A stretch of 64,000 nucleotides of DNA. Origin: a virus. The translations under genes were made by a program, and so were the position numbers. The number at the start of each line of letters is the position of its first letter. Positions within the stretch are counted from its first letter, which is position 1. The notes beneath the pieces are model-generated. The model did not search any database. It saw only the letters and a list, made by a program, of their open reading frames with translations, and was not told the origin of the DNA. The DNA lies in IMG/VR virus record IMGVR_UViG_3300032326_002451, positions 1 to 64,000 of that record, one strand, 5' to 3'. Positions 1-64,000 of this stretch are shown in pieces.

Positions 1-31
1 ATAATTTATTTTTATCAATAAAAATGCTCAT
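1..31 (-). CDS. 5' end of the next minus-strand gene (MSIFIDKNKL..., runs off the window)
   Basis: ATG at 31-29 overlaps the TAA of the upstream gene (TAATG coupling, as elsewhere in this operon); frame is open to the window edge. Confidence 0.55.
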   Translation of the reverse strand, partial: MSIFIDKNKL

Positions 32-2976
32 TATAATTCGCCTGTAGGTTCTGGATATGGATCATATGACAAACTGTCAACTACTACTGACCAAGATACT
101 GATTTACTTTGTACGCTATCAACAGTTGAATTTGTACTATCTGGAGACCATGTGATCTGTGGCAGTTCTAACTTGAATGGACCAAAGTTGAATAAAATTC
201 CACTTTTGTTAATGTTGCTTGGACCAGCTAATCTCTCTGCTAACAGCCAAGGTTTCATAGGGCTGTTATATTTTATTGTTCCACTTATAGTTCTTCCATC
301 AGAATAGTATGCATATGGTTGAAGATTTTTGTTGAAATTTTCTATTTCATTGCTTGAGTTAGAGTTTAATGAATATATAGCCTGTAAATTATTCTTGATA
401 TCAATTGTCATTTCAGTTATTTCAAAATCTCTCAAATCATATTCTTGATAACCATGGAACAACTTAGAACTCTTTGCGTCTCCTAAGTTGAATGTAAAGT
501 TAGATGTTGAAGATTGTGAATTTGAAACTGTAACCAATGAAGAACTTAATAAGTAATTTGGTTTTCTATTATTCATATTTGACATAATAGTATTGAAATT
601 ATTGAAGAAATTCTTTTGATACTTTCTATCTAAATCTGTAAACTTAACACTAATATTTGCTGTTATATTTTCTCCTGGAACAATCCTCAATGAGATAGAA
701 TCGACTAAACACCCACTAAATAATCCCTCTTTTGAAGAAAATAAGGAAAACGATGGCTCTCTATTTGTTCCTGGGTTTGTAGTACTTGCCCATACATACG
801 AAATAGCTGGAGTGTGTGTATTTACTGTGTTTGAAGAGAATATTATTGTTTTGCTTGCCTTGTTCACACTCAATACAGTCAAAGATTCAGAAGTCTCAGA
901 ATTATCATCACTCTTAATTATTGCAGTATATCCTGTACCTAAGCTTTGAAAATCAGATATATTATCAATTACAAATCTATCTGTAGAACCTATAGATACA
1001 GACATATTATCAGCTAAAATTCTACCTACAAAGTTACTGGTTGAACCCTTATATCCTTGAATACAATAATCATATAATGCTGCAAATACAGGGTCAACAT
1101 CACCCCAAGATTCAACCTTAACTGGCAGAGAAAAATCAAATGAAAATTCTCTTTTATCAACCTTAAATGTATTAGGGCTCGCTCCTTCACCTGCTAATCT
1201 TTTCTCAAAATTCGAGTTTTGCTTATAATTCAAATTCATATTATTTATTGAGAACATGTAATCTGAATTCAATGTTGAAAAAGATAAATCATAATATGGA
1301 TCGTTATTAATATCTCGAGTCAAAGCAACACAATCAAAATATCCCATTTCATAAGAAGGATAATGAATTTGATTAAGGAATGAAAGTGTTCTAACTTCTC
1401 TTTGGAGTTCATGCAATCCAAGATGCTCACCAGAAATAATTGAGTATGGATAAATAAAAGTACCATATTGTATAGTATGAATTCCTAAAATATCCGAAGC
1501 TGTAATTGGATAAGGTCTGATAAATGATTCAGATAATATTCTATGCAGACCAGTAATTTGAACAGTATTAGGAGGATAAGGAATTATAAAAGCTTCAGTT
1601 CTCAAAGTATGAAGACCTGTTTGCTCCTTGCCATCTGCACCATAGGGATAAATAAAAGCTTGAGAATATAATCTGTGATTGTTTAATATTTCTTCAGATA
1701 ATTCAGGATATGGATAAATATATGCTTGGGAATACAAAGTGTGTAATCCCAACATTTCTATAGTTTGTATTGGTCTTGGAATAATATTTGCATTTGACCT
1801 TAATGTTGGTACTGGAAAATTATTATCTTCGGGCAAAATAACTGGAGAATAATTAAATTTATTTTCAACTGTTTGAACAGAATAAGGACTTATATAAGCC
1901 TGTGAGTAAAGAGTATGTCGGCCTAATTTTTCTAATGAAATTATTGATCTATCTTGAAGATTCAACAAAGCTGTAATTCTATTATTGCCAGTAAATTCTA
2001 AACTTCTAATTGAAAAAGGACGTATATTGACATTTCCTGGGTTTAGTCTATGTCTACCAATTAATTCAAATGATGTTTGTGAATAAGGTTGTATTCTTGA
2101 CGAAGTATTAAGTCTCGTACCTGGAGCTGGTATTTGTGAGTTTACTACTTCTGTTGTCTTAACAGAATAAGGTTGAATTTGTGCTGGTTGCGCTGATAAT
2201 CTATGATATCCAGTTTGAAAAAAACCATTAATTGGATATGGAGTAATACTTGGAAGAATGTATGTGATTGTTACTAATACACTATCAAGTCCCCAGTTAA
2301 ATGATTCTTTTGCAGTATTAGAAAGTAAAATTCTTGCTGCAAAACGTATATTTGTTAAGGCATTTTGCCAAGTACTTGGTCGATATACAATATTTTGTAG
2401 AGTAGTTGCTGCGTATAAAGTTGACAAATCATAAACAAAATCAGTAAGTACATCTGGCCAAAATCCAACTTTTTCACCTCTATTTGATGTAGTTCCTCGG
2501 CTTGTTACTGTTGGAAAGACTTGAGCTGTAAAAAAAGCATCATCAATTTGCGCAAAAGTAGTGCCTCCAGTATATGGGCTTCCTTCTCCTGCTTTTCTGA
2601 TTGTGATAGTAACACCAGTAATTGTCCAAGATGAATTTGGTTTTACTGCAAGATTTGATAATATCAAAGTATCAGTAAAAGTGCGCTGAGCCGGATTCGT
2701 AGGAACACTCCAAGTATTTTGAGGTGGATTATAGTTAGCTGAATCTTGATCATAAGCACATCTAAATCCATCATTATTCGCTTGCAAAGAAATTGGATTT
2801 ACGACTATCGCTGGATTATGAGGGGTTGGTCTTGAAGGTATAAGTTCAACCCAGCTCCATAAATTTCCCGCTGGCCAGTTTGTTGTTGGAGAAACAACTT
2901 GTCCTCCTACTGCTGGATACAAAAAAGCATTATTGACACTATTTACAGTTGTAAAATACGTAGTAAGCGTTGGCAT
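31..2976 (-). CDS. Putative tail protein: N-terminal beta domain, about 12 x 22-aa repeats, C-terminal tail-tube-like domain
   Basis: 981-aa ORF with GAGG SD; C-terminal motifs GCLVDSISLRIVPGENITANISV, EMTIDIKNNL and GRTISGTI resemble phage tail tube proteins. Confidence 0.6.
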   Translation of the reverse strand: MPTLTTYFTTVNSVNNAFLYPAVGGQVVSPTTNWPAGNLWSWVELIPSRPTPHNPAIVVNPISLQANNDGFRCAYDQDSANYNPPQNTWSVPTNPAQRTFTDTLILSNLAVKPNSSWTITGVTITIRKAGEGSPYTGGTTFAQIDDAFFTAQVFPTVTSRGTTSNRGEKVGFWPDVLTDFVYDLSTLYAATTLQNIVYRPSTWQNALTNIRFAARILLSNTAKESFNWGLDSVLVTITYILPSITPYPINGFFQTGYHRLSAQPAQIQPYSVKTTEVVNSQIPAPGTRLNTSSRIQPYSQTSFELIGRHRLNPGNVNIRPFSIRSLEFTGNNRITALLNLQDRSIISLEKLGRHTLYSQAYISPYSVQTVENKFNYSPVILPEDNNFPVPTLRSNANIIPRPIQTIEMLGLHTLYSQAYIYPYPELSEEILNNHRLYSQAFIYPYGADGKEQTGLHTLRTEAFIIPYPPNTVQITGLHRILSESFIRPYPITASDILGIHTIQYGTFIYPYSIISGEHLGLHELQREVRTLSFLNQIHYPSYEMGYFDCVALTRDINNDPYYDLSFSTLNSDYMFSINNMNLNYKQNSNFEKRLAGEGASPNTFKVDKREFSFDFSLPVKVESWGDVDPVFAALYDYCIQGYKGSTSNFVGRILADNMSVSIGSTDRFVIDNISDFQSLGTGYTAIIKSDDNSETSESLTVLSVNKASKTIIFSSNTVNTHTPAISYVWASTTNPGTNREPSFSLFSSKEGLFSGCLVDSISLRIVPGENITANISVKFTDLDRKYQKNFFNNFNTIMSNMNNRKPNYLLSSSLVTVSNSQSSTSNFTFNLGDAKSSKLFHGYQEYDLRDFEITEMTIDIKNNLQAIYSLNSNSSNEIENFNKNLQPYAYYSDGRTISGTIKYNSPMKPWLLAERLAGPSNINKSGILFNFGPFKLELPQITWSPDSTNSTVDSVQSKSVSWSVVVDSLSYDPYPEPTGEL
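1390..2247 (-). repeat. Tandem ~22-aa protein repeats, consensus IxPYxIxSxExxGxHxL
   Basis: Examples: IIPRPIQTIEMLGLHTLYSQAY, IYPYPELSEEILNNHRLYSQAF, IYPYGADGKEQTGLHTLRTEAF. Confidence 0.85.
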
Positions 2977-2991
2977 ATTTTATACCTCTGC

Positions 2992-5457
2992 TTACGGAAC
3001 AGTTTCGACTGTTATTAAATCATAAATGTCCCAAAGGATTGGTCCATTTCCTACTCTTGTTACATTGGTTCCTGGGCTTACTACTACATTTGTGACCCTA
3101 TCATACAAATCAGATTCAGCTCCAAGTATAAATCTTGTATCTCTTGCAGTTCCTTTTGGCACAGTTGTAGTCATAGTAACTTCTGTGCCACCTGTTCCAT
3201 ATTTAGCTGTTACAGATACAAACAACTCATTTTTTATAGTTTTATCTGTAGTGCTGGCTATTGCTACTGAAGATCCATTAAATATCAATCCTGTATCATC
3301 GACAATATCATCTACCGGAGGCACATATACAGATAATCTTCTTGGAATATTAGCTATTCTGTTAGTAAACTTAATGCCTCTTCTAAAAGATTCACCAATA
3401 GTATTCCCGTCATCAAGAAAGCCCCTCATTTGAAAATATGCACTTCCTCCAGTGCTTGACCAGACACTTGAGCCATCAAAGTCAGTAGCTAAAGTTTTTA
3501 TTTGATTCGAACCAGAATTCAATATTCTTGTTCTTAGGTCTGTTGTGCCAAGCCCAGTTGAAAAATCTATTGGTTTATTTATGACAAGCCAGTAGCTTGT
3601 GTTAGCATCCAAATTAACACCTGGTGTAAATTTAATAGTATAGTTAGCACTTCCTTCTAAAATATCTACATAGGGTAAAATTGGTTGATCAGAAAGTTGG
3701 TTATTATAATCTGGTGAGCCACTTAGATTTTGGTATAAAGCAAAATTCAATCCAGTAGATCCTGTGGATGCAACTTGATTAGGAGCATTAAAACCTAACT
3801 TGATTGTCAATCCTCCAATGAAACAATCTTCGTTCGTTGTAATTTTGAATGCTGTATTTTTACTTAAATTTAGAAAACTATTATCAGTAACTGGAGTCAC
3901 TGTAAAATATGGTGGATTTTGAATGTCATCAACAAGTGTCAATCTTTTTTCTATAGACTCTGTTGATAAACTTGGTCTTTTATATACGTGATAAAACAGC
4001 GCATTGGTAGTTCCTAAGCCTTGCCAATTAAGTTCGACCATGTAATTTGAATTTGTTGTGTTGGTTGATATCTTGCTTACGTATGTTGGAACTGTTTCAA
4101 CATATGAAGTACCTGCGATTGATGAAACAGCAGTAACTCCATATATTTGTGTACCAGGAACTAAAGAAGATAAACTTGCTTGTGAAGAGATTACTGTTCC
4201 AGTCAATTCCGAAGTACCAATTCCAGAAGTACCTAATACTGCTGAATTATATGAAACTAAATCTCCCCTAAAAATTGCAAACGTATGTTGCAAATCTAAA
4301 GCTGTTCTATTGTAATATGCAGTTGTAAAGTTTTTTGGGAATTCGAATCTTTCAAGACCACTAAAAGAAACTCCTTTAGAATAATATTGAGTTGGTCTAA
4401 ATGGTTGTAATGCCCAAAATTGATTAGAATTCAAGGTTGAGCCTTGAATAAGCTCAGAAGAATATGCTCTTATAGCGTCAACAAAATTGTTAATTACTAT
4501 GTCATTGCGATAAGTATTAAGATTTGATATTGCAGCATTACAAGCGTTGACTACATCTTGGACATCATCTGTATTTCCTAAAATTAAGTTGCTTGAAGTT
4601 GCAGTTGGTATATCGTTTGCATTTCGCACATATGCATTGTAAGTGTTACCAGCAACTCTTGGGTCTTCTGGATTTTTTATCAAAACTTGCGCAACTGGTA
4701 ACCAATTTGATGGAAGAGGTGGATAGTAATTAAAAGCTAATGGATCTTCACTGTTTGTTTCAACAGGAAATCCAGTCAAATACTTTAGTTTAGGCTGAAA
4801 TACAAACTTGACTGGAGTATCAACACTTACATTTGAAGAAAGCACTCCATAGCTTGATCCATTGTAAAAATTTGGGTCAATTATAAGACCATTATTTAAT
4901 GTATTTATTCCACTAAATTTCAAATACAATGAACCAACATGAGCTTCTAATGGAAAACCTAAACTAAGGGCTGTTTCAGTACTTGTTACATATAATATGT
5001 TTGAGCCTGATGTTGAAGCTGTACTAACAGTTGTATTGAAAGTTTGAATTGCTTTTTGAGCTTCTAAAATTGGGAATCCAACTGTTATGCCATATTTATG
5101 TGCAGTAGATCCTGAGCCTACTAAATTGTAATCTTTTAAAAATTCTTTTTTAATAGGTATCTTTTGTTGGACAAGCTGAATAAGAGAACCATTATAAGAA
5201 ACAGTACCTGAGCCAAAAATCACATTGTATTGATCAGAAGAAAAATTATATGAAGGCAAAAAACTCAATGGATCAGTTTCAACTATTCCAAAATAAGGAT
5301 ATCCAGTCTGAGCAGTTGTGAGCAAATTGTTTATTTCAAAAATAGCTGAAGACGGGGTATCAATGTCTCCCACTCCAAGAGTCATAGCATCAGAAATATT
5401 TCCAGCATTTTTTGCTATTTCTAAAATTACTTCTTCTATTTTTGATGATATCGCCAT
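2992..5457 (-). CDS. Putative virion structural protein (821 aa)
   Basis: Ser/Thr/Asn-rich, beta-type composition; contains an LYQNLSGSPD...YWLV module; lies in the structural operon. Confidence 0.55.
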   Translation of the reverse strand: MAISSKIEEVILEIAKNAGNISDAMTLGVGDIDTPSSAIFEINNLLTTAQTGYPYFGIVETDPLSFLPSYNFSSDQYNVIFGSGTVSYNGSLIQLVQQKIPIKKEFLKDYNLVGSGSTAHKYGITVGFPILEAQKAIQTFNTTVSTASTSGSNILYVTSTETALSLGFPLEAHVGSLYLKFSGINTLNNGLIIDPNFYNGSSYGVLSSNVSVDTPVKFVFQPKLKYLTGFPVETNSEDPLAFNYYPPLPSNWLPVAQVLIKNPEDPRVAGNTYNAYVRNANDIPTATSSNLILGNTDDVQDVVNACNAAISNLNTYRNDIVINNFVDAIRAYSSELIQGSTLNSNQFWALQPFRPTQYYSKGVSFSGLERFEFPKNFTTAYYNRTALDLQHTFAIFRGDLVSYNSAVLGTSGIGTSELTGTVISSQASLSSLVPGTQIYGVTAVSSIAGTSYVETVPTYVSKISTNTTNSNYMVELNWQGLGTTNALFYHVYKRPSLSTESIEKRLTLVDDIQNPPYFTVTPVTDNSFLNLSKNTAFKITTNEDCFIGGLTIKLGFNAPNQVASTGSTGLNFALYQNLSGSPDYNNQLSDQPILPYVDILEGSANYTIKFTPGVNLDANTSYWLVINKPIDFSTGLGTTDLRTRILNSGSNQIKTLATDFDGSSVWSSTGGSAYFQMRGFLDDGNTIGESFRRGIKFTNRIANIPRRLSVYVPPVDDIVDDTGLIFNGSSVAIASTTDKTIKNELFVSVTAKYGTGGTEVTMTTTVPKGTARDTRFILGAESDLYDRVTNVVVSPGTNVTRVGNGPILWDIYDLITVETVP

Positions 5458-5458
5458 T

Positions 5459-6373
5459 TTAATTTACCAGTTGATGTCTGCCCAATTTTTGTTGTGTCAA
5501 TATTCCAGTTGGTTGAAATTGAAATACGACATTTATGCCTAACTCATTATCAATAAAATCTCTGAGTTCCTTTGGCAATTGAGGATCTGCTGTTTCCCAA
5601 TAAGTTTGAAAATCAGGATCCCAACCATCCAAATCAATCCACTTTTGAACTAATTTCTTGATATTTTCAAGCAAATCAGATTCTAAATTGTTAATGTCTT
5701 GTTTTGATTGAATAATTTTTGGAGCTACTTTGGTATACAAAATTTCTTCTGGTAAGCCATAGTAGCCTCTTGGTTTTCGTTCATCTCGCACAAAAATAAA
5801 AACTCTATCTTTTTTATACTCGTTATAATACTTTTCAACATCTAAGATAAACTTAAAAAGCAACACACTTGAACTTGAATTTCCTGTTGGATAAGGAAAT
5901 TCTATATCAGTGCTGTATTTTAATACATCTTCAATTTCTGAAAAAACAATATCTTTTGAAAATATACAAGTTTCGCTGTTAGGTATTTTTTTAGATTTAC
6001 AAAGTGAAAATTCGATTTGGTTATTTTCTGTAAGCCATGCGCATCCCAAAACATAACAATCTGAAATATCATTTAGATTTCCTAAAATATCAGATGCTGA
6101 AAAACCAAATTGATTATCGTCATTGTTTGGCAACTCAGATCTTACATTAGAGTTATAAATCAAACCTTTGCCCAAAACCAAAATGTTTTTCATCATTTCA
6201 GGTCTTGAAGGATCTAAATATGACAATCCATAGTTCAACTTTAATGAATCGTTATTATTGATTGAAAGACAATATTCAAGAATAGACTGAGAATATTCTG
6301 TAGAGGATAATGAAATATTATATGATTTAATTAAGTTGTTCAAAATCACCGCTGAAGCATAATTAGGAATCAT
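5459..6373 (-). CDS. Hypothetical protein, probably structural (304 aa)
   Basis: Coupled to neighbours; C-terminus carries one copy of the 22-aa repeat (FQPTGILTQQKLGRHQL). Confidence 0.6.
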   Translation of the reverse strand: MIPNYASAVILNNLIKSYNISLSSTEYSQSILEYCLSINNNDSLKLNYGLSYLDPSRPEMMKNILVLGKGLIYNSNVRSELPNNDDNQFGFSASDILGNLNDISDCYVLGCAWLTENNQIEFSLCKSKKIPNSETCIFSKDIVFSEIEDVLKYSTDIEFPYPTGNSSSSVLLFKFILDVEKYYNEYKKDRVFIFVRDERKPRGYYGLPEEILYTKVAPKIIQSKQDINNLESDLLENIKKLVQKWIDLDGWDPDFQTYWETADPQLPKELRDFIDNELGINVVFQFQPTGILTQQKLGRHQLVN

Positions 6374-9300
6374 TATTTACTCCTTAGAACAATTCTGTCA
6401 CCAGGAGATGATCCAAAATTTGCATCGCTTATTTCACTCAACGTTTTACCAACATATATCAAAGACAATCTTTCCACATCAGTATCTATAAGGATTGGAT
6501 CATTTGTAGGCAATTGGTAAAAACTGTTGTCAATATATTGCCAATCAGACGTGCCTCTTACTTTCCATAACCCAATCAAAGTTTGACCAGTTCCTGCAGT
6601 ATTTTTAAAGTTATTAAATTGAACCTCTAAAATAACTCGCTCTTCTACAACAGAAAGAGTGTGCGCAAAAGTTACACCAGTAGCAGAACTTGATTTCCAA
6701 TTATCAACAGCTGGCGTTAATTCATTATTTACATAAACTCTTACACCATACGAAGATATAAATTTAAATTCAAAAGAAGTTCCAATACTTGATTTAGTAA
6801 TAAAATCTCCAAGAGCATACCCATTCAAATAATTAGACTGAGAATTTACAGCAAAATTTTCAAAATCTAAATTGAACGTGGCAGATACAAGATCAGAACT
6901 AATATTTTTATCTAAGAAATTATAATTATATTTTGCTCTTTGATACCAATTTGTTTGCCATGTTGGTGTTTTGCCAAGAGTGACTGTAGTTGTTGCTAAT
7001 CCACCATTTTTGTAATAATTTAAATTTACAAAAATATCATTTGCTCTACCTATAAAAGTGGAATAATTAGTGCCGAAACCAACATATGAATTGGCAAAAG
7101 AGTTATTTACATTACTTGACAAATGAACGTTGTAAGAATTGTTTGAAGAGTTGTAAATTATGCTTGTTATGCTTGTGCCAGCAGATATGTTAGAATCTTC
7201 TGAAACTCCAAGACCAACTAACAATTTATCATTATAATTTGTTGATCCTATAGATATTATATTTGAATTAGCAATACCAGAAGATAGAATATTTATTTTT
7301 TGCAGAGTCAATGATCTTGGATACAAATATAGGTCATCATTTATATCTTTGCAATTAAAATTCCAATAACCATCAACTATAAGATTTGTCTGTTCTCTGT
7401 ATCTATTTGGTGGTGGTAAAATTAAGTTGCTTGAACTAAAATCTCTGTTCATTGAACCATATATTTCTTGGTCTGGAATATAAAACTCTACAAATGCTGT
7501 GCCTTCAAGAGATGTCCATCCAGTAGATGCCTTGTAAGCTAAATTTGTTGATGCTCCAATTGATGAACTTTCTTTGATCCCCAATTCATATTTGTATCTT
7601 ATGGCATAACTTTGCTTATTCGAAGTTACTGCAGAACCAGAAACAGTCATGCTTGTTGAAGATCCAATTGCTGTTATTGGATACCATGTAGATATACTAT
7701 TTCCGTTAGTGGACCCTATACCTAATTCTGCTCCAATTTTATACCTTGAAAAATTAGCATATGTATTATTATTTTTGTTATAAACACCAGTTACATCATT
7801 GTTGCTTATATTAACCATTCCACTAATAAATGGGTCATAAATTAATGGCAGAGTGTCTGTATATAAAACAATCCAATAGTTTTTATTCTTAAAAAGCTTG
7901 TAATGTAAGTCAAAGTAATAATCATCAATAAGATTTGAAATATTTTTTGTGTATATTGATGACCCAGTTGAAAGAATGTCACCTGGTAAATTGTTTTTAT
8001 CACTGTAAAGATATGCTTTGATAGAAGAATTTTGATTTATATAATCTGATGTATTCTTGAGCTTTACTTTGAATGAATTGACTTCTTGATTTTCAGAACA
8101 GTATATTCTAATAGCTATGTGGTTATTGGATATACTTTTAACTCCAGCGTAAACTGACTGATTTATTGAACTTCCAATACTCGATAAGATAGCTTGATCT
8201 CTAATGTTTTCAATATTTCTTATTGAGTCATTTGTTACTGAAAAACCTGATTTTGCAATAATAAACGAATCCGATCTAAAATCTTGGACATTTGACACTG
8301 GATATATTTTTGGTAATAACTCATTTCCATATAAATGTTCTGTATTATTTACCCAATATGAATTATTATTTAATGAGTAGTTTGCTATAGACAAACCTAA
8401 TTCTGTCAAAGTATTAAATAATGTACTTGGTTTTGATGAATCTGTAACATAAAATGAATCTGTAACTGCAAAACCTGCTTTGGCAGCAATAATTTGATCT
8501 TTTGTAATTGATGGATTTGCAGTTCTAAGATTTTCTTCATATTCTGCTTCAGTAATTCTATCTGTATTTACTGGGGCATTTTGTTTAAAATCAATTTCAA
8601 CAAATCTTTCAGGTTTCAAATCTGGAACAACTGCTGAATATCCATGAAGTTTGAAATCTGCAATATTATTCAAAGTAGAACTTTTGTAATATCCAACAGT
8701 AGATAAGTTGTTGTCAACTCTATATTGATAATCAGAATCTGTAAGATAATACTTTGAAGCATTTAAAAATATATCCTTGACAAAATATTCATTAAATGAG
8801 TTTTTAAATTTTACTCTGAATGTATAGTCTTTATCCAGTCCATTCATAGATTCTGTCAAAAAGTCTAAATCAGTTGAGTTTACTTTTTCAAGATAAGCTT
8901 CAAAATTTGTATCTGATGACAATAATATATTGTTGTTATATAGACTCGTGCCATTAAAACCAGCGATGATTTTAGATGGTTGCAATCCACCAAATGAATA
9001 TATTACATCTGCTGCATCTTCATTAAATTGAATTGCAAATGGTTCTTCATTAGATAAGAGCAATTCGTCTTTTGGACTTTTGAGCAGATTATGTAATGAT
9101 ATTTTTTCCAAAGACCCATAGCTGGAAAAATGACCTTCACTTCTGATTTTTGTAATATCGTATCTTGAAAATCTTGATACTAATCTATTGCCAAGATTAT
9201 TAAAATGTTTAAGATATTCATTGGTTCTTAGTTTAGTGGATAATCTTATGAATGTATCTGTTAAGTATCTTGACAAATTTTCATCTGATTGGGGAGAAAT

Positions 9301-10821
9301 AAGTGCGTTATCTGCTAAAAGCTCAATATAAACTATAGCTCTGTCTTCTTCTAAGCTATCAAGTAAAACAAAATCTTTAGAATATGAATTGCCATTCATC
9401 GGGAATTGAGCAACTATATTTGCAACTATTTGATATCCCTCTGATGGTTTTGGGTAATAAGTGAAATCTTCTAAATTGTCAGGAATGTCAGAATAAGGCA
9501 CTGGTTCGCCTACAATAACTTCAAAATCTGAATTAGGTTCATCATAATATAAACCCATATTCTTAGTTACAATTCTTATTCCTATATATTCATTAGTTGA
9601 TAAATTTTTAGATCCAAGTATTGTATTTGTTGATCCAGTTGATCCGATTATTTCATCATTTACTTTATATCTAAAAGGATTGTTTATTGAATTGTATTTA
9701 CTTTCTTGATAAGTGACATTTGTTCTATTTGGATTATATAAGTAAACATTTTGATCATTTACACCAGACTTTGTAAATCCAACTCCAGATGTTATTCTTT
9801 TATTAAAAAAAGATTTAGTGGAAAATATAAACCAGTTTTCATCTGTAGTTGGAGGGTAAAATGTTAAAGCTGTACCTGGCAAATATGTTGGATATGAGTT
9901 TGAGAAAAAAGTATCTCTTGTTCCCCAATAAAAGACGAAGTGAAAATATAAATTAGGACCCCAGTATGAACCTGTGGGTAAAATAATTTTTACTAAATAG
10001 TGATCTCTCAGCCTTGAAGAGTTTCCATGATGATCACATTCAGAAATATCAAAAGCTAATTTATTTAATGTATCTGATACACCTACAATTCCCATTAAAG
10101 AGTTTACAGTTGCTTCAGAAAAACTACTCGTAAACAATCTCTCATGTGAGTAGACAGCCAGATCAATAGGTGTGTTTGTATATGGATTGATATTTTCAAC
10201 ACCTTCAAAATATTTTTTAGGTATGACGATTCTGCATTCTGTAAAAACTGAACCTGTGTCATTGAAAACTGTAACCCATCTTGCAAAATTAAATAAAGGA
10301 ACTCTTGCGTAAGTTGTACCTGTGTATCGGACTGGAAAATTGTAAGATGTTCTTGAAGCTCCTGTTCCAGGTTCTCCAAGTGTGTTATATATTATGTAAT
10401 TAGTGTTTGCCAGACCAGAAGAATTGTATTCAGGGATGTAGTTTGAAAATGCATTGTAATCATATATATTCCATCCTTCTGGAGATGGTGGAGATACGAT
10501 AGTAGGATTCCATATTGATGTAGTACCAAAGCCTGACAATTTCTTTTCGACAGCTACTGATCCACCTTGCATAACAAAATTTGCAATATCAAGAGTATTG
10601 AAAGTATTAAACTCAGAATCTGTATTGCCAAATGCTGACTTTTTATTCAAATCATAATCGTGGTAGATGGTAGAACCACGAAATTTAATTAAATTATTTT
10701 CAAATACAAGTTTTATAGAACTGCCAGAAAAGGTGTCACCAATCAAATTTTTCAATGCTTTTTTTGCATTTCCAATTTGATTAGCAGCAAATATGATTCC
10801 TTTTCTTTTTGCGGTACTCAT
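6373..10821 (-). CDS. Large virion protein with C-terminal PA14-like domain (1482 aa)
   Basis: FEFKFISSYGVRVYVNNE...DNW...LEVQF resembles PA14; also an LYSDKNNLPGD...YWIVL module. Confidence 0.55.
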   Translation of the reverse strand: MSTAKRKGIIFAANQIGNAKKALKNLIGDTFSGSSIKLVFENNLIKFRGSTIYHDYDLNKKSAFGNTDSEFNTFNTLDIANFVMQGGSVAVEKKLSGFGTTSIWNPTIVSPPSPEGWNIYDYNAFSNYIPEYNSSGLANTNYIIYNTLGEPGTGASRTSYNFPVRYTGTTYARVPLFNFARWVTVFNDTGSVFTECRIVIPKKYFEGVENINPYTNTPIDLAVYSHERLFTSSFSEATVNSLMGIVGVSDTLNKLAFDISECDHHGNSSRLRDHYLVKIILPTGSYWGPNLYFHFVFYWGTRDTFFSNSYPTYLPGTALTFYPPTTDENWFIFSTKSFFNKRITSGVGFTKSGVNDQNVYLYNPNRTNVTYQESKYNSINNPFRYKVNDEIIGSTGSTNTILGSKNLSTNEYIGIRIVTKNMGLYYDEPNSDFEVIVGEPVPYSDIPDNLEDFTYYPKPSEGYQIVANIVAQFPMNGNSYSKDFVLLDSLEEDRAIVYIELLADNALISPQSDENLSRYLTDTFIRLSTKLRTNEYLKHFNNLGNRLVSRFSRYDITKIRSEGHFSSYGSLEKISLHNLLKSPKDELLLSNEEPFAIQFNEDAADVIYSFGGLQPSKIIAGFNGTSLYNNNILLSSDTNFEAYLEKVNSTDLDFLTESMNGLDKDYTFRVKFKNSFNEYFVKDIFLNASKYYLTDSDYQYRVDNNLSTVGYYKSSTLNNIADFKLHGYSAVVPDLKPERFVEIDFKQNAPVNTDRITEAEYEENLRTANPSITKDQIIAAKAGFAVTDSFYVTDSSKPSTLFNTLTELGLSIANYSLNNNSYWVNNTEHLYGNELLPKIYPVSNVQDFRSDSFIIAKSGFSVTNDSIRNIENIRDQAILSSIGSSINQSVYAGVKSISNNHIAIRIYCSENQEVNSFKVKLKNTSDYINQNSSIKAYLYSDKNNLPGDILSTGSSIYTKNISNLIDDYYFDLHYKLFKNKNYWIVLYTDTLPLIYDPFISGMVNISNNDVTGVYNKNNNTYANFSRYKIGAELGIGSTNGNSISTWYPITAIGSSTSMTVSGSAVTSNKQSYAIRYKYELGIKESSSIGASTNLAYKASTGWTSLEGTAFVEFYIPDQEIYGSMNRDFSSSNLILPPPNRYREQTNLIVDGYWNFNCKDINDDLYLYPRSLTLQKINILSSGIANSNIISIGSTNYNDKLLVGLGVSEDSNISAGTSITSIIYNSSNNSYNVHLSSNVNNSFANSYVGFGTNYSTFIGRANDIFVNLNYYKNGGLATTTVTLGKTPTWQTNWYQRAKYNYNFLDKNISSDLVSATFNLDFENFAVNSQSNYLNGYALGDFITKSSIGTSFEFKFISSYGVRVYVNNELTPAVDNWKSSSATGVTFAHTLSVVEERVILEVQFNNFKNTAGTGQTLIGLWKVRGTSDWQYIDNSFYQLPTNDPILIDTDVERLSLIYVGKTLSEISDANFGSSPGDRIVLRSK

Positions 10822-11627
10822 TATTTATAATTTATTGCATTCGTTGGTACATTGTCAGGGCCAAATTCTGTTTGTTTTACAAGTTCTTTAGCGGTTATTG
10901 TAATATTTCCGCCTTTCATTAATGCTTGACCAGTAGCATCATCAGAAAATGTTCCATCATTGCATGTAACATCATATAAAATTCTTATTGGTTCAACAAA
11001 ATCTTTTTGCATTCTTAAAATATTTTTTCTTGCTGTAGATGACAAATTAGCTACAGCCTCAGAATTTCTTACATCTTCATACATTCTTAAAAAAGATTCA
11101 GTTGCAAGTGAAGAATTTGGCAATGTTGGAGCTGTTATAGAAGCGGGATGGGTTTCTTGCCATAATGAGTCATAATCAGCTTGAACAGCGATTGCATACC
11201 CTGAAAGAATATCATCTCCAGCATTGGCAGGATTTCCATGAGCTATTAGAAAATGCTCAGGCGACAAAGTGAATTTTTGACAAATAGGACAAATGTCTAC
11301 AATCCACATTCTTCTATGTCTTCTTAAAACAGTAATCATGAGTCTTACTGTCTCTTGTACGAGTCTTTCAGATAAATCTATATTGTCAGCCCCAGCATTG
11401 ACTTCTACTGATATGTTATGAGTGAACTCTTGCATACCTAAAGCTATATCTTTAATATTGCTTTTACCACCTTTTAAAGTGACTGAAAGATTTGTATTCT
11501 TGATATCTCTTTCACCTACATACCATGCAGTAATTGGTCTGTCATAAATTATAACTTTTCCGTTGTTGTCTTGTGGCATTTCATAATACAAAATGCCTCT
11601 TATGGTATCGTAAATTCTATCTAACAT
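10821..11627 (-). CDS. Putative tail-completion/terminator-like protein with an inserted Cys/His cluster
   Basis: Directly downstream of a gp36-like adaptor; alpha/beta pattern of tail terminators; contains CPICQKFTLSPEHFLIAH. Confidence 0.4.
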   Translation of the reverse strand: MLDRIYDTIRGILYYEMPQDNNGKVIIYDRPITAWYVGERDIKNTNLSVTLKGGKSNIKDIALGMQEFTHNISVEVNAGADNIDLSERLVQETVRLMITVLRRHRRMWIVDICPICQKFTLSPEHFLIAHGNPANAGDDILSGYAIAVQADYDSLWQETHPASITAPTLPNSSLATESFLRMYEDVRNSEAVANLSSTARKNILRMQKDFVEPIRILYDVTCNDGTFSDDATGQALMKGGNITITAKELVKQTEFGPDNVPTNAINYK

Positions 11628-11635
11628 TTACTTAC

Positions 11636-12130
11636 CTATTGGCTCTTTCCTTTTGAGCTTCCATCTTTTCTTGGGTTATTTGGGATGCCACGTAATGTAG
11701 ATCTAACAAATCTGTCCCCTCTTGTATTCCTCTGACCAAATAATCTAATTTCACCATTTTGAATTCTTACAAGTTCATTCATTGCAAAATCAAACCTGTC
11801 TTTTTGTGCTTCTGAAAATTGTTTGTCTGCACCCTGTAAAGCTTGTGAATAATACATTTGTGCAGCCAATATAGCGCAAATAACTGGGATTGGGTGAGGA
11901 TAAGAAACTTCACCACCAATGTTCATTTGTTTTAATGGTACATCATAAATTATTGCTAAATTAGCGTCTATTTGTGCTGATGCTTGTTGGATAAAAAAAT
12001 CCAGATTTACATTTGAAGCTGTCTCTGGAGCTGGATTTCTGAAGTTTGGATTTGGATTTGATCCTTCAGTTACAACATTAGGTGGTAAATACTGCTTTAC
12101 TTGATCTGTATTACAATATGCTCTTGCCAT
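11636..12130 (-). CDS. Head-tail adaptor, Mu gp36/DUF1320-like
   Basis: MxxAYCxxxxV...IQQASAQIDANL..YDVPL...VICAILAA matches the gp36-family pattern. Confidence 0.75.
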   Translation of the reverse strand: MARAYCNTDQVKQYLPPNVVTEGSNPNPNFRNPAPETASNVNLDFFIQQASAQIDANLAIIYDVPLKQMNIGGEVSYPHPIPVICAILAAQMYYSQALQGADKQFSEAQKDRFDFAMNELVRIQNGEIRLFGQRNTRGDRFVRSTLRGIPNNPRKDGSSKGKSQ

Positions 12131-12812
12131 TTGATAATCCTCCAGGTTTTGGTTTTAAATATTTAGGTACAAAATTTACACCCTCTTCAGGCAAAATTAA
12201 ATTCATTTCTTCTGCTGTTTTTCTGTCTAATAAAGTAAAGACATCCGTAGTTTCGAGATCTGTTGCAGAAGTTGCCCCTGAAGATACAAATTTTGGATAA
12301 TCAATATTGAGATCTCTGTATCCACCAATTTTTGAATTGAATATCTCAACTGCATCTGGTGCACTATCACTACCCTGCAATTTATCTAATATTTGAGCTT
12401 GTCTTTTGGTTATGTTAGAGGCAACTACAAAACCATTATACGAGTGAGCTGTTCGACAAGCATCAGCAAATGCAAGTCCTGGTTTTAATGGTTGTTGCAT
12501 ATTGTAAATATACAGCTCCATGCCTTCTGAACATATATATGTTTGCCCAGGAACTACGACTAAATCCATCTGTTGTTGTTTAGCCATCTGGACAGCTTTA
12601 ATTCCGATGGATGGATTTTTAGGGGTAAGAATACCAATAATATCAAGTCCCTTGATGATAGCTGCTGTAAGAATTGATTTTATTGTGGAGTTTAAATAGT
12701 TTTCATCAGCAAATGCTTTTTCTTCGTCTATAAAAACGCAAAGGTCAACCCTTAATACATGCTTTCGAAGGGCTGTACATAGTTTTGAAGTTTCATACCA
12801 AGAAAGTCTCAT
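12111..12812 (-). CDS. PHP-domain-like protein, predicted catalytically inactive
   Basis: Scaffold motifs VDL, KGLDIIGI, VVPG and DAVEIFNS retained; metal-binding His/Asp residues replaced. Confidence 0.65.
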   Translation of the reverse strand: MRLSWYETSKLCTALRKHVLRVDLCVFIDEEKAFADENYLNSTIKSILTAAIIKGLDIIGILTPKNPSIGIKAVQMAKQQQMDLVVVPGQTYICSEGMELYIYNMQQPLKPGLAFADACRTAHSYNGFVVASNITKRQAQILDKLQGSDSAPDAVEIFNSKIGGYRDLNIDYPKFVSSGATSATDLETTDVFTLLDRKTAEEMNLILPEEGVNFVPKYLKPKPGGLSNGKSIL

Positions 12813-12822
12813 ATTTAGTTTT

Positions 12823-12848
12823 TTCTAAATTTTGAGCCTCAAATCCTT
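12823..12848 (-). promoter_or_regulatory. AAGG-N19-GAA promoter-like motif
   Basis: AAGGATTTGAGGCTCAAAATTTAGAAAAAACTAAATATG; same spacing at three other gene boundaries. Confidence 0.55.
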
Positions 12849-12850
12849 GA

Positions 12851-13447
12851 TTATCTTTTAGTTCCACAATCTGGACAAAACTTTTCTAAACCAGGGAAAT
12901 TAAACCCACACTCAGTACAAAATTGAGACAATTGAGCAGTACCACACTTTAAACAAAATTTTGCATCTTCAGGCAACTCATATAAACATTGCTTATTTAT
13001 GCAATCTTTTTGCTTGATCGTAGTCTTGCGTATGTTATCAGAAGAAATGACTTGAGTAAAAGGAGCAGGCTTTGAAATTCCAGCATTAGAATTAGCCATT
13101 TCATCAAGTTCTGATATTAAATCAGTATATATGCTTCTGCCTTCTAAATGAGGCTGAATTTGGCTTTTTTGAGTCTCTATAAAGGATTGAATGGTTAGAG
13201 GAGGCTCAGGCTCAGAATGCAACGATTCTGAAAGCTTTGAGATCAATTCATTATTCTCAAGCCAACCTTCAGAACTTGCCTCAACCTCCCCATGCTCATT
13301 AAGTGCTATTTTCACATTTGAAACATCCAGTAAATTTTCATCACCAAGAACTGTGTGTCCAAACTGATTTATTTTTACCTTGGTTGCTTCTTCTTTTTTT
13401 GAAGTAGTAAAACTATGTCGAAGGCTCTTAATTTCTTGCTCGTCCAT
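12851..13447 (-). CDS. Double zinc-ribbon domain protein (start reassigned to MDEQEIK)
   Basis: C-terminal CINKQC..FCLKCG..FCTECG..FCPDCG; the longer ORF-track start overlaps the upstream gene; TATAAT lies 6 nt before this ATG. Confidence 0.75.
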   Translation of the reverse strand: MDEQEIKSLRHSFTTSKKEEATKVKINQFGHTVLGDENLLDVSNVKIALNEHGEVEASSEGWLENNELISKLSESLHSEPEPPLTIQSFIETQKSQIQPHLEGRSIYTDLISELDEMANSNAGISKPAPFTQVISSDNIRKTTIKQKDCINKQCLYELPEDAKFCLKCGTAQLSQFCTECGFNFPGLEKFCPDCGTKR

Positions 13448-13460
13448 AGCATTATTATAC

Positions 13461-13865
13461 TTATTGTTGTTTCTTTTTGTCGTCTCTTCTTTCGTACTTG
13501 AAGCTGACAACTTCAAATTTTGGCATTTCATTACCAGATGCAAAATCAGATGTCATTTCATTGTCAACGTTTGATTGGGTTTCAATTGCTTCAAGAATTT
13601 TTGACATGAGTTGAGTGTCAGGGATTGGACCATCTTTACTTGCTTTGATTTCGACAGCGAATGAATGGATTGTACCACTGTCATTCACTACGCTGACGCT
13701 TGCCTTAGGTTTTGCAAATGATTCAATCTTTGTGCTTGTAGGTGTATGAACCATAGGATTGATGTCATAATCATTAACCATTTGATCAATGTTATTTGCG
13801 AGGTCAGGATTTGCTTGCGCTATTTTATTTCTTACTATTACCAACTTGTCTCTTAAGCTACTCAT
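13461..13865 (-). CDS. Hypothetical protein (start MSSLRDK)
   Basis: GGAG SD 6 nt before ATG; contains RNKIAQ motif. Confidence 0.65.
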   Translation of the reverse strand: MSSLRDKLVIVRNKIAQANPDLANNIDQMVNDYDINPMVHTPTSTKIESFAKPKASVSVVNDSGTIHSFAVEIKASKDGPIPDTQLMSKILEAIETQSNVDNEMTSDFASGNEMPKFEVVSFKYERRDDKKKQQ

Positions 13866-13916
13866 TTTCTTCTCCAAAAAGATTTCGTTTTTTTTACACC
13901 CGATAAAAGGGATATC

Positions 13917-14004
13917 TATAATTACTAATTAAATTGTTAATTTAAATTGATTAATTAAATTACTAATTTTAATTTATATATAATTAATTAATTTAAATTA
14001 AATT
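13917..14004. repeat. Extremely AT-rich low-complexity intergenic tract
   Basis: About 88 bp with 4 G/C; AATTACTAATT occurs twice, plus repeated AATTAAATT units. Confidence 0.8.
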
Positions 14005-14022
14005 GCAAATTTAGAAATACTC

Positions 14023-15132
14023 TTAGTTTGCTCCTCCAATATTCCAGATGTATCTGAAGAATCTTGATCTTCCTCCTGGCATGTTGAACTCTGGAACTAC
14101 TATTCCTCTTATACCTGGATACCTTGAAATTGGAAGTTTTTCTAAAAGCTTATCAAAGTCTTCTTTGTACATTCCTGCTGTTTCTTTGATATTTGAAAAC
14201 ATTGAAGCATCTGGGTCTTCTAATAACAATCTTCTTTGTCTTTGTGTGAGCTGTACTAATAAACTTCTAAGCAAATAATATGCTGCACCAAAAACTAAAG
14301 CAGGATCATAGTAATATGGAACTGATGCAATAGATGGGTACTTGGAAGCACCTGGTTGAGCATTTATAACTTGTAATGCCATATTTAAGCTCGAATTCAT
14401 ATGTTGAGATGTAAAAGCCTTGACATTGTATGAAACGAAAACAGTATCATAGGATTGAATTGCTTGAGGTGTTCCATTATCTTTCACAAAATAAATATTG
14501 CCCATGTAATCACATTTATATTTTAATCCATCAGAGTAGTTGTTCCCACTTGGATAGTTGTTTATTTCACCATCTCTGTTATATTGAATAGGATCAAAAT
14601 CCGGGTTAATTGTTTTGTAAATTGGGTCATATTCTGATAAAGTAAACATTGCATCTTGATCACCTTCATTTGATGATCCTGTAATTCTTACTTCTGGCCT
14701 TGGATAGAAATTCCAGAAAGGAAAAGCAACTGTAGCTTGTGTTCTACCTTTTCTAAATAAAACTTCTTCATCGTAAATAGGAATATTTAAGAGGTGTTCT
14801 AATTCGTATCTTAGACTTGACTTGATTAATAATTCATCACCAGCAATTGGAGCTGAAGTTGATAGAATGGTAGTAAGATCACTTGCTATTTCTTGAATTT
14901 TATAAAAACTGGATGGTGACCCCCCTCCATCTACATATTCATTTATAGGGAATAAAATTTCGTCTATTTCAGTATATGTACCGTCAAAATAATCACTTCT
15001 AAATATTTTATATGAATAAACTCCAGACAAGGTATATCTTTCCCATTCTATGTAAATTCCTGGGTTTGCAGCATTAGTATTGTAATAGACTAAGTTGCTC
15101 TGTGAGAAAGATAATTGTGTAAACTCTGACAT
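14023..15132 (-). CDS. Putative neck/head-tail adaptor with N-terminal FN3-like domain
   Basis: GGAG SD before MSEF; N-terminal IEW...YKIFRS...EYVD is FN3-like; C-terminal SLNMALQVINAQP...LVFGAAYYLL helical pattern resembles adaptors. Confidence 0.5.
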   Translation of the reverse strand: MSEFTQLSFSQSNLVYYNTNAANPGIYIEWERYTLSGVYSYKIFRSDYFDGTYTEIDEILFPINEYVDGGGSPSSFYKIQEIASDLTTILSTSAPIAGDELLIKSSLRYELEHLLNIPIYDEEVLFRKGRTQATVAFPFWNFYPRPEVRITGSSNEGDQDAMFTLSEYDPIYKTINPDFDPIQYNRDGEINNYPSGNNYSDGLKYKCDYMGNIYFVKDNGTPQAIQSYDTVFVSYNVKAFTSQHMNSSLNMALQVINAQPGASKYPSIASVPYYYDPALVFGAAYYLLRSLLVQLTQRQRRLLLEDPDASMFSNIKETAGMYKEDFDKLLEKLPISRYPGIRGIVVPEFNMPGGRSRFFRYIWNIGGAN

Positions 15133-15144
15133 CAGTTTCTCCAT

Positions 15145-15174
15145 AAAAAAAAGCTACCCAAAACGGGTAGCTTT
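15145..15174 (-). terminator. Intrinsic terminator hairpin with U8 tract
   Basis: On the minus strand AAAGCTACCC-5nt-GGGTAGCTTT, within a run of 8 T. Confidence 0.8.
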
Positions 15175-15197
15175 AAAGGTTCCGTTCATCTTAGTTT

Positions 15198-15223
15198 TTC
15201 TAAACTCTACGTACTGAGCCCTT
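15198..15223 (-). promoter_or_regulatory. AAGG-N19-GAA promoter-like motif
   Basis: AAGGGCTCAGTACGTAGAGTTTAGAAAAACTAAGATG. Confidence 0.5.
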
Positions 15224-15973
15224 TTCACCATCTGAATCCATCGCTTCTAAATCAATAGCTTCTGCAATAGGCGCATCATCTATAGCAGCATAGTCAAAAT
15301 CTCCACCAGCAATAAATCCATCTCGATTCATGTTTGTCATTTGCATTTTTTGGACAGATGTGCCATTTGCGTTCTCACCTGAAGTCGCAACATAAGCTTG
15401 TGCTTTTCTTGTTGTTCCTGAAACTGAAGAATTAGCATTCAGGTTTTTTTGCATACTAATCATTCTCCCAACGACTCCTGGGTCATTTCTTACTTGGTCA
15501 GCAAACTCTTCTACAGTAAGTTCATCACCTCTAAGTTGCGCCTGTTGTTGAGCAATATCTAAGGCCATAGCATATGAAAGGGAATCATTAGCATACCCTG
15601 CTGTGCTTACGGTACCATCTGGATTGTATGCTTTTTCAGCATCAATTGTTTCTGCTTGCATTTGTCTACCATCTACTTCTACATCTTGAAGTTTAAGGTT
15701 GTTTTGTTGCTTGAGAAGTTCTTTCTTTTCTCTGATAGCTTGCCTTTCTTCAATTTGGTCAAACTGGTCAACGGATATTTTTTTCAATAATCCCATCCTC
15801 AATGATTGTCGAAGATCTTTAGAATTCTTGACATGAGCTGGATCCATCCATGTGAGGTCAATTGCTTGTAGAGGAGAAAAGTTTAGCTTAATATCACTTA
15901 CATAGTGAGGACCAAGAGTGACATTCTGCACTATGAAGGATTCTGGTTCATTTGATTCAGGAACATTATTCAT
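15200..15973 (-). CDS. Hypothetical phage protein (257 aa)
   Basis: Long ORF overlapping the stop of the upstream gene; higher GC than neighbours. Confidence 0.7.
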   Translation of the reverse strand: MNNVPESNEPESFIVQNVTLGPHYVSDIKLNFSPLQAIDLTWMDPAHVKNSKDLRQSLRMGLLKKISVDQFDQIEERQAIREKKELLKQQNNLKLQDVEVDGRQMQAETIDAEKAYNPDGTVSTAGYANDSLSYAMALDIAQQQAQLRGDELTVEEFADQVRNDPGVVGRMISMQKNLNANSSVSGTTRKAQAYVATSGENANGTSVQKMQMTNMNRDGFIAGGDFDYAAIDDAPIAEAIDLEAMDSDGEKGSVRRV

Positions 15974-16322
15974 ATTTTTTTACCTTTTTATCTATCGGTA
16001 AAGATGTGATACCATCAAGTCCTTCTTTACCTGTCCATAACTCATTAGTATTAGCTTCTCTACTATTGGGGTCATAAGAACTTTTTCTTACATCCCTTTG
16101 ATCTTTGACATACTCAGCCATGTCTTTTCTGTTTTTATTTGAGCCAAATTTCTTTTCATTAGCAGTTAATCCTTGGACAACACTAACATTAGTGAATCTT
16201 CTCGCAGCTAAACCTTTACCACAAGGGCAAGGTATTTCTGGTTTATATTCACTAAAAGAAAGTCTGACTGTGTATGTTTTTTCTTGTCCATCACAGTTGC
16301 AAATGTACTCGTAACGTGGCAT
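15966..16322 (-). CDS. FmdB-family zinc-ribbon protein
   Basis: MPRYEYICNC...CPCG...RRF signature. Confidence 0.75.
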   Translation of the reverse strand: MPRYEYICNCDGQEKTYTVRLSFSEYKPEIPCPCGKGLAARRFTNVSVVQGLTANEKKFGSNKNRKDMAEYVKDQRDVRKSSYDPNSREANTNELWTGKEGLDGITSLPIDKKVKKYE

Positions 16323-16338
16323 TTTGAAGCTAACCTTA

Positions 16339-16364
16339 AAGGTATTTGTACAATAATTTATGAA
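16339..16364 (+). promoter_or_regulatory. AAGG-N19-GAA motif overlapping a TACAAT -10 in the divergent region
   Basis: AAGGTATTTGTACAATAATTTATGAA. Confidence 0.5.
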
Positions 16365-16387
16365 ATTGTTTTCATAAGGAGATTATT

Positions 16388-16570
16388 ATGTCATCAGAAA
16401 ATTTGTCAGATGCAGCCACAACTCACCAGATGTATTGCGTAAAATGCAGAACTATGGTCACTATCACTGCTCCTAAAAAAGTTGTTATGAAAAGTAGTAG
16501 ACACGCTTTACAAGGTAAATGCCCTCATTGTTCTATTTCAACATATAAAATTATAGCTAAAACAGAGTAA
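16388..16570 (+). CDS. DUF5679-like small zinc-binding protein
   Basis: MYCVKCR...GKCPHC...YKI; AAGGAG SD. Confidence 0.75.
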   Translation: MSSENLSDAATTHQMYCVKCRTMVTITAPKKVVMKSSRHALQGKCPHCSISTYKIIAKTE

Positions 16571-16573
16571 ATC

Positions 16574-19500
16574 ATGTTCCAAAAAATTTCAGCTACACCT
16601 AAGTTCAAAAATCCATTTAGCAGGACTCCTAAAACTCCAGATACTCCTGACACCCCTGAAACACCAGATCCAAAGAAAGTAAAAGAAACAGATCCATTCA
16701 AATCAGGTGCACAGGCAGCAGCAGCTGCTGCCGGAACTGGTTTGGTTATCAATAAATTCCAATCTTTGGGTGACTCAAAAAATGCCGCTGATCGATTAGT
16801 TGGTAAAGTTCTGGATATGTCTCAGGAACAAGGTAAAAACGCAGACAAACTGGCTGTTGAATTAGGTGAAAGAGAAGTATTAATTTCACAACTTTTAACA
16901 AGTATGCCAGAAGATTTGTTGGCAAAATACTTTGATGAGTTTTTATTTAAGAAAGATATACCTTGGACTGCTACAAGAGAGTTTATGCAAAAAGCAGTAA
17001 ACGCAGAACAACAAGGTGCAGAAGCTGAAGATGTTTTGGATTTTGCTTTAGTATTTTATGATAAAAGAAGAAATTTTGGAAATACAATAACAATTATTGA
17101 CATGGCTTTGGATTTACAGCCTCAAATGAGAAATGTAAATATTTTTAAAGCAATGAAAGGTAGCTTACAAGGCACAAGAGAAGCTGCAATTAGTTTTCTG
17201 CTTATTGGTCCAGAAAATATTGATAAAACTATTGTTCTAAATAAACTATTGGGAATGGTTTTAGCAAGAGGTGCTGAAGATTTAGAAGTTCTTAGAAGAG
17301 AATTTCAATTAAGCAAAGATCAGCTTCAAAGAAAAAGAGAAGTTGGAGACAGATTCAGAGGCATTTATGACGCAATGATGTCTATGGAATTTCAAAGTGC
17401 TTTAAAAAGAAATGTACAGTTCGTAACTGAACAATTTGCCTTGAGCGTTAATGATCCTCAAGTACAATCATTTGCCAAAATTCTATATGATATCAAACTT
17501 GGACAAGAATTTAGAAGTGAAATCTTTGCCTCTCTCGAAGGGAGGCAGACTGCAGAAACTACTCCAGGTTTAGCAGAACAAAGCAGAGTTACCCAAAGAA
17601 GATCAAGTTCAAAAAACAGTAGATTTGTTATTGCGCAAGAAGCACCGAAAAAAGCTCAAACTGTCAACCCAGTGTTTTTAACTAACTTTAGTAAATACCT
17701 TGCAGAACTTATTAAGGTTGCTGAAGTTTTGAAAGTTAGAATTGCCAAGGCAACTGGTAATGATATTCAGATTGCAAACGAAATTAAGGGTTTAGTTACA
17801 ACCGCTTCAGACAGCCTTAAAAATGCTCAAAATAAGATTAGTGTTGCAGATTTCAGCACTGTATTTGCCTTTTACTTAGAAGCATTGAATAAGTTTGAAG
17901 CTGTAAATGTAGTGTTAAAACAAAATCCAGAAAAAACTGCTTCAAATGTAACAAATGCAACAAATTTTAGGTTTGCACAAAACCCAGTCAATAATCCACC
18001 AGGAGTTGCAGTTGGTGTTACTGGTCCAACTTCAGGAGCTGGAGGTGGGAATGGAGAGTTTTTATCAGACGAAGCAAAAAAAATAGCAGATACAGTTTTC
18101 AAAGGAGTAGCTGGTGTAACTGGAGTTGTAGCTTTAGCTACAGGTGATTTCAAGTCTGCGCTTGCAGCTGGTACTGCACTATTTTTGCAGCAAAAAAACA
18201 AAAATGCTCTTGCAATTGCTAACACTGCTGGAATTGAACCTCCAAGAGATTTAACTCCACAATATGTTCTGGATGATGCTGCAGAAGCACTGAAGGCCCT
18301 CGGAGCAAATCTTCAACAACAACAAGAGTTTGTTGCCAATGATCAGTTTATTAAACAAGTTAGTTCAACGATAAATGTCATGGAAAGAAGTTTATTGTTG
18401 GTTATAGATGCACAAGTAAAGACTGCTGATGGAAGTACAGAAACACCACTTGAAAGTCCAGAAAAAGTTGATAAGCTTTACAGAGATTTCATGGCGTATT
18501 TGAGACAGGCAAATGACTATTGTTCAAGGCAGATTGATTTAGTCAACACACTTGCTAAAAATACTAATAATCCAACAGTTCAACAAAAGTTAGGTTCAAT
18601 TAAGCAATACCAAGCAATGGTTCAAGCAAGTGTTGAAGAGATCAGATCTAAAATATCTGAATATGCTTCAATAACAGAAATCATTTCAAATGTACAAAGT
18701 CAGAAATTCTTATTACTTAAAATAAAAGAGCTTATTCCTCAATTAGATAAGTATCTTGCAACAGGATTATCAGTTGCAGATGTGCTTGGTTCTGAAGGTG
18801 GGGTTCTTGGCAAAATCAAGGATTACATAAGTTTTGAAAGAGATAGCTATAATAAACTTTACAAAAAGTGGAGTGAGTTGATAGCTAAGTTTCCTAACCT
18901 TAGATATGACAATGTAACATCCCCTGAAAGACCACCAGTTCAACAAACAGCTAATGTTCCATCTTCTGTTGCACCTAATCAAACTCAAACAGTTAGTGAA
19001 GGTGTAAATGTAGATCAATCTGGCAACATGAGTGAAGGTGGAGATATTCAAGGATATCAAAGATCAGCAAGTGTTCAGTTTTCAAACCTATTGTTTGAGA
19101 AGAAAATTGTAACTTCAGCAACAGATCCTGGACAGCAAGCTAAATATAATTATTATATTACAAAAATGAATCAGCCAGGTATGAACTATCAAAATCTTGT
19201 TAGAGCTTTAGATGGCGATATGACATTTGTAGATGCTAACTTAAAGCTTCTTGCAAGAAATGCTATATTAGCAAAGTCTGTACCACCAATGGCTCAATCT
19301 TTAATCCCACAATATGAGGGAAGTGTTTCAGATGCTCAAGGTAGAAATGTTTCTCCAGGAACTCTTCAAGCTCAACAAGCAGCTCAGACAAATCAACCTG
19401 TAGGACAAACTGCTAACCAAGCAACTCCAGCACCTCCGGCTTCTCAAGCAGGCGCTGGAGTAGGATCTACTGTGCCTGGAAGACAACTCTCTTCTGAAGC

Positions 19501-19948
19501 TGAAGTTGATAGATTTAAAGATCTTAAAAACGTCTATAAAGAGTTTGAGAAACAGTTTGGCAATTATGGAATAATGCCAAGCGCAAATACAGTTGAATAT
19601 GATCCAAAAAGAATGATTGCAAGTATGAGAGCACAATTGCAAAAAGTTTTTGAAAATATTCAAGTGATGGAAAAAATTTATTATCAACTATTACAAAATC
19701 CACAAGATTTTGGAGGCATCATACCAGCATTGAAAAGAGCATCTACAAAATTTGTAAAAGTTTCAGGATTCAAGAAAGTTGAAGAATCTAAAGAAGTAAA
19801 AAAAGCTGATGAATATCTTGAAGACTATTACAATAACGAAATGGACTACGCACCTTACGGAACAGCTTTAGAGCATCCACAAGAGAATAGAAATAAATTA
19901 ACAGACGAAATCAAAGTTCATAGCACAAGCAAGTTCAAGAAAATCTAA
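16574..19948 (+). CDS. Large helical protein, candidate internal virion (ejection) polyprotein
   Basis: 1124 aa; helical blocks separated by low-complexity linkers; TPx repeats near the N-terminus; repeated FxxxA/S(Q) motifs. Confidence 0.5.
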   Translation: MFQKISATPKFKNPFSRTPKTPDTPDTPETPDPKKVKETDPFKSGAQAAAAAAGTGLVINKFQSLGDSKNAADRLVGKVLDMSQEQGKNADKLAVELGEREVLISQLLTSMPEDLLAKYFDEFLFKKDIPWTATREFMQKAVNAEQQGAEAEDVLDFALVFYDKRRNFGNTITIIDMALDLQPQMRNVNIFKAMKGSLQGTREAAISFLLIGPENIDKTIVLNKLLGMVLARGAEDLEVLRREFQLSKDQLQRKREVGDRFRGIYDAMMSMEFQSALKRNVQFVTEQFALSVNDPQVQSFAKILYDIKLGQEFRSEIFASLEGRQTAETTPGLAEQSRVTQRRSSSKNSRFVIAQEAPKKAQTVNPVFLTNFSKYLAELIKVAEVLKVRIAKATGNDIQIANEIKGLVTTASDSLKNAQNKISVADFSTVFAFYLEALNKFEAVNVVLKQNPEKTASNVTNATNFRFAQNPVNNPPGVAVGVTGPTSGAGGGNGEFLSDEAKKIADTVFKGVAGVTGVVALATGDFKSALAAGTALFLQQKNKNALAIANTAGIEPPRDLTPQYVLDDAAEALKALGANLQQQQEFVANDQFIKQVSSTINVMERSLLLVIDAQVKTADGSTETPLESPEKVDKLYRDFMAYLRQANDYCSRQIDLVNTLAKNTNNPTVQQKLGSIKQYQAMVQASVEEIRSKISEYASITEIISNVQSQKFLLLKIKELIPQLDKYLATGLSVADVLGSEGGVLGKIKDYISFERDSYNKLYKKWSELIAKFPNLRYDNVTSPERPPVQQTANVPSSVAPNQTQTVSEGVNVDQSGNMSEGGDIQGYQRSASVQFSNLLFEKKIVTSATDPGQQAKYNYYITKMNQPGMNYQNLVRALDGDMTFVDANLKLLARNAILAKSVPPMAQSLIPQYEGSVSDAQGRNVSPGTLQAQQAAQTNQPVGQTANQATPAPPASQAGAGVGSTVPGRQLSSEAEVDRFKDLKNVYKEFEKQFGNYGIMPSANTVEYDPKRMIASMRAQLQKVFENIQVMEKIYYQLLQNPQDFGGIIPALKRASTKFVKVSGFKKVEESKEVKKADEYLEDYYNNEMDYAPYGTALEHPQENRNKLTDEIKVHSTSKFKKI

Positions 19949-19969
19949 TGAATTAGTATAATTAATTAC

Positions 19970-20923
19970 ATGGAAGATGAAAGCATTAGTTTTTTGAGAT
20001 ATGTGAAAATAGCTCAAGATTCTGATGCTTTTTTTCATTCATCACAGTTTTGCCCTTTTATTGAAATCCAATTGTCCACAGCTCATACTAATTTGCCATT
20101 AGAGGCAAATTACTACACAGCCGGAACGACAAATGATCCTGAAGATTACAATTTACCAGAAACAAAAAATTCAGTAAATCCTAAAAAATTAATAAGAATT
20201 AATCCATTTTCATCAAATTCAAGTGATGAAATTTCTACATATGAGTTTGGTAGTGATGAAGAAATTATTCAAGAAGAAGTTTATGAACCTTTTGTAAATG
20301 ATGAAGCAAAAAGATTATTAGCATACATAAAAAACAAACCAAAACAAAAATCCAAAATTTCTGGTTCAAGTTTAGTGCTAAGTGAATCAAACTTTAGTGA
20401 ACATATCTTTGAAATAAGACCCAGACTTGAATCAGAAAAAGGAAGTTTTTCTTACGAGGAAAATGATAACGTAACTTACAGCAATGGATCAAAAGAAAAA
20501 TCTGATTCAATAAAGCAAGTCAATAACAAGACGGAAAACATAAATAAAATAAATAATACTCAAGAATTCTATACTGATATCAAAAATCAAAGAATAGAAT
20601 ACAATTCTGGAGATATCAATTACGACTTAAATAATCAAAGTTTTTCAACCAACATTGATATAAGTAATAATTTTAATACCACTAATATAGTAAACGAAAT
20701 AAAGACAGAAATTATAAATGAAGTAAATTCAAGTATAACCAAACTTGAAAATACTTTTATCAATCAATCTGTAACAAGAAATGACATTGTAAAAGTTGAG
20801 AATAACATAGTTAAAGTTATTGAAGAAAAAATGGTCGAGAGAGAATCAAAAATTTTAGAAAAGATTGAAGAAAAAAATAAAAAGGATTTGAAATCTTTTT
20901 CAAGAGATTTTTTAAATAGTTGA
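19970..20923 (+). CDS. Hypothetical Asn/Glu-rich protein
   Basis: 317-aa ORF; RYVKIAQ motif; C-terminal coiled coil; leaderless -10. Confidence 0.65.
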   Translation: MEDESISFLRYVKIAQDSDAFFHSSQFCPFIEIQLSTAHTNLPLEANYYTAGTTNDPEDYNLPETKNSVNPKKLIRINPFSSNSSDEISTYEFGSDEEIIQEEVYEPFVNDEAKRLLAYIKNKPKQKSKISGSSLVLSESNFSEHIFEIRPRLESEKGSFSYEENDNVTYSNGSKEKSDSIKQVNNKTENINKINNTQEFYTDIKNQRIEYNSGDINYDLNNQSFSTNIDISNNFNTTNIVNEIKTEIINEVNSSITKLENTFINQSVTRNDIVKVENNIVKVIEEKMVERESKILEKIEEKNKKDLKSFSRDFLNS

Positions 20924-20924
20924 T

Positions 20925-23900
20925 ATGCCAAAAAACTTACTAAATGATCGAGACATTGAAGAAATTTACGTAAATATACTGCCATCTCAACTTCAATTTC
21001 ATTATATTGATTATCATTACACAACAAGAATAGGAGCAGCATATACAAGACCAGCATACATTCCTGCGGGATTGGCTCCAAGTTATGTTTTACCAAATAC
21101 TATTGAATGCATTGGTCATTGGAATGATGCTGGTTTTAAAAGTATTGTGTTCGTTGTAAAAACTAATCTTACAACCACAGCGTTACTTACACAATATTTA
21201 GGTTACGTTCCATTTAATAATCATACAGTAGCAATGTATGATTACTTCATGACTGTTCAACTCAATACCGGATTTGGAGCTGCAACAAATAGAGTATACA
21301 CAATACCACTCCATAGAGGTTTCTCAGCTCACCAAAGAACAGTTGGAGCAACACAAGTATGGGTAGGTGACTATTTAACCACAGTAGCTGCTCCTGCTCC
21401 AGGGGTCTACGAAAAAGTTATTTCTTTAGGAATAGAATATTCTTATAGACCAGTGAGAACTGATAATATCTATTCAGATACAAAATTTGTAACAGTTGAT
21501 AGCACTCAAGTACCTCCTAAAAAGTATTTAGATATATATGAATCAATCAATCCGCCGGTAAGCTCAAATTTTTCAGTCAATGTCGTAAGCGGTAATGCTA
21601 CTAATACTTTTGGAGTCATAAATAATATACCTTCAATTGCTCAGCTACCTCCAAATTTTGTTCATCAAGGAACATTGGCCTTAAGTAGAACAGCTGGTCG
21701 TTACTCAATAAATTACACTTTTAATGGGCCAGCAACTCAAATAAACAGAGCATCTTATAGCATTGGATTTTTATTTAGATTTACTGGTGAAGATTTTAGA
21801 GCTTACAATGCTGCGTTGGGTGTTTGGAACTATGACACGAGAACATCAGGATGGGATTATTCAAATGGTGGCAGGTCATTAAGAGGAATACTTAATCTTA
21901 ATAATGCTGGATTTGATAATTTCTTGCTTCAAAATAAAAGCACTTTAAGGAGTGCCTTTGTCACTGCAAATACTGCAACAACTATCAGTGTAGCAAGAAC
22001 ATCAGTGTCAGCAACAGATAATAGATCTTTGCCTTTTATAGACTTCAATATAACAGGAAGATTTTCAAGAGGATATGCAGAATTAACTGACGCTACAGGC
22101 TTCGCTGGAATGAACCTAACATTTCCAAAAATTGTTAGAGTTGTTCCACAGTTGAAAATATACGATAAAGATCATGTATTCACTAATGATAATATCTACT
22201 ATGCAATTAGATGTCCTTTAGGTAACGTAAATAATGATCACATTCCATCTTTGTGGAATGCTTCTCAGACTTTATCATTTACAAATTACGATTCGAGGGC
22301 TTTTGTTTCTCAAGCTACAAGATCATTAGCTAATTATCTTGCACCAGGTTCTTCAGTTCAAGTTTTTAATAAAGCTACACAAAATAATTATCTCGGTAGA
22401 CAACTTGTTACAATTGACCTTGATGCTCGTGTAGGTGGTTCAAGAACTGCAGCTCTTTTGAATACAAGAGATTCATCCATTGATGCTCCTGTTTATATGC
22501 GTGGGCAAATGATTCCAGCAATGACATACAATAGGCCAACATCATTAAACCTAAATTCTATATTCAATGTTGTCAATCTAACAAGTGTTCCAACAAATTC
22601 AATGAGTGGAATTTACTTAAATGCTTATAGGTATTTGAGATTTAGTGTAAGAGCAAGTCCTTCACTTGTAGTTTTGACACAGCCTTATAGATTGACTGTA
22701 TGGGAGTCTGCAGGAGATAAAGTTATTGAAAAATACTGGAATGGCACCATAACTTTATCAAGAACTGTAAATACGACTGCTGTTATTGATCTTTTATTTC
22801 CAAATTATCCTGGTTTGGAAATAGATACTCAAGATGACCCTTACCCAAGATCAAGAATTGCTTTAGATCCAAATGAGAGAGTCAACAATGTATATTATGG
22901 ATGCAATAGGGTCATTAGAATTGATTTAAGTTCAAATGGAAATGTTTTCGATCTTACAAATTATTTATGTGAGGCTGTAGTCAACACTACCACAGCAGCA
23001 GATGTTTTAAATTTTGTACCATCATCTGGTAGTGATTTGAATTTGAAACAAATAGAGGTTTCATCAGTTGCAAATAACATAACAACATCTAAATTTGGAA
23101 GACGTTTTCTTTTAATGAGGCATGAAAATAAACCAGAAGAAGAAACAGATATAGTATATACATCTATTGGCGGTCAAACTACAAATATCAACTTGACTGT
23201 CTTGGAGTTTGTAAATAGATTAAATTCTCTTCATGGTTTGAATTGTGTATCTTTGAATAACAATTTGTTAGCAACTTATATGCAAGGAGTTCATTGGAAT
23301 TTTTCATCTACTACAAATATCAACAATACTTCAATTTCAATAAACTCAAATGCTGTTCAAACTATCAACGCATCTGACATTTATCATGGAGTATATTTAG
23401 ATTTCCCTCCATTTATTCAAGATTTTAACAACCATGCAATAGCTGATACATGGCTGAATCAAGTCAATCCGCTTAGGAGATTGGAGTCTTCTACAGTTCA
23501 CATGGAGATAAGAGCTTATTGCAATTTAAGAGGATATGCTTATGGTTCTCAAAGTGACGCATCGAATAGACCCTTAGTTGGAACTGCTAAACTTTTTAGT
23601 GGAGAAGTAACTGTATCCCCAACATTAGGCGGAGCAATAAAATCTTCTACCTCTCCTACTATAAGTAATGGTTTTATTCTTAATGGATTTTATGCGACAG
23701 GTAGACCAAACGTTTATTCACCATATGATTATTTGAATTCACAAAATAACGTGGTTACTTTATTTGCTGCTAACATACAAGTTGGAAATTATAGAACTCC
23801 AGCTAAATTTCTCCCAGCTAAAATAACAAGAGTTTCGCTTGGTTTCGTTCAATCATATATTGTAAATCCATATGTCAGTTTAGCTTCCGGATACAATTAT

Positions 23901-25091
23901 GTGTCAGCAACTGAATTAACTACAAAAAATCAAATAATTGTATGTCTTGGTCAAACATTTAATTCTTTATCTCCTTACATTGCACCAACCACAGTGACAA
24001 ATGCAAGACTGTCTGCAGACGGAACAATAAGAATATTAACAATCAATTCTTATGATAGTCAGGCTTATGACTTGAAACCAACTACTAATGTAACAACAAC
24101 ATACAAATATGGTTTTAATCCTAACCTTATTATTAAGAATAAGTCTTTTGACTTGACAAGTAATTTATTTTCTGAAACTTACTACAACAATAATATTTCT
24201 AACACCATTGCTTTCAATAATCCATCTTTAGTTGATGAAAATAGTTGGTATTACTATGACGATCCTCAGTATATTATGTCAAAAAGTTTTGCTTACACTG
24301 AAAACAATACATACTCAACATCTGAGTTTAGAAATGATTTATTTTGTTTAGGCACACTTAGAAATACTTTATTTTTGCAAAAAACATCTTTTGATAGAAT
24401 TTTACAAATAAACAACACAGCAGCATATAATGCTTTACCATTTGCACCAGAAGAAGTTTATTTATTAGATGGTGCTAACTACACAGGTACAGAATTTACA
24501 GGAATTATTTCTTCTGGAACAAACTCTGGGACAGTAAATAAATCAGGATCACTTGTTCAGGTTGATGATAATACATTAATTGCATTTTATAACCTTTCTG
24601 GTGATTTACTAAATATCTATTATAGATTTGTTGATTATGGAGTTATTTCAAACAGGACTTCAATTGTAAATACAGGATCTGTTTCAACAAATCCACAAAC
24701 AGCTTTGTCTAATGTTTCAGTAATTCATGATCCAGATGCAAAACTCTTAAGACTTGTGTTTATGACATCATTAACTGTTGCTGGTACAAATTACAACAAT
24801 ATAATTTACACTGAAGCTCCTTATATTGACGGGGTCATATCAAACCCATTAAGGTATCACCATGTAGCTGGAAATTATATAAATGGGCAATTTGTAGTAA
24901 ATAATTTCTTCTATACATCAACCAACAACGATAATCAAGTTTTACCTTATCAAAAACCAGGCATAGTTGTTTACAATAATTCTGATCAAAAAGGGCAGAT
25001 TGGAATATTTTATGTAAATAACAGTGGAGCTCTGTGTTCTACAACCATAATTCCATTCGTTTCAACTGATCCAAAAAGTGAGTTTATTTAA
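20925..25091 (+). CDS. Putative virion/tail structural protein (1388 aa)
   Basis: Thr/Asn-rich, beta-type composition; in the structural operon. Confidence 0.55.
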   Translation: MPKNLLNDRDIEEIYVNILPSQLQFHYIDYHYTTRIGAAYTRPAYIPAGLAPSYVLPNTIECIGHWNDAGFKSIVFVVKTNLTTTALLTQYLGYVPFNNHTVAMYDYFMTVQLNTGFGAATNRVYTIPLHRGFSAHQRTVGATQVWVGDYLTTVAAPAPGVYEKVISLGIEYSYRPVRTDNIYSDTKFVTVDSTQVPPKKYLDIYESINPPVSSNFSVNVVSGNATNTFGVINNIPSIAQLPPNFVHQGTLALSRTAGRYSINYTFNGPATQINRASYSIGFLFRFTGEDFRAYNAALGVWNYDTRTSGWDYSNGGRSLRGILNLNNAGFDNFLLQNKSTLRSAFVTANTATTISVARTSVSATDNRSLPFIDFNITGRFSRGYAELTDATGFAGMNLTFPKIVRVVPQLKIYDKDHVFTNDNIYYAIRCPLGNVNNDHIPSLWNASQTLSFTNYDSRAFVSQATRSLANYLAPGSSVQVFNKATQNNYLGRQLVTIDLDARVGGSRTAALLNTRDSSIDAPVYMRGQMIPAMTYNRPTSLNLNSIFNVVNLTSVPTNSMSGIYLNAYRYLRFSVRASPSLVVLTQPYRLTVWESAGDKVIEKYWNGTITLSRTVNTTAVIDLLFPNYPGLEIDTQDDPYPRSRIALDPNERVNNVYYGCNRVIRIDLSSNGNVFDLTNYLCEAVVNTTTAADVLNFVPSSGSDLNLKQIEVSSVANNITTSKFGRRFLLMRHENKPEEETDIVYTSIGGQTTNINLTVLEFVNRLNSLHGLNCVSLNNNLLATYMQGVHWNFSSTTNINNTSISINSNAVQTINASDIYHGVYLDFPPFIQDFNNHAIADTWLNQVNPLRRLESSTVHMEIRAYCNLRGYAYGSQSDASNRPLVGTAKLFSGEVTVSPTLGGAIKSSTSPTISNGFILNGFYATGRPNVYSPYDYLNSQNNVVTLFAANIQVGNYRTPAKFLPAKITRVSLGFVQSYIVNPYVSLASGYNYVSATELTTKNQIIVCLGQTFNSLSPYIAPTTVTNARLSADGTIRILTINSYDSQAYDLKPTTNVTTTYKYGFNPNLIIKNKSFDLTSNLFSETYYNNNISNTIAFNNPSLVDENSWYYYDDPQYIMSKSFAYTENNTYSTSEFRNDLFCLGTLRNTLFLQKTSFDRILQINNTAAYNALPFAPEEVYLLDGANYTGTEFTGIISSGTNSGTVNKSGSLVQVDDNTLIAFYNLSGDLLNIYYRFVDYGVISNRTSIVNTGSVSTNPQTALSNVSVIHDPDAKLLRLVFMTSLTVAGTNYNNIIYTEAPYIDGVISNPLRYHHVAGNYINGQFVVNNFFYTSTNNDNQVLPYQKPGIVVYNNSDQKGQIGIFYVNNSGALCSTTIIPFVSTDPKSEFI

Positions 25092-28000
25092 TGTCCATTT
25101 CTATTCCTGACGACAGAGAACTAAAAATAGATGTCAGTTTATCTGCTATCTATATGCCAGAAGTAGGTCAAGCCAATGGATATTATTCTGTTTTTAATTT
25201 TGCGCCTGATCCACAAAATCTTAGATCCCTGAACTACGATAATAAAAACAATAATCCTAAAATAGTTTTTGATTATGCTGGCAACCTTGGAACACCTCTA
25301 ACTCAATATGCAGATTTCAAATTGGGATCAAGAGTGAAATTTGTACCATCTTTACAAAATGCTCATGTTTTAGAACCAATTACACACCCAACTGCATCAT
25401 CATGTACTTTTGCATTTGGAGGAATAATATCAGATACTGTTCATCCTATTTTTACAATGTTGAAGGGTCCAACAAATGCTGACTATACTCAATTTCCGCA
25501 GTATTCACCAGTAAGAGCTTCAACTGTTTCAAATCTTACAACTTTAAATTTCAATTATGATTTTAGTGACTTAGATAATTTTAAACCCTTAATTCCATTT
25601 ATTAGGGAATATTCTTTTTCATCTGGTGGTAATAACTTTTCTCCAATTCCACCTTATACCAATACTATAAGATTTTCTCACTGGGTCATGTTTAATAATT
25701 TAAATTCAAATGGCCCTTATGCAACATATAATATCTGGAATTTAGTAGATAGCAATGAAGTCCCAAGATCAACATCGGTTAGAGAATACGAAGGACCTGT
25801 AGGATCAACAGTTTCCGGAAAAAGCAATGCATCAATAAAGACAATAAGAGATGGAATAAATGGTGCAAGATTATTTATAGATTCTAAAGGGAAAGGTAAA
25901 TCTTGTGTTGTTAAGAGGATTTTTCCAACATCTAAAGATGTTATTTTCAACAGCCCATTTATATTCTTTCCTTCAAAAATAAGAAATGCTCAACAATCGA
26001 ATATTGGATATCTTGTATTAAATGGTGAAAAGATAACATCAGTATCTGGAGCTAATAATGGATTTCATATTCAATTATCTAATCTGAACGCATCCTCATC
26101 AGATTCAAACATAAGTATTATTTATGAGGACAAAGCTCCAAAAGATAACACTATTTATTCAGTGACTATCAATCTTACTCCTAACTCTTTACCTCAAATA
26201 ATAACCAAATATAAGAAGAATAATGTTGATTTGTACTATCAATATTCTCAAATAAAAGCTCCTTTATTTGATGGTAAAGCTACATTAGGCTATGATATAT
26301 TTTTACACTTTGTTGGTCCTGTGATGCTAATTGGTTTCACAAGTGACCAATCAAATTGGAATGCAATTTATCCTGAAGAAATTCCATCAACTACAGATGT
26401 TTCACCAAATCAACCTATTCAAGATAAAGCAAATATTGAGCATTATTTTGGAAAAGATACATCGTATATTAAAATACTATCTACTAATTCCAGTTATGAA
26501 ATGCGATACTCAGCAATTTTATTCAACAACTATGCTAAGCCATCAACTGTTGTAGATAACAATTATGAGTTAAGAAACTTCATTTCACCTACTATTTTGA
26601 GTAGCTATGTCACTTCTTTTGCTGGTGTAGAATTGCTCAATACTAAAAATCAAATATTAATGACATTTACTGCTCCGCAAGATAAAAAATCTCTTATAGC
26701 TGCCAGTAATATTGAGAATACTTTCCATTTGGCTAAATATTTTGGTGTTAATGGCTTTAGATACAATTCTTTACCAGATAAGACAATATCAGCTATGCCT
26801 GACTGGAGATCATTCATCCCTGCAGATTTAGCTACAAACCCAACTGATTTTGTATTTAAACAAATTGCCACTTCTGTAGATGCTAACCCACCATTTGTCA
26901 CTAAGCAATATTCTCAATCATGGGGTAACTTATTTTTCAATGGAACTATTGAAGGCCCAGCATTTTTAAGTTTAGAATCACCGGCTCAAAATACATTTAA
27001 AACTGTAGATTTTTTATATCCAATTGTCAAAGGGAATCTTACTCCTTGGGTAAACAATATCTCAGTCAGTTGCTCCACAGATTTACAAAATTTTTCATTG
27101 ATCAGGAAAACATCTACTATCTCATTGACCAACTTAGACACAACTCCTGAGGGATTGAGATTGCTGGAACTTATGGAAAAAAATATTTTAGTAGTTACAG
27201 TAAAAGCTGGATATGGAAAAATTGGAGCTGACAGTACTTATTTTCAAGGAGTAATCAATGCAGTAACTACCTCACGCACTGGTAGTAAAAGCAATACCAC
27301 CTTAGAGTGTCAAGATTTAGGAAATTATATTTTAGACAATTTATATTTTGACTACATTGTGCCTTTTGGAAATAGAAGTATCAAGACATGTATCCAAGCT
27401 GTAATTAATTTCTCAGGGTTTTCAAAATATTACACAACACAAAATGAAAATCTTATTGGTGGATTAAATCTTAGAATTGTCAACAACCCAGCAGCTAACC
27501 AAGACGCAATAAGAGCTACAAACTTAGATAAAATTGGTGAAAAATTACAAGTATTTTTGACAAAGTTAATGACTTTAGAACAATTACCAACTTTTAGATG
27601 GCAAGAAGATTCTGGTTTTGTTCTTGATGCAAGATACGCAGATGCTAACATTGATCAAGATTTAAAATTTGTTGGATATGATGTAGACACAAATCAAACA
27701 TACAATCTAAGAACAACAGGTTTAAATAGTAACAATATAAATATTAGTATTCCAGATTGGCATGGATTATTGTCTGGTGATTTCAATGTCTCAACAAGAT
27801 TAAGTCCATTGTCTTATCACATATCTACCTATGGATTTACTTATGAAGGTTTGATTGAACAACATACAGATCAAAAATTTCATGATTTAAAAATGTCTAC
27901 AAATTCATTAAATAGTGTAGTCAACGCAGTAGTAAGTACTGATCCTGTCATACCAGCTTCATATGTAGGTTTTAGAAAAAAAGTTATTGATAGTTTGGAA

Positions 28001-28294
28001 AGAAATGAATTACCTACAAGTGAATTAGTAAAACTCAAACACAAACAAAATGAGTTTATTACTACAATTCCAATTCATGACATTCAATTTAACTGTTACG
28101 TTACAAAACCATTAAAATTTCATGGAGTCTTTAGAATCAATGCAATTGCTGGATCTGACAATACAGTTACAAGTAAATACATCTACCAGTCAGTAAATTA
28201 CACTATTGACAAATCACAAAACTTAATAACTGCATCGGTAACAGGATATTCGCATCCATGGACAGTTAAAGATTTACAAATTGGTGGAGAATAA
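25091..28294 (+). CDS. Putative baseplate hub/tail-tip protein (1067 aa)
   Basis: C-terminal half TSTISLTN...VTVKAGY...YFQGVI...TLECQDL resembles gp27/gp44-type hub proteins. Confidence 0.5.
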   Translation: MSISIPDDRELKIDVSLSAIYMPEVGQANGYYSVFNFAPDPQNLRSLNYDNKNNNPKIVFDYAGNLGTPLTQYADFKLGSRVKFVPSLQNAHVLEPITHPTASSCTFAFGGIISDTVHPIFTMLKGPTNADYTQFPQYSPVRASTVSNLTTLNFNYDFSDLDNFKPLIPFIREYSFSSGGNNFSPIPPYTNTIRFSHWVMFNNLNSNGPYATYNIWNLVDSNEVPRSTSVREYEGPVGSTVSGKSNASIKTIRDGINGARLFIDSKGKGKSCVVKRIFPTSKDVIFNSPFIFFPSKIRNAQQSNIGYLVLNGEKITSVSGANNGFHIQLSNLNASSSDSNISIIYEDKAPKDNTIYSVTINLTPNSLPQIITKYKKNNVDLYYQYSQIKAPLFDGKATLGYDIFLHFVGPVMLIGFTSDQSNWNAIYPEEIPSTTDVSPNQPIQDKANIEHYFGKDTSYIKILSTNSSYEMRYSAILFNNYAKPSTVVDNNYELRNFISPTILSSYVTSFAGVELLNTKNQILMTFTAPQDKKSLIAASNIENTFHLAKYFGVNGFRYNSLPDKTISAMPDWRSFIPADLATNPTDFVFKQIATSVDANPPFVTKQYSQSWGNLFFNGTIEGPAFLSLESPAQNTFKTVDFLYPIVKGNLTPWVNNISVSCSTDLQNFSLIRKTSTISLTNLDTTPEGLRLLELMEKNILVVTVKAGYGKIGADSTYFQGVINAVTTSRTGSKSNTTLECQDLGNYILDNLYFDYIVPFGNRSIKTCIQAVINFSGFSKYYTTQNENLIGGLNLRIVNNPAANQDAIRATNLDKIGEKLQVFLTKLMTLEQLPTFRWQEDSGFVLDARYADANIDQDLKFVGYDVDTNQTYNLRTTGLNSNNINISIPDWHGLLSGDFNVSTRLSPLSYHISTYGFTYEGLIEQHTDQKFHDLKMSTNSLNSVVNAVVSTDPVIPASYVGFRKKVIDSLERNELPTSELVKLKHKQNEFITTIPIHDIQFNCYVTKPLKFHGVFRINAIAGSDNTVTSKYIYQSVNYTIDKSQNLITASVTGYSHPWTVKDLQIGGE

Positions 28295-28299
28295 TTAAA

Positions 28300-28518
28300 A
28301 TGGCATTCAAAAGTCTTTCAGCAGCTATCAATACTCGTGTGGTGCAAGCTCAAAACAATATGATGTCGGCTGTAAAAATAAGTTCTTCCACCATGAACAA
28401 TTTGGGTGCAGTAAGAGCTAACGAACAGATACTTGCAGAAGAAGAAAATGTATTAACTTGGGGAAAGTCAACTTGGGGAGTAGAAAAAGTAACTTCTTAT
28501 AGTAAGCCAATCAATTAG
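28300..28518 (+). CDS. Small putative baseplate-associated protein (72 aa)
   Basis: GGAG SD; C-terminal TWGKSTWG motif. Confidence 0.6.
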   Translation: MAFKSLSAAINTRVVQAQNNMMSAVKISSSTMNNLGAVRANEQILAEEENVLTWGKSTWGVEKVTSYSKPIN

Positions 28519-28523
28519 AATTA

Positions 28524-31500
28524 ATGGGAAACACACCTTTTTATAATTTAGGATATCTTGAGCCGAGCCAAGATTTATCAAAGAACTTAGATCTTGATGA
28601 AAAAAGATTTCGTACTATTGATACACAACTTTATGCTGTCTATCAAATTTTCAGAAATGGTATCATCGAAGATTCTAATAATAATGTATCCTGGCAAGTT
28701 GAGACATATGCTGACTCAAATAAATTTTTAAAGGTTTCTGTTACTTCAGGAAAAGGTCATGTTGCATATAAAGCAGCAGAAACAACAGCTTCCAAAGATG
28801 TAACTTTACCTGTTATTCCTCTTGAAGCTACTGAAGTCAAGATTTGGATTTATGCAGTTGAAAATCTAAATACTCCAATAACAAAAGATGTAGATTTTAT
28901 TGCATCTTTACTCAGAATTGATGATTATGATAACTATGTAAATGTCGGTGGTGTTGTAATTAATGTTTCAGCTAATACCATAAACGTTTTTACAGATGAA
29001 AGACAAATCATCACCCTTTTTAGCTCATTATCTAATTCATTAAGAACTCATAAACATATTGGTGGATCCGTAAACCCAGCTCCAATAAACCTCAAAGAGC
29101 ATGTTATGAACAAGTTGTCTGGTGAATATATAGACGACTTGAATTTAGATAAAGTAACAACCGGAAAGCTTGATGCCTCAAGACTACCTCAAATTGATCA
29201 TAATATTCTTACTAACAAAGGTACTCTTTCCCATACACAAATAGACTCTTTACTTACTCAGTATTTAGAACAAGATAGTACATACAAATTAGCTGACCTA
29301 TCAATTGCAAACAGATTGCAGACTTTGATCGCATTAAAAAAGCAGACTGGTTTTGACTATATAGACAAGACACAGATAAATACTATTGTTTATGTGCCTG
29401 GAATTTGGCCTAATACTGCTGCTAATACATCAACAGGAACAACATCTAACTTTAGCGATAGAAATGTACCAAATGCCTTAATAGGAGCCACTATTTTAGA
29501 TACAGCTCCATGGTCAAGTGGATTAGGTATCAGTGGATCAGTTTCTGATTCTGTTTTTTCAGATGTTAGAACTTATTCAACAAGAAGAGATTTTGAAACA
29601 GCTAAAACATACAATCAAGATCAAAGTATTGGTTTTTTTGAAAACATTACTATAGTTGGTGATAATCTTGATGATTCAGCTGGATACTTTAAGATTTCAA
29701 GTCCATTGAATTTTAGTGCTATAGAACAGCCTGTTACAAATATTTTCAATGAAGCAAGTGGCTGGAATAGAGCTATAAACACTACTTCAAATTATTCTGG
29801 TGGCACAGTTAGTGTAGACACAAGATTATATTCTTACAAGCTTTTCGATAACCCAATACCGATGAATGAAGTAAGTAAAGTAGGTATTGGATTTTCAGTA
29901 GGATTAGGTACTACAGTTTCTAAAATAGGTCAGATTTACATGTATCTGATTTTAGGAACTGGAGATAATGATCCTCAGTTTGCTAATGATATCGCTGTGA
30001 CTTTTGACAGTGGACAATATTATCCAACAACAAGTCCTTCAAAATTATATTTATCATCTACTGATGGATCTGAAATTGGATATAAAATTTTTGATGATTC
30101 TACTGATTCTGCAAGCATAGGTTCAAGTGTTTATAAAATTGTTTCTTTGGAAAATTTATGGCCAGCACAAAATAGAACTTCTGTCAAGGGGTTAGGTTTT
30201 TATTGGTCATCCTTAAAAGGCTGGAATCCTGAAAAATCTATAAACTTTTATCTGAACACTCCAAGTGATGATCAAGTTAATCCATTTCCATACAATTATG
30301 ATTCATTGCAAACTGCAAGAAAATCCTCAGCTACAAACAGCACAGCATCAATGTTCTTATGGAATGACTCTTTATATGCTGGAACTGGTAAATTTTTATT
30401 TAGGTTTGATTCTGGATTAAATAATACAACATTCAATTTGATTCAGTGGTCTACTACCAAACCTAATGGGACGACATATTCCTTAACCACAAGAACTGAT
30501 ATAGATAATACAGTATTTGATGATTTGAATAATGTTGATGACACAACAGATCTTGCATATGGATATCTTGCTTCAACTTCAAGTCAAGGTAGATATTTGG
30601 ATGTATTAGTGACGTTAAATTCTGATTCAACTAAAGCCAACTCTCCAGAATTTGATTTATTGAAAATTTATTATTCTACTGTTGGAACAGGTAATACAAA
30701 AACTTATAATGCAAGGTTTTCAAACTTCTCAACAAAACAGACTGGTTGGGAAACTGAACAATATTATGCAAAAAATATTGGCTTTGGAAGCACTTATGTT
30801 GATAATAATGAATTAAAAAATACAATGAAAATCTCATCTACCAATTCGATTGGTAATTGGATTTTCTTAAGAAATAACTCAGCAATTTCAGCATATACAT
30901 CACAAGCTGAAGTTGTGTATGAAGATGGAATAGATGTTGCAAATTTATCAACTTATCTTTCACCAGTTCAAATTTATAACAAATCTTTAGACAGAGGATT
31001 CAATAGTCCTAAAGATTTTCAAGCATTAGCTGATGGTTCTAATATTTATTGCGATACATTAAATGACAGAGTTGTAATTTTTGATTTAGATGGAAATATT
31101 ACAAGAATAATACAGGGAAATATTAGACTCAAGCAATCAAATAGAGATTTTGTTGTTTTAGGCGCATACTTCAATCCAAATATAAGAAAAATTTGGGTAG
31201 CTTTCTCTCAAAATATTTCTACAACAACACCTTTTGATTCAACTAAAATTTATATTGATTATGATAGTGTTACAGTCAGATTAGATGATACAAGAATTGA
31301 CCAAAACAATACTGGTCTTTTTGACTTAATATCAAATACCTCTTCTACTCTTGAAATTACATTTAAGAATAATGATTTAGGTAATGCTTTAGCTACGGCA
31401 ATCAGCTCAGCAAGAACAAGACGAATTAGATTTGATAAAGGCGCAGTAACAAATGGTGGATTTGAGCAAAATACAGTAGGAGTTGGAACAGCTACAACTT

Positions 31501-32225
31501 CTACATATAATGGAAAGACAACAAATTCATTGACCTACTTTAATTCTTACAATTCCAGTTACTCAGGAGCTGCTTCAACATCTTATGGATTACCTGTTAC
31601 GACTGTAGTTGCAACAATTTCAAATGATTTTAACGCTGACAATATAGTTCCAACTTCAGATGTAATAAGTCCAGTAGGTGATATTGGAAATGTTTCAGTT
31701 GACTTATTTGAGGGACCAATTCATTTTTCAAATATTTACAATCCAATATCAGTTCATTATTCAAATAGTAAAATTATAATTGCCCAGCCATTTTCTGATT
31801 CTGTACTTGCTTACAATGACGATTCTTCACTTTCTTTAGCATGGAAGATATCAAGTGATGTAGCAGAATTCATTGATACAAAACTTGGATCAGTTTATGA
31901 ACTTGCCGAAGGTGTTGTTATTTTAGGCTGCCCAATCACTGACAACAACCCAACAGGTAGATTGATCAAGTACAGAGTGTCTGGTGGAATCATAGAAACT
32001 AAACTTTTATTTAATAATCTTGATGTTGTCAAAGCTCTTCCAGGACCAGACCAGGACAATTTCTATGTTCTTTTAGATGACAATGTAAGCAGTGGAAACA
32101 ATACAAGATTAAAATTAGTTGATATATCTGGAAATACAATATCATCATGGGGCGATAATTACGAAATTATTCACCCTAAAGGATTAAGATTATTGTCTAA
32201 TAACGATATTTTGGTGTCTGAATAA
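28524..32225 (+). CDS. Putative tail appendage protein with C-terminal NHL/beta-propeller-like region
   Basis: HKHIGG motif, DKVTTGKLDASRLP, and PKDFQALADG...DTLNDRVVIFDLDG. Confidence 0.55.
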   Translation: MGNTPFYNLGYLEPSQDLSKNLDLDEKRFRTIDTQLYAVYQIFRNGIIEDSNNNVSWQVETYADSNKFLKVSVTSGKGHVAYKAAETTASKDVTLPVIPLEATEVKIWIYAVENLNTPITKDVDFIASLLRIDDYDNYVNVGGVVINVSANTINVFTDERQIITLFSSLSNSLRTHKHIGGSVNPAPINLKEHVMNKLSGEYIDDLNLDKVTTGKLDASRLPQIDHNILTNKGTLSHTQIDSLLTQYLEQDSTYKLADLSIANRLQTLIALKKQTGFDYIDKTQINTIVYVPGIWPNTAANTSTGTTSNFSDRNVPNALIGATILDTAPWSSGLGISGSVSDSVFSDVRTYSTRRDFETAKTYNQDQSIGFFENITIVGDNLDDSAGYFKISSPLNFSAIEQPVTNIFNEASGWNRAINTTSNYSGGTVSVDTRLYSYKLFDNPIPMNEVSKVGIGFSVGLGTTVSKIGQIYMYLILGTGDNDPQFANDIAVTFDSGQYYPTTSPSKLYLSSTDGSEIGYKIFDDSTDSASIGSSVYKIVSLENLWPAQNRTSVKGLGFYWSSLKGWNPEKSINFYLNTPSDDQVNPFPYNYDSLQTARKSSATNSTASMFLWNDSLYAGTGKFLFRFDSGLNNTTFNLIQWSTTKPNGTTYSLTTRTDIDNTVFDDLNNVDDTTDLAYGYLASTSSQGRYLDVLVTLNSDSTKANSPEFDLLKIYYSTVGTGNTKTYNARFSNFSTKQTGWETEQYYAKNIGFGSTYVDNNELKNTMKISSTNSIGNWIFLRNNSAISAYTSQAEVVYEDGIDVANLSTYLSPVQIYNKSLDRGFNSPKDFQALADGSNIYCDTLNDRVVIFDLDGNITRIIQGNIRLKQSNRDFVVLGAYFNPNIRKIWVAFSQNISTTTPFDSTKIYIDYDSVTVRLDDTRIDQNNTGLFDLISNTSSTLEITFKNNDLGNALATAISSARTRRIRFDKGAVTNGGFEQNTVGVGTATTSTYNGKTTNSLTYFNSYNSSYSGAASTSYGLPVTTVVATISNDFNADNIVPTSDVISPVGDIGNVSVDLFEGPIHFSNIYNPISVHYSNSKIIIAQPFSDSVLAYNDDSSLSLAWKISSDVAEFIDTKLGSVYELAEGVVILGCPITDNNPTGRLIKYRVSGGIIETKLLFNNLDVVKALPGPDQDNFYVLLDDNVSSGNNTRLKLVDISGNTISSWGDNYEIIHPKGLRLLSNNDILVSE

Positions 32226-32226
32226 A

Positions 32227-33150
32227 ATGATAACACTCATAAATGAAAACAATAAAACTATACATGTAAACAAGACATTAGAAATAAGTTTTACATCTAA
32301 AGATGTAACTTTTGATCAAACAAAAGTTACATTGGATAAAAACTTTGATATATCTTTAATTTCAGAAGACAATAATTTATTTCTTAATTTCGACAACACT
32401 CAAAATATCAAAAATAGTTTTTCTATAAATTTCAATTATGATATTTTGGTTGAAATTAAATTCAATAGTGTTTTATTTGCGAAAGACGATTATAACTACT
32501 ATCTTACATCAGATGATTGTTTGTTTGAAGTTGACAATGAGGGATTCATTAATGTAAGAATTAATGATAAAAGCAAATCTGTAAAGTTATCTTACTATAA
32601 TCATCACAATAAGCAAAAGAATTTTCAATCTTTAGCATATGCCGCTAATGCTACTTATATAACCGAAAATGATTATGTTCCCGAGTTTTCCATATCAACT
32701 TTTGATGATAGTAATTTTACTATATCAAGACCTATAAGACAAGGTGTGCCAATTATTTCCACAGTCCCATCTTTTATAGATGGAAATTCTTCAGCTTCAG
32801 ATGTTTCTTTTTACAACACAGGTAAAGGCAACTACTTCAAAACTATATATTTTAGAATCATTTGCAACAAAATTATGGAAAGCATATCTCCTAATGATCT
32901 TTCTGATATGCAACTTAAGATTTATATGCCAAATGGTTTAGATACAGTAAAAACTGCAATATATAATGACATGTTTTTGGTATCAAATGATTCAACGAAT
33001 AATTATTCTATTTATCGTTCAAGTTTCAATTTTTATATCCAAGGCAATTATGACGGAATAGATTATGTTGATGGGTATATGTATGCAGATGTACATGTCC
33101 CCTTAACTGTACAAACAATTATGCCTATAGAGATAGATTTCAGTCTGTGA
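32227..33150 (+). CDS. Hypothetical protein (307 aa)
   Basis: Tightly packed ORF in the operon. Confidence 0.6.
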   Translation: MITLINENNKTIHVNKTLEISFTSKDVTFDQTKVTLDKNFDISLISEDNNLFLNFDNTQNIKNSFSINFNYDILVEIKFNSVLFAKDDYNYYLTSDDCLFEVDNEGFINVRINDKSKSVKLSYYNHHNKQKNFQSLAYAANATYITENDYVPEFSISTFDDSNFTISRPIRQGVPIISTVPSFIDGNSSASDVSFYNTGKGNYFKTIYFRIICNKIMESISPNDLSDMQLKIYMPNGLDTVKTAIYNDMFLVSNDSTNNYSIYRSSFNFYIQGNYDGIDYVDGYMYADVHVPLTVQTIMPIEIDFSL

Positions 33151-33177
33151 TAGGTTCTGAAACTGTCAAATTAGAAT
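33151..33177 (+). promoter_or_regulatory. TAGG-N19-GAAT promoter-like motif
   Basis: Lies in the only sizeable intergenic gap of the giant structural run. Confidence 0.55.
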
Positions 33178-33212
33178 ATTAATAACAAATAAAACAAGCC
33201 TTGGTGGATCAT

Positions 33213-36200
33213 ATGGCCTTTGATGTCACAATAATTTTACCCAATAATCTAAGAAGTGGATATTTACAATCAGAATTTGTAGCCTCTGGTTTAGCATATA
33301 CCACTAACAAATTCTCATTTGATCCAACTCTTGATACTAACAAAAATCAAATTAGTCTTGGTTTTCAATTAAGAAATAAAACAACTCGTGATCTTTCTGA
33401 TTTAGCAAGAATCAAGACTTTATATTTATCCAACGACCCATATTTTGAACCTACATCCACAATAACCATAAGCAACTGGCCACCAAATCCTGAGTTATAT
33501 AATTCTTCATATAATTACATTTACGATATAAATGCAAATTATTTCTTTGACAACAGTTTGAGTCAAGGATCTTTTGGAGGTACAGAATCTGGAACTGGAT
33601 TATATAAGGTAAACAATTGGGCATTATCTGCTAATGGTGGACTTTCAAGAGTTTATTTGAAAGCAATCATTGAAGCTCCTAATGGGCAATTAGTTGAATA
33701 TCCAAATGGTTACGGTATATTTGATACAATTATATGGGAAGGCACTTTACCAACAAACCCTGATAAGCTTGAATATTCTTCTTTGAAATCTGGGTATACA
33801 GGTAAAAGTTCTATATTCAATTTTAAATCTTCCACATCAAAAGCTCAAACAAATGATGATGGTATAGGCGCATATCTATTTAGTTCATATGAAGTTACAA
33901 GCACAGGCAATACATATGATTTATATACTCATGTAGGAAATCAAGTTTACAGATCTTTGTGTCCGTCATCCAGTGTGGCTTCAACAACATCAAGTGCATA
34001 TAAATTCTTAACAACTGCTGGTGTAACAACATATAGTTCAACTTCTTACACTATTAACACAGGAACAGCTATTTCATCATTTGGACTGAACAGTGGACTA
34101 ATTTTATATAGCAACTCTAAGGTTGCAACTTCTTCACTAAAGCCTGATGTAATGATCCAGGGATATATGGATTACACTTCTGGAAGTATTTCTGATACAT
34201 CATATTCGTTTTTGAAAATGTATAAATTTCCAGAATATCAAGCTACTAATGATGAGTTAGTCATAAGAGTTGACATTCCTGAAAATGACAATCCTGTTTC
34301 ATATCTTTACAGAATTATAAATGGAACAGCTTCCACCAGTCAGCAAGTGACAACTCTTCCAAATAGCCTATTGCCATTATTAAAGGATGGCGGTTTGTAC
34401 GAGATGTATTACTCACAACTCGATAGTACTTACGGATATGTCGAAGGATACTTTACACCCACAACTGACCAAGGACAAGATTCAAGAAAAAGCTATTTAT
34501 TGGCAAATTCATTAATTACGAGTTTTGGCACAACCAGTTTAGGTGCTGCTATTGGATACCAAAAATCATCAGATATTCCAAGTGAAGGTTCTGTTTCCTT
34601 TGGAGAACTTTGCATAGCTCAAGGAAAAAATATTCTTTCAGCTGATATTGGCGATTGTTTAAATGATAATCTTACAAGTTCAAACCCTCCAGTTGTGACA
34701 ATAACATCAGATTGGGTTGGTTCAGAAAATGTTGATTATATATTTCTAAATGATTTGAATCCAATCTTGACATTGAATTATTCTGCAAATGCTTCATATG
34801 TAGAAATACAAAAAATAGATGCTAATAATGAAACTTTAAATATTAATATTTCTGAAGTACAACTATACAAACCATCTATGTCTACGAGATGTTCTTTGGA
34901 AGTAAAAGTAAGACATAAAACAGATGATTTTTATATAGCGTTGAGTCAAAAATCATCATATAGGCCTCACACAGAAAATAATATACAGGTCGAGTGGGAT
35001 GCACCCATGGGCTCAAGATGCTTAGATACTTATGTATATTCTGAAAATCCTGTAAATGCTCCAACAATATCTGTAGTATTTAGTAAAGTAAAAAATCAAA
35101 TAATGATTATTCAAAGAAATGAAGATAATACCATTTCTAAAACATTATTGAAAACTTACAAGCCAAGTGCATCTTTTGATAGATATTTAATTGAAATTAC
35201 GGATAAGGTTCCAAATTATTTAGAGGGCAAATCAGCAGATAGCACTTGGATTTTTGTAAAAACTATAACAGGTTCAAATCTTGATGTGTTAGGATATGCA
35301 AGACTCAATAACAAAATGCCAAGTTCAACATCTGGATTAGGCTATTATGCTTCTTGTGGTTTTGTGAATTCAACATATGATGATTCAAGTAGCACCAATT
35401 ACAATAGAATCTATGAAATGATTTTTAGAGGCATGCCAAGTTTCAATACCCTTGAAACTGAAAATTATGCATCAATAAGAACAGTATCATTAGCTCCTGA
35501 AGCTTTGTCAAATAATAAATTTTATCTTGGACAAAAATTATTATCCGGTCTTACTGATTTTCAAAACTTTGGATATACAAATCCTGAATCCAGCGCTATA
35601 GGAGTTACTGTTTCAGTAGCTTCAAATGGTACAAATGTAAATACTGCAACTATAGCTTCAGCAACAATAGATGGAATCTCATTAGCTTCTCTACCTTTGA
35701 ATTCATATGTATTATTGAAGGACCAAACAACCTTAAACCAAAATGGTTTATATTTAAAAAGCGGAACTTCAACATATACTTTAGACACTTCAAACTATAA
35801 TATTCCTTATAACATTACAGAGGGAGACGTTAATGGAGGAGCAACATTCTATAAAGTTAAAACTCAAAAAGACAATGAAGTTGCTGATTTATTTTTATCT
35901 ACAAGTTATTTTGCACCAATCACAATAGGTGAAATATCATCGTTTGTTTCAACTCTCAGAGCACAATTATTTGAGTTCAAGTTGAATTTCACGAACTATG
36001 AAGTGCCTGTAGACCTTACAAAAATTAAGACAAGATTTTATAGCGACTCAAGCGATTCACCAGATTTTGATAATCCATTGACAGATTGGTTGACTATTTC
36101 TACAACACCTTTGATTGATACTTATACTATTGCCCCTCAGCACAATTTAGTTCAAGTTATTATGTCAGATTCAGCCAGTTTAGCTCCTGAAGTTTCAGCT

Positions 36201-37184
36201 TTAGATAAAATATGGGTTCAAATTGTACTTCCATTCAATACATCTTTAGCCACTGCATTTGGTCCGTCTACCACTGCAAGTTATGTCACTAAGGGGAAAT
36301 TTACCTATTATAAATTAGCTAATAATTTGTGGCATAAGTTGTTTGCAAGATATAAGTCAAAAGCTTTCAATTCAACACACAAAAATATTCAACATGCAAG
36401 ATTAAGAGCAAAGTCTCACGCACAATTAGAATCAAATGGGACTAATATTACAGGACCAGCAATCATAGACATTAATGGCCCTCAATATAATGGTGGAGTT
36501 CCTAAAGTAGACAACCTTACAAATGATAACTTGAGATCTATTGAACTTTCAATTTTAGCTGAAGATGATGAATCTGGTATTTTAGCTTTTAGAGTTGGAA
36601 GATATATTGATAATTTCAGAACTCAATACACTCCCTGGATGTCTTGGAATCAATTTACAGTAGAAAATGGTGGAAAATATTTTATTTATTTGTATGGAAA
36701 TCTAAATTACTACACTTCTGGAATTGCAAATACTGGTTTTGATTATCAGAATATGGGATTTTCAGGTCCAAGAAAAATTTGGATTCAAATGATGGACTAT
36801 TCTGGAAATGTTAGCCAGTCCTATCCAATAACTTTCGTGGCACAATCTTGGGCTTTAGTTGATACCAATCCTCCAATTGGAAGTGCTTCTTTCTACAGTC
36901 CAAAAACTTATTCAAATGTTGAAGTAACTAACTTGATATCTTCTGTTGTAAAGCTTGAATCTAATGACACTGTATCTGGAGTTAAGGATTTCAAGATGAG
37001 AAGAATTTATGATTCAGGCGCAGATAATTGGAGTGAATGGCAATATTACAGCCCTTCCACAAACATTAACTTCGGGAATGAAAAAGATGGAGTTAAAAAA
37101 GTTGAATTTGTATTCAGAGACTTTGGCAATAATGCAATGCAACCTGACATTATTTGGGAAAAAGTAAAGAGGCCAAGCAAATAA
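33213..37184 (+). CDS. Large virion protein with two C-terminal Ig-like repeats
   Basis: Start MAFDV; DxxxP...DxxSG...W..W...G.[RK]K.....D..GN-like pattern occurs twice; TIDG..VLLKDQ..NGLY module. Confidence 0.55.
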   Translation: MAFDVTIILPNNLRSGYLQSEFVASGLAYTTNKFSFDPTLDTNKNQISLGFQLRNKTTRDLSDLARIKTLYLSNDPYFEPTSTITISNWPPNPELYNSSYNYIYDINANYFFDNSLSQGSFGGTESGTGLYKVNNWALSANGGLSRVYLKAIIEAPNGQLVEYPNGYGIFDTIIWEGTLPTNPDKLEYSSLKSGYTGKSSIFNFKSSTSKAQTNDDGIGAYLFSSYEVTSTGNTYDLYTHVGNQVYRSLCPSSSVASTTSSAYKFLTTAGVTTYSSTSYTINTGTAISSFGLNSGLILYSNSKVATSSLKPDVMIQGYMDYTSGSISDTSYSFLKMYKFPEYQATNDELVIRVDIPENDNPVSYLYRIINGTASTSQQVTTLPNSLLPLLKDGGLYEMYYSQLDSTYGYVEGYFTPTTDQGQDSRKSYLLANSLITSFGTTSLGAAIGYQKSSDIPSEGSVSFGELCIAQGKNILSADIGDCLNDNLTSSNPPVVTITSDWVGSENVDYIFLNDLNPILTLNYSANASYVEIQKIDANNETLNINISEVQLYKPSMSTRCSLEVKVRHKTDDFYIALSQKSSYRPHTENNIQVEWDAPMGSRCLDTYVYSENPVNAPTISVVFSKVKNQIMIIQRNEDNTISKTLLKTYKPSASFDRYLIEITDKVPNYLEGKSADSTWIFVKTITGSNLDVLGYARLNNKMPSSTSGLGYYASCGFVNSTYDDSSSTNYNRIYEMIFRGMPSFNTLETENYASIRTVSLAPEALSNNKFYLGQKLLSGLTDFQNFGYTNPESSAIGVTVSVASNGTNVNTATIASATIDGISLASLPLNSYVLLKDQTTLNQNGLYLKSGTSTYTLDTSNYNIPYNITEGDVNGGATFYKVKTQKDNEVADLFLSTSYFAPITIGEISSFVSTLRAQLFEFKLNFTNYEVPVDLTKIKTRFYSDSSDSPDFDNPLTDWLTISTTPLIDTYTIAPQHNLVQVIMSDSASLAPEVSALDKIWVQIVLPFNTSLATAFGPSTTASYVTKGKFTYYKLANNLWHKLFARYKSKAFNSTHKNIQHARLRAKSHAQLESNGTNITGPAIIDINGPQYNGGVPKVDNLTNDNLRSIELSILAEDDESGILAFRVGRYIDNFRTQYTPWMSWNQFTVENGGKYFIYLYGNLNYYTSGIANTGFDYQNMGFSGPRKIWIQMMDYSGNVSQSYPITFVAQSWALVDTNPPIGSASFYSPKTYSNVEVTNLISSVVKLESNDTVSGVKDFKMRRIYDSGADNWSEWQYYSPSTNINFGNEKDGVKKVEFVFRDFGNNAMQPDIIWEKVKRPSK

Positions 37185-40162
37185 TGAGTAAAACATTATA
37201 TACTGCCATGACTACTTGGCAAGGACCATATGACACAGAAGATGTAGTTTATTTAGCTGGTATCACTCAAAAGATATACAAAAATCTGAAGCTCGTTAAT
37301 AGTTTTGATCCTGATTACCCAGAAAATACAGCTTTCAAGTTAGTTGGCACAAGTTCAAGTGATTTTGATAGGATATATGAACCATTATCTTCTGATAACC
37401 TTGTATTGACGAATATTGATACATCAGTTGCATATGGTATTGATGATGATAAAAATTTACTTATCTTTCCAGAATCATATCCTTTATCTGAAGCTGAAGC
37501 ATCAATAGTTACAGTCAAATTAATTAATAATTATGCTTCAATTTACAAAGCTAATCTTGTAAGTTTTGAATATGCAATAGATTTCTCTCACCTAAAAGAA
37601 AAAGCAATTACTTGTATGCTGTCTACAAATAATGGAATTTTCTTAGGCGGTGTATCAGGAAATATTTGGTTTTATGATGGAAACGTGATTTCTGGTCCTG
37701 TATTTTCATTATATGATGGGCAAAATTTACCAGTTACATCTTTACTTAGACATAGGTTTGCATTCGAAACAGAAGATTATATTTATGCTGGAGCAGATAA
37801 AAAACCAAGACTTTATAGGTCAAAAATTTCTACAGCAGCTCAAGGTCAAGATTGGGAAGAAGTGTATGGCGCTGGAGAACTTGCAGCAAGTTCAGGTGGA
37901 GTACTAAGTCTTTTATCTGCTTTTGATAAAATTTTCATGGGTTGTAGAAATAATATAATATTAAAATATTCAAGATCAAATTCTATAACTTTAGGACAGC
38001 CAACAGATTTCATTACTGAGGCAGTTGTAGAAATCAATAACCCAGTAGAAACTTTAGAAAAAACAACTTTAGTTTCAAATAATATAACAGACTTTGAAGC
38101 ATCTGTATTTGACATAAAGACTTTAGAAATAGGTAGAAATCAAATATTTGCTGGACTGTCTAACAAACCTGAAATTTGGGCTTACTCTGAAGCAATAATG
38201 AGTAATCCTTCATCTTATGAAGCTTGGGCTAATACATTATTTGATGAAGTATTTAGGAATGACCCAGCTCCAGCTCAATATTATTCTTATAATGGAAATA
38301 CATTATCAAGAAATGACAGCAATTTAGCCATAGCTCATTATATTAATGATGCAAGTGAAAACCATTATCAAACAGCTCTTGTAATAAAGGGTAACACAAC
38401 AAGTTCAACAGGATCATCTGTTTTAGGACAAAGATTTTTTGAGTGGTCTGAAGGTTCAGATTGGGAACAGTCTTTAGGAACAAACTTACCTGATCAAGAT
38501 TTTATAAATGTGCAATGTGCTTCAGTTGCAGAGATCACTTCTCTTACTGATGTTACATCTATTGATGGATATACTTTGCAGCAATTTGATACAGTTCTTT
38601 TGAAAGATCAACCAAGTAGTTCATCTATTAAGAATGGAGTTTATATATTTGATAATGGAACTTTATCTTTGTCGAATAACTTCATTATTTTAAATTCTTC
38701 CTCTTTATTGGGTTTTTACATTCAACATGGGTATGTCAATGCTACAAATAGATTTTTATTGACAGTAGCCAGTTTTGACAGTCAAGAATTCGCAATTTAT
38801 AAACCAAAATATACAATTGAATTTGAAACTAAAAATTTAGCATACAGTAGAGCTATTTCCTGTAATCCTTTAGAAGGATGTAGATATCTCAACAATTTAT
38901 ATAATAATGACGAGACTGTTGGAACATCTACAACTTATGTTGGATATCAAGGTTTAGATGTATCTGATCTTTATGGATCATTTAAGTTAGAAGTCAATCA
39001 CGAAAATATAAAACTTACAAGCGGAAACAATATTGTCGAAAAATCCTTGATATCTTCAGGTATTTACAAAAACTGGATTTTCAGCAATGCAACTGGTGCC
39101 ACTACGAATGGTTGGACAGCTGGAGATTTCATTACAAGTATTGGTGCTACTACAGAAGCAACAACTGACTATTTAGGCAACTCCTATGATAAATATATTC
39201 TTAGCATTGATCCTGCAAGATCTGGTGATCCTTCAATAACAATATCAGACTTAAATTTAGATGTAAACCCAGAAGCTGTAGTCAATATTCGAATGAGAAT
39301 TACTCCATATAGCTCTTATGGACTCAAAGATGCCAAGATCAACTTATATTGGTCAAGTCAAGGAGCAGATTATACTAATTATTCTTCAGTCAATTTGAGA
39401 TCCGAAGATGATTTTATAGACTATATAATTAGACCTGTTTGGAAAAATAAAATATCTAATATGAAATTAAAGTTTGAAAATTTACCTGAACTTTCTAAAA
39501 GACCACTTTTGATTGATATAGATTATATTAAAATTATAGACGAACTTCAAACATTTGATGTAAACAATGAGTTTTCTACAATAAGAGTAGCTGTAGAAGG
39601 CAAAGATGTCAAAGTATGGTTAGGAAAGCAATTTTACCCATATATCTATCAAAAGAATTTTATATCAGTTGACAATTACAATGAAAAATATATAAACCCT
39701 GATAAAGTTTCAAATGATTATGACAAGCCTTATATAAGAATTGGCAAAGTTTCTACTTCTAATGAAAATTCTCTATTTGCTTTCAGTAGATTATCATATA
39801 TTGTTGGCGAAACCTATGAACCATTGACAGTCAAAGTTTTTGATTTTCACCATCAGCAACAGCTTCAAGATTCTGGAGGTGTTAGGATGTTTACTTATCA
39901 TGATGGAACAATATATAGTATAACCGATGGATTTAATTCTAATAAAGTAAATGAAAATCCAGATGATAGGCAGTGTAATCTTTTTAAGTATGACTCAACT
40001 CATCAAACTTGGTTAAAAGAGGATTTGACTTTCGAAAGGAAGCAAATTTTTAATACTGACGGAACATACAATCTTTACGGCATAGTAAGACCTTTATCAA
40101 CTATAAGCTACAAAGGTGTCTTGTATCTTAGTGGTCAGTATGGAAATATTAAAGTGACATAA
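37184..40162 (+). CDS. Large virion protein, beta-propeller with inserted carbohydrate-binding-like domain
   Basis: TAATG-coupled start MSKTL; propeller-like blades; LYW...WKNKI...IDIDYIKI jelly-roll pattern. Confidence 0.55.
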   Translation: MSKTLYTAMTTWQGPYDTEDVVYLAGITQKIYKNLKLVNSFDPDYPENTAFKLVGTSSSDFDRIYEPLSSDNLVLTNIDTSVAYGIDDDKNLLIFPESYPLSEAEASIVTVKLINNYASIYKANLVSFEYAIDFSHLKEKAITCMLSTNNGIFLGGVSGNIWFYDGNVISGPVFSLYDGQNLPVTSLLRHRFAFETEDYIYAGADKKPRLYRSKISTAAQGQDWEEVYGAGELAASSGGVLSLLSAFDKIFMGCRNNIILKYSRSNSITLGQPTDFITEAVVEINNPVETLEKTTLVSNNITDFEASVFDIKTLEIGRNQIFAGLSNKPEIWAYSEAIMSNPSSYEAWANTLFDEVFRNDPAPAQYYSYNGNTLSRNDSNLAIAHYINDASENHYQTALVIKGNTTSSTGSSVLGQRFFEWSEGSDWEQSLGTNLPDQDFINVQCASVAEITSLTDVTSIDGYTLQQFDTVLLKDQPSSSSIKNGVYIFDNGTLSLSNNFIILNSSSLLGFYIQHGYVNATNRFLLTVASFDSQEFAIYKPKYTIEFETKNLAYSRAISCNPLEGCRYLNNLYNNDETVGTSTTYVGYQGLDVSDLYGSFKLEVNHENIKLTSGNNIVEKSLISSGIYKNWIFSNATGATTNGWTAGDFITSIGATTEATTDYLGNSYDKYILSIDPARSGDPSITISDLNLDVNPEAVVNIRMRITPYSSYGLKDAKINLYWSSQGADYTNYSSVNLRSEDDFIDYIIRPVWKNKISNMKLKFENLPELSKRPLLIDIDYIKIIDELQTFDVNNEFSTIRVAVEGKDVKVWLGKQFYPYIYQKNFISVDNYNEKYINPDKVSNDYDKPYIRIGKVSTSNENSLFAFSRLSYIVGETYEPLTVKVFDFHHQQQLQDSGGVRMFTYHDGTIYSITDGFNSNKVNENPDDRQCNLFKYDSTHQTWLKEDLTFERKQIFNTDGTYNLYGIVRPLSTISYKGVLYLSGQYGNIKVT

Positions 40163-40163
40163 A

Positions 40164-43100
40164 ATGCCAAGAAAAAAGAAAAACTCAGAAGATCAAAATA
40201 ATTTTGTTGCATACTCAGGTGCTGCTCCAACGCCAGTAGAATTAGGACAGACTAACGAATCTTACACGTCTGCAGACGGAACAAAAGTTTATCTTCAATT
40301 TATTGATGTTGATAGTAATGGATTATACCCTTCAAGTGGCATTCAACTTAGATTTAGTGTTACAAAAGTAGTAGGAGGAACTGCAACTACAGTCACTCCA
40401 GTTTCAACATTTATTGACAGTGCTTTACCTAAAACACTTCAGTTAACCTTAAATTCATCCGATAGAGTTATTGATGGATTATATAATGCAGCAGGTATAG
40501 TAACATCTTATCAATCTGTTTTTGTATCTTACAATACATCAACTGCTGGCGGTTTCGGAACCATTCCATTACTTTCAGACAATGACACTGTTAAAACCAG
40601 TGTTCAGGCTTTTGCTGGTTTAGCGATCAGTAACAGAACAAGTGAAGCTAATGGTCCCCAAATTTTATATGCATTTTCATCTACAGATGGAACTTCTATC
40701 AATGCAGTATTCAGAGAAGCTACACCACCATTACTGCCAACAACAGGTATTGCTGGGTTTGCTGTCACTCAAGGCACAACTCCAATATCTATTTCAAATG
40801 CATATGTTTTAAATCCATCATCAGCTACTGGTGGAACTACAGTTGTCATAGAATTATCAAGCCCTTTGTCTATTGCCACAGGCTCAAATGATGTAAAACT
40901 TTCGTATATTTGGCCATCTTTATATTCAACAAGACTAAGGGATTCATCAGCTTTAGGAAATACTGCAGTAGCTTTTTCAGGTTTAGCAGTAACTAATCTA
41001 ACATCAGAAACCACTGCTCCACGGGTTGTGGATGCATATACAAGTAACACTGGCGTAAGACTAATATATGTAAAAATGTCTGAGCCTACTCTGCCAGGAG
41101 ACTCAGGCACTGGTTTTTCTGTCGCAATTGGTAGTTCTTCTTTCCCAGCTACAATTATTTTAGCAGATAATTCAACTTACGCTGGCCAAGGTGTTACTGA
41201 ATATGTAATGACAATATCTCATGTCTTTAATGATGTTGATTTATTGGAGCTTGATTATAATAAGTTCTCGAATGATTTTATCACTGACCAATCTGCAAAC
41301 TTAAATCCACTTTTATCGTTTTCAAATAAATTCAGAATTAGAAATCTTTATTCTAATTATAATCCTTTAGCACCTGAAGTCGTAGATGTTTTCAATGCTG
41401 GCGAGTCATATGTAGATGTCAATGGTTTAGATATTTATTTAACTTTTGACATAAACAAATACTACAAAACTTATCCTGATGATGGTATAGAAGGTTTGCA
41501 GGTCTTTGTCGATGGTCAGTTGACTCCAATTAAAAGTGCAATTTCGTTAGATAGAACATTCTTTCCACACGTAAAATTAACACTTTATAATAGGATATAT
41601 TCAGGAAGCGAAGTCAAAGTAGGTTTCATTCAAGGCAATCTGAGAGATAGCAATTTAGTTATCTTTGGCAATTTTGAACCAGATACAATTGTAAATAATG
41701 CTGCAATAGATCCAGTAGATTTTTTTGATGTTCTAACTTGGTATGACAATTCAAATAACAGCATTTCATATGATTTTGAAATAGATGATAATACATCTGA
41801 ATTATTCAGGAAATCAAAAATTCACACTAACACGTCAGTTGTTTTAGATACAACAGCTCCTCAAGGTGTATTGATTTTGAATAGAGCTGAAGGGGATGTG
41901 TCCAGCGGAATTAAAATACATAAATTTGAAGCTTATGGTACTGAAGAAATAGAATATAGTTCTTCGTCAACTGATGTAGATATTCGTAATGATGCAGTAG
42001 CTTGGTCAATTAATAGTACAATAAATAAATCTATCAACAAAATTACAATTAAACTTAAGCTTGATTTTTCAATTACAAACACACTTGATTTTGTGAGAAT
42101 AAGTTTACATTCTAATGATACTGAAAGTAATGTTCCTGGAGATTTATTATCAACTTTAGGTAAAATCAGTTTTGGAAGTTTATCTACTTCTTACCAAGAA
42201 TTTGAAATAAGTTTTGACAAGTTTGATATTACAGCTAATACTTTGTATTGGATACAAGTTGCATGTGACAATATTATTGATGCAACTGTGAACACTGTTA
42301 GTATATTCATACCAAAACATACTTCAGTAGGCAAATTTTTAGCTAACACCTCTGGAGACACATCAACAGGTTGGTTATCAACTAAAGATACTTCAGTATA
42401 TTACAAATTATCTTCTGCTGATGATAATGACTTAGAACTTGTTTCTCAAGATTATGTTTTAGATATTTTTGAAAAACCTATTCGTCAAGCAAATTATTTT
42501 ACTGAATCTTCATTAAGAAACTTTGAATTGATAGGAGACTCTCAGTCTAACTTCTTACAAAAAAGATTGAGTAAAATTCAAATTGATGGCACTATGGTAT
42601 ATCCATATGTTTCAAAAATAATATTAGGAGCTACATCTACTAAACCAAAAAATTATATTTTAGAAGTAAGATCAACACCAGAAACTATTTGGACAAAAGT
42701 TTTTGATACAATTGTTGACGAATCAACTCTTGATAATTTAGTCTACACATTTGATACACCTGTTCAAATATCAGACATCAGAATAGTATACAAAGGTGAT
42801 TATTTCACTATTGATTCAGTAGCTACATTAACTTTAGCTGCAAGTGATAATTTTAGTGATGTAGTTTCTGCTCAAATTTCTCACTTTTCAGATTTCAGAG
42901 ATGCTAAAGATTTCAGTTTGGCTGGTTCTAATGGATATTTTGATTTCTCAGAAGGCAGTACTACATTTCTTAATTATGCTTACACGAATAATGCAGAAGT
43001 TTTCAAGGCTACAACAGGTTCAGCTGATTCTGAAATTTTGACAGCAATCAGTCATAGTGGAAAAATAATTCTTGGAGCGAACAATACAGCTTTCACTTTT

Positions 43101-45365
43101 TACAATGGCACTACTTCTGCTATTTCAAACTCAGACTTAGTAAGCAATAATATTCAAATTACATGTTCAGCTATTTATAAAAATAAAATTTATTTAGGAA
43201 CATCTAATGGTCTTCTTTTAACATCAATAACTGGTGACTATTGGAATGTTGTCAATCCTGTAAATCCTAATGATTCAACAAGCTACAAGTACACAAAACC
43301 TATAGTAAGCTTAAAATCAATGGGAGACAAACTTTATATTGGCACAGAAAAAGGCACATCATCTTACCCAAGTATTTATTCATATGATGGCAAATCTATC
43401 ATCAAGATAAAAGATTTTGATGCCACTTTTCAAAGAGTATCATCACTCGGATCATGTAATTTTACATTATTTGCGGGATTGGGCGGACTATATTCTTCTG
43501 CTAATTCAACAATATATAAGTACGATGAAAATGAATGGACTGCTACACTTGCAACCACATATGATGATGTAGAATATTTAGAATACTCTACTGCAAGAAA
43601 GTCTTTAGTAGCAGGTTTTAGAGGCGGTTTCATTTGGGAATTACCATTTGTTGACAGTTTACCAACCGCATGGGCATCAATATATGATACTAATGCAGAC
43701 CATATATATTCAATAAATGACGATAGTCTTGGTAACTATTTGTTCATAAATACAGATGTCAAGAGTGCTATTTATGTCAAGTCCTTAGATACATTCAAAT
43801 CTGTAGATACTTATCACTCTCAAGAAGATGGACTTAATTTACGCTGGAGAAAATATGATACTTACGCTGAATCTTATAGTTCAGATTTAGCTGATAACGA
43901 AAACTTTACATATCAAAACTTTTCTTTATTGAATACTTCTCTTGACACAACTAATTTTTCTATTACTGGATTTACATCAAATTCATCTGTTTTAATTGAG
44001 GGATATATCAAGATTAAAACAGCTGGAGATTATAAGTTTAAGTTATCTACAAATATGGGTGCTAAATTTACTATTAGCACTGCAGCAGCAGAATCTGATT
44101 TCGATACAACAAATAAAACATCAGATGCTGACTTGATTACACCAAGTGCGTTTACATTATCAGAAGATGATTTAGTTTATGTAAAGATAGAAGCATTTAT
44201 TTCTGCATCTACTACACCAACAATTCATCTATATTGGAATAATCTAAATGAAATACAAGGTTATCAAATAATCCCAATTACATATTTAAAAAGATCAAGT
44301 AAAATTAAGTCCATTTTAGAAATAAATGAAAATTATTATGGCGTTGGAAGTGATGGTTTAGTTTATGAATTTGATCCTACATATTACGCTACAAAAGTAA
44401 GAAATGTGTATGCAAGAATCAAAGATAGCGCTGGAAATATTCATGGTTTAGCGTTGGCTGGAAAAACTGATATTGATGAAATCTTGACAGATAAAATTGT
44501 CCAAGACTTAAATACTGTCGAAGGTACATATCAAACTAAAGGAAAAATATTCCAAGTTTTGAAAAATGCCGATAATACTTTACAAACCAGAGTAGTATAT
44601 ACTCCAAATACAAGGCAATATTCTATATTTGCTCCAGATAGAAAAGTCAGAGAAACTGGATATTATGAAGCTGAACCATTCTTTGTGCCAACACTTGTAA
44701 AGTGGTCAAACCTTGTAGTTTTAGTTGCAAATAAATATTCAATCAATACTTACAATGGAAGTATTTTACCAGGTCTTGATGCTGGTACTTCTGTCAAGGT
44801 TTATGTAAGAACAGGAGCTTCAAGGGCTGAATGTTTATTAGCAAATTGGAGTACAGCTTACGAAATAAGCTACATCAATATCAATACGAGTATTCCGCCT
44901 GTTGAAACTTTAGATATTGAATTGCAAGCATACAACGGGAAATGGTTGCAATATAAATTTGAATTAATATCTGCTACTAAAAATGTATCACCGGAAGTTA
45001 TATCTACAACTGTCTCGTACAGTGCAGGTACTTCAAGTTACTATTTTACAAAAATATTTGATACAGCTGATTATGATTCTTCTACTCCTGTGATTAGAAG
45101 AGGTTTGCTTACATCTAATGAGCTACTTAACAATGGAACTATAACTTATGGATACATAAATAGCGAAAATGTAAATGATATTTATGATTTCAACAAGTAT
45201 AAACAAATTACACCAAATGAAGTATTCACAATTGATTCTCCAACAAGCACAATAAAATTTGGAATACTTTTTACATCTGTTGGAGCTAATCCTTCAGTTG
45301 TTTACGATTTTGCAGTTCAATTGGATTTAGGCGGCTCTAACATAAGATTTATGCCGAGTTTGTGA
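40164..45365 (+). CDS. Giant virion/adhesin-like protein (SwmB-like repeats, propeller, PA14-like)
   Basis: SADGTKVYLQF, STDGTSINAVF and VNGLDIYLTF repeats; EGYIKIKTAGDYKFKL...LYW...IIP PA14 pattern. Confidence 0.6.
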   Translation: MPRKKKNSEDQNNFVAYSGAAPTPVELGQTNESYTSADGTKVYLQFIDVDSNGLYPSSGIQLRFSVTKVVGGTATTVTPVSTFIDSALPKTLQLTLNSSDRVIDGLYNAAGIVTSYQSVFVSYNTSTAGGFGTIPLLSDNDTVKTSVQAFAGLAISNRTSEANGPQILYAFSSTDGTSINAVFREATPPLLPTTGIAGFAVTQGTTPISISNAYVLNPSSATGGTTVVIELSSPLSIATGSNDVKLSYIWPSLYSTRLRDSSALGNTAVAFSGLAVTNLTSETTAPRVVDAYTSNTGVRLIYVKMSEPTLPGDSGTGFSVAIGSSSFPATIILADNSTYAGQGVTEYVMTISHVFNDVDLLELDYNKFSNDFITDQSANLNPLLSFSNKFRIRNLYSNYNPLAPEVVDVFNAGESYVDVNGLDIYLTFDINKYYKTYPDDGIEGLQVFVDGQLTPIKSAISLDRTFFPHVKLTLYNRIYSGSEVKVGFIQGNLRDSNLVIFGNFEPDTIVNNAAIDPVDFFDVLTWYDNSNNSISYDFEIDDNTSELFRKSKIHTNTSVVLDTTAPQGVLILNRAEGDVSSGIKIHKFEAYGTEEIEYSSSSTDVDIRNDAVAWSINSTINKSINKITIKLKLDFSITNTLDFVRISLHSNDTESNVPGDLLSTLGKISFGSLSTSYQEFEISFDKFDITANTLYWIQVACDNIIDATVNTVSIFIPKHTSVGKFLANTSGDTSTGWLSTKDTSVYYKLSSADDNDLELVSQDYVLDIFEKPIRQANYFTESSLRNFELIGDSQSNFLQKRLSKIQIDGTMVYPYVSKIILGATSTKPKNYILEVRSTPETIWTKVFDTIVDESTLDNLVYTFDTPVQISDIRIVYKGDYFTIDSVATLTLAASDNFSDVVSAQISHFSDFRDAKDFSLAGSNGYFDFSEGSTTFLNYAYTNNAEVFKATTGSADSEILTAISHSGKIILGANNTAFTFYNGTTSAISNSDLVSNNIQITCSAIYKNKIYLGTSNGLLLTSITGDYWNVVNPVNPNDSTSYKYTKPIVSLKSMGDKLYIGTEKGTSSYPSIYSYDGKSIIKIKDFDATFQRVSSLGSCNFTLFAGLGGLYSSANSTIYKYDENEWTATLATTYDDVEYLEYSTARKSLVAGFRGGFIWELPFVDSLPTAWASIYDTNADHIYSINDDSLGNYLFINTDVKSAIYVKSLDTFKSVDTYHSQEDGLNLRWRKYDTYAESYSSDLADNENFTYQNFSLLNTSLDTTNFSITGFTSNSSVLIEGYIKIKTAGDYKFKLSTNMGAKFTISTAAAESDFDTTNKTSDADLITPSAFTLSEDDLVYVKIEAFISASTTPTIHLYWNNLNEIQGYQIIPITYLKRSSKIKSILEINENYYGVGSDGLVYEFDPTYYATKVRNVYARIKDSAGNIHGLALAGKTDIDEILTDKIVQDLNTVEGTYQTKGKIFQVLKNADNTLQTRVVYTPNTRQYSIFAPDRKVRETGYYEAEPFFVPTLVKWSNLVVLVANKYSINTYNGSILPGLDAGTSVKVYVRTGASRAECLLANWSTAYEISYININTSIPPVETLDIELQAYNGKWLQYKFELISATKNVSPEVISTTVSYSAGTSSYYFTKIFDTADYDSSTPVIRRGLLTSNELLNNGTITYGYINSENVNDIYDFNKYKQITPNEVFTIDSPTSTIKFGILFTSVGANPSVVYDFAVQLDLGGSNIRFMPSL

Positions 45366-45372
45366 GATATAA

Positions 45373-48300
45373 ATGGCACAGAGAACATCTAAATATAGAT
45401 TTGTTTATCTTCAATATGGGGATAAATGGTATCCAGGACATGATTATGAAAATATGCAAACTGTCGAAAATCAGTTTGAATATTTATATAAATTCATCGG
45501 GCCAAGTGTTGGATTAGGATGGACTGCTGATTTATTAACAAATTATAGAGATGATCAACTTCAATTGATCTCAGGTTACTTGAGTAATCCTTTAGGTGAG
45601 TTTGGTAAATACATGACAAGCATGAACCTTAATTTTGGTTCATCGTATATATGCGCAGCTGGAACTACTAACAATATAACACTTTCTGGTGGAGCACCTA
45701 ATTCTCTTGATGGCATAAGCCTTGCATCAAACGATAAAATTTTAGTCAAGAATCAAACTGATAAAACAGAAAATGGTGTTTATTATGTTTCCACTTTGGG
45801 GACAGGGTCTGATGGTACTTGGTTACGATCTTCAGTATTAGATGAAGCAAGTGATTTCAGTACAAACTTTTTATCTTATGTTTCTTCTGGTTCTGCAAAC
45901 ACTTCTACACTGTGGTTGGCTTCTTCTCTTGGAAGTTCTTTTGGTTCAACTAACTTGTATTTTATTGATGCATTTTCACAATGTATCAAAGTTTTTCCAG
46001 GTTCAGGAATTGTTGATGTTTTTTCTGCAAAAACAGAAAAGCCTTATTACTTTAGGTTTCAAAATGCCAATAGTTATCATGTTTGGGCTGAACCTTCATC
46101 GAGCTTAAATTACAATAATGTTTGTAAAATTATAGCCCCTAATACCCCCAATATTAATTATGACGATACTCACAAGGCTACATATCTTCTGACAGCAAAA
46201 TCTTCTTTGGGTTCAACTCTTTATGATGCGCCCTCAGTATCTGAAATAATTTATGGATACAAAAGAAAAAATTTGATCAATGAGTCAGAAGAGTTTCAAG
46301 ATAGTCTGACTAAAGGTTTTTTGAGCCATAAACATCTTGGATCTTTGTCAAGTCCTTCAAAGATAGATTTGACATCAGATGTAATTCTTTTTGGATCTTC
46401 AACATACAATGAAGTGCAAAGAGTGTCAAATTCATCTTTTGTATTAGTTTATCCAGACAACACTTTGTTTTCAGGGAATTTTGATATTTATGGAATGCCG
46501 AGCGTATATGTAAATGATTTAAAGCTTTCTGAAAATGATTATAGGTTTGAATTAGATACCACACCATGTAAAATTATTCTCAAAAATAGTATTTCTCAAA
46601 ATAGTGTCATAAGAGTAATTCTTCCTATTTTTACTCAAAAAGAATTGGTAGCTATTGATTCAAATGGTAACTTGGCTGGATCAACAATAACTTCAGCTGG
46701 CTATGTGTATATTTCAGATGGAGTGCTGGAAGATAGAAATCCTAATGATAATAATGCCGAGCTTGTATATAGGAATTTTTCTTGGAGTAAATCAAAATAT
46801 CAAACTCCAGAATTATATTTAAATGATAATAAAATCAATCCAAAATACTATACTTTAAATAACGATTCTGCACTTTTGTACTTTGATGATACTCTCCCAA
46901 ATATAAGTTCATATACTTATAGTAACTTAAAAATAAAATTATCATCTGTAGGAAAGGAGTTCACTGAAAATATAAGTAGCTCCAATACTCAAGATATAAA
47001 TGCTTCTTCATTTTCTTCTGGCACATTATCGAACAGTAGGATTTCTAATTTATCTCATAACTTCTACATGAGATATAAGAAAAATTGTACCTTTACCGCA
47101 AGTAAACATCTTATTACAGGAAGTGGTTCAACTTTCTTTTATCCAGAAAATACAATCTCTGATTTGCAGTTTAATATTGCAACATACTCAATATTTTCGA
47201 GTGCTAATTTTGGAAATACAAATGTTTTATTAGGCACACAAAGAGGATTGATGACTTCAAGCTCATCATTGACTCCAATAAAACTTTCATCTAATTTTAA
47301 CAATGATTTAGGTAGACCCAAAGATTTTCAAGACAATATACTACATCCTGATGAAACCAACTATTTCAAAGAAACATATATGTCTACTTTGCAAGGAAAA
47401 CTTTTCTATACTAAAAATGATGGAAATACATGGACAGAGATAAAACTTCCATACACAACCGCAGAGAGACAAGCTATAGTTTACGATTTTGATGTTTCAA
47501 CTGAGAAAGTGCAAGAGACTGATACTTCCTTTTATTACAAAACAAACTTATATGTCACAACTGACAATGGCTTGTATTATGCACAAATTAGAGAAGGCTA
47601 TACTGAAGAAAACTGGGATTGGAATCTTGTCAATCGATATGTTATCAATGACACAATAAATTATTCTGTTGACAACCTTACATCTTCTGTGGAGATTGTA
47701 ACCAAAAATATTGAAATTATTCCTGGTGAAAATGATCTTGTAACATACGATAGAAATTTGTATGTTGGGTCTAATTCAGATCAATATCCTGGATTGTATG
47801 TTGGAACAGCTTCTGGTTTAGAGCAAATATTTTACGAACCAGTAAATGGAATTTTTTGGATTCAAGATGGTAAGGTTAACACAAACAAAAATAACCTTAT
47901 ATGGTGGAGTGACTATGATGTATATCATACACATTCATCAAAGTACGTTTCTAATGAAAACGGTGCTTACTGGATTCCACCCTTCACAGACACAAATGCC
48001 CTTTTTTCACCAGTATATGCAGCTACAACAGCAAATGTGACTCTCTCTGGTAATCAAACTATAGATGGTCAATTTTTAGTTGATGGTGATACAGTTTTAG
48101 TAAAAGATCAAGATAATGAAGAAGAAAATGGTATTTATATCGTGTCTTCAGGAGCATGGACAAGACGAACAGATTTTGATTCAAGTTTGGATTATGAAAC
48201 TGAAAAAAGAGTTGAAGTCCAGAATGGCAACTTATATGGTGGATCTTTATGGTTTTTAGTACCAAGAGATTCATTCACAATAAATGTAGATCCGATTATC

Positions 48301-51300
48301 TGGGATATTTATAAAACTATCTTGTATAGTACTTTTCAATACCCTTATGCAACATCTCGTCCAAAAATACAAAACGTGATAATGCGAAATAATGGCGATA
48401 ATGAGTACTTCATCATTACTACTGATTCAATTATTTTAGTCAATGATAGCGGAGTTCGTCCTGTATTAACTGAATTTCCTTGGGACACTCCTTTCCAAGG
48501 CACACTTAGAAATGCTTTGAGTGTAAGAACTTCTGATGCAAATGGATTATTGTATGCAGTTTCAGATAGAGGCCTGTTTGTTTCAACATCATATTTATGG
48601 GCCGACAAAAATTCAATTACTCAAACATTAAATCTTACTGATCACTGGAACAGAGTAGATAATTTTTTCCTTGACTCAGATACATTAAAATTATTTGATG
48701 TAAACTCAGGGGCACAAAATAATTCTTTTTCTTTGATTCCACAATATCAAATAGTTTTATTCAATACTGCTATAGAAAAAGGAACAAACTATTACTATGA
48801 AAGATCGTTTACAGATTTTTACACGGATCCATGGGAACAATCTTTCATTGATGATAATGGAAATACTTATGAGAATAGAGTAGTAGTTTACATAGACAAT
48901 GAGCCTACCAAAATACCTTATATAACTGACCCATCTTTAGGTTTGATAAGGTTTACATCAAGTGTGGACTCAAAGTATCTGAATAGTGTTCAAGTTTCTA
49001 TATCTGCAAATAATATGTATTTGACTAATATTGGACAAAGAACTCATGAAGAAATATTCATAGGAGTTGGAAAATCTGAACCTATAGCTGTTTTATTTTC
49101 AGAAAATTCTATTTCTTCTGATTCTATATTTCTAAATCAAACCATAGATTCTAATATTAAAATTTTACTTCTTGAAAATGGCACTAATAGAGAAGTAGTA
49201 TATGTCAAAAAAATAGACAATTATGCTAATCCTGTCAGAGTAGATCTGCAATATGCAAGGTCAAGCGCTGGGCCTTCATTCATATTTCCAGAAGGTTCGA
49301 CAGTTTATTCAGTAAGTGACAGCCTTAGTTCCAGTATAGAAAACGATCTCTATGGATTACTTTCTAATGAAACTTACAATTTGGCTTCTGATAATAATGT
49401 AAACACCGAAAAATTAATTTTAGGTTTGCAAAACGAGATTCCAAATTTATTTGATATTTCTCCAGCCGCTGTAATTTCTCAAACTGATACAAGGGGCCTC
49501 AAGAATGTCAAATATGTGAATGACTTTGAAAATGATAATTTATTTGATATTGCTGATTCTTATATAAATGAAAATATTGGCTTGGAATATAGTGCAGATG
49601 ACCCAGCTTTTGAAGTAAAAGACATTTCAAGTATTACAAATTTATCAACTGAAGGCATAGACACGATAGTTTCAACAGACAAAGGTTTATGGAAGTTTAC
49701 TGGTGGAATATGGAAGAGTTTATTACCGTCTGAGGTATACAGATTCAACTTTGTCAAAAAACTTACAGATGGATCCTATATTGCTGCTTCTGAAAATGGT
49801 CTTTTTATTGGTGACAATTCTTATAACTTTACAAAAGATTCATTATTTACTCAAGATGTCTTAGATTTAGAAGAAGGTTTGTGGGGCAATGAATATTTCA
49901 GAGTTTATGGTAAAAGAGATGGCTTACTATTTATAAAATCTCCTGATACTTCATTTTTCACTTCTGAATATGTTTCTGAATTAGACAATGTAGCTACAAA
50001 CGGAATTGCAAAATTATCTTCTAATAGGATTATAGATTCTGTCCTGACTTCTTATGACATTATTTTTGCATGTTCAGATATTGGTTTTTATGGAATTTGC
50101 AATGGTATAAATTCTGATGTTTTTTCGAATTCACTTACTTGTAAAAAGCTTATAACTAATAACCCGTCTGGAGTGACTAAATATTTCAAATGTTTTACGC
50201 CATTTATTACTCCAACAATACCTGCCAATAATAATACTTCAAATTATTTATTCATATTGACTGATGATGGAGTATTGAGAGTTGACAATTGGAAATGGTG
50301 TGACCCTACAAGTTCAACAGGTGCTACTTTCAATATTGATCAAAGATTTTTACAGGGAGTTCAATGTTATAGTTCTACTCTTGATGTTTCTGAAAGTCCT
50401 GATAATGTTTTGCCTGGAAAATCTAAAATATTTATTGGCACTGAAAAAGGTGTATACAGATCGCTTGATGGTGGTTTATCTTTTGAGCCAACACAAAAGT
50501 TTAATGATTTATTTCTGGTTATTCATAATTTAGAAATATTCGAATCTACTTATTTATCAAACAGTTCTTATGTAACCAACAATGTTTTAGTTGCAAGTAC
50601 AAATATGGGTATTTGGTATTCTGTAAACGATGGAGACAATTGGTACCTAAGTGGATCTGCTACAGATGATAATGAATATCCTTTGCTGATTACAGAAAAG
50701 CCATCAAATAATGTAAAAACAACTGAAAATATAGCTGTAGATGGATACCTTGCTCAAACATTTGTGACTAAAAATAGCGCTTCGACCATAGATAAAGTTT
50801 TTGTTATGCTTGAAGTTAATACGGAGCTTTCGAGTAACCAATACTATAATAATTCAGTCACAAGTAACACATTACAAGCATTTTTATGTAATCTTGACGG
50901 AAATGGTAAGCCCGATATGTCAAGTGTATTAGCTTCAAGTTCTAACACTAAAAATCCGAAAGATATAGTCAAGGGTGATTTTTCTTATTTCAACTTCAAC
51001 TACTCAGCTTCAGCAAATTCGAACATTGGCTTAGTTATTAAGGAAACCTTAGCTCCTAATTCTATTTCAGTTGTTTCTTGGAAAAAATCTAATTTGCAAA
51101 ATGCTTATCTAAATGGAAAAGCATTTACTTACACTTCACCCAATTGGAGTGTATTAGATTCAGACAATGATAATGATTTTTTATTCAAAGTTTTTTACAG
51201 TACAGAATCTACACAAACTGAAACAATAGTACCAGTAGGAAATGAGGATGGGTCTGTAATAGGGTGGGATAGTGGTGTGTCAAGAGGTGTTATTTCTACA

Positions 51301-53871
51301 GACACAGGAAGACTGACCTTAGACATAAGATTCTTAGTAAGTCTTATCATTGATGATTCGCTATCTATGCAAGTCTCAGCATCTAATTCTAATTATGAAG
51401 AAAAAATATTAGAATTGCTTACTAATATAAAAGATAGAACCATAAAGTCAGTATCATCTGAAAACCAAGAATTCACTGCTTATGATTTGTGGCTTGCAGA
51501 TACAATAACAAACCACAAGACAAAACCAGGATTTGTAAGAAGCCTTTCTCAAATTGAAAATTATATAAATAATTTAAATCAAGAAGGAATAAATACTGAT
51601 TTATATTCTGCAATTGATATAGCTTCTGTGGGCATGAATCCAGCTGCTGTAAATGATTTATATATAAAATTAAATGATGAAACAAATAATGTTTTAAGAT
51701 CTGAAATAGTCCTTGACTATTTATCTCAAAACACAAGACTTAGACTCAATGACTTGACACTGCAATATCAGAGTGAGACAATTATAAATGATTGGGATGA
51801 AACAGAAGCTGGTATTACGACAAGCGAAACCGCAAGAAATTTGATGCTTGATAGATTTTCAAGCACCTATATACCCTTGATGATTGTTGTAACTGATGGT
51901 GAAAACATAACTTACACTAATATTGATGGAATTCTAAAGAATACAGAATTGTTCTGGAACAATCAAGGTTTTGATGTTCTTGTTTTTGGATTATCTGGGT
52001 CTGATTTTCAAACAAGTTTAATTCATTTGACTCAAAATGGTGGCTATTATTTTAGCCTTGAAAATGATACAGATTGGGATAACGTAATTGATTTACTATT
52101 GCATGGTGGTAATAAGTCTTTATTCAAGGGGTCCTGGAGCAAAGAATATTATTACGACGTTCCAAAATACATAAAATCAGTATATGCTGATTACACATAT
52201 AGTACAGGTCAACTTTATGATAGCGAGTGTACAGTTGAGTTCAGATATTCTGAAGATTACTTAAATTTTACCAGCTGGATATCTTTATCTTCTACTACAT
52301 CTTATTCTATTGATAAAAAAATAACAAATATAGAATACAGAATTAACATGACTGAAGGATGGACTGGTTCAGCTATAGTTACACCATATGTTTCTTCGCT
52401 TTATCATATAGAAGTTGAGCCATCAGAAAAAATATTATTCAGTAATGAAATCACAACAAATGGTTACTTAAATGAATATATATTGACTTCAAACGAAGAT
52501 GAATACGAAACTGCTAAATTTGAGTGGGGAATTGTAAGAGGAAACAGCACTAATTGGAATAATTTTGAAAAAATTGTAGTTGGAAAGAACTCTGTCTTAG
52601 CACAAAGACAAAAAACAATTCAAAATACCAATGAAGTAAATTATAATGGCCTTATTGCAATCAGTATAGATAATGGTTACATAAAATACCAAATTTATAA
52701 AGACGGAGAAATTTTCAAGTGGGATACAAATGCTACCATAGATGTTTTTGTTTCTGGAACTTTGATTTCTCAAAATTTTTATAGATATGATAATAATCTT
52801 GGACTTATTACTTTTGATAGTCCATTGTCAAGTCAAGACACTGTAATTGTTAATATTGTTTTACTTTCTTCAGATTACATATCTTTCGGAGAAAATACCA
52901 CTACGAATGATTACAAAACATATCATGCAGAAAATGGTTCATGGATTAATGATGAGGACATTGTAGTTTATGTAAACAATGAAATTCAAAGAGGCAACTA
53001 CGATCTTGATTCATTTTCTGGTGCAGTGGTTTTCAATAAATATCTAAATTCTACCGACAAAGTAAACATATTTGTAAAATTGTCCAATTCTTTTAGAATT
53101 GCAGTTAAAATTTATGATTATGATACGTCAGTTTCAAAACCTATAGATTTTGCATTGACATATACAACTTTGAATAATCTGAATAAAGTTTCAGAGTATA
53201 GAAATTATGCTCTACCAAGTATAGTTGATAATAAAATAACTTTAAAATCTACACTTATTACTGATAGTAATGGAGTTTCTATTAAGTATCCGATTTATGT
53301 CGAGTATGTATATGATAGCTCTGATGGATCTTCTGAAAAATCTACGAACATTTACTGGTTCAGAACAAGAAGTGGTACTACCACACAAATTAATGTAACT
53401 AACCTATTGCCAAATTATGACAATAGAGTTTTACAAAGACAATATGACCTCAATGGGCAAGATAATGTGTTTTTGTCTGGTGATGAAATATTTGTTAGGG
53501 TAGAACCCAAAAATACATTCAAGACAGGCTTGCTATATACATCTGAAATTTACACATTGTCTTCAGTTTCAAAACCATACACTGTTGATGTGAAAATTAA
53601 ATCATCAACAGCAGTGGTTTCTAATGCAAGCATTGGTTCAGGAAATACTTTGACTGCGTATTACGGTTACACAGATACTGATTTGTCTACTGATTCATCA
53701 ATTGTGACTTGGTATGATTGGTCAACAGGAACAAGAGTGGAAATTTCTACAGGAAATACATTAGATTCATCTTTTGTTATTGCTGGTAAAATTATTTCAT
53801 TTGTAGTTCTTCCTTTCAATGGAGTTACATACGGAGATCAAGTAGAGAGTGATCTTGTAGTAATAGTATAA
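45373..53871 (+). CDS. Giant tail appendage/fibre-like protein (2832 aa) with BNR propeller, vWA and C-terminal Ig-like domains
   Basis: Asp-boxes YRSLDGG, YSVNDGDNW and TKNDGNTW; MIDAS residues DDSLS...TDL...VTDGE; two Y.Y.D...S...W repeats at the C-terminus. Confidence 0.65.
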   Translation: MAQRTSKYRFVYLQYGDKWYPGHDYENMQTVENQFEYLYKFIGPSVGLGWTADLLTNYRDDQLQLISGYLSNPLGEFGKYMTSMNLNFGSSYICAAGTTNNITLSGGAPNSLDGISLASNDKILVKNQTDKTENGVYYVSTLGTGSDGTWLRSSVLDEASDFSTNFLSYVSSGSANTSTLWLASSLGSSFGSTNLYFIDAFSQCIKVFPGSGIVDVFSAKTEKPYYFRFQNANSYHVWAEPSSSLNYNNVCKIIAPNTPNINYDDTHKATYLLTAKSSLGSTLYDAPSVSEIIYGYKRKNLINESEEFQDSLTKGFLSHKHLGSLSSPSKIDLTSDVILFGSSTYNEVQRVSNSSFVLVYPDNTLFSGNFDIYGMPSVYVNDLKLSENDYRFELDTTPCKIILKNSISQNSVIRVILPIFTQKELVAIDSNGNLAGSTITSAGYVYISDGVLEDRNPNDNNAELVYRNFSWSKSKYQTPELYLNDNKINPKYYTLNNDSALLYFDDTLPNISSYTYSNLKIKLSSVGKEFTENISSSNTQDINASSFSSGTLSNSRISNLSHNFYMRYKKNCTFTASKHLITGSGSTFFYPENTISDLQFNIATYSIFSSANFGNTNVLLGTQRGLMTSSSSLTPIKLSSNFNNDLGRPKDFQDNILHPDETNYFKETYMSTLQGKLFYTKNDGNTWTEIKLPYTTAERQAIVYDFDVSTEKVQETDTSFYYKTNLYVTTDNGLYYAQIREGYTEENWDWNLVNRYVINDTINYSVDNLTSSVEIVTKNIEIIPGENDLVTYDRNLYVGSNSDQYPGLYVGTASGLEQIFYEPVNGIFWIQDGKVNTNKNNLIWWSDYDVYHTHSSKYVSNENGAYWIPPFTDTNALFSPVYAATTANVTLSGNQTIDGQFLVDGDTVLVKDQDNEEENGIYIVSSGAWTRRTDFDSSLDYETEKRVEVQNGNLYGGSLWFLVPRDSFTINVDPIIWDIYKTILYSTFQYPYATSRPKIQNVIMRNNGDNEYFIITTDSIILVNDSGVRPVLTEFPWDTPFQGTLRNALSVRTSDANGLLYAVSDRGLFVSTSYLWADKNSITQTLNLTDHWNRVDNFFLDSDTLKLFDVNSGAQNNSFSLIPQYQIVLFNTAIEKGTNYYYERSFTDFYTDPWEQSFIDDNGNTYENRVVVYIDNEPTKIPYITDPSLGLIRFTSSVDSKYLNSVQVSISANNMYLTNIGQRTHEEIFIGVGKSEPIAVLFSENSISSDSIFLNQTIDSNIKILLLENGTNREVVYVKKIDNYANPVRVDLQYARSSAGPSFIFPEGSTVYSVSDSLSSSIENDLYGLLSNETYNLASDNNVNTEKLILGLQNEIPNLFDISPAAVISQTDTRGLKNVKYVNDFENDNLFDIADSYINENIGLEYSADDPAFEVKDISSITNLSTEGIDTIVSTDKGLWKFTGGIWKSLLPSEVYRFNFVKKLTDGSYIAASENGLFIGDNSYNFTKDSLFTQDVLDLEEGLWGNEYFRVYGKRDGLLFIKSPDTSFFTSEYVSELDNVATNGIAKLSSNRIIDSVLTSYDIIFACSDIGFYGICNGINSDVFSNSLTCKKLITNNPSGVTKYFKCFTPFITPTIPANNNTSNYLFILTDDGVLRVDNWKWCDPTSSTGATFNIDQRFLQGVQCYSSTLDVSESPDNVLPGKSKIFIGTEKGVYRSLDGGLSFEPTQKFNDLFLVIHNLEIFESTYLSNSSYVTNNVLVASTNMGIWYSVNDGDNWYLSGSATDDNEYPLLITEKPSNNVKTTENIAVDGYLAQTFVTKNSASTIDKVFVMLEVNTELSSNQYYNNSVTSNTLQAFLCNLDGNGKPDMSSVLASSSNTKNPKDIVKGDFSYFNFNYSASANSNIGLVIKETLAPNSISVVSWKKSNLQNAYLNGKAFTYTSPNWSVLDSDNDNDFLFKVFYSTESTQTETIVPVGNEDGSVIGWDSGVSRGVISTDTGRLTLDIRFLVSLIIDDSLSMQVSASNSNYEEKILELLTNIKDRTIKSVSSENQEFTAYDLWLADTITNHKTKPGFVRSLSQIENYINNLNQEGINTDLYSAIDIASVGMNPAAVNDLYIKLNDETNNVLRSEIVLDYLSQNTRLRLNDLTLQYQSETIINDWDETEAGITTSETARNLMLDRFSSTYIPLMIVVTDGENITYTNIDGILKNTELFWNNQGFDVLVFGLSGSDFQTSLIHLTQNGGYYFSLENDTDWDNVIDLLLHGGNKSLFKGSWSKEYYYDVPKYIKSVYADYTYSTGQLYDSECTVEFRYSEDYLNFTSWISLSSTTSYSIDKKITNIEYRINMTEGWTGSAIVTPYVSSLYHIEVEPSEKILFSNEITTNGYLNEYILTSNEDEYETAKFEWGIVRGNSTNWNNFEKIVVGKNSVLAQRQKTIQNTNEVNYNGLIAISIDNGYIKYQIYKDGEIFKWDTNATIDVFVSGTLISQNFYRYDNNLGLITFDSPLSSQDTVIVNIVLLSSDYISFGENTTTNDYKTYHAENGSWINDEDIVVYVNNEIQRGNYDLDSFSGAVVFNKYLNSTDKVNIFVKLSNSFRIAVKIYDYDTSVSKPIDFALTYTTLNNLNKVSEYRNYALPSIVDNKITLKSTLITDSNGVSIKYPIYVEYVYDSSDGSSEKSTNIYWFRTRSGTTTQINVTNLLPNYDNRVLQRQYDLNGQDNVFLSGDEIFVRVEPKNTFKTGLLYTSEIYTLSSVSKPYTVDVKIKSSTAVVSNASIGSGNTLTAYYGYTDTDLSTDSSIVTWYDWSTGTRVEISTGNTLDSSFVIAGKIISFVVLPFNGVTYGDQVESDLVVIV

Positions 53872-53930
53872 AGGAATATATATAGATTCGTCAGGAATTT
53901 AAAAATATCTCGTTCAAAAAAGGAAATACA

Positions 53931-54854
53931 ATGGAACAAGAAATTCAGTTTCTTCCTGATGTAAAGCCAATAGAAATCGCTGATCTTATCGCTCTATCGC
54001 AAGAACAAAATTGGGGTATAGCTGCTTGCTCTATACAAGAAGCTTGGAGAGTTACTAAAGGAGCTGGAATCAGAGTCGCAGTTTTGGACACTGGTATAGC
54101 TGCTCATGATGACTTGAAAGATGCTTGGACTGAAGCATATAATTGTAGTAACGAATCATCATATGATGATATTGGGTCAGGACACGGAACTCACGTTTGC
54201 GGAATTGTTGGTGCAAGAGATAATGCTCTGGGAGTTGTTGGTGTAGCTCCTGAATGTACATTGATACCAATTAAAGTTTTGAACAATAATGGTTCTGGTA
54301 ATTTTGCAAATATTGCAGCTGGTATAAGAAAAGCTATTGAAATAAAAGCTGACATTATTACTATGAGTCTGGGTACTTCGCAAGAACCTCCAATAGATGT
54401 ACATAGAGCAATTAAGGAAGCAACCAATGCTGGAATAATTGTTTTAGCAGCAGCAGGTAATGATTCTGGAAAAACTAATTATCCTGCAAGACTTGAAGAA
54501 GTGATTGCAGTTGCAGCAATTGATGAAAGTGGGAATTACGCTCATTTTTCAAGTGGTGACGAGACAGTAGACAGTGTTGCTCCTGGAGTCAACATTTACT
54601 CTACTTTCTTGAACAATACTTATGCAAAAATGTCAGGTACAAGTCAAGCTTGCCCTTTTATAGCAGGTCTTTGTGCTTTGATATTAGCGCATAACAGAGC
54701 AAACCCAAATATTCCAAGGATAAATAATTATGTTGATATGTTAAAAGCTCTTGATTTAGTTTCAGATGAATCAAGATATATCAATACTCCTGGACAAAAG
54801 AAATGGGGATTTGGCGCTCCCAAAATTGCCAATATTGACTGGAATCAAATTTAG
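53931..54854 (+). CDS. Subtilisin-family (S8) serine protease, no signal peptide
   Basis: Catalytic motifs VLDTG, HGTHVCG, AAGND and GTSQACP. Confidence 0.95.
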   Translation: MEQEIQFLPDVKPIEIADLIALSQEQNWGIAACSIQEAWRVTKGAGIRVAVLDTGIAAHDDLKDAWTEAYNCSNESSYDDIGSGHGTHVCGIVGARDNALGVVGVAPECTLIPIKVLNNNGSGNFANIAAGIRKAIEIKADIITMSLGTSQEPPIDVHRAIKEATNAGIIVLAAAGNDSGKTNYPARLEEVIAVAAIDESGNYAHFSSGDETVDSVAPGVNIYSTFLNNTYAKMSGTSQACPFIAGLCALILAHNRANPNIPRINNYVDMLKALDLVSDESRYINTPGQKKWGFGAPKIANIDWNQI

Positions 54855-54921
54855 TTTCAAGAGCAAAGCAAAAAAACAAATGAACTTTAGCTCTTCTTTT
54901 TCATAAATGAGAGGAAGTGCT

Positions 54922-55389
54922 ATGAATCAGAAGTTTATTAAAATATTATTAATCGCTTTTGTCTTAATAATTTTTATGGTATTGAATCCATATAAAATTA
55001 TAGTCGTAAGGGGAGAATCTATGTATCCGACCTATAAAAATGGTGACATTTTATTAGGTGTGAAAAGTGAAAATTATCAAAAAGGAGATATTGTAGTTAC
55101 TAAAAATGACTACAATGAAACAATTATCAAAAGAATTACATATATGCCAGGAGAGACTTATTACACAGTTTCAAAAATTTTGGCTCATGAATGTTTTGTT
55201 GAAATGGTAGATAAAACTACATACGATAGCATAAAACACAATAGTAATTCAAAATACGTGATTGCAATTAAAGACAAAGTCCCTTTCAATCAATATTTTA
55301 TTACTGGTGATAACAAAAATAATTCTGATGACAGTAGAAGATTTGGATCTATTGAAAAGGATAAGATTCTTTATAAAATAATAAAATGA
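54922..55389 (+). CDS. lepB: Signal peptidase I (S26)
   Basis: N-terminal TM; GESMYPT (Ser), IIKRI (Lys), GDNxxNSxDSRxFG; SD supports the MNQKF start. Confidence 0.9.
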   Translation: MNQKFIKILLIAFVLIIFMVLNPYKIIVVRGESMYPTYKNGDILLGVKSENYQKGDIVVTKNDYNETIIKRITYMPGETYYTVSKILAHECFVEMVDKTTYDSIKHNSNSKYVIAIKDKVPFNQYFITGDNKNNSDDSRRFGSIEKDKILYKIIK

Positions 55390-56054
55390 TAGATGTTAAT
55401 TACTTAGAGATGTTTGTGAAGACATCTCAAACTCGCAAGAAGATTGAAGACCCAATTAAAGAGCTTACTCAAATTGGACTGCAATCTTCTTGCACTATTT
55501 TTGTCAAACATGGCAAAGGTGGACAAAATCAATGGTCCGGAAGCGGATTTCATATCGGAAATGGTATGATTGTAACTGCAAGCCATGTAGTTCCTCCAGA
55601 TCTAAGCAATTTACAGATTGATATCACTTTTGACGATCAATCTTATTATCCTGGAACAGTATACAAATCTGAGCCAAATTTCGATGCTGCTATTATTCAG
55701 TGCCCAGATGTTGCAAATAAAATACCAGCCTTGCAGTTGGGTGATTCTGAAACTTTAGAAGTAGGCGATTTAGTTGTCGTAATAAGTGCTCCAGAAGGAT
55801 TTCATGACACCGCAACATATGGCCGAGTAAGCAATACGCATATGACTTTAGGCGAAAATGCACCATCAGCAGCTTGGCAAGATTTTATTTTTATTGATGC
55901 TGATATTATGGAAGGATCATCTGGTGGTATGGTATTGGGCACAGATGGTTTAGTTTATGGTCTTGTGATGGGTGTAACAGGCCAACACGCTGAAAGTGGG
56001 TTGGGGGAAAATTCAATTTCTCCATCAAATAAAATCAAACAATTACTTTCTTAG
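55386..56054 (+). CDS. Trypsin-like (S1, HtrA-type core, no PDZ) serine protease
   Basis: Triad motifs GSGF..TASHVV, DAAII and GSSGG. Confidence 0.9.
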   Translation: MIDVNYLEMFVKTSQTRKKIEDPIKELTQIGLQSSCTIFVKHGKGGQNQWSGSGFHIGNGMIVTASHVVPPDLSNLQIDITFDDQSYYPGTVYKSEPNFDAAIIQCPDVANKIPALQLGDSETLEVGDLVVVISAPEGFHDTATYGRVSNTHMTLGENAPSAAWQDFIFIDADIMEGSSGGMVLGTDGLVYGLVMGVTGQHAESGLGENSISPSNKIKQLLS

Positions 56055-56066
56055 TATAAAACATAT

Positions 56067-57056
56067 ATGTCAGATCCTCATTCAGTGTTAGGTGTTGCAA
56101 AAAATGCAACGGCTGATGAAATTAAATCAGCATATAGAAAATTAGCAAAAAAGTATCATCCTGATGTCAATAAAGATCCTGAAGCGGAATCTAAGTTCAA
56201 GGAAGTTACAAAAGCTTACGAGGATATATTGAATCCTCAGCCTGTACAAACGCATCAAAATGTTCATCCAGGTTTCAATCCTTTTGATTTTTTTAACCAA
56301 CAATCACAACATAGATCATTAAACACTCCAATATCTGTTGCTGTAACACTTTCAGTTCAAGAGGCTTTCAAGGATGTAACAAAAACAATAAGTTATGTCA
56401 GAAATGTTTTTTGTGAAACTTGTGATGGTAAGGGTGGTTTAGGGTCAGTTAATGCTTGTACTTCATGTATGGGTTCAGGACAGCATAAAATTACATCGCA
56501 ACAAGGCTTTTTCTTTGTAGAGCAAATTTTGGGACCATGCCAAAATTGTTCTGGAAAAGGAAGGGTGTTTTCAGACCCTTGTAAAAATTGTGGAAGTTTT
56601 GGCTACAAGAACAAAGAAGAATCATTCACTATGAATATTCCAAGGGGTTCATTATTCAAATCATCTGTGGTTGCAGACTTAGGTAATCATATTGACAAAG
56701 GTCAAAAACCAGGTCCATTAATTTTAGAAATACACTTAGATCATGAACCGGGTATTAATTTTGACAGAGAATACAACATATTTATTGATAAATATATAGA
56801 TCCAATAGCTGGAATAATTGGTTTTGAAACTAAATTGAATCATCCAGATGGAACTAAGTTAAATTTGAAACTTAAAAATAAAATAACTCATGGACATATT
56901 CACAAATTGGCTAAAAGAGGATTGCCAAAATCTCAAACTGAATATGGTGATTTAAACATCAGATTTTTGTATAATATCCCTGAAGATTTATCTGATGAAG
57001 AAATAAAGAATTTGGAATCTTATTTGGAATCCAGAAGGAAGAGAGAATTATTATGA
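56067..57056 (+). CDS. dnaJ: Class A J-domain co-chaperone DnaJ
   Basis: KYHPD J-domain, four CxxCxxxG repeats, C-terminal GDL domain. Confidence 0.95.
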
Positions 57057-57265
57057 GCATGATTAAGAGAGCTAATGGACAGATTGAAAACTTCACTGAC
57101 GAACAAGGCAAGGAAGTACAGGCTGATAATCTCGTTTGGGCCGATGAAAAGCAGAAGAAAGAGGAAGTCGAAATCAAGGATGCTCTTGATCTCCCCACTG
57201 TTGAAGATTTGACTCTTGACCTTAATGCTCCTGAGGATGATGATGTAATAGCTAAGGATTGTTAA
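57053..57265 (+). CDS. Small acidic hypothetical protein (70 aa)
   Basis: ATGA overlap with dnaJ stop; fills the gap exactly. Confidence 0.65.
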
Positions 57266-57266
57266 T

Positions 57267-57713
57267 ATGGAAAAAATCTTGAATTTTTTATTGCACTCAC
57301 TTGATGGCATAACACTCTATGTAATCCTTTTTATTGTAGGATCTTTTGCTTTGTACCATTTGGCAAGACTGAAAAACCAAAGAGCTTTTTTATTTTCAAC
57401 AATTAAAATTATTTCTTCAGTGTTGGGTTCAAAGTTTGGCTCAAAAGCTGAAGGACTTCTTGAAATTTTTGTTGATGGATTGGGCAAGATTCAAGATGGT
57501 AATTTTTCTAATGATGATGTTGTAGATTGGTTTCTTAGGTATGTTAGATTATCAGCTCAACAAAAAGGCATTGTATTGACAGACGAAGATGTAAACAATT
57601 TACATACTCTGATTTCTTCAACTGTTCTTACTTTTGTAGGCACCAATTCAAAACAAATTGAGCATGCTGTGAATCAGTTTAGTGCATTTCAAACAATGTC
57701 AAACAAAAAATAA
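57267..57713 (+). CDS. Single-TM membrane protein, LL-H-holin-like
   Basis: N-terminal TM ITLYVILFIVGSFALYHLA; C-terminal KGIVLTDEDV..LISSTV resembles LL-H holins. Confidence 0.45.
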   Translation: MEKILNFLLHSLDGITLYVILFIVGSFALYHLARLKNQRAFLFSTIKIISSVLGSKFGSKAEGLLEIFVDGLGKIQDGNFSNDDVVDWFLRYVRLSAQQKGIVLTDEDVNNLHTLISSTVLTFVGTNSKQIEHAVNQFSAFQTMSNKK

Positions 57714-57736
57714 ACTTTTCAGAGAAGTTTCATTTC

Positions 57737-57769
57737 AATGCCCATGATTATCATGGGCATTCTTGTTTT
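57737..57769 (+). terminator. Perfect 25-bp palindrome / intrinsic terminator
   Basis: AATGCCCATGAT-T-ATCATGGGCATT followed by CTTGTTTT. Confidence 0.7.
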
Positions 57770-57770
57770 A

Positions 57771-57788
57771 TGATATAATAAAATTATG
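57771..57788 (+). promoter_or_regulatory. Extended -10 promoter (TGnTATAAT), probably leaderless, for the helicase
   Basis: TGATATAAT, 6 nt, then ATG; no SD. Confidence 0.6.
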
Positions 57789-59594
57789 TTTATTGTTTAT
57801 GTTTACAATGATAAATCAGTGGTATTCAATGACCAACATCCTCAAGGTAAGCTTGAAAACATGTATCAAGAGGCATTGCGATCTGAACTTGCATATGATG
57901 TTCCTGATGCAGAGTGGAGTGCCAAGTTTAAACAAGGTCAATGGGATGGAAAGATTTCCATATACAATAAGCGTGACCAATCATTTCCTACAGGCTTAAC
58001 TAATAAGGTTAAAAAATTATTTGATCTATTGAACATTGACTATAAATTTGTTGATCAAAGACAAAAACCAGATGAGAATTATCCTGTAGATGTAGATTTT
58101 GGTGGCAAAGAGCTTAGAGATTACCAATTGAGTTCTGGTGTGTTGTCAAAAAAGTTTCAGCGAGGCATGTTAGCTTTATGTACTGGAGCTGGAAAAACTA
58201 TGACTTCGTGCCAAATATTTAAGGATTTGGCTGTATCTCCAGTTGTTTTTATTGTTCCAGCCATTGAATTATTGAAACAAACTCAAAAAGAATTTGAAAA
58301 ATATCTTAGGCTTAATGGAAGTCCTGTCAAGGTTGGAATAGCTGGCGGTGGGCTATGCAACATAAATATGCAAGGTATTAATGTTATTACATACCAAACT
58401 GCCTTGAATTCTCATAACAAAAAATATGTTGAACGTGGCAATAAAATTATAGAAGATGAAAGTGGCGATGGTCAATCTAAATCTACAGCCCAGTTGCAAG
58501 CTGAATACGATCTTGCTGAAAAAAACTGGAAGAATAAACATGAACAAGCTAAAAAACAATTAGCAAAAGATTTAGTTGTTATTAAAAATCTCAAGATTGA
58601 TTTGGAAAATGAATCAGATTTACGAAAGAAAAAATCACTTTCTGTATGCTTAACAAATTTAGAGAAAGTATATGAAAAGCAACTTAACACAATAACAAAA
58701 GTTGAACTTACTGCATACAAAAAAGCTCAAGTTGCTTGGGACAAAAGACAAGATACATTATTTCAAAAATCTCTTGTAAGAGAAGTTATATCCAATTGTC
58801 AAGCTTTTATTGTAGACGAAGCTCATGTTGCATCTGTTGTTATAGAAGAATTAGGTAGATATGCTAAAAATGCTTTCTATAAACTTGGACTTTCAGGCAC
58901 TCCATGGAGAACAGATAATCAGGAAATAAGAATTGAAGGCGCTTTAGGTAGAAAAATAATTCAAGTTTCTGCAAGTGATCTTATAGAAAGAGGTTTTCTT
59001 GTTCCTCCAAAGATATTTATATGCAAGATAAACGAACAGCATCATGCAAATACTTATCCTGAAATATATACTTCTAATATAGTAAACAATTGGGAAAGAA
59101 ATTTCAGAATTAAACAATTTTCTGAGCAATTCAAATTAAAAGGAAGGCCGACATTAATTCTTGTTGAAAGAAGAGAGCATGGAGCCATTCTTGAAAGCAT
59201 GATAGAAGATGCAGTTTTCGTGCCTGGAGGAGATAAAGGTGAAGAAGACCCAACAGACGAGGAAAAGAATTACAGAAGACGGATGCTTAATGCTGTGGAA
59301 AACAATGAGATTATCCTCATTGCTACTCAATGGGCTAATGTAGGTGTCGATGCTCCAAGGATCAGTTGCTTAGTTTTGGCTGGCTCTAATCAATCTTCTG
59401 TCACAACATATCAGCAAGTGGGAAGAGTTCTAAGATGTGTTGGTAAAGATATTGAAGAGTCTATTAAAAACGGAAAGCCTGATGCAATCATTTTAGATTT
59501 TTCATCAGACCAGAAGAATTTGAAAACTCATATTAACATGAGAAAAAAAGTATATAGAAATGAAAGAGCTTGGACTTTGACAGAGCTGAAATAA
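57786..59594 (+). CDS. Superfamily 2 DEAH helicase (UvsW/XPB-like) with coiled-coil insertion
   Basis: LRDYQ, TGAGKT, DEAH, SGTP, GVDAP and QQVGRVLR motifs. Confidence 0.9.
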   Translation: MFIVYVYNDKSVVFNDQHPQGKLENMYQEALRSELAYDVPDAEWSAKFKQGQWDGKISIYNKRDQSFPTGLTNKVKKLFDLLNIDYKFVDQRQKPDENYPVDVDFGGKELRDYQLSSGVLSKKFQRGMLALCTGAGKTMTSCQIFKDLAVSPVVFIVPAIELLKQTQKEFEKYLRLNGSPVKVGIAGGGLCNINMQGINVITYQTALNSHNKKYVERGNKIIEDESGDGQSKSTAQLQAEYDLAEKNWKNKHEQAKKQLAKDLVVIKNLKIDLENESDLRKKKSLSVCLTNLEKVYEKQLNTITKVELTAYKKAQVAWDKRQDTLFQKSLVREVISNCQAFIVDEAHVASVVIEELGRYAKNAFYKLGLSGTPWRTDNQEIRIEGALGRKIIQVSASDLIERGFLVPPKIFICKINEQHHANTYPEIYTSNIVNNWERNFRIKQFSEQFKLKGRPTLILVERREHGAILESMIEDAVFVPGGDKGEEDPTDEEKNYRRRMLNAVENNEIILIATQWANVGVDAPRISCLVLAGSNQSSVTTYQQVGRVLRCVGKDIEESIKNGKPDAIILDFSSDQKNLKTHINMRKKVYRNERAWTLTELK

Positions 59595-59614
59595 ACTGCT
59601 CCATTGCAGTTTAT
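59591..59614. terminator. Hairpin between the convergent helicase and small peptide genes
   Basis: ATAAACTGC-tccatt-GCAGTTTAT. Confidence 0.55.
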
Positions 59615-59619
59615 AAAGA

Positions 59620-59691
59620 TTAGAATTCAGCTTTGAATAATGTTACAAAAATAGTGTCGAACAACTTTTCAATATCTTTCAGAATATTCAT
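59620..59691 (-). CDS. Unannotated 23-aa amphipathic peptide MNILKDIEKLFDTIFVTLFKAEF
   Basis: Perfect AAGGAGGT SD 5 nt before ATG; upstream extended -10 and downstream hairpin. Confidence 0.7.
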   Translation of the reverse strand: MNILKDIEKLFDTIFVTLFKAEF

Positions 59692-59704
59692 AGATTACCT
59701 CCTT

Positions 59705-59762
59705 GACAAAATAAAAAACCGCTGACTTAGTTACCATCAGCGGTTTCAATTATATTTTACCA
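59705..59762 (-). promoter_or_regulatory. Extended -10 (TGGTAAAAT) followed by a leader hairpin with U tract
   Basis: Stem AAACCGCTGA/TCAGCGGTTT at 59716-59746 with an 11-nt loop, then TTTATTTT before the SD. Confidence 0.6.
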
Positions 59763-59852
59763 CTTTTCTCATAAATTTCCCTTTTATAGAATGATTTATG
59801 TATATTTTGTCGAATAATATATTACAGCACTATAAAGCTGCGGAGGTGAGTT

Positions 59853-60212
59853 ATGTTCCACCAAACTATCGTTGGCAAGCCAAAACATTGTTTGAATAGA
59901 AATTGTAAAACTCCTTTCTTTAAGGAATCTCATTTAGGATGGTTGCCAAAGTCAGAAGTAGAAGTTTATGCAATCATGAGATGCCCAAAATGCAAAGATA
60001 CATTTGCAGTTGTTCAATTGATATCTATGGCGCATGATTACAAAACTGCTCTACCAAAAGACCCAAGTCAAGTTTCTCCTTCTGGACCTATAACAAAAAA
60101 AGAACTCACGAATTTCAAAAAGAAACTTGATAACAAAGATTCATTAAAAAGTTTATTAGAAGGATACAAACCTGGAGGGTCTGTTATTTCTGAAGACGAC
60201 ACTGACATCTAA
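59853..60212 (+). CDS. Zinc-binding hypothetical protein
   Basis: GGAGGT SD; CLNRNC...CPKC. Confidence 0.7.
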   Translation: MFHQTIVGKPKHCLNRNCKTPFFKESHLGWLPKSEVEVYAIMRCPKCKDTFAVVQLISMAHDYKTALPKDPSQVSPSGPITKKELTNFKKKLDNKDSLKSLLEGYKPGGSVISEDDTDI

Positions 60213-60229
60213 TCCTGTACAATACTTTT

Positions 60230-61942
60230 ATGAGTATTGCAGTAGGAATAGATTTAGGTAGTACATTTAGCGTAGTTTCTTATGTAAAAGCAGATGGAAG
60301 TATTGAGGTAATTCCTAATTCAGAAGGAAACCGCATTACACCATCTGTTTTTGCAATTGATGACCAGTCGCAAATTATGATTGGCGATTTGGCTTCAGAA
60401 TACGAATTAGTTTATCCGGAAAGAGTTGTTAGATTAGTCAAGAGAAACATGTCTGATGGCATGAATAAAATTTATAATTTTGACAATTTTGTTAATTCAA
60501 TAAAATTATCTCCTTGCGAAATATCTTCTGAAATATTAAAGAAACTTAAAAAAGATACAGAAGATTATTTAGGAGAAGAAATTAAAGAAGCTGTGATTAC
60601 AGTGCCAGCTTATTTTAATAACAGTGAAAGAGAAGCAACAAAAGCCGCTGGAGAATTGGCAGGGCTGAAAGTTCTAAGAATTATCAATGAGCCTACTGCA
60701 GCATCTTTAGCTTATGGTCTTGATAAGAACAATGATTCGACAATCTTGGTATACGACCTTGGCGGGGGTACTTTTGATGTTACTGTACTTAAGCTATCTG
60801 ATGGTTGTGATTTTCATGTCCTATCAACTTCAGGAGACACAAAACTTGGAGGAGCAGATTTCGATTCTGCTTTAGGAATTATTATTCAAAATAAATTTGG
60901 CTTTCATATTGAATCTTCCGAATTGAGATCTTTAGCTGAAAAAACCAAAAAAATGCTATCACAATTACAAATAGCAAATGTTCGATACGCAGGACAGCAA
61001 GTTTCAATAAATAGAGAAGAATTTGAACAATCAATTGATAGTTTGATTATGGAAACTAAACATTGTATAGATCAAGCCTTGTCTGATGCAAATTTGAGCA
61101 TAAATGATATAGATGAGGTGGTTTTTGTAGGTGGATCAACAAGAATCCCATACGTTGCTCAAAAAGTGCAAGAATGGCTAAATAAAAGGCCAAATAAGTC
61201 AATCAATCCAGATGAAGCTGTTTCCGTGGGTGCAGCAATTCAAGCTTCTGTTCTTTCGGGTAATTCAAAAAAAGAAGTTTATTTGTTAGATGTCACTCCA
61301 TTATCATTAGGAATTGAAACTCAAGGTGGTTTCATGACAACTATGATCAAGAGAAACACACAAGTGCCTACAGAATTTAAAGAGACTTTTACTACAGCTA
61401 CTGATAACCAAACAGAAGTAGATGTCAAGGTCTTTCAGGGCGAAAGACCAAGAGTAATTAATAATCATTTTTTGGGAGAGTTTAATTTAGAAAATATTAA
61501 TGCAGCACCTCGTGGAATTCCAAAGATTGATGTTGTTTTTGAGGTTGATGCTAACGGTATTGTGTTTGTCAAAGCAATTGATGAAAACACAAAAGAAGAA
61601 AAATCTATGGTTTTGTCTGGAGCAAGTAGTCTATCAAGCTTAGATGTTAATAAAATGCTTCAAGATGCAGAAGATAATAAAGCCAAGGATGAAAGAGACA
61701 GAACCATAAAGAAGTTGACAGATTATCTCATAGATTGTAAAATTCAAATAACTCATCTTCTGAAGTCTGATATTTTGAATAAATCAGAAATCAATGAACT
61801 GATTGACTTAAAAAAATCTATTGACAATGATATAAATTCTGAAAATGTAGAATTTTTATCTTCTTTGTCAGAGTCAGCTAAAGATTTGTTAGAAGTTTTA
61901 TCTGATAAAGTTCATGAAGAAGCAAGTAAATTATTATTATGA
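60230..61942 (+). CDS. dnaK: Hsp70/DnaK chaperone, shortened and atypical
   Basis: GIDLGST, TVPAYF, NEPTAA, DLGGGTFD, VGGSTRIP, LLDVTPLSLG and QGER motifs. Confidence 0.95.
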   Translation: MSIAVGIDLGSTFSVVSYVKADGSIEVIPNSEGNRITPSVFAIDDQSQIMIGDLASEYELVYPERVVRLVKRNMSDGMNKIYNFDNFVNSIKLSPCEISSEILKKLKKDTEDYLGEEIKEAVITVPAYFNNSEREATKAAGELAGLKVLRIINEPTAASLAYGLDKNNDSTILVYDLGGGTFDVTVLKLSDGCDFHVLSTSGDTKLGGADFDSALGIIIQNKFGFHIESSELRSLAEKTKKMLSQLQIANVRYAGQQVSINREEFEQSIDSLIMETKHCIDQALSDANLSINDIDEVVFVGGSTRIPYVAQKVQEWLNKRPNKSINPDEAVSVGAAIQASVLSGNSKKEVYLLDVTPLSLGIETQGGFMTTMIKRNTQVPTEFKETFTTATDNQTEVDVKVFQGERPRVINNHFLGEFNLENINAAPRGIPKIDVVFEVDANGIVFVKAIDENTKEEKSMVLSGASSLSSLDVNKMLQDAEDNKAKDERDRTIKKLTDYLIDCKIQITHLLKSDILNKSEINELIDLKKSIDNDINSENVEFLSSLSESAKDLLEVLSDKVHEEASKLLL

Positions 61943-62340
61943 ATAAACTTGATAGATTAGGATATATAGCTTCAATTATTTGTGCATTACATTGTACAGT
62001 GATGCCTTTTGTATTGGTTGTTTTTCCTATTTTGAGTTTGTCTTTGTTTGTTTCTGAAACTTTTGAGTGGTTTTTTCTTTCAGCCTCTTTACTGCTTGGT
62101 TTGACAAGTTTATGTTTTGGTTACAAAAAACATAAATCTTTGAGAGCATTTCCTTTACTTGCTTCTGGTCTTGCCTTGATTGTAGTAGGTAGAATTATGC
62201 ACCAACACACAATACATCAAAAAGAAATGCATATTGATTTATATAATGTAATTCTTTTTTGTGGTGGAATGTTAGTGGCGTTATCTCATAAAATAAATAG
62301 TTTACTTTGTAATACTTGCTCGAAATGTAACTTAAAATGA
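61939..62340 (+). CDS. MerC-family membrane protein
   Basis: DRLG..ASIICALHC..P, four TM segments, His-rich loop, terminal CxxCxxC. Confidence 0.8.
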   Translation: MNKLDRLGYIASIICALHCTVMPFVLVVFPILSLSLFVSETFEWFFLSASLLLGLTSLCFGYKKHKSLRAFPLLASGLALIVVGRIMHQHTIHQKEMHIDLYNVILFCGGMLVALSHKINSLLCNTCSKCNLK

Positions 62341-62849
62341 AAGAAAAAAATTTAGACCTATCCAATGTTGATAACTCTCTTGATCTTGAGCTTCTTCCAG
62401 TAGAAATAGATCATATAGTGGTTAATCCTGATAAAAGAGTATATGTTGTTTTAGCAAATGAAGACAGACAAAATGGAGTTGAATTAAATCCATTTGAAGC
62501 AAGTCATTTATCTTTTGTCCATAAAGGTTTACACAAAAATTCTCATATCCAAACAATGCATCAGCTATATATTAAAACCTTAGACATTATAAAATCTAAA
62601 GTTGAAGATGTTGTGATTGAATCTAAAGTTGGCGATGTAATTTATTGTTCTGTTAAAATTGTAGATAATAACCATAATCGTTATTTCACAATTGTTTCAT
62701 TAGCTGATGGACTAATATTGTCTAAAATTACAGATAGTCCCATCCATGTGATATCCAATGTTTGGTCTGAAATGGATCCTATCGATGAATGGGACTATGA
62801 AGATTATATATTAGATTTTGAAGATGATGAAGATGACGACGATCAATAA
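62337..62849 (+). CDS. DUF151/bifunctional nuclease family protein, degenerate
   Basis: FEA..L, TMHQL, V.DVVI...G.IY, DGLILS....PI.V pattern; acidic tail. Confidence 0.6.
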   Translation: MKEKNLDLSNVDNSLDLELLPVEIDHIVVNPDKRVYVVLANEDRQNGVELNPFEASHLSFVHKGLHKNSHIQTMHQLYIKTLDIIKSKVEDVVIESKVGDVIYCSVKIVDNNHNRYFTIVSLADGLILSKITDSPIHVISNVWSEMDPIDEWDYEDYILDFEDDEDDDDQ

Positions 62850-62850
62850 A

Positions 62851-63945
62851 TTACTTGATCCAAGTAATGAAGTTAAAGTCTACAGTCATCAAACCAGGAC
62901 TCAAAGAAAAGTTCGAAGTATGAACTATTGCTCTTGTTGTGTCAATATCTGAAGAAAGTAATGATGTCCAACCAAATCCAGAAGATGGAGTCAAACCACC
63001 AGAAATTTGAGCAGCATGCCAAAGTGGGTCATATATTTCCACCCTGAAGTCAGCATTCTCGTATCTTACAACACCAGGATCTTGCAATGTCATATCTGTA
63101 GTTCCTGATTGCAAAGATAAGTTTATGGCTTCATTTGCATCTAAAAATGTACTTGATCCTGTTCCGCCACTGTCAGTAAGGTTTTCAAGAAGTACAGCAG
63201 CTTTGCCACTTCCAGAAACTTTCAAGCCAGAAATACCAATAAATGGAAATTGTGTTCCTGGTTGAAAAGTGATTCCTGAGCCAGATCTTGGAGATCCATC
63301 AGCATTTGTGATTGTTAAGTTTGTACTACCTACACCAGTTGCAACATCGTAACCAGTAGCTCCTCCAAGAGTTCCCCAACCTCTGTAGTCATTCCAATCT
63401 CCTGGGATAAAGAAGTATTTCTTATCAGTACTTGCAGCAACATTGATATTTGCTGACATGACAAAATATTTTCTTGATCCAATTTGCACTCTAATATCAT
63501 AGAATTTTGCTAATCTTGTGGGAGTACCTAAAGGGTTCAAAGCTTCAATCGAGCTGCTACTAATTTCGAATGCTGAAGTATTATTTGGATCACCATCAGA
63601 TTCTAAAGTCAGGCTTACACTTGAAGCATCTTGTCCAATAGAAAAATTAGCTCCAGTAAGAATTGGAAGTACAGCAGTTTGAGGATTGAGAATTTCTCTT
63701 ATTTTTTGGTTTGCTATGTTTCTTCCATCCACAGTGGAACCAGCACCAACAAAAATAGGAGCTTCTATTGAAATTGTCTCATCAACAGTGCCAATATCCA
63801 TAACTCTGGCTTTGGGTGTACCTTGAACATAATTGATGGAGCTTGCTTGCATATTCCTATTTCTGGAAAAGCTTGATGCAACAACTTCTTTGCCACCTAA
63901 TTTTACTGACTTATATACACCAAAAAGGTTATTGTTTATAGGCAT
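62851..63945 (-). CDS. Putative tail tube-like structural protein (364 aa)
   Basis: GAGG SD; Gly/Ser/Thr-rich; two beta-rich halves with a tube-like pattern. Confidence 0.4.
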   Translation of the reverse strand: MPINNNLFGVYKSVKLGGKEVVASSFSRNRNMQASSINYVQGTPKARVMDIGTVDETISIEAPIFVGAGSTVDGRNIANQKIREILNPQTAVLPILTGANFSIGQDASSVSLTLESDGDPNNTSAFEISSSSIEALNPLGTPTRLAKFYDIRVQIGSRKYFVMSANINVAASTDKKYFFIPGDWNDYRGWGTLGGATGYDVATGVGSTNLTITNADGSPRSGSGITFQPGTQFPFIGISGLKVSGSGKAAVLLENLTDSGGTGSSTFLDANEAINLSLQSGTTDMTLQDPGVVRYENADFRVEIYDPLWHAAQISGGLTPSSGFGWTSLLSSDIDTTRAIVHTSNFSLSPGLMTVDFNFITWIK

Positions 63946-64000
63946 TCAATTTTCCTCAAACTTAATTTAATCTTAGTTATATATTTTTTGAAACCTACAG

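Follow-up and report, generated by a model that had tools for sequence, protein, structure and literature searches.

Layout of the minus-strand locus

The window analysed here comprises positions 1 to 64,000 (64,000 nucleotides) of the 110-kb IMG/VR record IMGVR_UViG_3300032326_002451, from a clade of uncultured jumbo phages in which related contigs measure 261-358 kb. Near the end of the window, a gene for a UvsW-like helicase is convergent with a short minus-strand unit, hereafter called the micro-gene, whose ORF has only 23 codons (Table 1). A first-pass annotation had described this unit as a −10 element, a leader hairpin with a U tract, a Shine-Dalgarno (SD) sequence, a coding region and a downstream hairpin, and every one of these elements was found where it had been placed. 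On the plus strand, the stop codon of the helicase gene (59592-59594) falls within the 3′ arm of the 3′ stem-loop of the micro-gene.

Table 1. Elements of the micro-gene and the evidence used to assign them.
Feature	Position	Strand	Basis and remarks
Whole micro-gene unit	59591-59762	minus	−10 box, 5′ hairpin with U tract, SD, ORF and 3′ hairpin
−10 promoter element, TGGTAAAAT	59754-59762	minus	TG-extended here; read from the sequence
5′-terminal stem-loop (59715-59747) with U tract	59708-59747	minus	Fold energy, covariation and resemblance to an intrinsic terminator
Shine-Dalgarno site, AAGGAGGT	59697-59704	minus	5 nt before the ATG; predicted anti-SD pairing
23-codon ORF, stop included; predicted acidic amphipathic helix	59620-59691	minus	ORF list; homologous peptides
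3′ stem-loop, then a short U-rich run	59591-59614	minus	Fold energy and covariation; putative terminator or 3′ stabiliser

The unit had also been reported to be inverted relative to all of its neighbours. We took a census of all ORFs of at least 90 aa between 16574 and 62849, excluding those nested inside larger plus-strand ORFs, and found that all of them are on the plus strand, leaving the micro-gene as the sole inverted element of this region. Its neighbourhood encodes several chaperones and proteases (DnaJ, Hsp70, S26 and trypsin-like peptidases). No family was found for the product of the divergent neighbour, a 119-aa zinc-ribbon-like protein.

The SD sequence occurs once in the window, where about 1.3 copies of this 8-mer would be expected by chance. 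We scored the predicted anti-SD pairing of 71 starts, consisting of 70 ORF starts and that of the micro-gene. The micro-gene ranked first, with a pairing energy of −12.5 kcal/mol versus a median of −3.0 kcal/mol. Thus, the earlier impression that this was the strongest SD in view extends to the whole 110-kb record. The genome is otherwise SD-poor; another of its three strongest SD sequences belongs to the divergent neighbour.

Conservation and coding capacity of the 23-codon ORF

A lone 23-codon ORF or a single 8-mer would be insufficient evidence in an AT-rich spacer; it is the conservation of the unit, its codon-position statistics and the covariation seen among relatives that make it significant. 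With the helicase gene as an anchor, 18 related IMG/VR loci spanning the slot were identified, and the micro-gene was present in all 18 of them, down to 55% helicase identity. Relatives were located with a degenerate DNA pattern that left codons 2-7 unconstrained. A total of 46 metagenome contigs carry the micro-gene in the same synteny, convergent with the UvsW-like helicase gene, and the relatives contain 46 distinct ORF sequences specifying 40 distinct peptides. Each of the four large related records with the micro-gene has a single copy per genome, and no paralogue of the peptide was found in the 110-kb record.

The differences among the ORF sequences follow the pattern of a translated sequence. 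Synonymous differences far exceeded nonsynonymous ones (pS 0.33 versus pN 0.06), and differences at the three codon positions numbered 34, 16 and 74. Entropy by codon position was 0.86, 0.38 and 1.18 for the ORF across relatives, and the same periodicity was observed in codons 2-7, outside the search pattern (0.89, 0.19 and 1.39). ORF length varied between 23 and 24 codons and by whole codons only. The SD core AAGG(A/G)G(G/A) is present in almost all relatives with the same type of leader (class A, see below), with one-base variants in a few. The ORF and its SD are therefore conserved, and from these statistics we conclude that the micro-gene is a genuine protein-coding gene whose ORF is under purifying selection.

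A megablast search of the locus against 50,697 cultured-phage records gave no match, and helicase relatives among those records reached at most 28% identity. Five pattern matches outside the clade were recovered in the viral scan and rejected: four are chance matches inside other ORFs, and the fifth, which was seen on two contigs, is another 24-codon ORF that belongs to an unrelated contig.

Promoter, hairpins and alternative leaders

We assigned the promoter from the conserved −10 box, and its location should be regarded as inferred. No recognisable −35 element was found upstream. The first-pass annotation had called the box an extended −10. This description is correct for the window, but the TG extension is missing from its canonical register in some relatives, whereas the core G-TA-t-A-a/c-T is unchanged across 32 aligned class-A sequences. 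The spacing between the −10 box and the base of the 5′ hairpin is 7 nt in the window (7-12 nt for the element overall). A sigma-70 pattern match inside the unit (59709-59681) was discarded, as such matches were at chance level (7 found versus 9.3 expected).

The 5′ hairpin has a 10-12-bp stem with a predicted energy of −16.5 kcal/mol (z = −4.3 versus shuffled sequences). The 12-bp form contains five G-C pairs and is followed directly by a T-rich tail, such that the U tract ends near 59708; a G+C-containing stem with a U tract immediately after it is the form of an intrinsic terminator. The hairpin is comparable to the gene-end terminators at 15150-15174, 73161-73192 and 78765-78792 of the record. 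Across 32 sequences, 99% of the cells of the stem can pair, with compensatory changes at five pairs. The 3′ hairpin is less stable (−10.1 kcal/mol, z = −3.2), with 98% of cells pairing and compensatory changes at two pairs in 32 sequences. The G-U pairs of both hairpins are compatible with the minus strand only.

We considered that the 5′ hairpin might be the ordinary terminator of an upstream gene and rejected this, because neither the window nor any relative has an upstream minus-strand gene; the 435-aa gene inserted in some relatives is on the strand opposite to the micro-gene. The hairpin occurs only once in the genome and so does not represent a repeat family. A small hairpin immediately ahead of the SD sequence is also present in at least two other first genes of the phage. 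A search for an alternative terminator or antiterminator fold or pairing within the leader found none. The 5′ hairpin may be an attenuator, a 5′ stabiliser or both.

In the lambda PR′-tR′ region (6S RNA), a promoter-proximal terminator makes a short RNA the default product and readthrough is regulated. The micro-gene resembles this arrangement and other attenuators in that a constitutive-looking promoter is followed immediately by an intrinsic-terminator-like hairpin. It differs in having no evident antiterminator protein site or alternative fold, and in that a 23-codon ORF rather than an operon lies downstream. Moreover, its hairpin is at the 5′ end of the transcript, where it may equally be a stabiliser. 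The early-termination RNA of about 40 nt proposed in the first-pass annotation fits the geometry of the predicted start and U tract. The annotation had further suggested that readthrough from the helicase gene would supply antisense RNA, which is plausible in class A because no plus-strand terminator separates the helicase gene from the unit.

These features raise the question of whether RNA is the main product of the locus, either as the hairpin RNA of about 40 nt or as a transcript of about 165 nt that is antisense to the end of the helicase mRNA on its 3′ side, with the ORF being incidental. A terminator-like hairpin right at the predicted start, covariation in both hairpins and overlap of the unit with the helicase stop codon would all be expected of such an RNA. 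The codon periodicity, the excess of pS over pN, the restriction of indels to whole codons and the conserved SD and start codon would not, and two lineages bear the ORF without the 5′ hairpin. In addition, an Rfam search of the unit matched no family (best score 26 bits versus a threshold of 59). We regard an RNA-only function as very improbable.

Relatives of the micro-gene have one of three non-homologous leaders, each with a predicted inhibitory fold. Class A, which includes the window, has the terminator-like hairpin, and the two lineages that retain the ORF without this hairpin have leaders (classes B and C) whose folds are predicted to sequester the SD sequence and AUG. The pairs of the class B and C folds are mostly invariant, with one compensatory pair in one lineage and none in the other, and the fold energy of the class-C leader is unremarkable (z of about 0). 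Class C, the more distant lineage, also has a strong bidirectional terminator instead of the 3′ hairpin. Retention of the peptide while its leader was exchanged, from a terminator-like form to either of two predicted sequestering folds, suggests that it is important to the phage how much of the peptide is made, or when.

In one sister lineage, a gene for a 241-247-aa DUF8361 protein starts 2 nt past the stop codon of the peptide. Because this gene has no SD sequence of its own and starts so close to the stop codon, its expression would depend on translation of the ORF, and we count this coupling as a further coding signal. A search of the ESM Atlas with the DUF8361 protein led to viral DUF8361 clusters, and Pfam gave only a weak RgpF match (E = 0.0045); its AlphaFold model was poor (mean pLDDT 49.8). 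This arrangement would be in keeping with a cis-acting leader ORF, in which translation itself matters and the peptide has no function in trans. The 3′ hairpin begins 4-8 nt past the stop codon, and the translating ribosome could open it and thereby allow antisense transcription into the helicase gene. Translation of the ORF could also deliver ribosomes to the coupled downstream gene. In every class, a ribosome at the stop codon would be close enough to reach the 3′ stem, and helicase-gene antisense is all that lies downstream in the window phage. However, most relatives, like the window, lack a same-strand gene downstream of the ORF, the DUF8361 lineage alone having a coupled gene, and neither an alternative antiterminator pairing nor a run of regulatory codons was found, so that the locus lacks the characteristics of an attenuator leader peptide. 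Selection also acts on the amino acids, with the amphipathic pattern, E8 and F19 being kept across the 40 variants. Thus, a purely cis-acting role is quite improbable.

Properties and proposed function of the peptide

Hydrophobic residues of the peptide occupy positions 3, 4, 7, 10, 11, 14, 15, 18, 19 and 23 in a heptad-like pattern, and the helix as a whole is about 57% hydrophobic. E8 and F19 are invariant and I3, L18 and E22 nearly so; polar positions are conserved alongside hydrophobic ones. The hydrophobic moment of 0.41-0.55 was equalled by only 0.2-1.9% of shuffled sequences. Among 12 representative members, the net charge was −1 to −3 and the longest run free of D, E, K, R, N or Q was at most seven residues, making it unlikely that the peptide spans a membrane. 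A HeliQuest-style lipid-binding score, used as a heuristic, was below threshold in every member. The peptide matched no Pfam family at E values up to 1, including the PSM and delta-lysin models, and searches of PHROGs, NCBIfam and PADLOC-type toxin families identified none. A PDB match to 15 residues of a cohesin SA-1 helix (E = 0.003) was taken as chance.

The first-pass annotation had proposed a membrane-active or inhibitory peptide, with a type I toxin-like or PSM-like product among the options. On this reading, a membrane-active toxin comparable to type I toxins or to PSM/delta-lysin would be silenced by its leader until a set time. It might then, for example, depolarise the host, set the moment of lysis or put an end to a competing infection, with readthrough helicase mRNA as its antisense partner. 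In type I systems such as tisB/istR, hok/sok and bsrG/SR4, the leader either prevents translation of the primary transcript or causes it to terminate. The micro-gene is a very small, inverted, stand-alone ORF with its own −10-type promoter and a leader predicted to sequester the SD and AUG or to terminate early. It also overlaps a convergent transcript at its 3′ end, and the high hydrophobic moment of its product would suit membrane activity. SD sequestration, which would leave the primary transcript inert, is predicted for classes B and C with little covariation; class A is terminator-like. Unlike these toxins, the peptide is acidic and has no transmembrane helix. Its gene shows vertical conservation at a single syntenic position in lytic-type jumbo genomes rather than being scattered as a mobile toxin-antitoxin cassette. 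Nor was a separate conserved plus-strand promoter for an antisense RNA recognised; class A allows readthrough from the helicase gene, whereas class C has the bidirectional terminator.

Staphylococcal phenol-soluble modulins and delta-lysin are amphipathic helices of 20-26 residues without a signal peptide, and the micro-peptide agrees with this description. It differs in being negatively charged, phage-encoded and probably intracellular, with no exporter or quorum-control context. These differences, together with the short uncharged runs, the subthreshold lipid-binding scores and the lack of toxin-family matches, weaken the proposal of membrane activity, which we consider unlikely though with an appreciable chance of being correct. 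A signalling role, also suggested earlier, found no support, as neither a signal peptide nor an export partner was found. The broader description of an inhibitory peptide is retained as our best guess at a function.

Our preferred reading, to which we give about an even chance, is that the micro-gene encodes a real, tightly gated micro-protein that acts through protein contact or self-association. The first-pass annotation is supported where it described a complete, stand-alone gene under tight gating that encodes a 23-aa amphipathic peptide. Transcription would start at the base of the terminator-like hairpin, and because of this position most transcripts would stop as the RNA of about 40 nt. 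Only readthrough transcripts would carry the ORF, capped by a stable 5′ stem-loop, so that the leader would deliberately hold expression of the micro-gene down. The sister lineages would achieve the same outcome through leaders predicted to pair with the SD sequence and AUG. Once made, the peptide would work in trans inside the cell, most likely by protein contacts, for example by self-associating as a small coiled-coil bundle or by using its hydrophobic face to dock on a protein of the host or phage. Counterpoints to this reading are that an amphipathic helix of such hydrophobicity could still be membrane-active, its charge notwithstanding, and that the 5′ hairpin could be a stabiliser alone.

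Precedents for short helices that act on proteins include lambda CIII, a phage-encoded amphipathic-helix inhibitor of FtsH, and SpoVM of B. subtilis, likewise a short helix modulator. The micro-peptide is similar in being a short amphipathic helix, and its gene has protease and chaperone genes around it. At 54 aa, CIII is longer, and it is basic, whereas the micro-peptide is 23 aa and acidic. A profile comparison with hhalign gave a probability of 0.15% for homology to CIII, which we rejected.

We also considered the possibility that the micro-gene reads out the state of the ribosome. Bacteroidia-type ribosomes hide their anti-SD unless bS21 is missing (PMC7797042, PMC9976891), and in such a host the peptide would be made only by ribosomes lacking bS21. 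The genome is SD-poor, yet its strongest SD is on a 23-codon ORF. The evidence for a Bacteroidota host of the window phage is thin: the Hsp70 has one match to a Bacteroidetes MAG (47% identical), and jumbo phages bearing DnaK and DnaJ have been assigned to Flavobacteriia (PMC12619734). Counting against the idea, phage genes are preceded by a mild enrichment of G at −13 to −9, and no bS21 gene was found in these phages. We therefore view it as a long shot. If true, it would allow the phage to switch translation of the peptide independently of its transcription programme, and in an SD-blind host the locus would bear on specialised ribosomes.

More than 2 million phage small genes have been predicted (PMC11323111), and the micro-gene is in this large, mostly uncharacterised pool of small proteins. 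It differs from the catalogued genes in that 23 aa is under the usual limits of gene callers, which genes of this size escape, and in that its coding status was examined by selection and covariation; few candidates receive comparable tests of coding capacity and RNA structure. The leaders constitute compact natural expression gates, and the 23-residue peptide is a well-defined, easily synthesised target from uncultured jumbo phages. Its position beside genes for a recombination helicase, chaperones and proteases may be a functional lead, and its partner, once found, would reveal what these phages manipulate in their hosts.

Organization of the minus-strand unit and its neighborhood

The record is a 110,315 bp IMG/VR virus with a G+C content of about 32% and a CheckV completeness of 31%, and the window is its first 64 kb. 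Relatives found by means of the helicase sit on contigs of 261–378 kb, which makes it a jumbo phage. All substantial ORFs from 16574 to 62849 lie on the plus strand, whereas a minus-strand unit occupies the 258-bp spacer between two of them. Every part assigned to positions 59591–59762 by the first-pass annotation was present, and the unit is inverted relative to its neighbors as that annotation had claimed.

Features of the unit, its neighbors and related loci
Feature	Position	Strand	Remarks
TG-extended −10 box	59754-59762	-	read from sequence
5′ stem-loop	59715-59747	-	10-12-bp stem running directly into U tract; −16.5 kcal/mol, z −4.3
SD 8-mer AAGGAGGT	59697-59704	-	read from sequence
3′ stem-loop	59591-59614	-	9 bp; −10.1 kcal/mol, z −3.2
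UvsW-like helicase gene	57786-59594	+	Pfam UvsW_N, ResIII, Helicase_C; PHROG DNA helicase
119-aa ORF	59853-60212	+	CxxC...CxxC pattern
60-aa ORF	16388-16570	+	two CxxC pairs, zinc-ribbon-like; previously unlisted
241-247-aa gene	L002:4799-5530	-	also in L003, L004; metagenome L084, L088, L091, L124, L165, L194
34-codon ORF	L038:4300-4420	-	SD-led
24-codon ORF	L062:3680-3760	+	SD-led; also in L066

The 5′ stem-loop starts seven bases past the −10 box, and the ATG lies five bases beyond the SD sequence and opens 23 codons that end at 59620. The helicase stop codon falls within the 3′ arm of the 3′ stem-loop. DnaJ, S26 peptidase and trypsin-like peptidase genes lie immediately upstream of this region, and genes for Hsp70, a MerC-like protein and a nuclease-domain protein lie beyond the 119-aa ORF. 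The 119-aa gene matched no Pfam or PHROG family and only hypothetical viral clusters in an Atlas search. Upstream of the helicase gene (57737–57785) a strong terminator-like hairpin at 57737–57761 (+) is followed by TGATATAAT. As the last T of this sequence is only 6 nt ahead of the ATG, the helicase mRNA may have little or no leader.

We scored SD pairing with the 16S tail for 71 starts of the record (70 ORFs plus the 23-codon gene). The micro-gene gave −12.5 kcal/mol, the strongest value, as expected from the earlier claim, against a median of −3.0 kcal/mol; only 5 of the 71 reached −8 or below. The 23-codon gene and a small number of other, mostly short, genes account for the strongest sites; the site of the 119-aa gene (59824–59852, +) is among the top three at −10.8 kcal/mol. 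This first gene has a small hairpin directly before its SD sequence, and so does the 60-aa ORF, where a 251-bp divergent spacer carries the −10-like box TGTACAAT, a 6-bp hairpin and an AAGGAGA SD sequence. The 60-aa ORF and the 23-codon gene thus share a promoter-hairpin-SD layout.

The genome is SD-poor. G is mildly enriched at −13 to −9 of starts in the record, so the host probably uses SD sequences to some degree. A single Hsp70 match (47% identity) to a Bacteroidetes MAG, together with the assignment of jumbo phages with DnaK/DnaJ to Flavobacteriia (PMC12619734), hints at a Bacteroidota host. Bacteroidota ribosomes disregard SD sequences unless bS21 is absent (PMC7797042, PMC9976891, PMC13000453). 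No bS21 gene was found in these phages. Dependence of the peptide on a ribosome subpopulation through its strong SD sequence is an unlikely reading.

Conservation and coding status of the ORF

AT-rich DNA is full of short ORFs, and for this reason relatives were examined. Searching IMG/VR by the helicase gave 18 loci at 65–83% identity, and a profile search added loci at 50–61%. Conservation of the ORF and SD sequence had been named beforehand as a point to check, and 18 of 18 loci covering the slot, at helicase identities as low as 55%, proved to carry a minus-strand homologue of 23 or 24 codons with its SD sequence. A degenerate DNA pattern derived from the C-terminal 16 codons matched this clade alone in IMG/VR, apart from chance matches, and recovered at least 46 contigs with the gene from a metagenome collection. 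In all 46 metagenome matches listed, the gene and the helicase gene are convergent and about 100 nt apart; in nearly all listed contigs reaching far enough, the gene is also divergent from the 119-aa gene. It is single copy in each of four large records, and the present record contains no paralogue of the peptide. The gene is absent from a complete, more distant 378-kb genome whose helicase bears a fused N-terminal extension.

Several loci differ around the slot. L038, a relative whose helicase is 50% identical, has another ORF at this slot and on this strand, without detectable homology to the 23-mer; it is either a homologue diverged past recognition or another micro-gene that replaced it. 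In four relatives (L172, L177, L190 and L154) an extra 435–452-aa gene on the opposite strand, located some 1.3 kb ahead of the peptide promoter, separates the unit from the 119-aa gene, with promoter, hairpin and SD sequence unaltered. In five other relatives (L007, L009, L012, L013 and L019), the divergent promoter region that separates the peptide promoter from a 123–132-aa gene contains a conserved near-perfect palindrome with 7-bp arms (ATTAAGA..TCTTAAT type), a candidate operator common to the two genes. In the unrelated, higher-G+C viral contigs L062 and L066, the pattern fits the acidic amphipathic C-terminal half of an ORF whose stop overlaps the ATG of the next gene, probably by convergence or chance.

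All loci together gave at least 46 distinct ORF sequences and at least 40 distinct peptides. Closely related pairs, which are not independent of one another, showed 0.33 synonymous versus 0.06 non-synonymous differences per site (about 5-fold), with 34/16/74 differences on codon positions 1/2/3. Column entropy was 0.86/0.38/1.18 at these positions, and its periodicity was strongest at codons 2–7 (0.89/0.19/1.39), which lay outside the constraint of the search pattern. Members differ in length by one whole codon and nothing else. The ORF is very probably translated.

Leader structures and a coupled gene

A terminator scan with loops of up to 8 nt omitted the 5′ hairpin, whose loop is longer. 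When loops of up to 12 nt were allowed, it was among the record's few strong hairpin-plus-T-run sites, the remainder of which are at gene ends. The hairpin is unique in each genome, which rules out a dispersed repeat, and an ordinary gene-end terminator is ruled out because upstream of it every relative lacks a gene on the same strand; longer spacers contain an inserted 435-aa gene on the opposite strand. An invariant −10 core 7–12 nt upstream of the stem places the stem-loop at the extreme 5′ end of the RNA.

In an alignment of 32 distinct class A units, 98.5% of the cells in the two helices pair, compared with 24–50% in slid controls. Pairing survives compensated changes on both sides at five base pairs in the 5′ helix and at two in the 3′ helix. 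Read on the plus strand, the observed G-U pairs would turn into A-C mismatches. Covariation and G-U pairs together show that the structures act as minus-strand RNA. The terminator-like leader of the first-pass annotation is present as hairpin and U tract. Its proposed release of a ~40-nt RNA by attenuation is one possible reading; in the other, the hairpin would be a 5′ stabilizer protecting the read-through mRNA. The two are mutually compatible.

Among the matches listed, class A (terminator-like hairpin) comprises 34 distinct units including the window, class B 11 units and class C, the most distant lineage, 4 units. Class B leaders lack a U-tract hairpin. They have a stretch of pyrimidines whose complement is the SD sequence, and a 10-nt segment that is complementary to the start codon with its flanking bases. 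The class B consensus fold, supported mostly by invariant pairs or one-sided changes, pairs these segments and is predicted to sequester both sites. In class C the complementarity of a 12-nt segment covers the SD core, the start-codon UG and the two codons that follow; the four units show no covariation and an unremarkable fold energy. Thus the peptide is constant while its predicted expression brake has been replaced at least twice, our main argument that its dose or timing would matter.

In one lineage the peptide ORF and the helicase gene are separated by an inserted 241–247-aa gene. Since its ATG is 2 nt past the peptide stop and it has no SD sequence of its own, it must depend on ribosomes fresh from the small ORF, and on this arrangement it is predicted to be translationally coupled. 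The protein falls in viral DUF8361 clusters of the Atlas, with a weak Pfam match to RgpF and a poor AlphaFold model (pLDDT 49.8). This coupled gene, in class B, and a stop codon 4–8 nt ahead of the 3′ stem would suit an ORF acting purely as a cis leader, a reading that leaves the amino-acid-level selection unexplained and is quite unlikely. Function by RNA alone is unlikely.

Properties and possible function of the peptide

The peptide had been described as amphipathic, with hydrophobic residues at positions 3, 4, 7, 10, 11, 14, 15, 18 and 19. All members have these, as well as one at position 23, and the spacing of 3–4 is what coiled coils that have a broad apolar face typically show. Hydrophobic moments were 0.41–0.55, values attained by only 0.2–1.9% of shuffles. 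Two residues, E8 and F19, never vary, and E22, L18 and I3 hardly do; K, R or N usually occupies position 20. The members carry a net side-chain charge of −1 to −3, uninterrupted stretches lacking charged or amide side chains do not exceed 7 residues in any of them, and all fall under the threshold of a heuristic HeliQuest-type lipid-binding score. The peptide has no signal peptide, and it and the unit gave no match in Pfam, PHROG, NCBIfam, PDB or Rfam. A relationship to lambda CIII was rejected, as profile comparison showed no similarity.

The first-pass annotation had proposed a tightly regulated membrane-active or inhibitory peptide (type I toxin-like, PSM-like, or for superinfection exclusion or signaling). 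Gated leaders and convergent overlap with the helicase transcript fit a membrane-lytic or toxin-antitoxin role, but the conserved polar positions, acidic charge and strictly vertical inheritance at a single core-genome site argue against it, leaving it a minor possibility. On these grounds we prefer a protein-contact role: the peptide would be a trans-acting intracellular micro-protein whose working surface comprises the hydrophobic face together with a small set of conserved charged positions, acidic as well as basic, and which may self-associate or dock onto a protein. From these data we conclude that these phage micro-proteins, with their unusual leader gating, form a new family that is real and well supported; its function we only infer, and the family is an interesting test case.

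Follow-up and report, generated by a model that had tools for sequence, protein, structure and literature searches.

The window, a 64,000-nucleotide stretch of DNA covering positions 1 to 64,000 of the virus record IMGVR_UViG_3300032326_002451 (110,315 bp), contained a chaperone locus in which the following genes were identified:

56067 to 57056, plus strand: class A DnaJ P0384, 329 aa, with a J-domain carrying HPD, four CxxCxGxG motifs, C-terminal domains and a very short G/F region
59853 to 60212, plus strand: zinc-ribbon protein P0302, 119 aa, the gene ending 17 nt 5' of the Hsp70 start
60230 to 61942, plus strand: Hsp70 P0001, 570 aa, with NBD, linker, DnaK-type SBD-beta and helical lid, without a C-terminal tail
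61939 to 62340, plus strand: MerC-family membrane protein (Pfam MerC, E 7e-21), the start overlapping the Hsp70 stop by 4 nt
62337 to 62849, plus strand: BFN/DUF151-like (bifunctional nuclease) protein, the start overlapping the MerC-like stop by 4 nt (Pfam BFN_dom, E 4.6e-5, below the cut-off)

The class A DnaJ, encoded 4 kb upstream of the Hsp70, matched Pfam DnaJ, DnaJ_CXXCXGXG, and DnaJ_C and shared 28% identity with E. coli DnaJ over 351 columns; the gene order was conserved and syntenic in four of four related loci. The MerC-family gene was syntenic in three related loci (L002, L010, and L011), and the BFN/DUF151-like gene was syntenic as well. The Hsp70 block as a whole was conserved, lying behind giant genes of 1000-2800 aa, for which no family match was found, and adjoining S8, S26, and S1 proteases. 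Additionally, the same record encodes a ClpX-like gene and a second J-protein with a C-terminal domain of no recognised kind. The stretch examined showed no HscB-type protein, no tRNA genes were found in the window, and promoter and terminator scans around the Hsp70 operon returned sites no more frequently than in shuffled sequence. The first-pass annotation had described a streamlined DnaK/DnaJ pair. The pair itself was borne out by an intact Hsp70 with a cognate class A DnaJ, but the adjoining zinc-ribbon gene, the second J-protein, and the ClpX-like gene speak against calling it streamlined.

The reading frame at 60230-61942 was open throughout its translation of 570 aa, and P0001 matched the Pfam HSP70 family (PF00012) over residues 4-548 with an E value of 5e-159 and 530.6 bits (cut-off 20.6). 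Its AlphaFold2 model had a pLDDT of 87 and a Foldseek TM of 0.89 to a full-length DnaK model. P0001 was aligned by HMMER with solved DnaKs and by MAFFT with E. coli DnaK, HscA, and HscC from NC_000913, sharing 44%, 39%, and 35% identity with the three E. coli proteins, respectively. It carries the catalytic and allosteric residues D8, K70, E171, D194, T199, and D201 and the linker LLDVTPLSLG. At the sequence level, the ATPase catalytic residues, interdomain linker, J-domain contact residues, and DnaK-type substrate pocket are intact. The lid helix occupies residues 540-569 of 570, and the alignment stops about 30 residues short of the DnaK C-terminus; P0001 thus ends at its lid helix and lacks the disordered C-terminal tail, as had been proposed.

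P0001 belongs to a large clade found only in phages, which comprises at least 121 clusters at 90% identity. The six catalytic and allosteric residues and the linker named above, together with R167, N170, T173, Q378, P419, L391, D393, A429, V436, D431, and R467, were kept in 120 or all 121 of the members, and the substrate arch and pocket residues A429 and V436 were of DnaK type in every one. Across this phage Hsp70 family, strong purifying selection acts on the full set of catalytic, allosteric, and substrate-binding residues.

This conservation bears on the idea that P0001 is a decoy or disrupts the proteostasis or defences of the host, for instance by tying up host J-proteins or substrates or by hiding phage proteins from immune sensors that depend on chaperones. 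Counter-defence roles of phage chaperones have been discussed in relation to DnaJ-dependent bNACHT25 sensing and SecB-dependent antitoxins (PMC12619734), and the second phage J-protein, with its unfamiliar C-terminal domain, would be in keeping with such a role. We consider this role very improbable: selection maintains a full Hsp70 apparatus, the syntenic class A DnaJ is complete and has a client-binding C-terminal domain, and the conserved place beside giant genes and proteases fits folding or assembly.

The segments of P0001 that correspond to the GrpE-dependence signature of DnaK were as follows:

60392 to 60403, plus strand: codons of A55-S56-E57-Y58, aligned to E. coli DnaK A54-K55-R56-Q57, with both basic bridge partners gone
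60920 to 60943, plus strand: codons of E231-LRSLAE-K238, aligned to E. coli R261-LKEAAE-K268, with E264 replaced by S and E267 retained
60971 to 61012, plus strand: shortened subdomain IIB beta-hairpin I248-N261, in a segment of 17 residues against 27 at E. coli 276-302

The first-pass annotation had read the first two of these by manual alignment as AKRQ replaced by ASEY and RLKEAAEK replaced by ELRSLAEK, and had described the IIB loop as reduced. The HMMER and MAFFT alignments agreed on the first replacement, and the second was recovered with residues 261-268 set against 231-238, E264 being lost yet E267 retained. At the bridge positions of DnaK (E. coli numbering), P0001 therefore has S at 55, E at 56, and S at 264, and only E267 remains. 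The hydrophobic-patch residues V59 and L257 were not found in P0001, which has L at 59 and a gap at 257, and residues 51-61 were mostly replaced. The IB loop residues N29-E31-G32 were retained; E31 and G32 are retained in HscA too. The IIB hairpin segment was 10 residues shorter than in DnaK and as long as in HscA, and AlphaFold2 modelled it as a tight hairpin with strands at 248-253 and 256-261 (DSSP). Every point listed in the first-pass annotation was reproduced.

Formation of the functional DnaK-GrpE complex requires hairpin 275-302, whose residues touch the four-helix bundle of GrpE; in HscA-type proteins this hairpin is shorter by 10 residues (PMC10825016). The salt bridges and the "GrpE signature" are missing in HscA, which releases ADP 700-fold faster (PMC8215388).

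The GrpE-contact segments of P0001 retained 13 of 40 DnaK-conserved residues (33%), against 113 of 147 (77%) in the rest of the NBD (Fisher p 3e-7), and the same measure gave 13/40 against 118/147 for HscA-like proteins. Relaxed conservation in P0001 was specific to these contact segments, and HscA and HscC showed the same pattern. Neither HscA nor HscC uses GrpE. Canonical jumbo-phage DnaKs retained all 40 residues at the contact positions. At the level of sequence, P0001 has lost the K55-E267 and R56-E264 bridges, the V59-L257 patch, and the long IIB hairpin, which are the elements of cleft closure and GrpE binding in DnaK.

This loss is shared across relatives. All 121 family members lacked a basic residue at positions 55 and 56 (E. 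coli numbering), having V, T, A, M, S, or I at 55 and D or E at 56, and V59 and L257 were not kept in the family; the signature loss is thus not an oddity of one sequence. By comparison, 77 of 80 cellular DnaKs kept the basic/acidic bridge pairs and a 27-28-residue hairpin, as did 76 of 80 other DnaK-like genes on viral contigs. K55 and R56 were lost in 121 of 121 members, whereas a departure at any bridge position occurred in three of 80 cellular DnaKs, a contrast far beyond chance. The former bridge site is not decaying, since A54-x-[DE]56-[YF]57-E58 and R263 were invariant across the family. This acidic motif and R263 could form a charge-reversed or rewired latch or a partner-binding surface.

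The hairpin has a more varied history. On the family tree it switched length state three times or more, indicating that the hairpin tip is dispensable. About half of the family has a DnaK-length hairpin with P284, P293, and L296, so that contact with GrpE may have been a feature of the ancestor and may perhaps persist in these members.

In a tree with cellular Hsp70s, P0001 branched outside the cellular DnaK clade and apart from the HscA clade; because E. coli HscC was the outgroup, the tree gives no reading on kinship with HscC. The nearest outgroup proteins to the family were P0123, P0126, and P0130, and the largest relatives lay on contigs of 337-370 kb. The best identity to GenBank phages was at most 47% for the Hsp70 and at most 28% for the helicase. 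The phage Hsp70 family forms an old clade specific to its lineage, and its cellular relatives do not exceed 48% identity. When a cellular donor was sought, cellular contigs gave only 41-48% identity and were scattered over many phyla, so that no donor could be named.

The first-pass annotation had also reported no grpE in the window. Six-frame searches with GrpE PF01025 (E<=1) found none there or in the whole 110,315-bp record, and none in a 316-kb relative genome that is 88% complete, although a highly diverged exchange factor would be missed by Pfam. For these two sequences, and at this threshold, a hidden phage grpE was therefore rejected. The absence of a phage grpE does not discriminate by itself: grpE was likewise missing from five other jumbo-phage records that have canonical DnaK, among which there was a single sub-threshold PF01025 match of 13 bits. 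In Gram-positive operons, grpE sits upstream of dnaK. The 119-aa ORF P0302, which occupies a grpE-like slot, was considered as GrpE and rejected, as it is a zinc-ribbon protein and not GrpE-like.

The loss of all three cleft-closing and GrpE-binding elements leads us to predict that P0001 probably recycles nucleotide without GrpE, as HscA does. The independent cycling proposed by the first-pass annotation agrees with every sequence-level test that was run, but the acidic residues at 56 and 58 and R263 may form compensating bridges. An uncultured jumbo phage of about 350 kb would use P0001 as its working Hsp70, driven by the phage's class A DnaJ P0384 and possibly also by the second J-protein. 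ADP would leave spontaneously in the manner of HscA, so that the cycle would be paced by J-stimulated hydrolysis and would need neither host nor phage GrpE. From the gene context, the clients may be phage proteins.

Host GrpE might nevertheless still serve the phage Hsp70, the changes in the IB helix and IIB serving to retune affinity or to match the GrpE of the host. DnaK is the closest family of P0001 (44% identity, against 39% with HscA), the IB loop N29-E31-G32 is conserved, a long-hairpin subclade keeps P284, P293, and L296, and jumbo phages with canonical DnaK and no grpE must borrow that of the host. Yet P0001 lacks the 10 hairpin residues that touch the GrpE four-helix bundle (PMC10825016), most of residues 51-61 are replaced, neither basic residue survives anywhere in the family, and P0001 retains as much of the interface as do HscA and HscC, the non-users of GrpE. 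Continued use of host GrpE therefore seems unlikely.

In P0302, C13-x4-C18 and C44-x2-C47 were invariant, and the protein was confined to the phage lineage (80 clusters). It had no Pfam or PHROG family, nothing at E<=1e-3 in a Foldseek search against the PDB, and only unnamed viral clusters as ESM Atlas matches; its best fold match was the NrdR zinc ribbon, a weak one (Z 4.2, VIA-align). Its identity reached 99% in L002, 79% in L011, and 67% in L010, exceeding that of the Hsp70 each time, and the gene was missing from L012, though L012 has the Hsp70.

Hep1/Zim17 is an escort of mitochondrial Hsp70. By analogy, a phage factor other than GrpE, with P0302 as the lead candidate, might promote nucleotide exchange or maintain NBD solubility as an escort, although we regard this as quite improbable. 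The P0302 gene has a Shine-Dalgarno of its own and ends just before the Hsp70 start, the protein is lineage-restricted and better conserved than the Hsp70 in three related loci, and the invariant acidic motif points to a binding surface on the IB helix of the Hsp70. On the other hand, P0302 resembles no known co-chaperone and has only a generic NrdR-like zinc ribbon, L012 keeps the Hsp70 without it, and adjacency is the sole link between the two. The more specific proposal, that P0302 is a new cofactor replacing GrpE, docked on the acidic A-x-[DE]-[YF]-E motif and representing a fifth, structurally new kind of exchange factor or escort, is decidedly improbable.

GrpE-independent exchange by P0001 itself, the reading we prefer, is plausible rather than startling because HscA and HscC are precedents. 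Hsp70 systems are sorted by how they handle nucleotide exchange, with rules drawn from three studied classes, DnaK, HscA, and Hsc70. GrpE also acts as a heat switch, or thermosensor, and a self-exchanging Hsp70 would release the phage from host GrpE levels and from this switch. In the P0001 family, a cleft of HscA type, seemingly free of an exchange factor, occurs together with a class A DnaJ and a DnaK substrate domain of generalist appearance. This runs counter to the common argument that an Hsp70 can dispense with an exchange factor only if it serves a single client (PMC8215388). If the prediction is true, a virus runs a two-component Hsp70 cycle uncoupled from the GrpE levels and thermosensor of its host, and the family would give biochemistry a compact chaperone system of two proteins, along with a natural setting in which to test the model that salt bridges and hairpin tune exchange.

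Among known Hsp70 classes, DnaK (NF001413 / TIGR02350) was the best-scoring family for P0001. The two share the two-domain fold, ATPase residues, linker, J-domain contacts, A429/V436/D431/R467, and a class A DnaJ partner. However, P0001 fell below the DnaK equivalog cut-offs (575 vs 648 for NF001413; 558.9 vs 822.55 for TIGR02350). Unlike DnaK, it lacks the K55/R56 bridges, the V59-L257 patch, and the D211 loop, has the shorter hairpin and H in place of E217, and is without the charged disordered C-terminal tail (about 30 residues in DnaK) and a grpE partner.

HscA is the experimental precedent for fast GrpE-independent exchange (PMC8215388), and P0001 resembles it in having no cleft bridges, a 17-residue hairpin, and 13/40 at the GrpE-contact positions. 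P0001 nevertheless scored below the HscA cut-offs (489.6 vs 708.55 for TIGR01991; 487.6 vs 620 for NF003520), and it differs from HscA in lacking the N-terminal extension of about 17 residues, in having A429 rather than F and V436 rather than M, and in its class A DnaJ partner in place of HscB. P0001 and HscC share the IB deletion (about 76-101), the deleted D211 loop, a short C-terminus, and a length of 556-570 aa, and neither has a GrpE signature (PMC8215388). It is unlike HscC in its low identity (35%) and its DnaK-like substrate-binding residues, and the partner of HscC is DjlC, not a class A DnaJ (PMC8215388). HscC proteins are further marked by an L1,2 insertion of 4-8 residues, a matching 9-residue deletion in helix B, and a J-partner of DjlB/DjlC type.

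Other huge phages, namely moraphages (PMC12619734), Lak, and metagenomic jumbo phages, likewise carry a phage-borne Hsp70, often with DnaJ and without a phage grpE. Unlike the P0001 family, the other jumbo-phage DnaKs that were sampled are canonical, with the full GrpE signature, and are nested among cellular DnaKs, which suggests that they were recently captured from hosts.

The window spans positions 1-64,000 of an IMG/VR virus record of 110,315 bp; GC content is about 32%. From the CheckV completeness of this record (31%), the whole phage genome would measure about 350 kb. The ORF at 60230-61942 (+) encodes P0001, a phage Hsp70 of 570 aa, residues 4-548 of which matched Pfam HSP70 (E 5e-159). 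DnaK equivalogs ranked top among the NCBIfam models (575 and 559 bits), followed by HscA (490 bits), all scores being under their curated cut-offs, and P0001 shared 44%, 39%, and 35% identity with DnaK, HscA, and HscC of E. coli, respectively. AlphaFold2 (36-row alignment) confidently modelled a two-domain Hsp70 (pLDDT 87), with full-length DnaKs as the closest structural matches (TM 0.89).

Alignment of P0001 with DnaK, HscA, and HscC of E. coli K-12 bore out the substitutions read by the first-pass annotation: AKRQ is replaced by ASEY (K55 by S and R56 by E; E. coli DnaK numbering), and RLKEAAEK by ELRSLAEK, with S at position 264 and E267 retained. The reduced subdomain IIB loop and the absent C-terminal tail were likewise found, as segment 276-302 comprises 17 residues (vs 27), which is the HscA length, and the chain ends with the lid helix, without a disordered tail. 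The hydrophobic patch of V59 and L257 was not retained. The background invoked there, that the K55-E267 and R56-E264 bridges and this loop underlie the GrpE dependence of DnaK and are lacking in HscA, agrees with the literature (PMC8215388, PMC10825016). HscA and HscC lack both bridges and the 'GrpE signature', and ADP release is 700-fold faster in HscA (PMC8215388); contact of hairpin 275-302 with the four-helix bundle of GrpE is needed for a functional GrpE complex, and hairpins of the HscA type are 10 residues shorter (PMC10825016).

The loss of this signature was family-wide in a sample of 121 members, consisting of P0001 and the first 120 of at least 120 clusters at 90% identity. These 120 clusters, from contigs as long as 370 kb, were 63-95% identical to P0001, and clustering at 50% left essentially one representative, the next proteins being at most 53% identical. 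Position 55 was V, T, A, M, S, or I and position 56 was D or E in all members, and position 264 was mostly N, A, T, or S. E267 was present in 121/121 members and R263 in all but one; since the E267 glutamate also contacts the nucleotide ribose in Hsc70 and DnaK structures, its retention is no argument for a bridge. The full signature (basic pair 55/56, acidic pair 264/267, and a hairpin of 27-28 residues) was identified in 77 of 80 cellular DnaKs and in 76 of 80 DnaK-like genes of other viral contigs, and the four viral deviants were all members of the P0001 family.

A total of 187 columns of the nucleotide-binding domain (NBD), each at least 80% conserved among 80 cellular DnaKs, were divided into the GrpE-contact segments (28-33, 49-61, 131-134, 255-272, and 276-302; PMC10825016) and the rest of the domain.

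Conserved NBD columns kept (GrpE-contact segments; rest of NBD)
P0001: 13/40; 113/147 (Fisher p 3e-7)
HscA-like: 13/40; 118/147
E. coli HscC: 12/40; 97/147
Eukaryote-type Hsp70: 22/40; 122/147
Canonical jumbo-phage DnaK: 40/40; 145/147

P0001 is thus relaxed specifically at its GrpE surface, and to the same degree as the Hsp70s that are known to work without GrpE. The hairpin has 27 residues in about half of the family and 17 in the other half, and the family tree (FastTree, hairpin columns excluded) required at least three length changes. Thus, the hairpin tip was lost more than once, a pattern to be expected of a tip that grips no partner. Two features count against certainty of GrpE independence: the long-hairpin half of the family retains some DnaK hairpin residues, and a family-invariant A-x-[DE]-[YF]-E motif at the former bridge site, opposite R263, could form a charge-reversed latch or docking site. 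Continued use of host GrpE by P0001 is unlikely.

The reported absence of grpE from the window holds for the whole 110-kb record (PF01025, six frames, E<=1), and the same search found none in a related record of 315,852 bp (88% complete), whose Hsp70 is 87% identical to P0001; all control genomes matched. Five other jumbo-phage records with canonical DnaKs, two of them at least 98% complete, were also without grpE. No grpE above the Pfam cut-off was found in the jumbo-phage records of loci L017, L020, L024, and L064, whose phages presumably rely on host GrpE. Because jumbo phages with canonical DnaKs lack grpE too, a missing phage grpE alone is not diagnostic, and the distinguishing mark of the P0001 family is the protein signature, not gene absence.

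In a 60-row maximum-likelihood tree, whose root is arbitrary because HscC served as outgroup, the family clustered with its three nearest proteins (P0123, P0126, and P0130; SH-aLRT 97), likewise without K55/R56, in a clade separate from the cellular DnaK, HscA, and eukaryote-type clades. No match in cellular genomes exceeded 48% identity, and the top ones were scattered over many phyla; one family fragment was binned in a Bacteroidota MAG, which is weak host evidence. The family appears to be an old lineage resident in phages and not a recent acquisition. By contrast, the DnaKs of L017, L020, L024, and L064 (records of 232-437 kb) carry the full GrpE signature and branch within cellular DnaKs of the Pseudomonadota or Bacteroidota type.

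Residues D8, K70, E171, D194, T199, and D201, the linker LLDVTPLSLG, the J-domain contacts R167, N170, T173, Q378, and P419, and the DnaK-type arch/pocket (A429, V436) and latch (D431, R467) were conserved in 120-121 of 121 members, and position 477 was D or E in 118. By these residues, the family is predicted to be a working Hsp70 whose client site is DnaK-like, and such conservation makes it very improbable that P0001 serves as a decoy or in counter-defence. The D211 loop is missing, as in HscA and HscC. E217, which is conserved in all three E. coli proteins, is histidine in 121/121 members (H196 of P0001, window 60815-60817). Since this site and the D211 loop lie near the J-domain binding face, docking may suit the phage's own J-proteins.

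Candidate partners and neighbours of the Hsp70 gene
53931-56054 (+): three serine proteases in a row, of different clans (S8 subtilase, S26 signal-peptidase-like, S1 trypsin-like)
56067-57056 (+): class A DnaJ (P0384)
59853-60212 (+): zinc-ribbon protein, 119 aa; gene end 17 nt before the Hsp70 start
61939-62849 (+): MerC-family membrane protein, then BFN/DUF151-like protein, 3' of the Hsp70 gene
about 87355-88374 (-), record coordinates: second J-protein (P0385), 339 aa, HPD intact (own record C1, outside the window; L178/L179)
about 91999-92601 (+), record coordinates: ClpX-like AAA+ ATPase (likewise C1, outside the window; L178/L179)

Four related loci, with Hsp70s 53-87% identical to P0001, keep the gene order: a giant 2832-aa protein, S8, S26, and S1 proteases, class A DnaJ, two small ORFs, UvsW-like helicase, zinc-ribbon ORF, Hsp70, MerC-like, and BFN/DUF151-like protein. 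The exception is L012, where the zinc-ribbon ORF is absent and the contig ends just past the Hsp70. The protease trio, between the giant protein and the DnaJ gene, is kept in order in all four (proteins 36-93% identical), and the MerC-like and BFN/DUF151-like pair in three. Each gene of this pair overlaps its upstream neighbour by 4 nt, and no mer operon genes were found near the MerC-like gene. P0384 has the HPD, four CxxCxGxG motifs, and C-terminal client-binding domains, with only a vestigial G/F region. The C-terminal region of P0385 matched no family, and this J-protein was also found in related records G001 and G007.

In the zinc-ribbon protein, an invariant Cys4 ribbon precedes a C-terminal helix, also conserved, and an acidic tail; its ESHLGW motif is invariant, and its only match among known families and folds was a generic zinc ribbon. 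It occurs only in the phage lineage of P0001, and in three related loci its conservation exceeds that of the Hsp70. Despite these traits, and with the ORF absent from L012, it is quite unlikely that P0001 is served by a new phage cofactor such as this protein. A 10-bp perfect inverted repeat, ACCGCTGA...TCAGCGGT, between the helicase and zinc-ribbon genes (59700-59750) looks like a terminator and was absent from the list of the consensus terminator scan. If it is one, the zinc-ribbon, Hsp70, MerC-like, and BFN-like genes would constitute one transcription unit.

Taken together, P0001 probably runs a two-component Hsp70 cycle independent of host GrpE, as judged from its sequence. The J-proteins would bring phage clients and trigger hydrolysis; with no latch on the cleft, ADP would exit by itself, and ATP would then rebind with release of the client. 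DnaJ genes are familiar from phages (PMC7824862), and a study of moraphages, in which GrpE is not discussed, reports their DnaK/DnaJ pairs as recently captured from Flavobacteriales (PMC12619734). In PHROGs, an Hsp70 family of phages carries the label 'unknown function', and our literature search found no paper describing an exchange signature of the HscA type in a phage Hsp70. By its signature, P0001 would belong with the exchange-factor-independent Hsp70s, a known kind.
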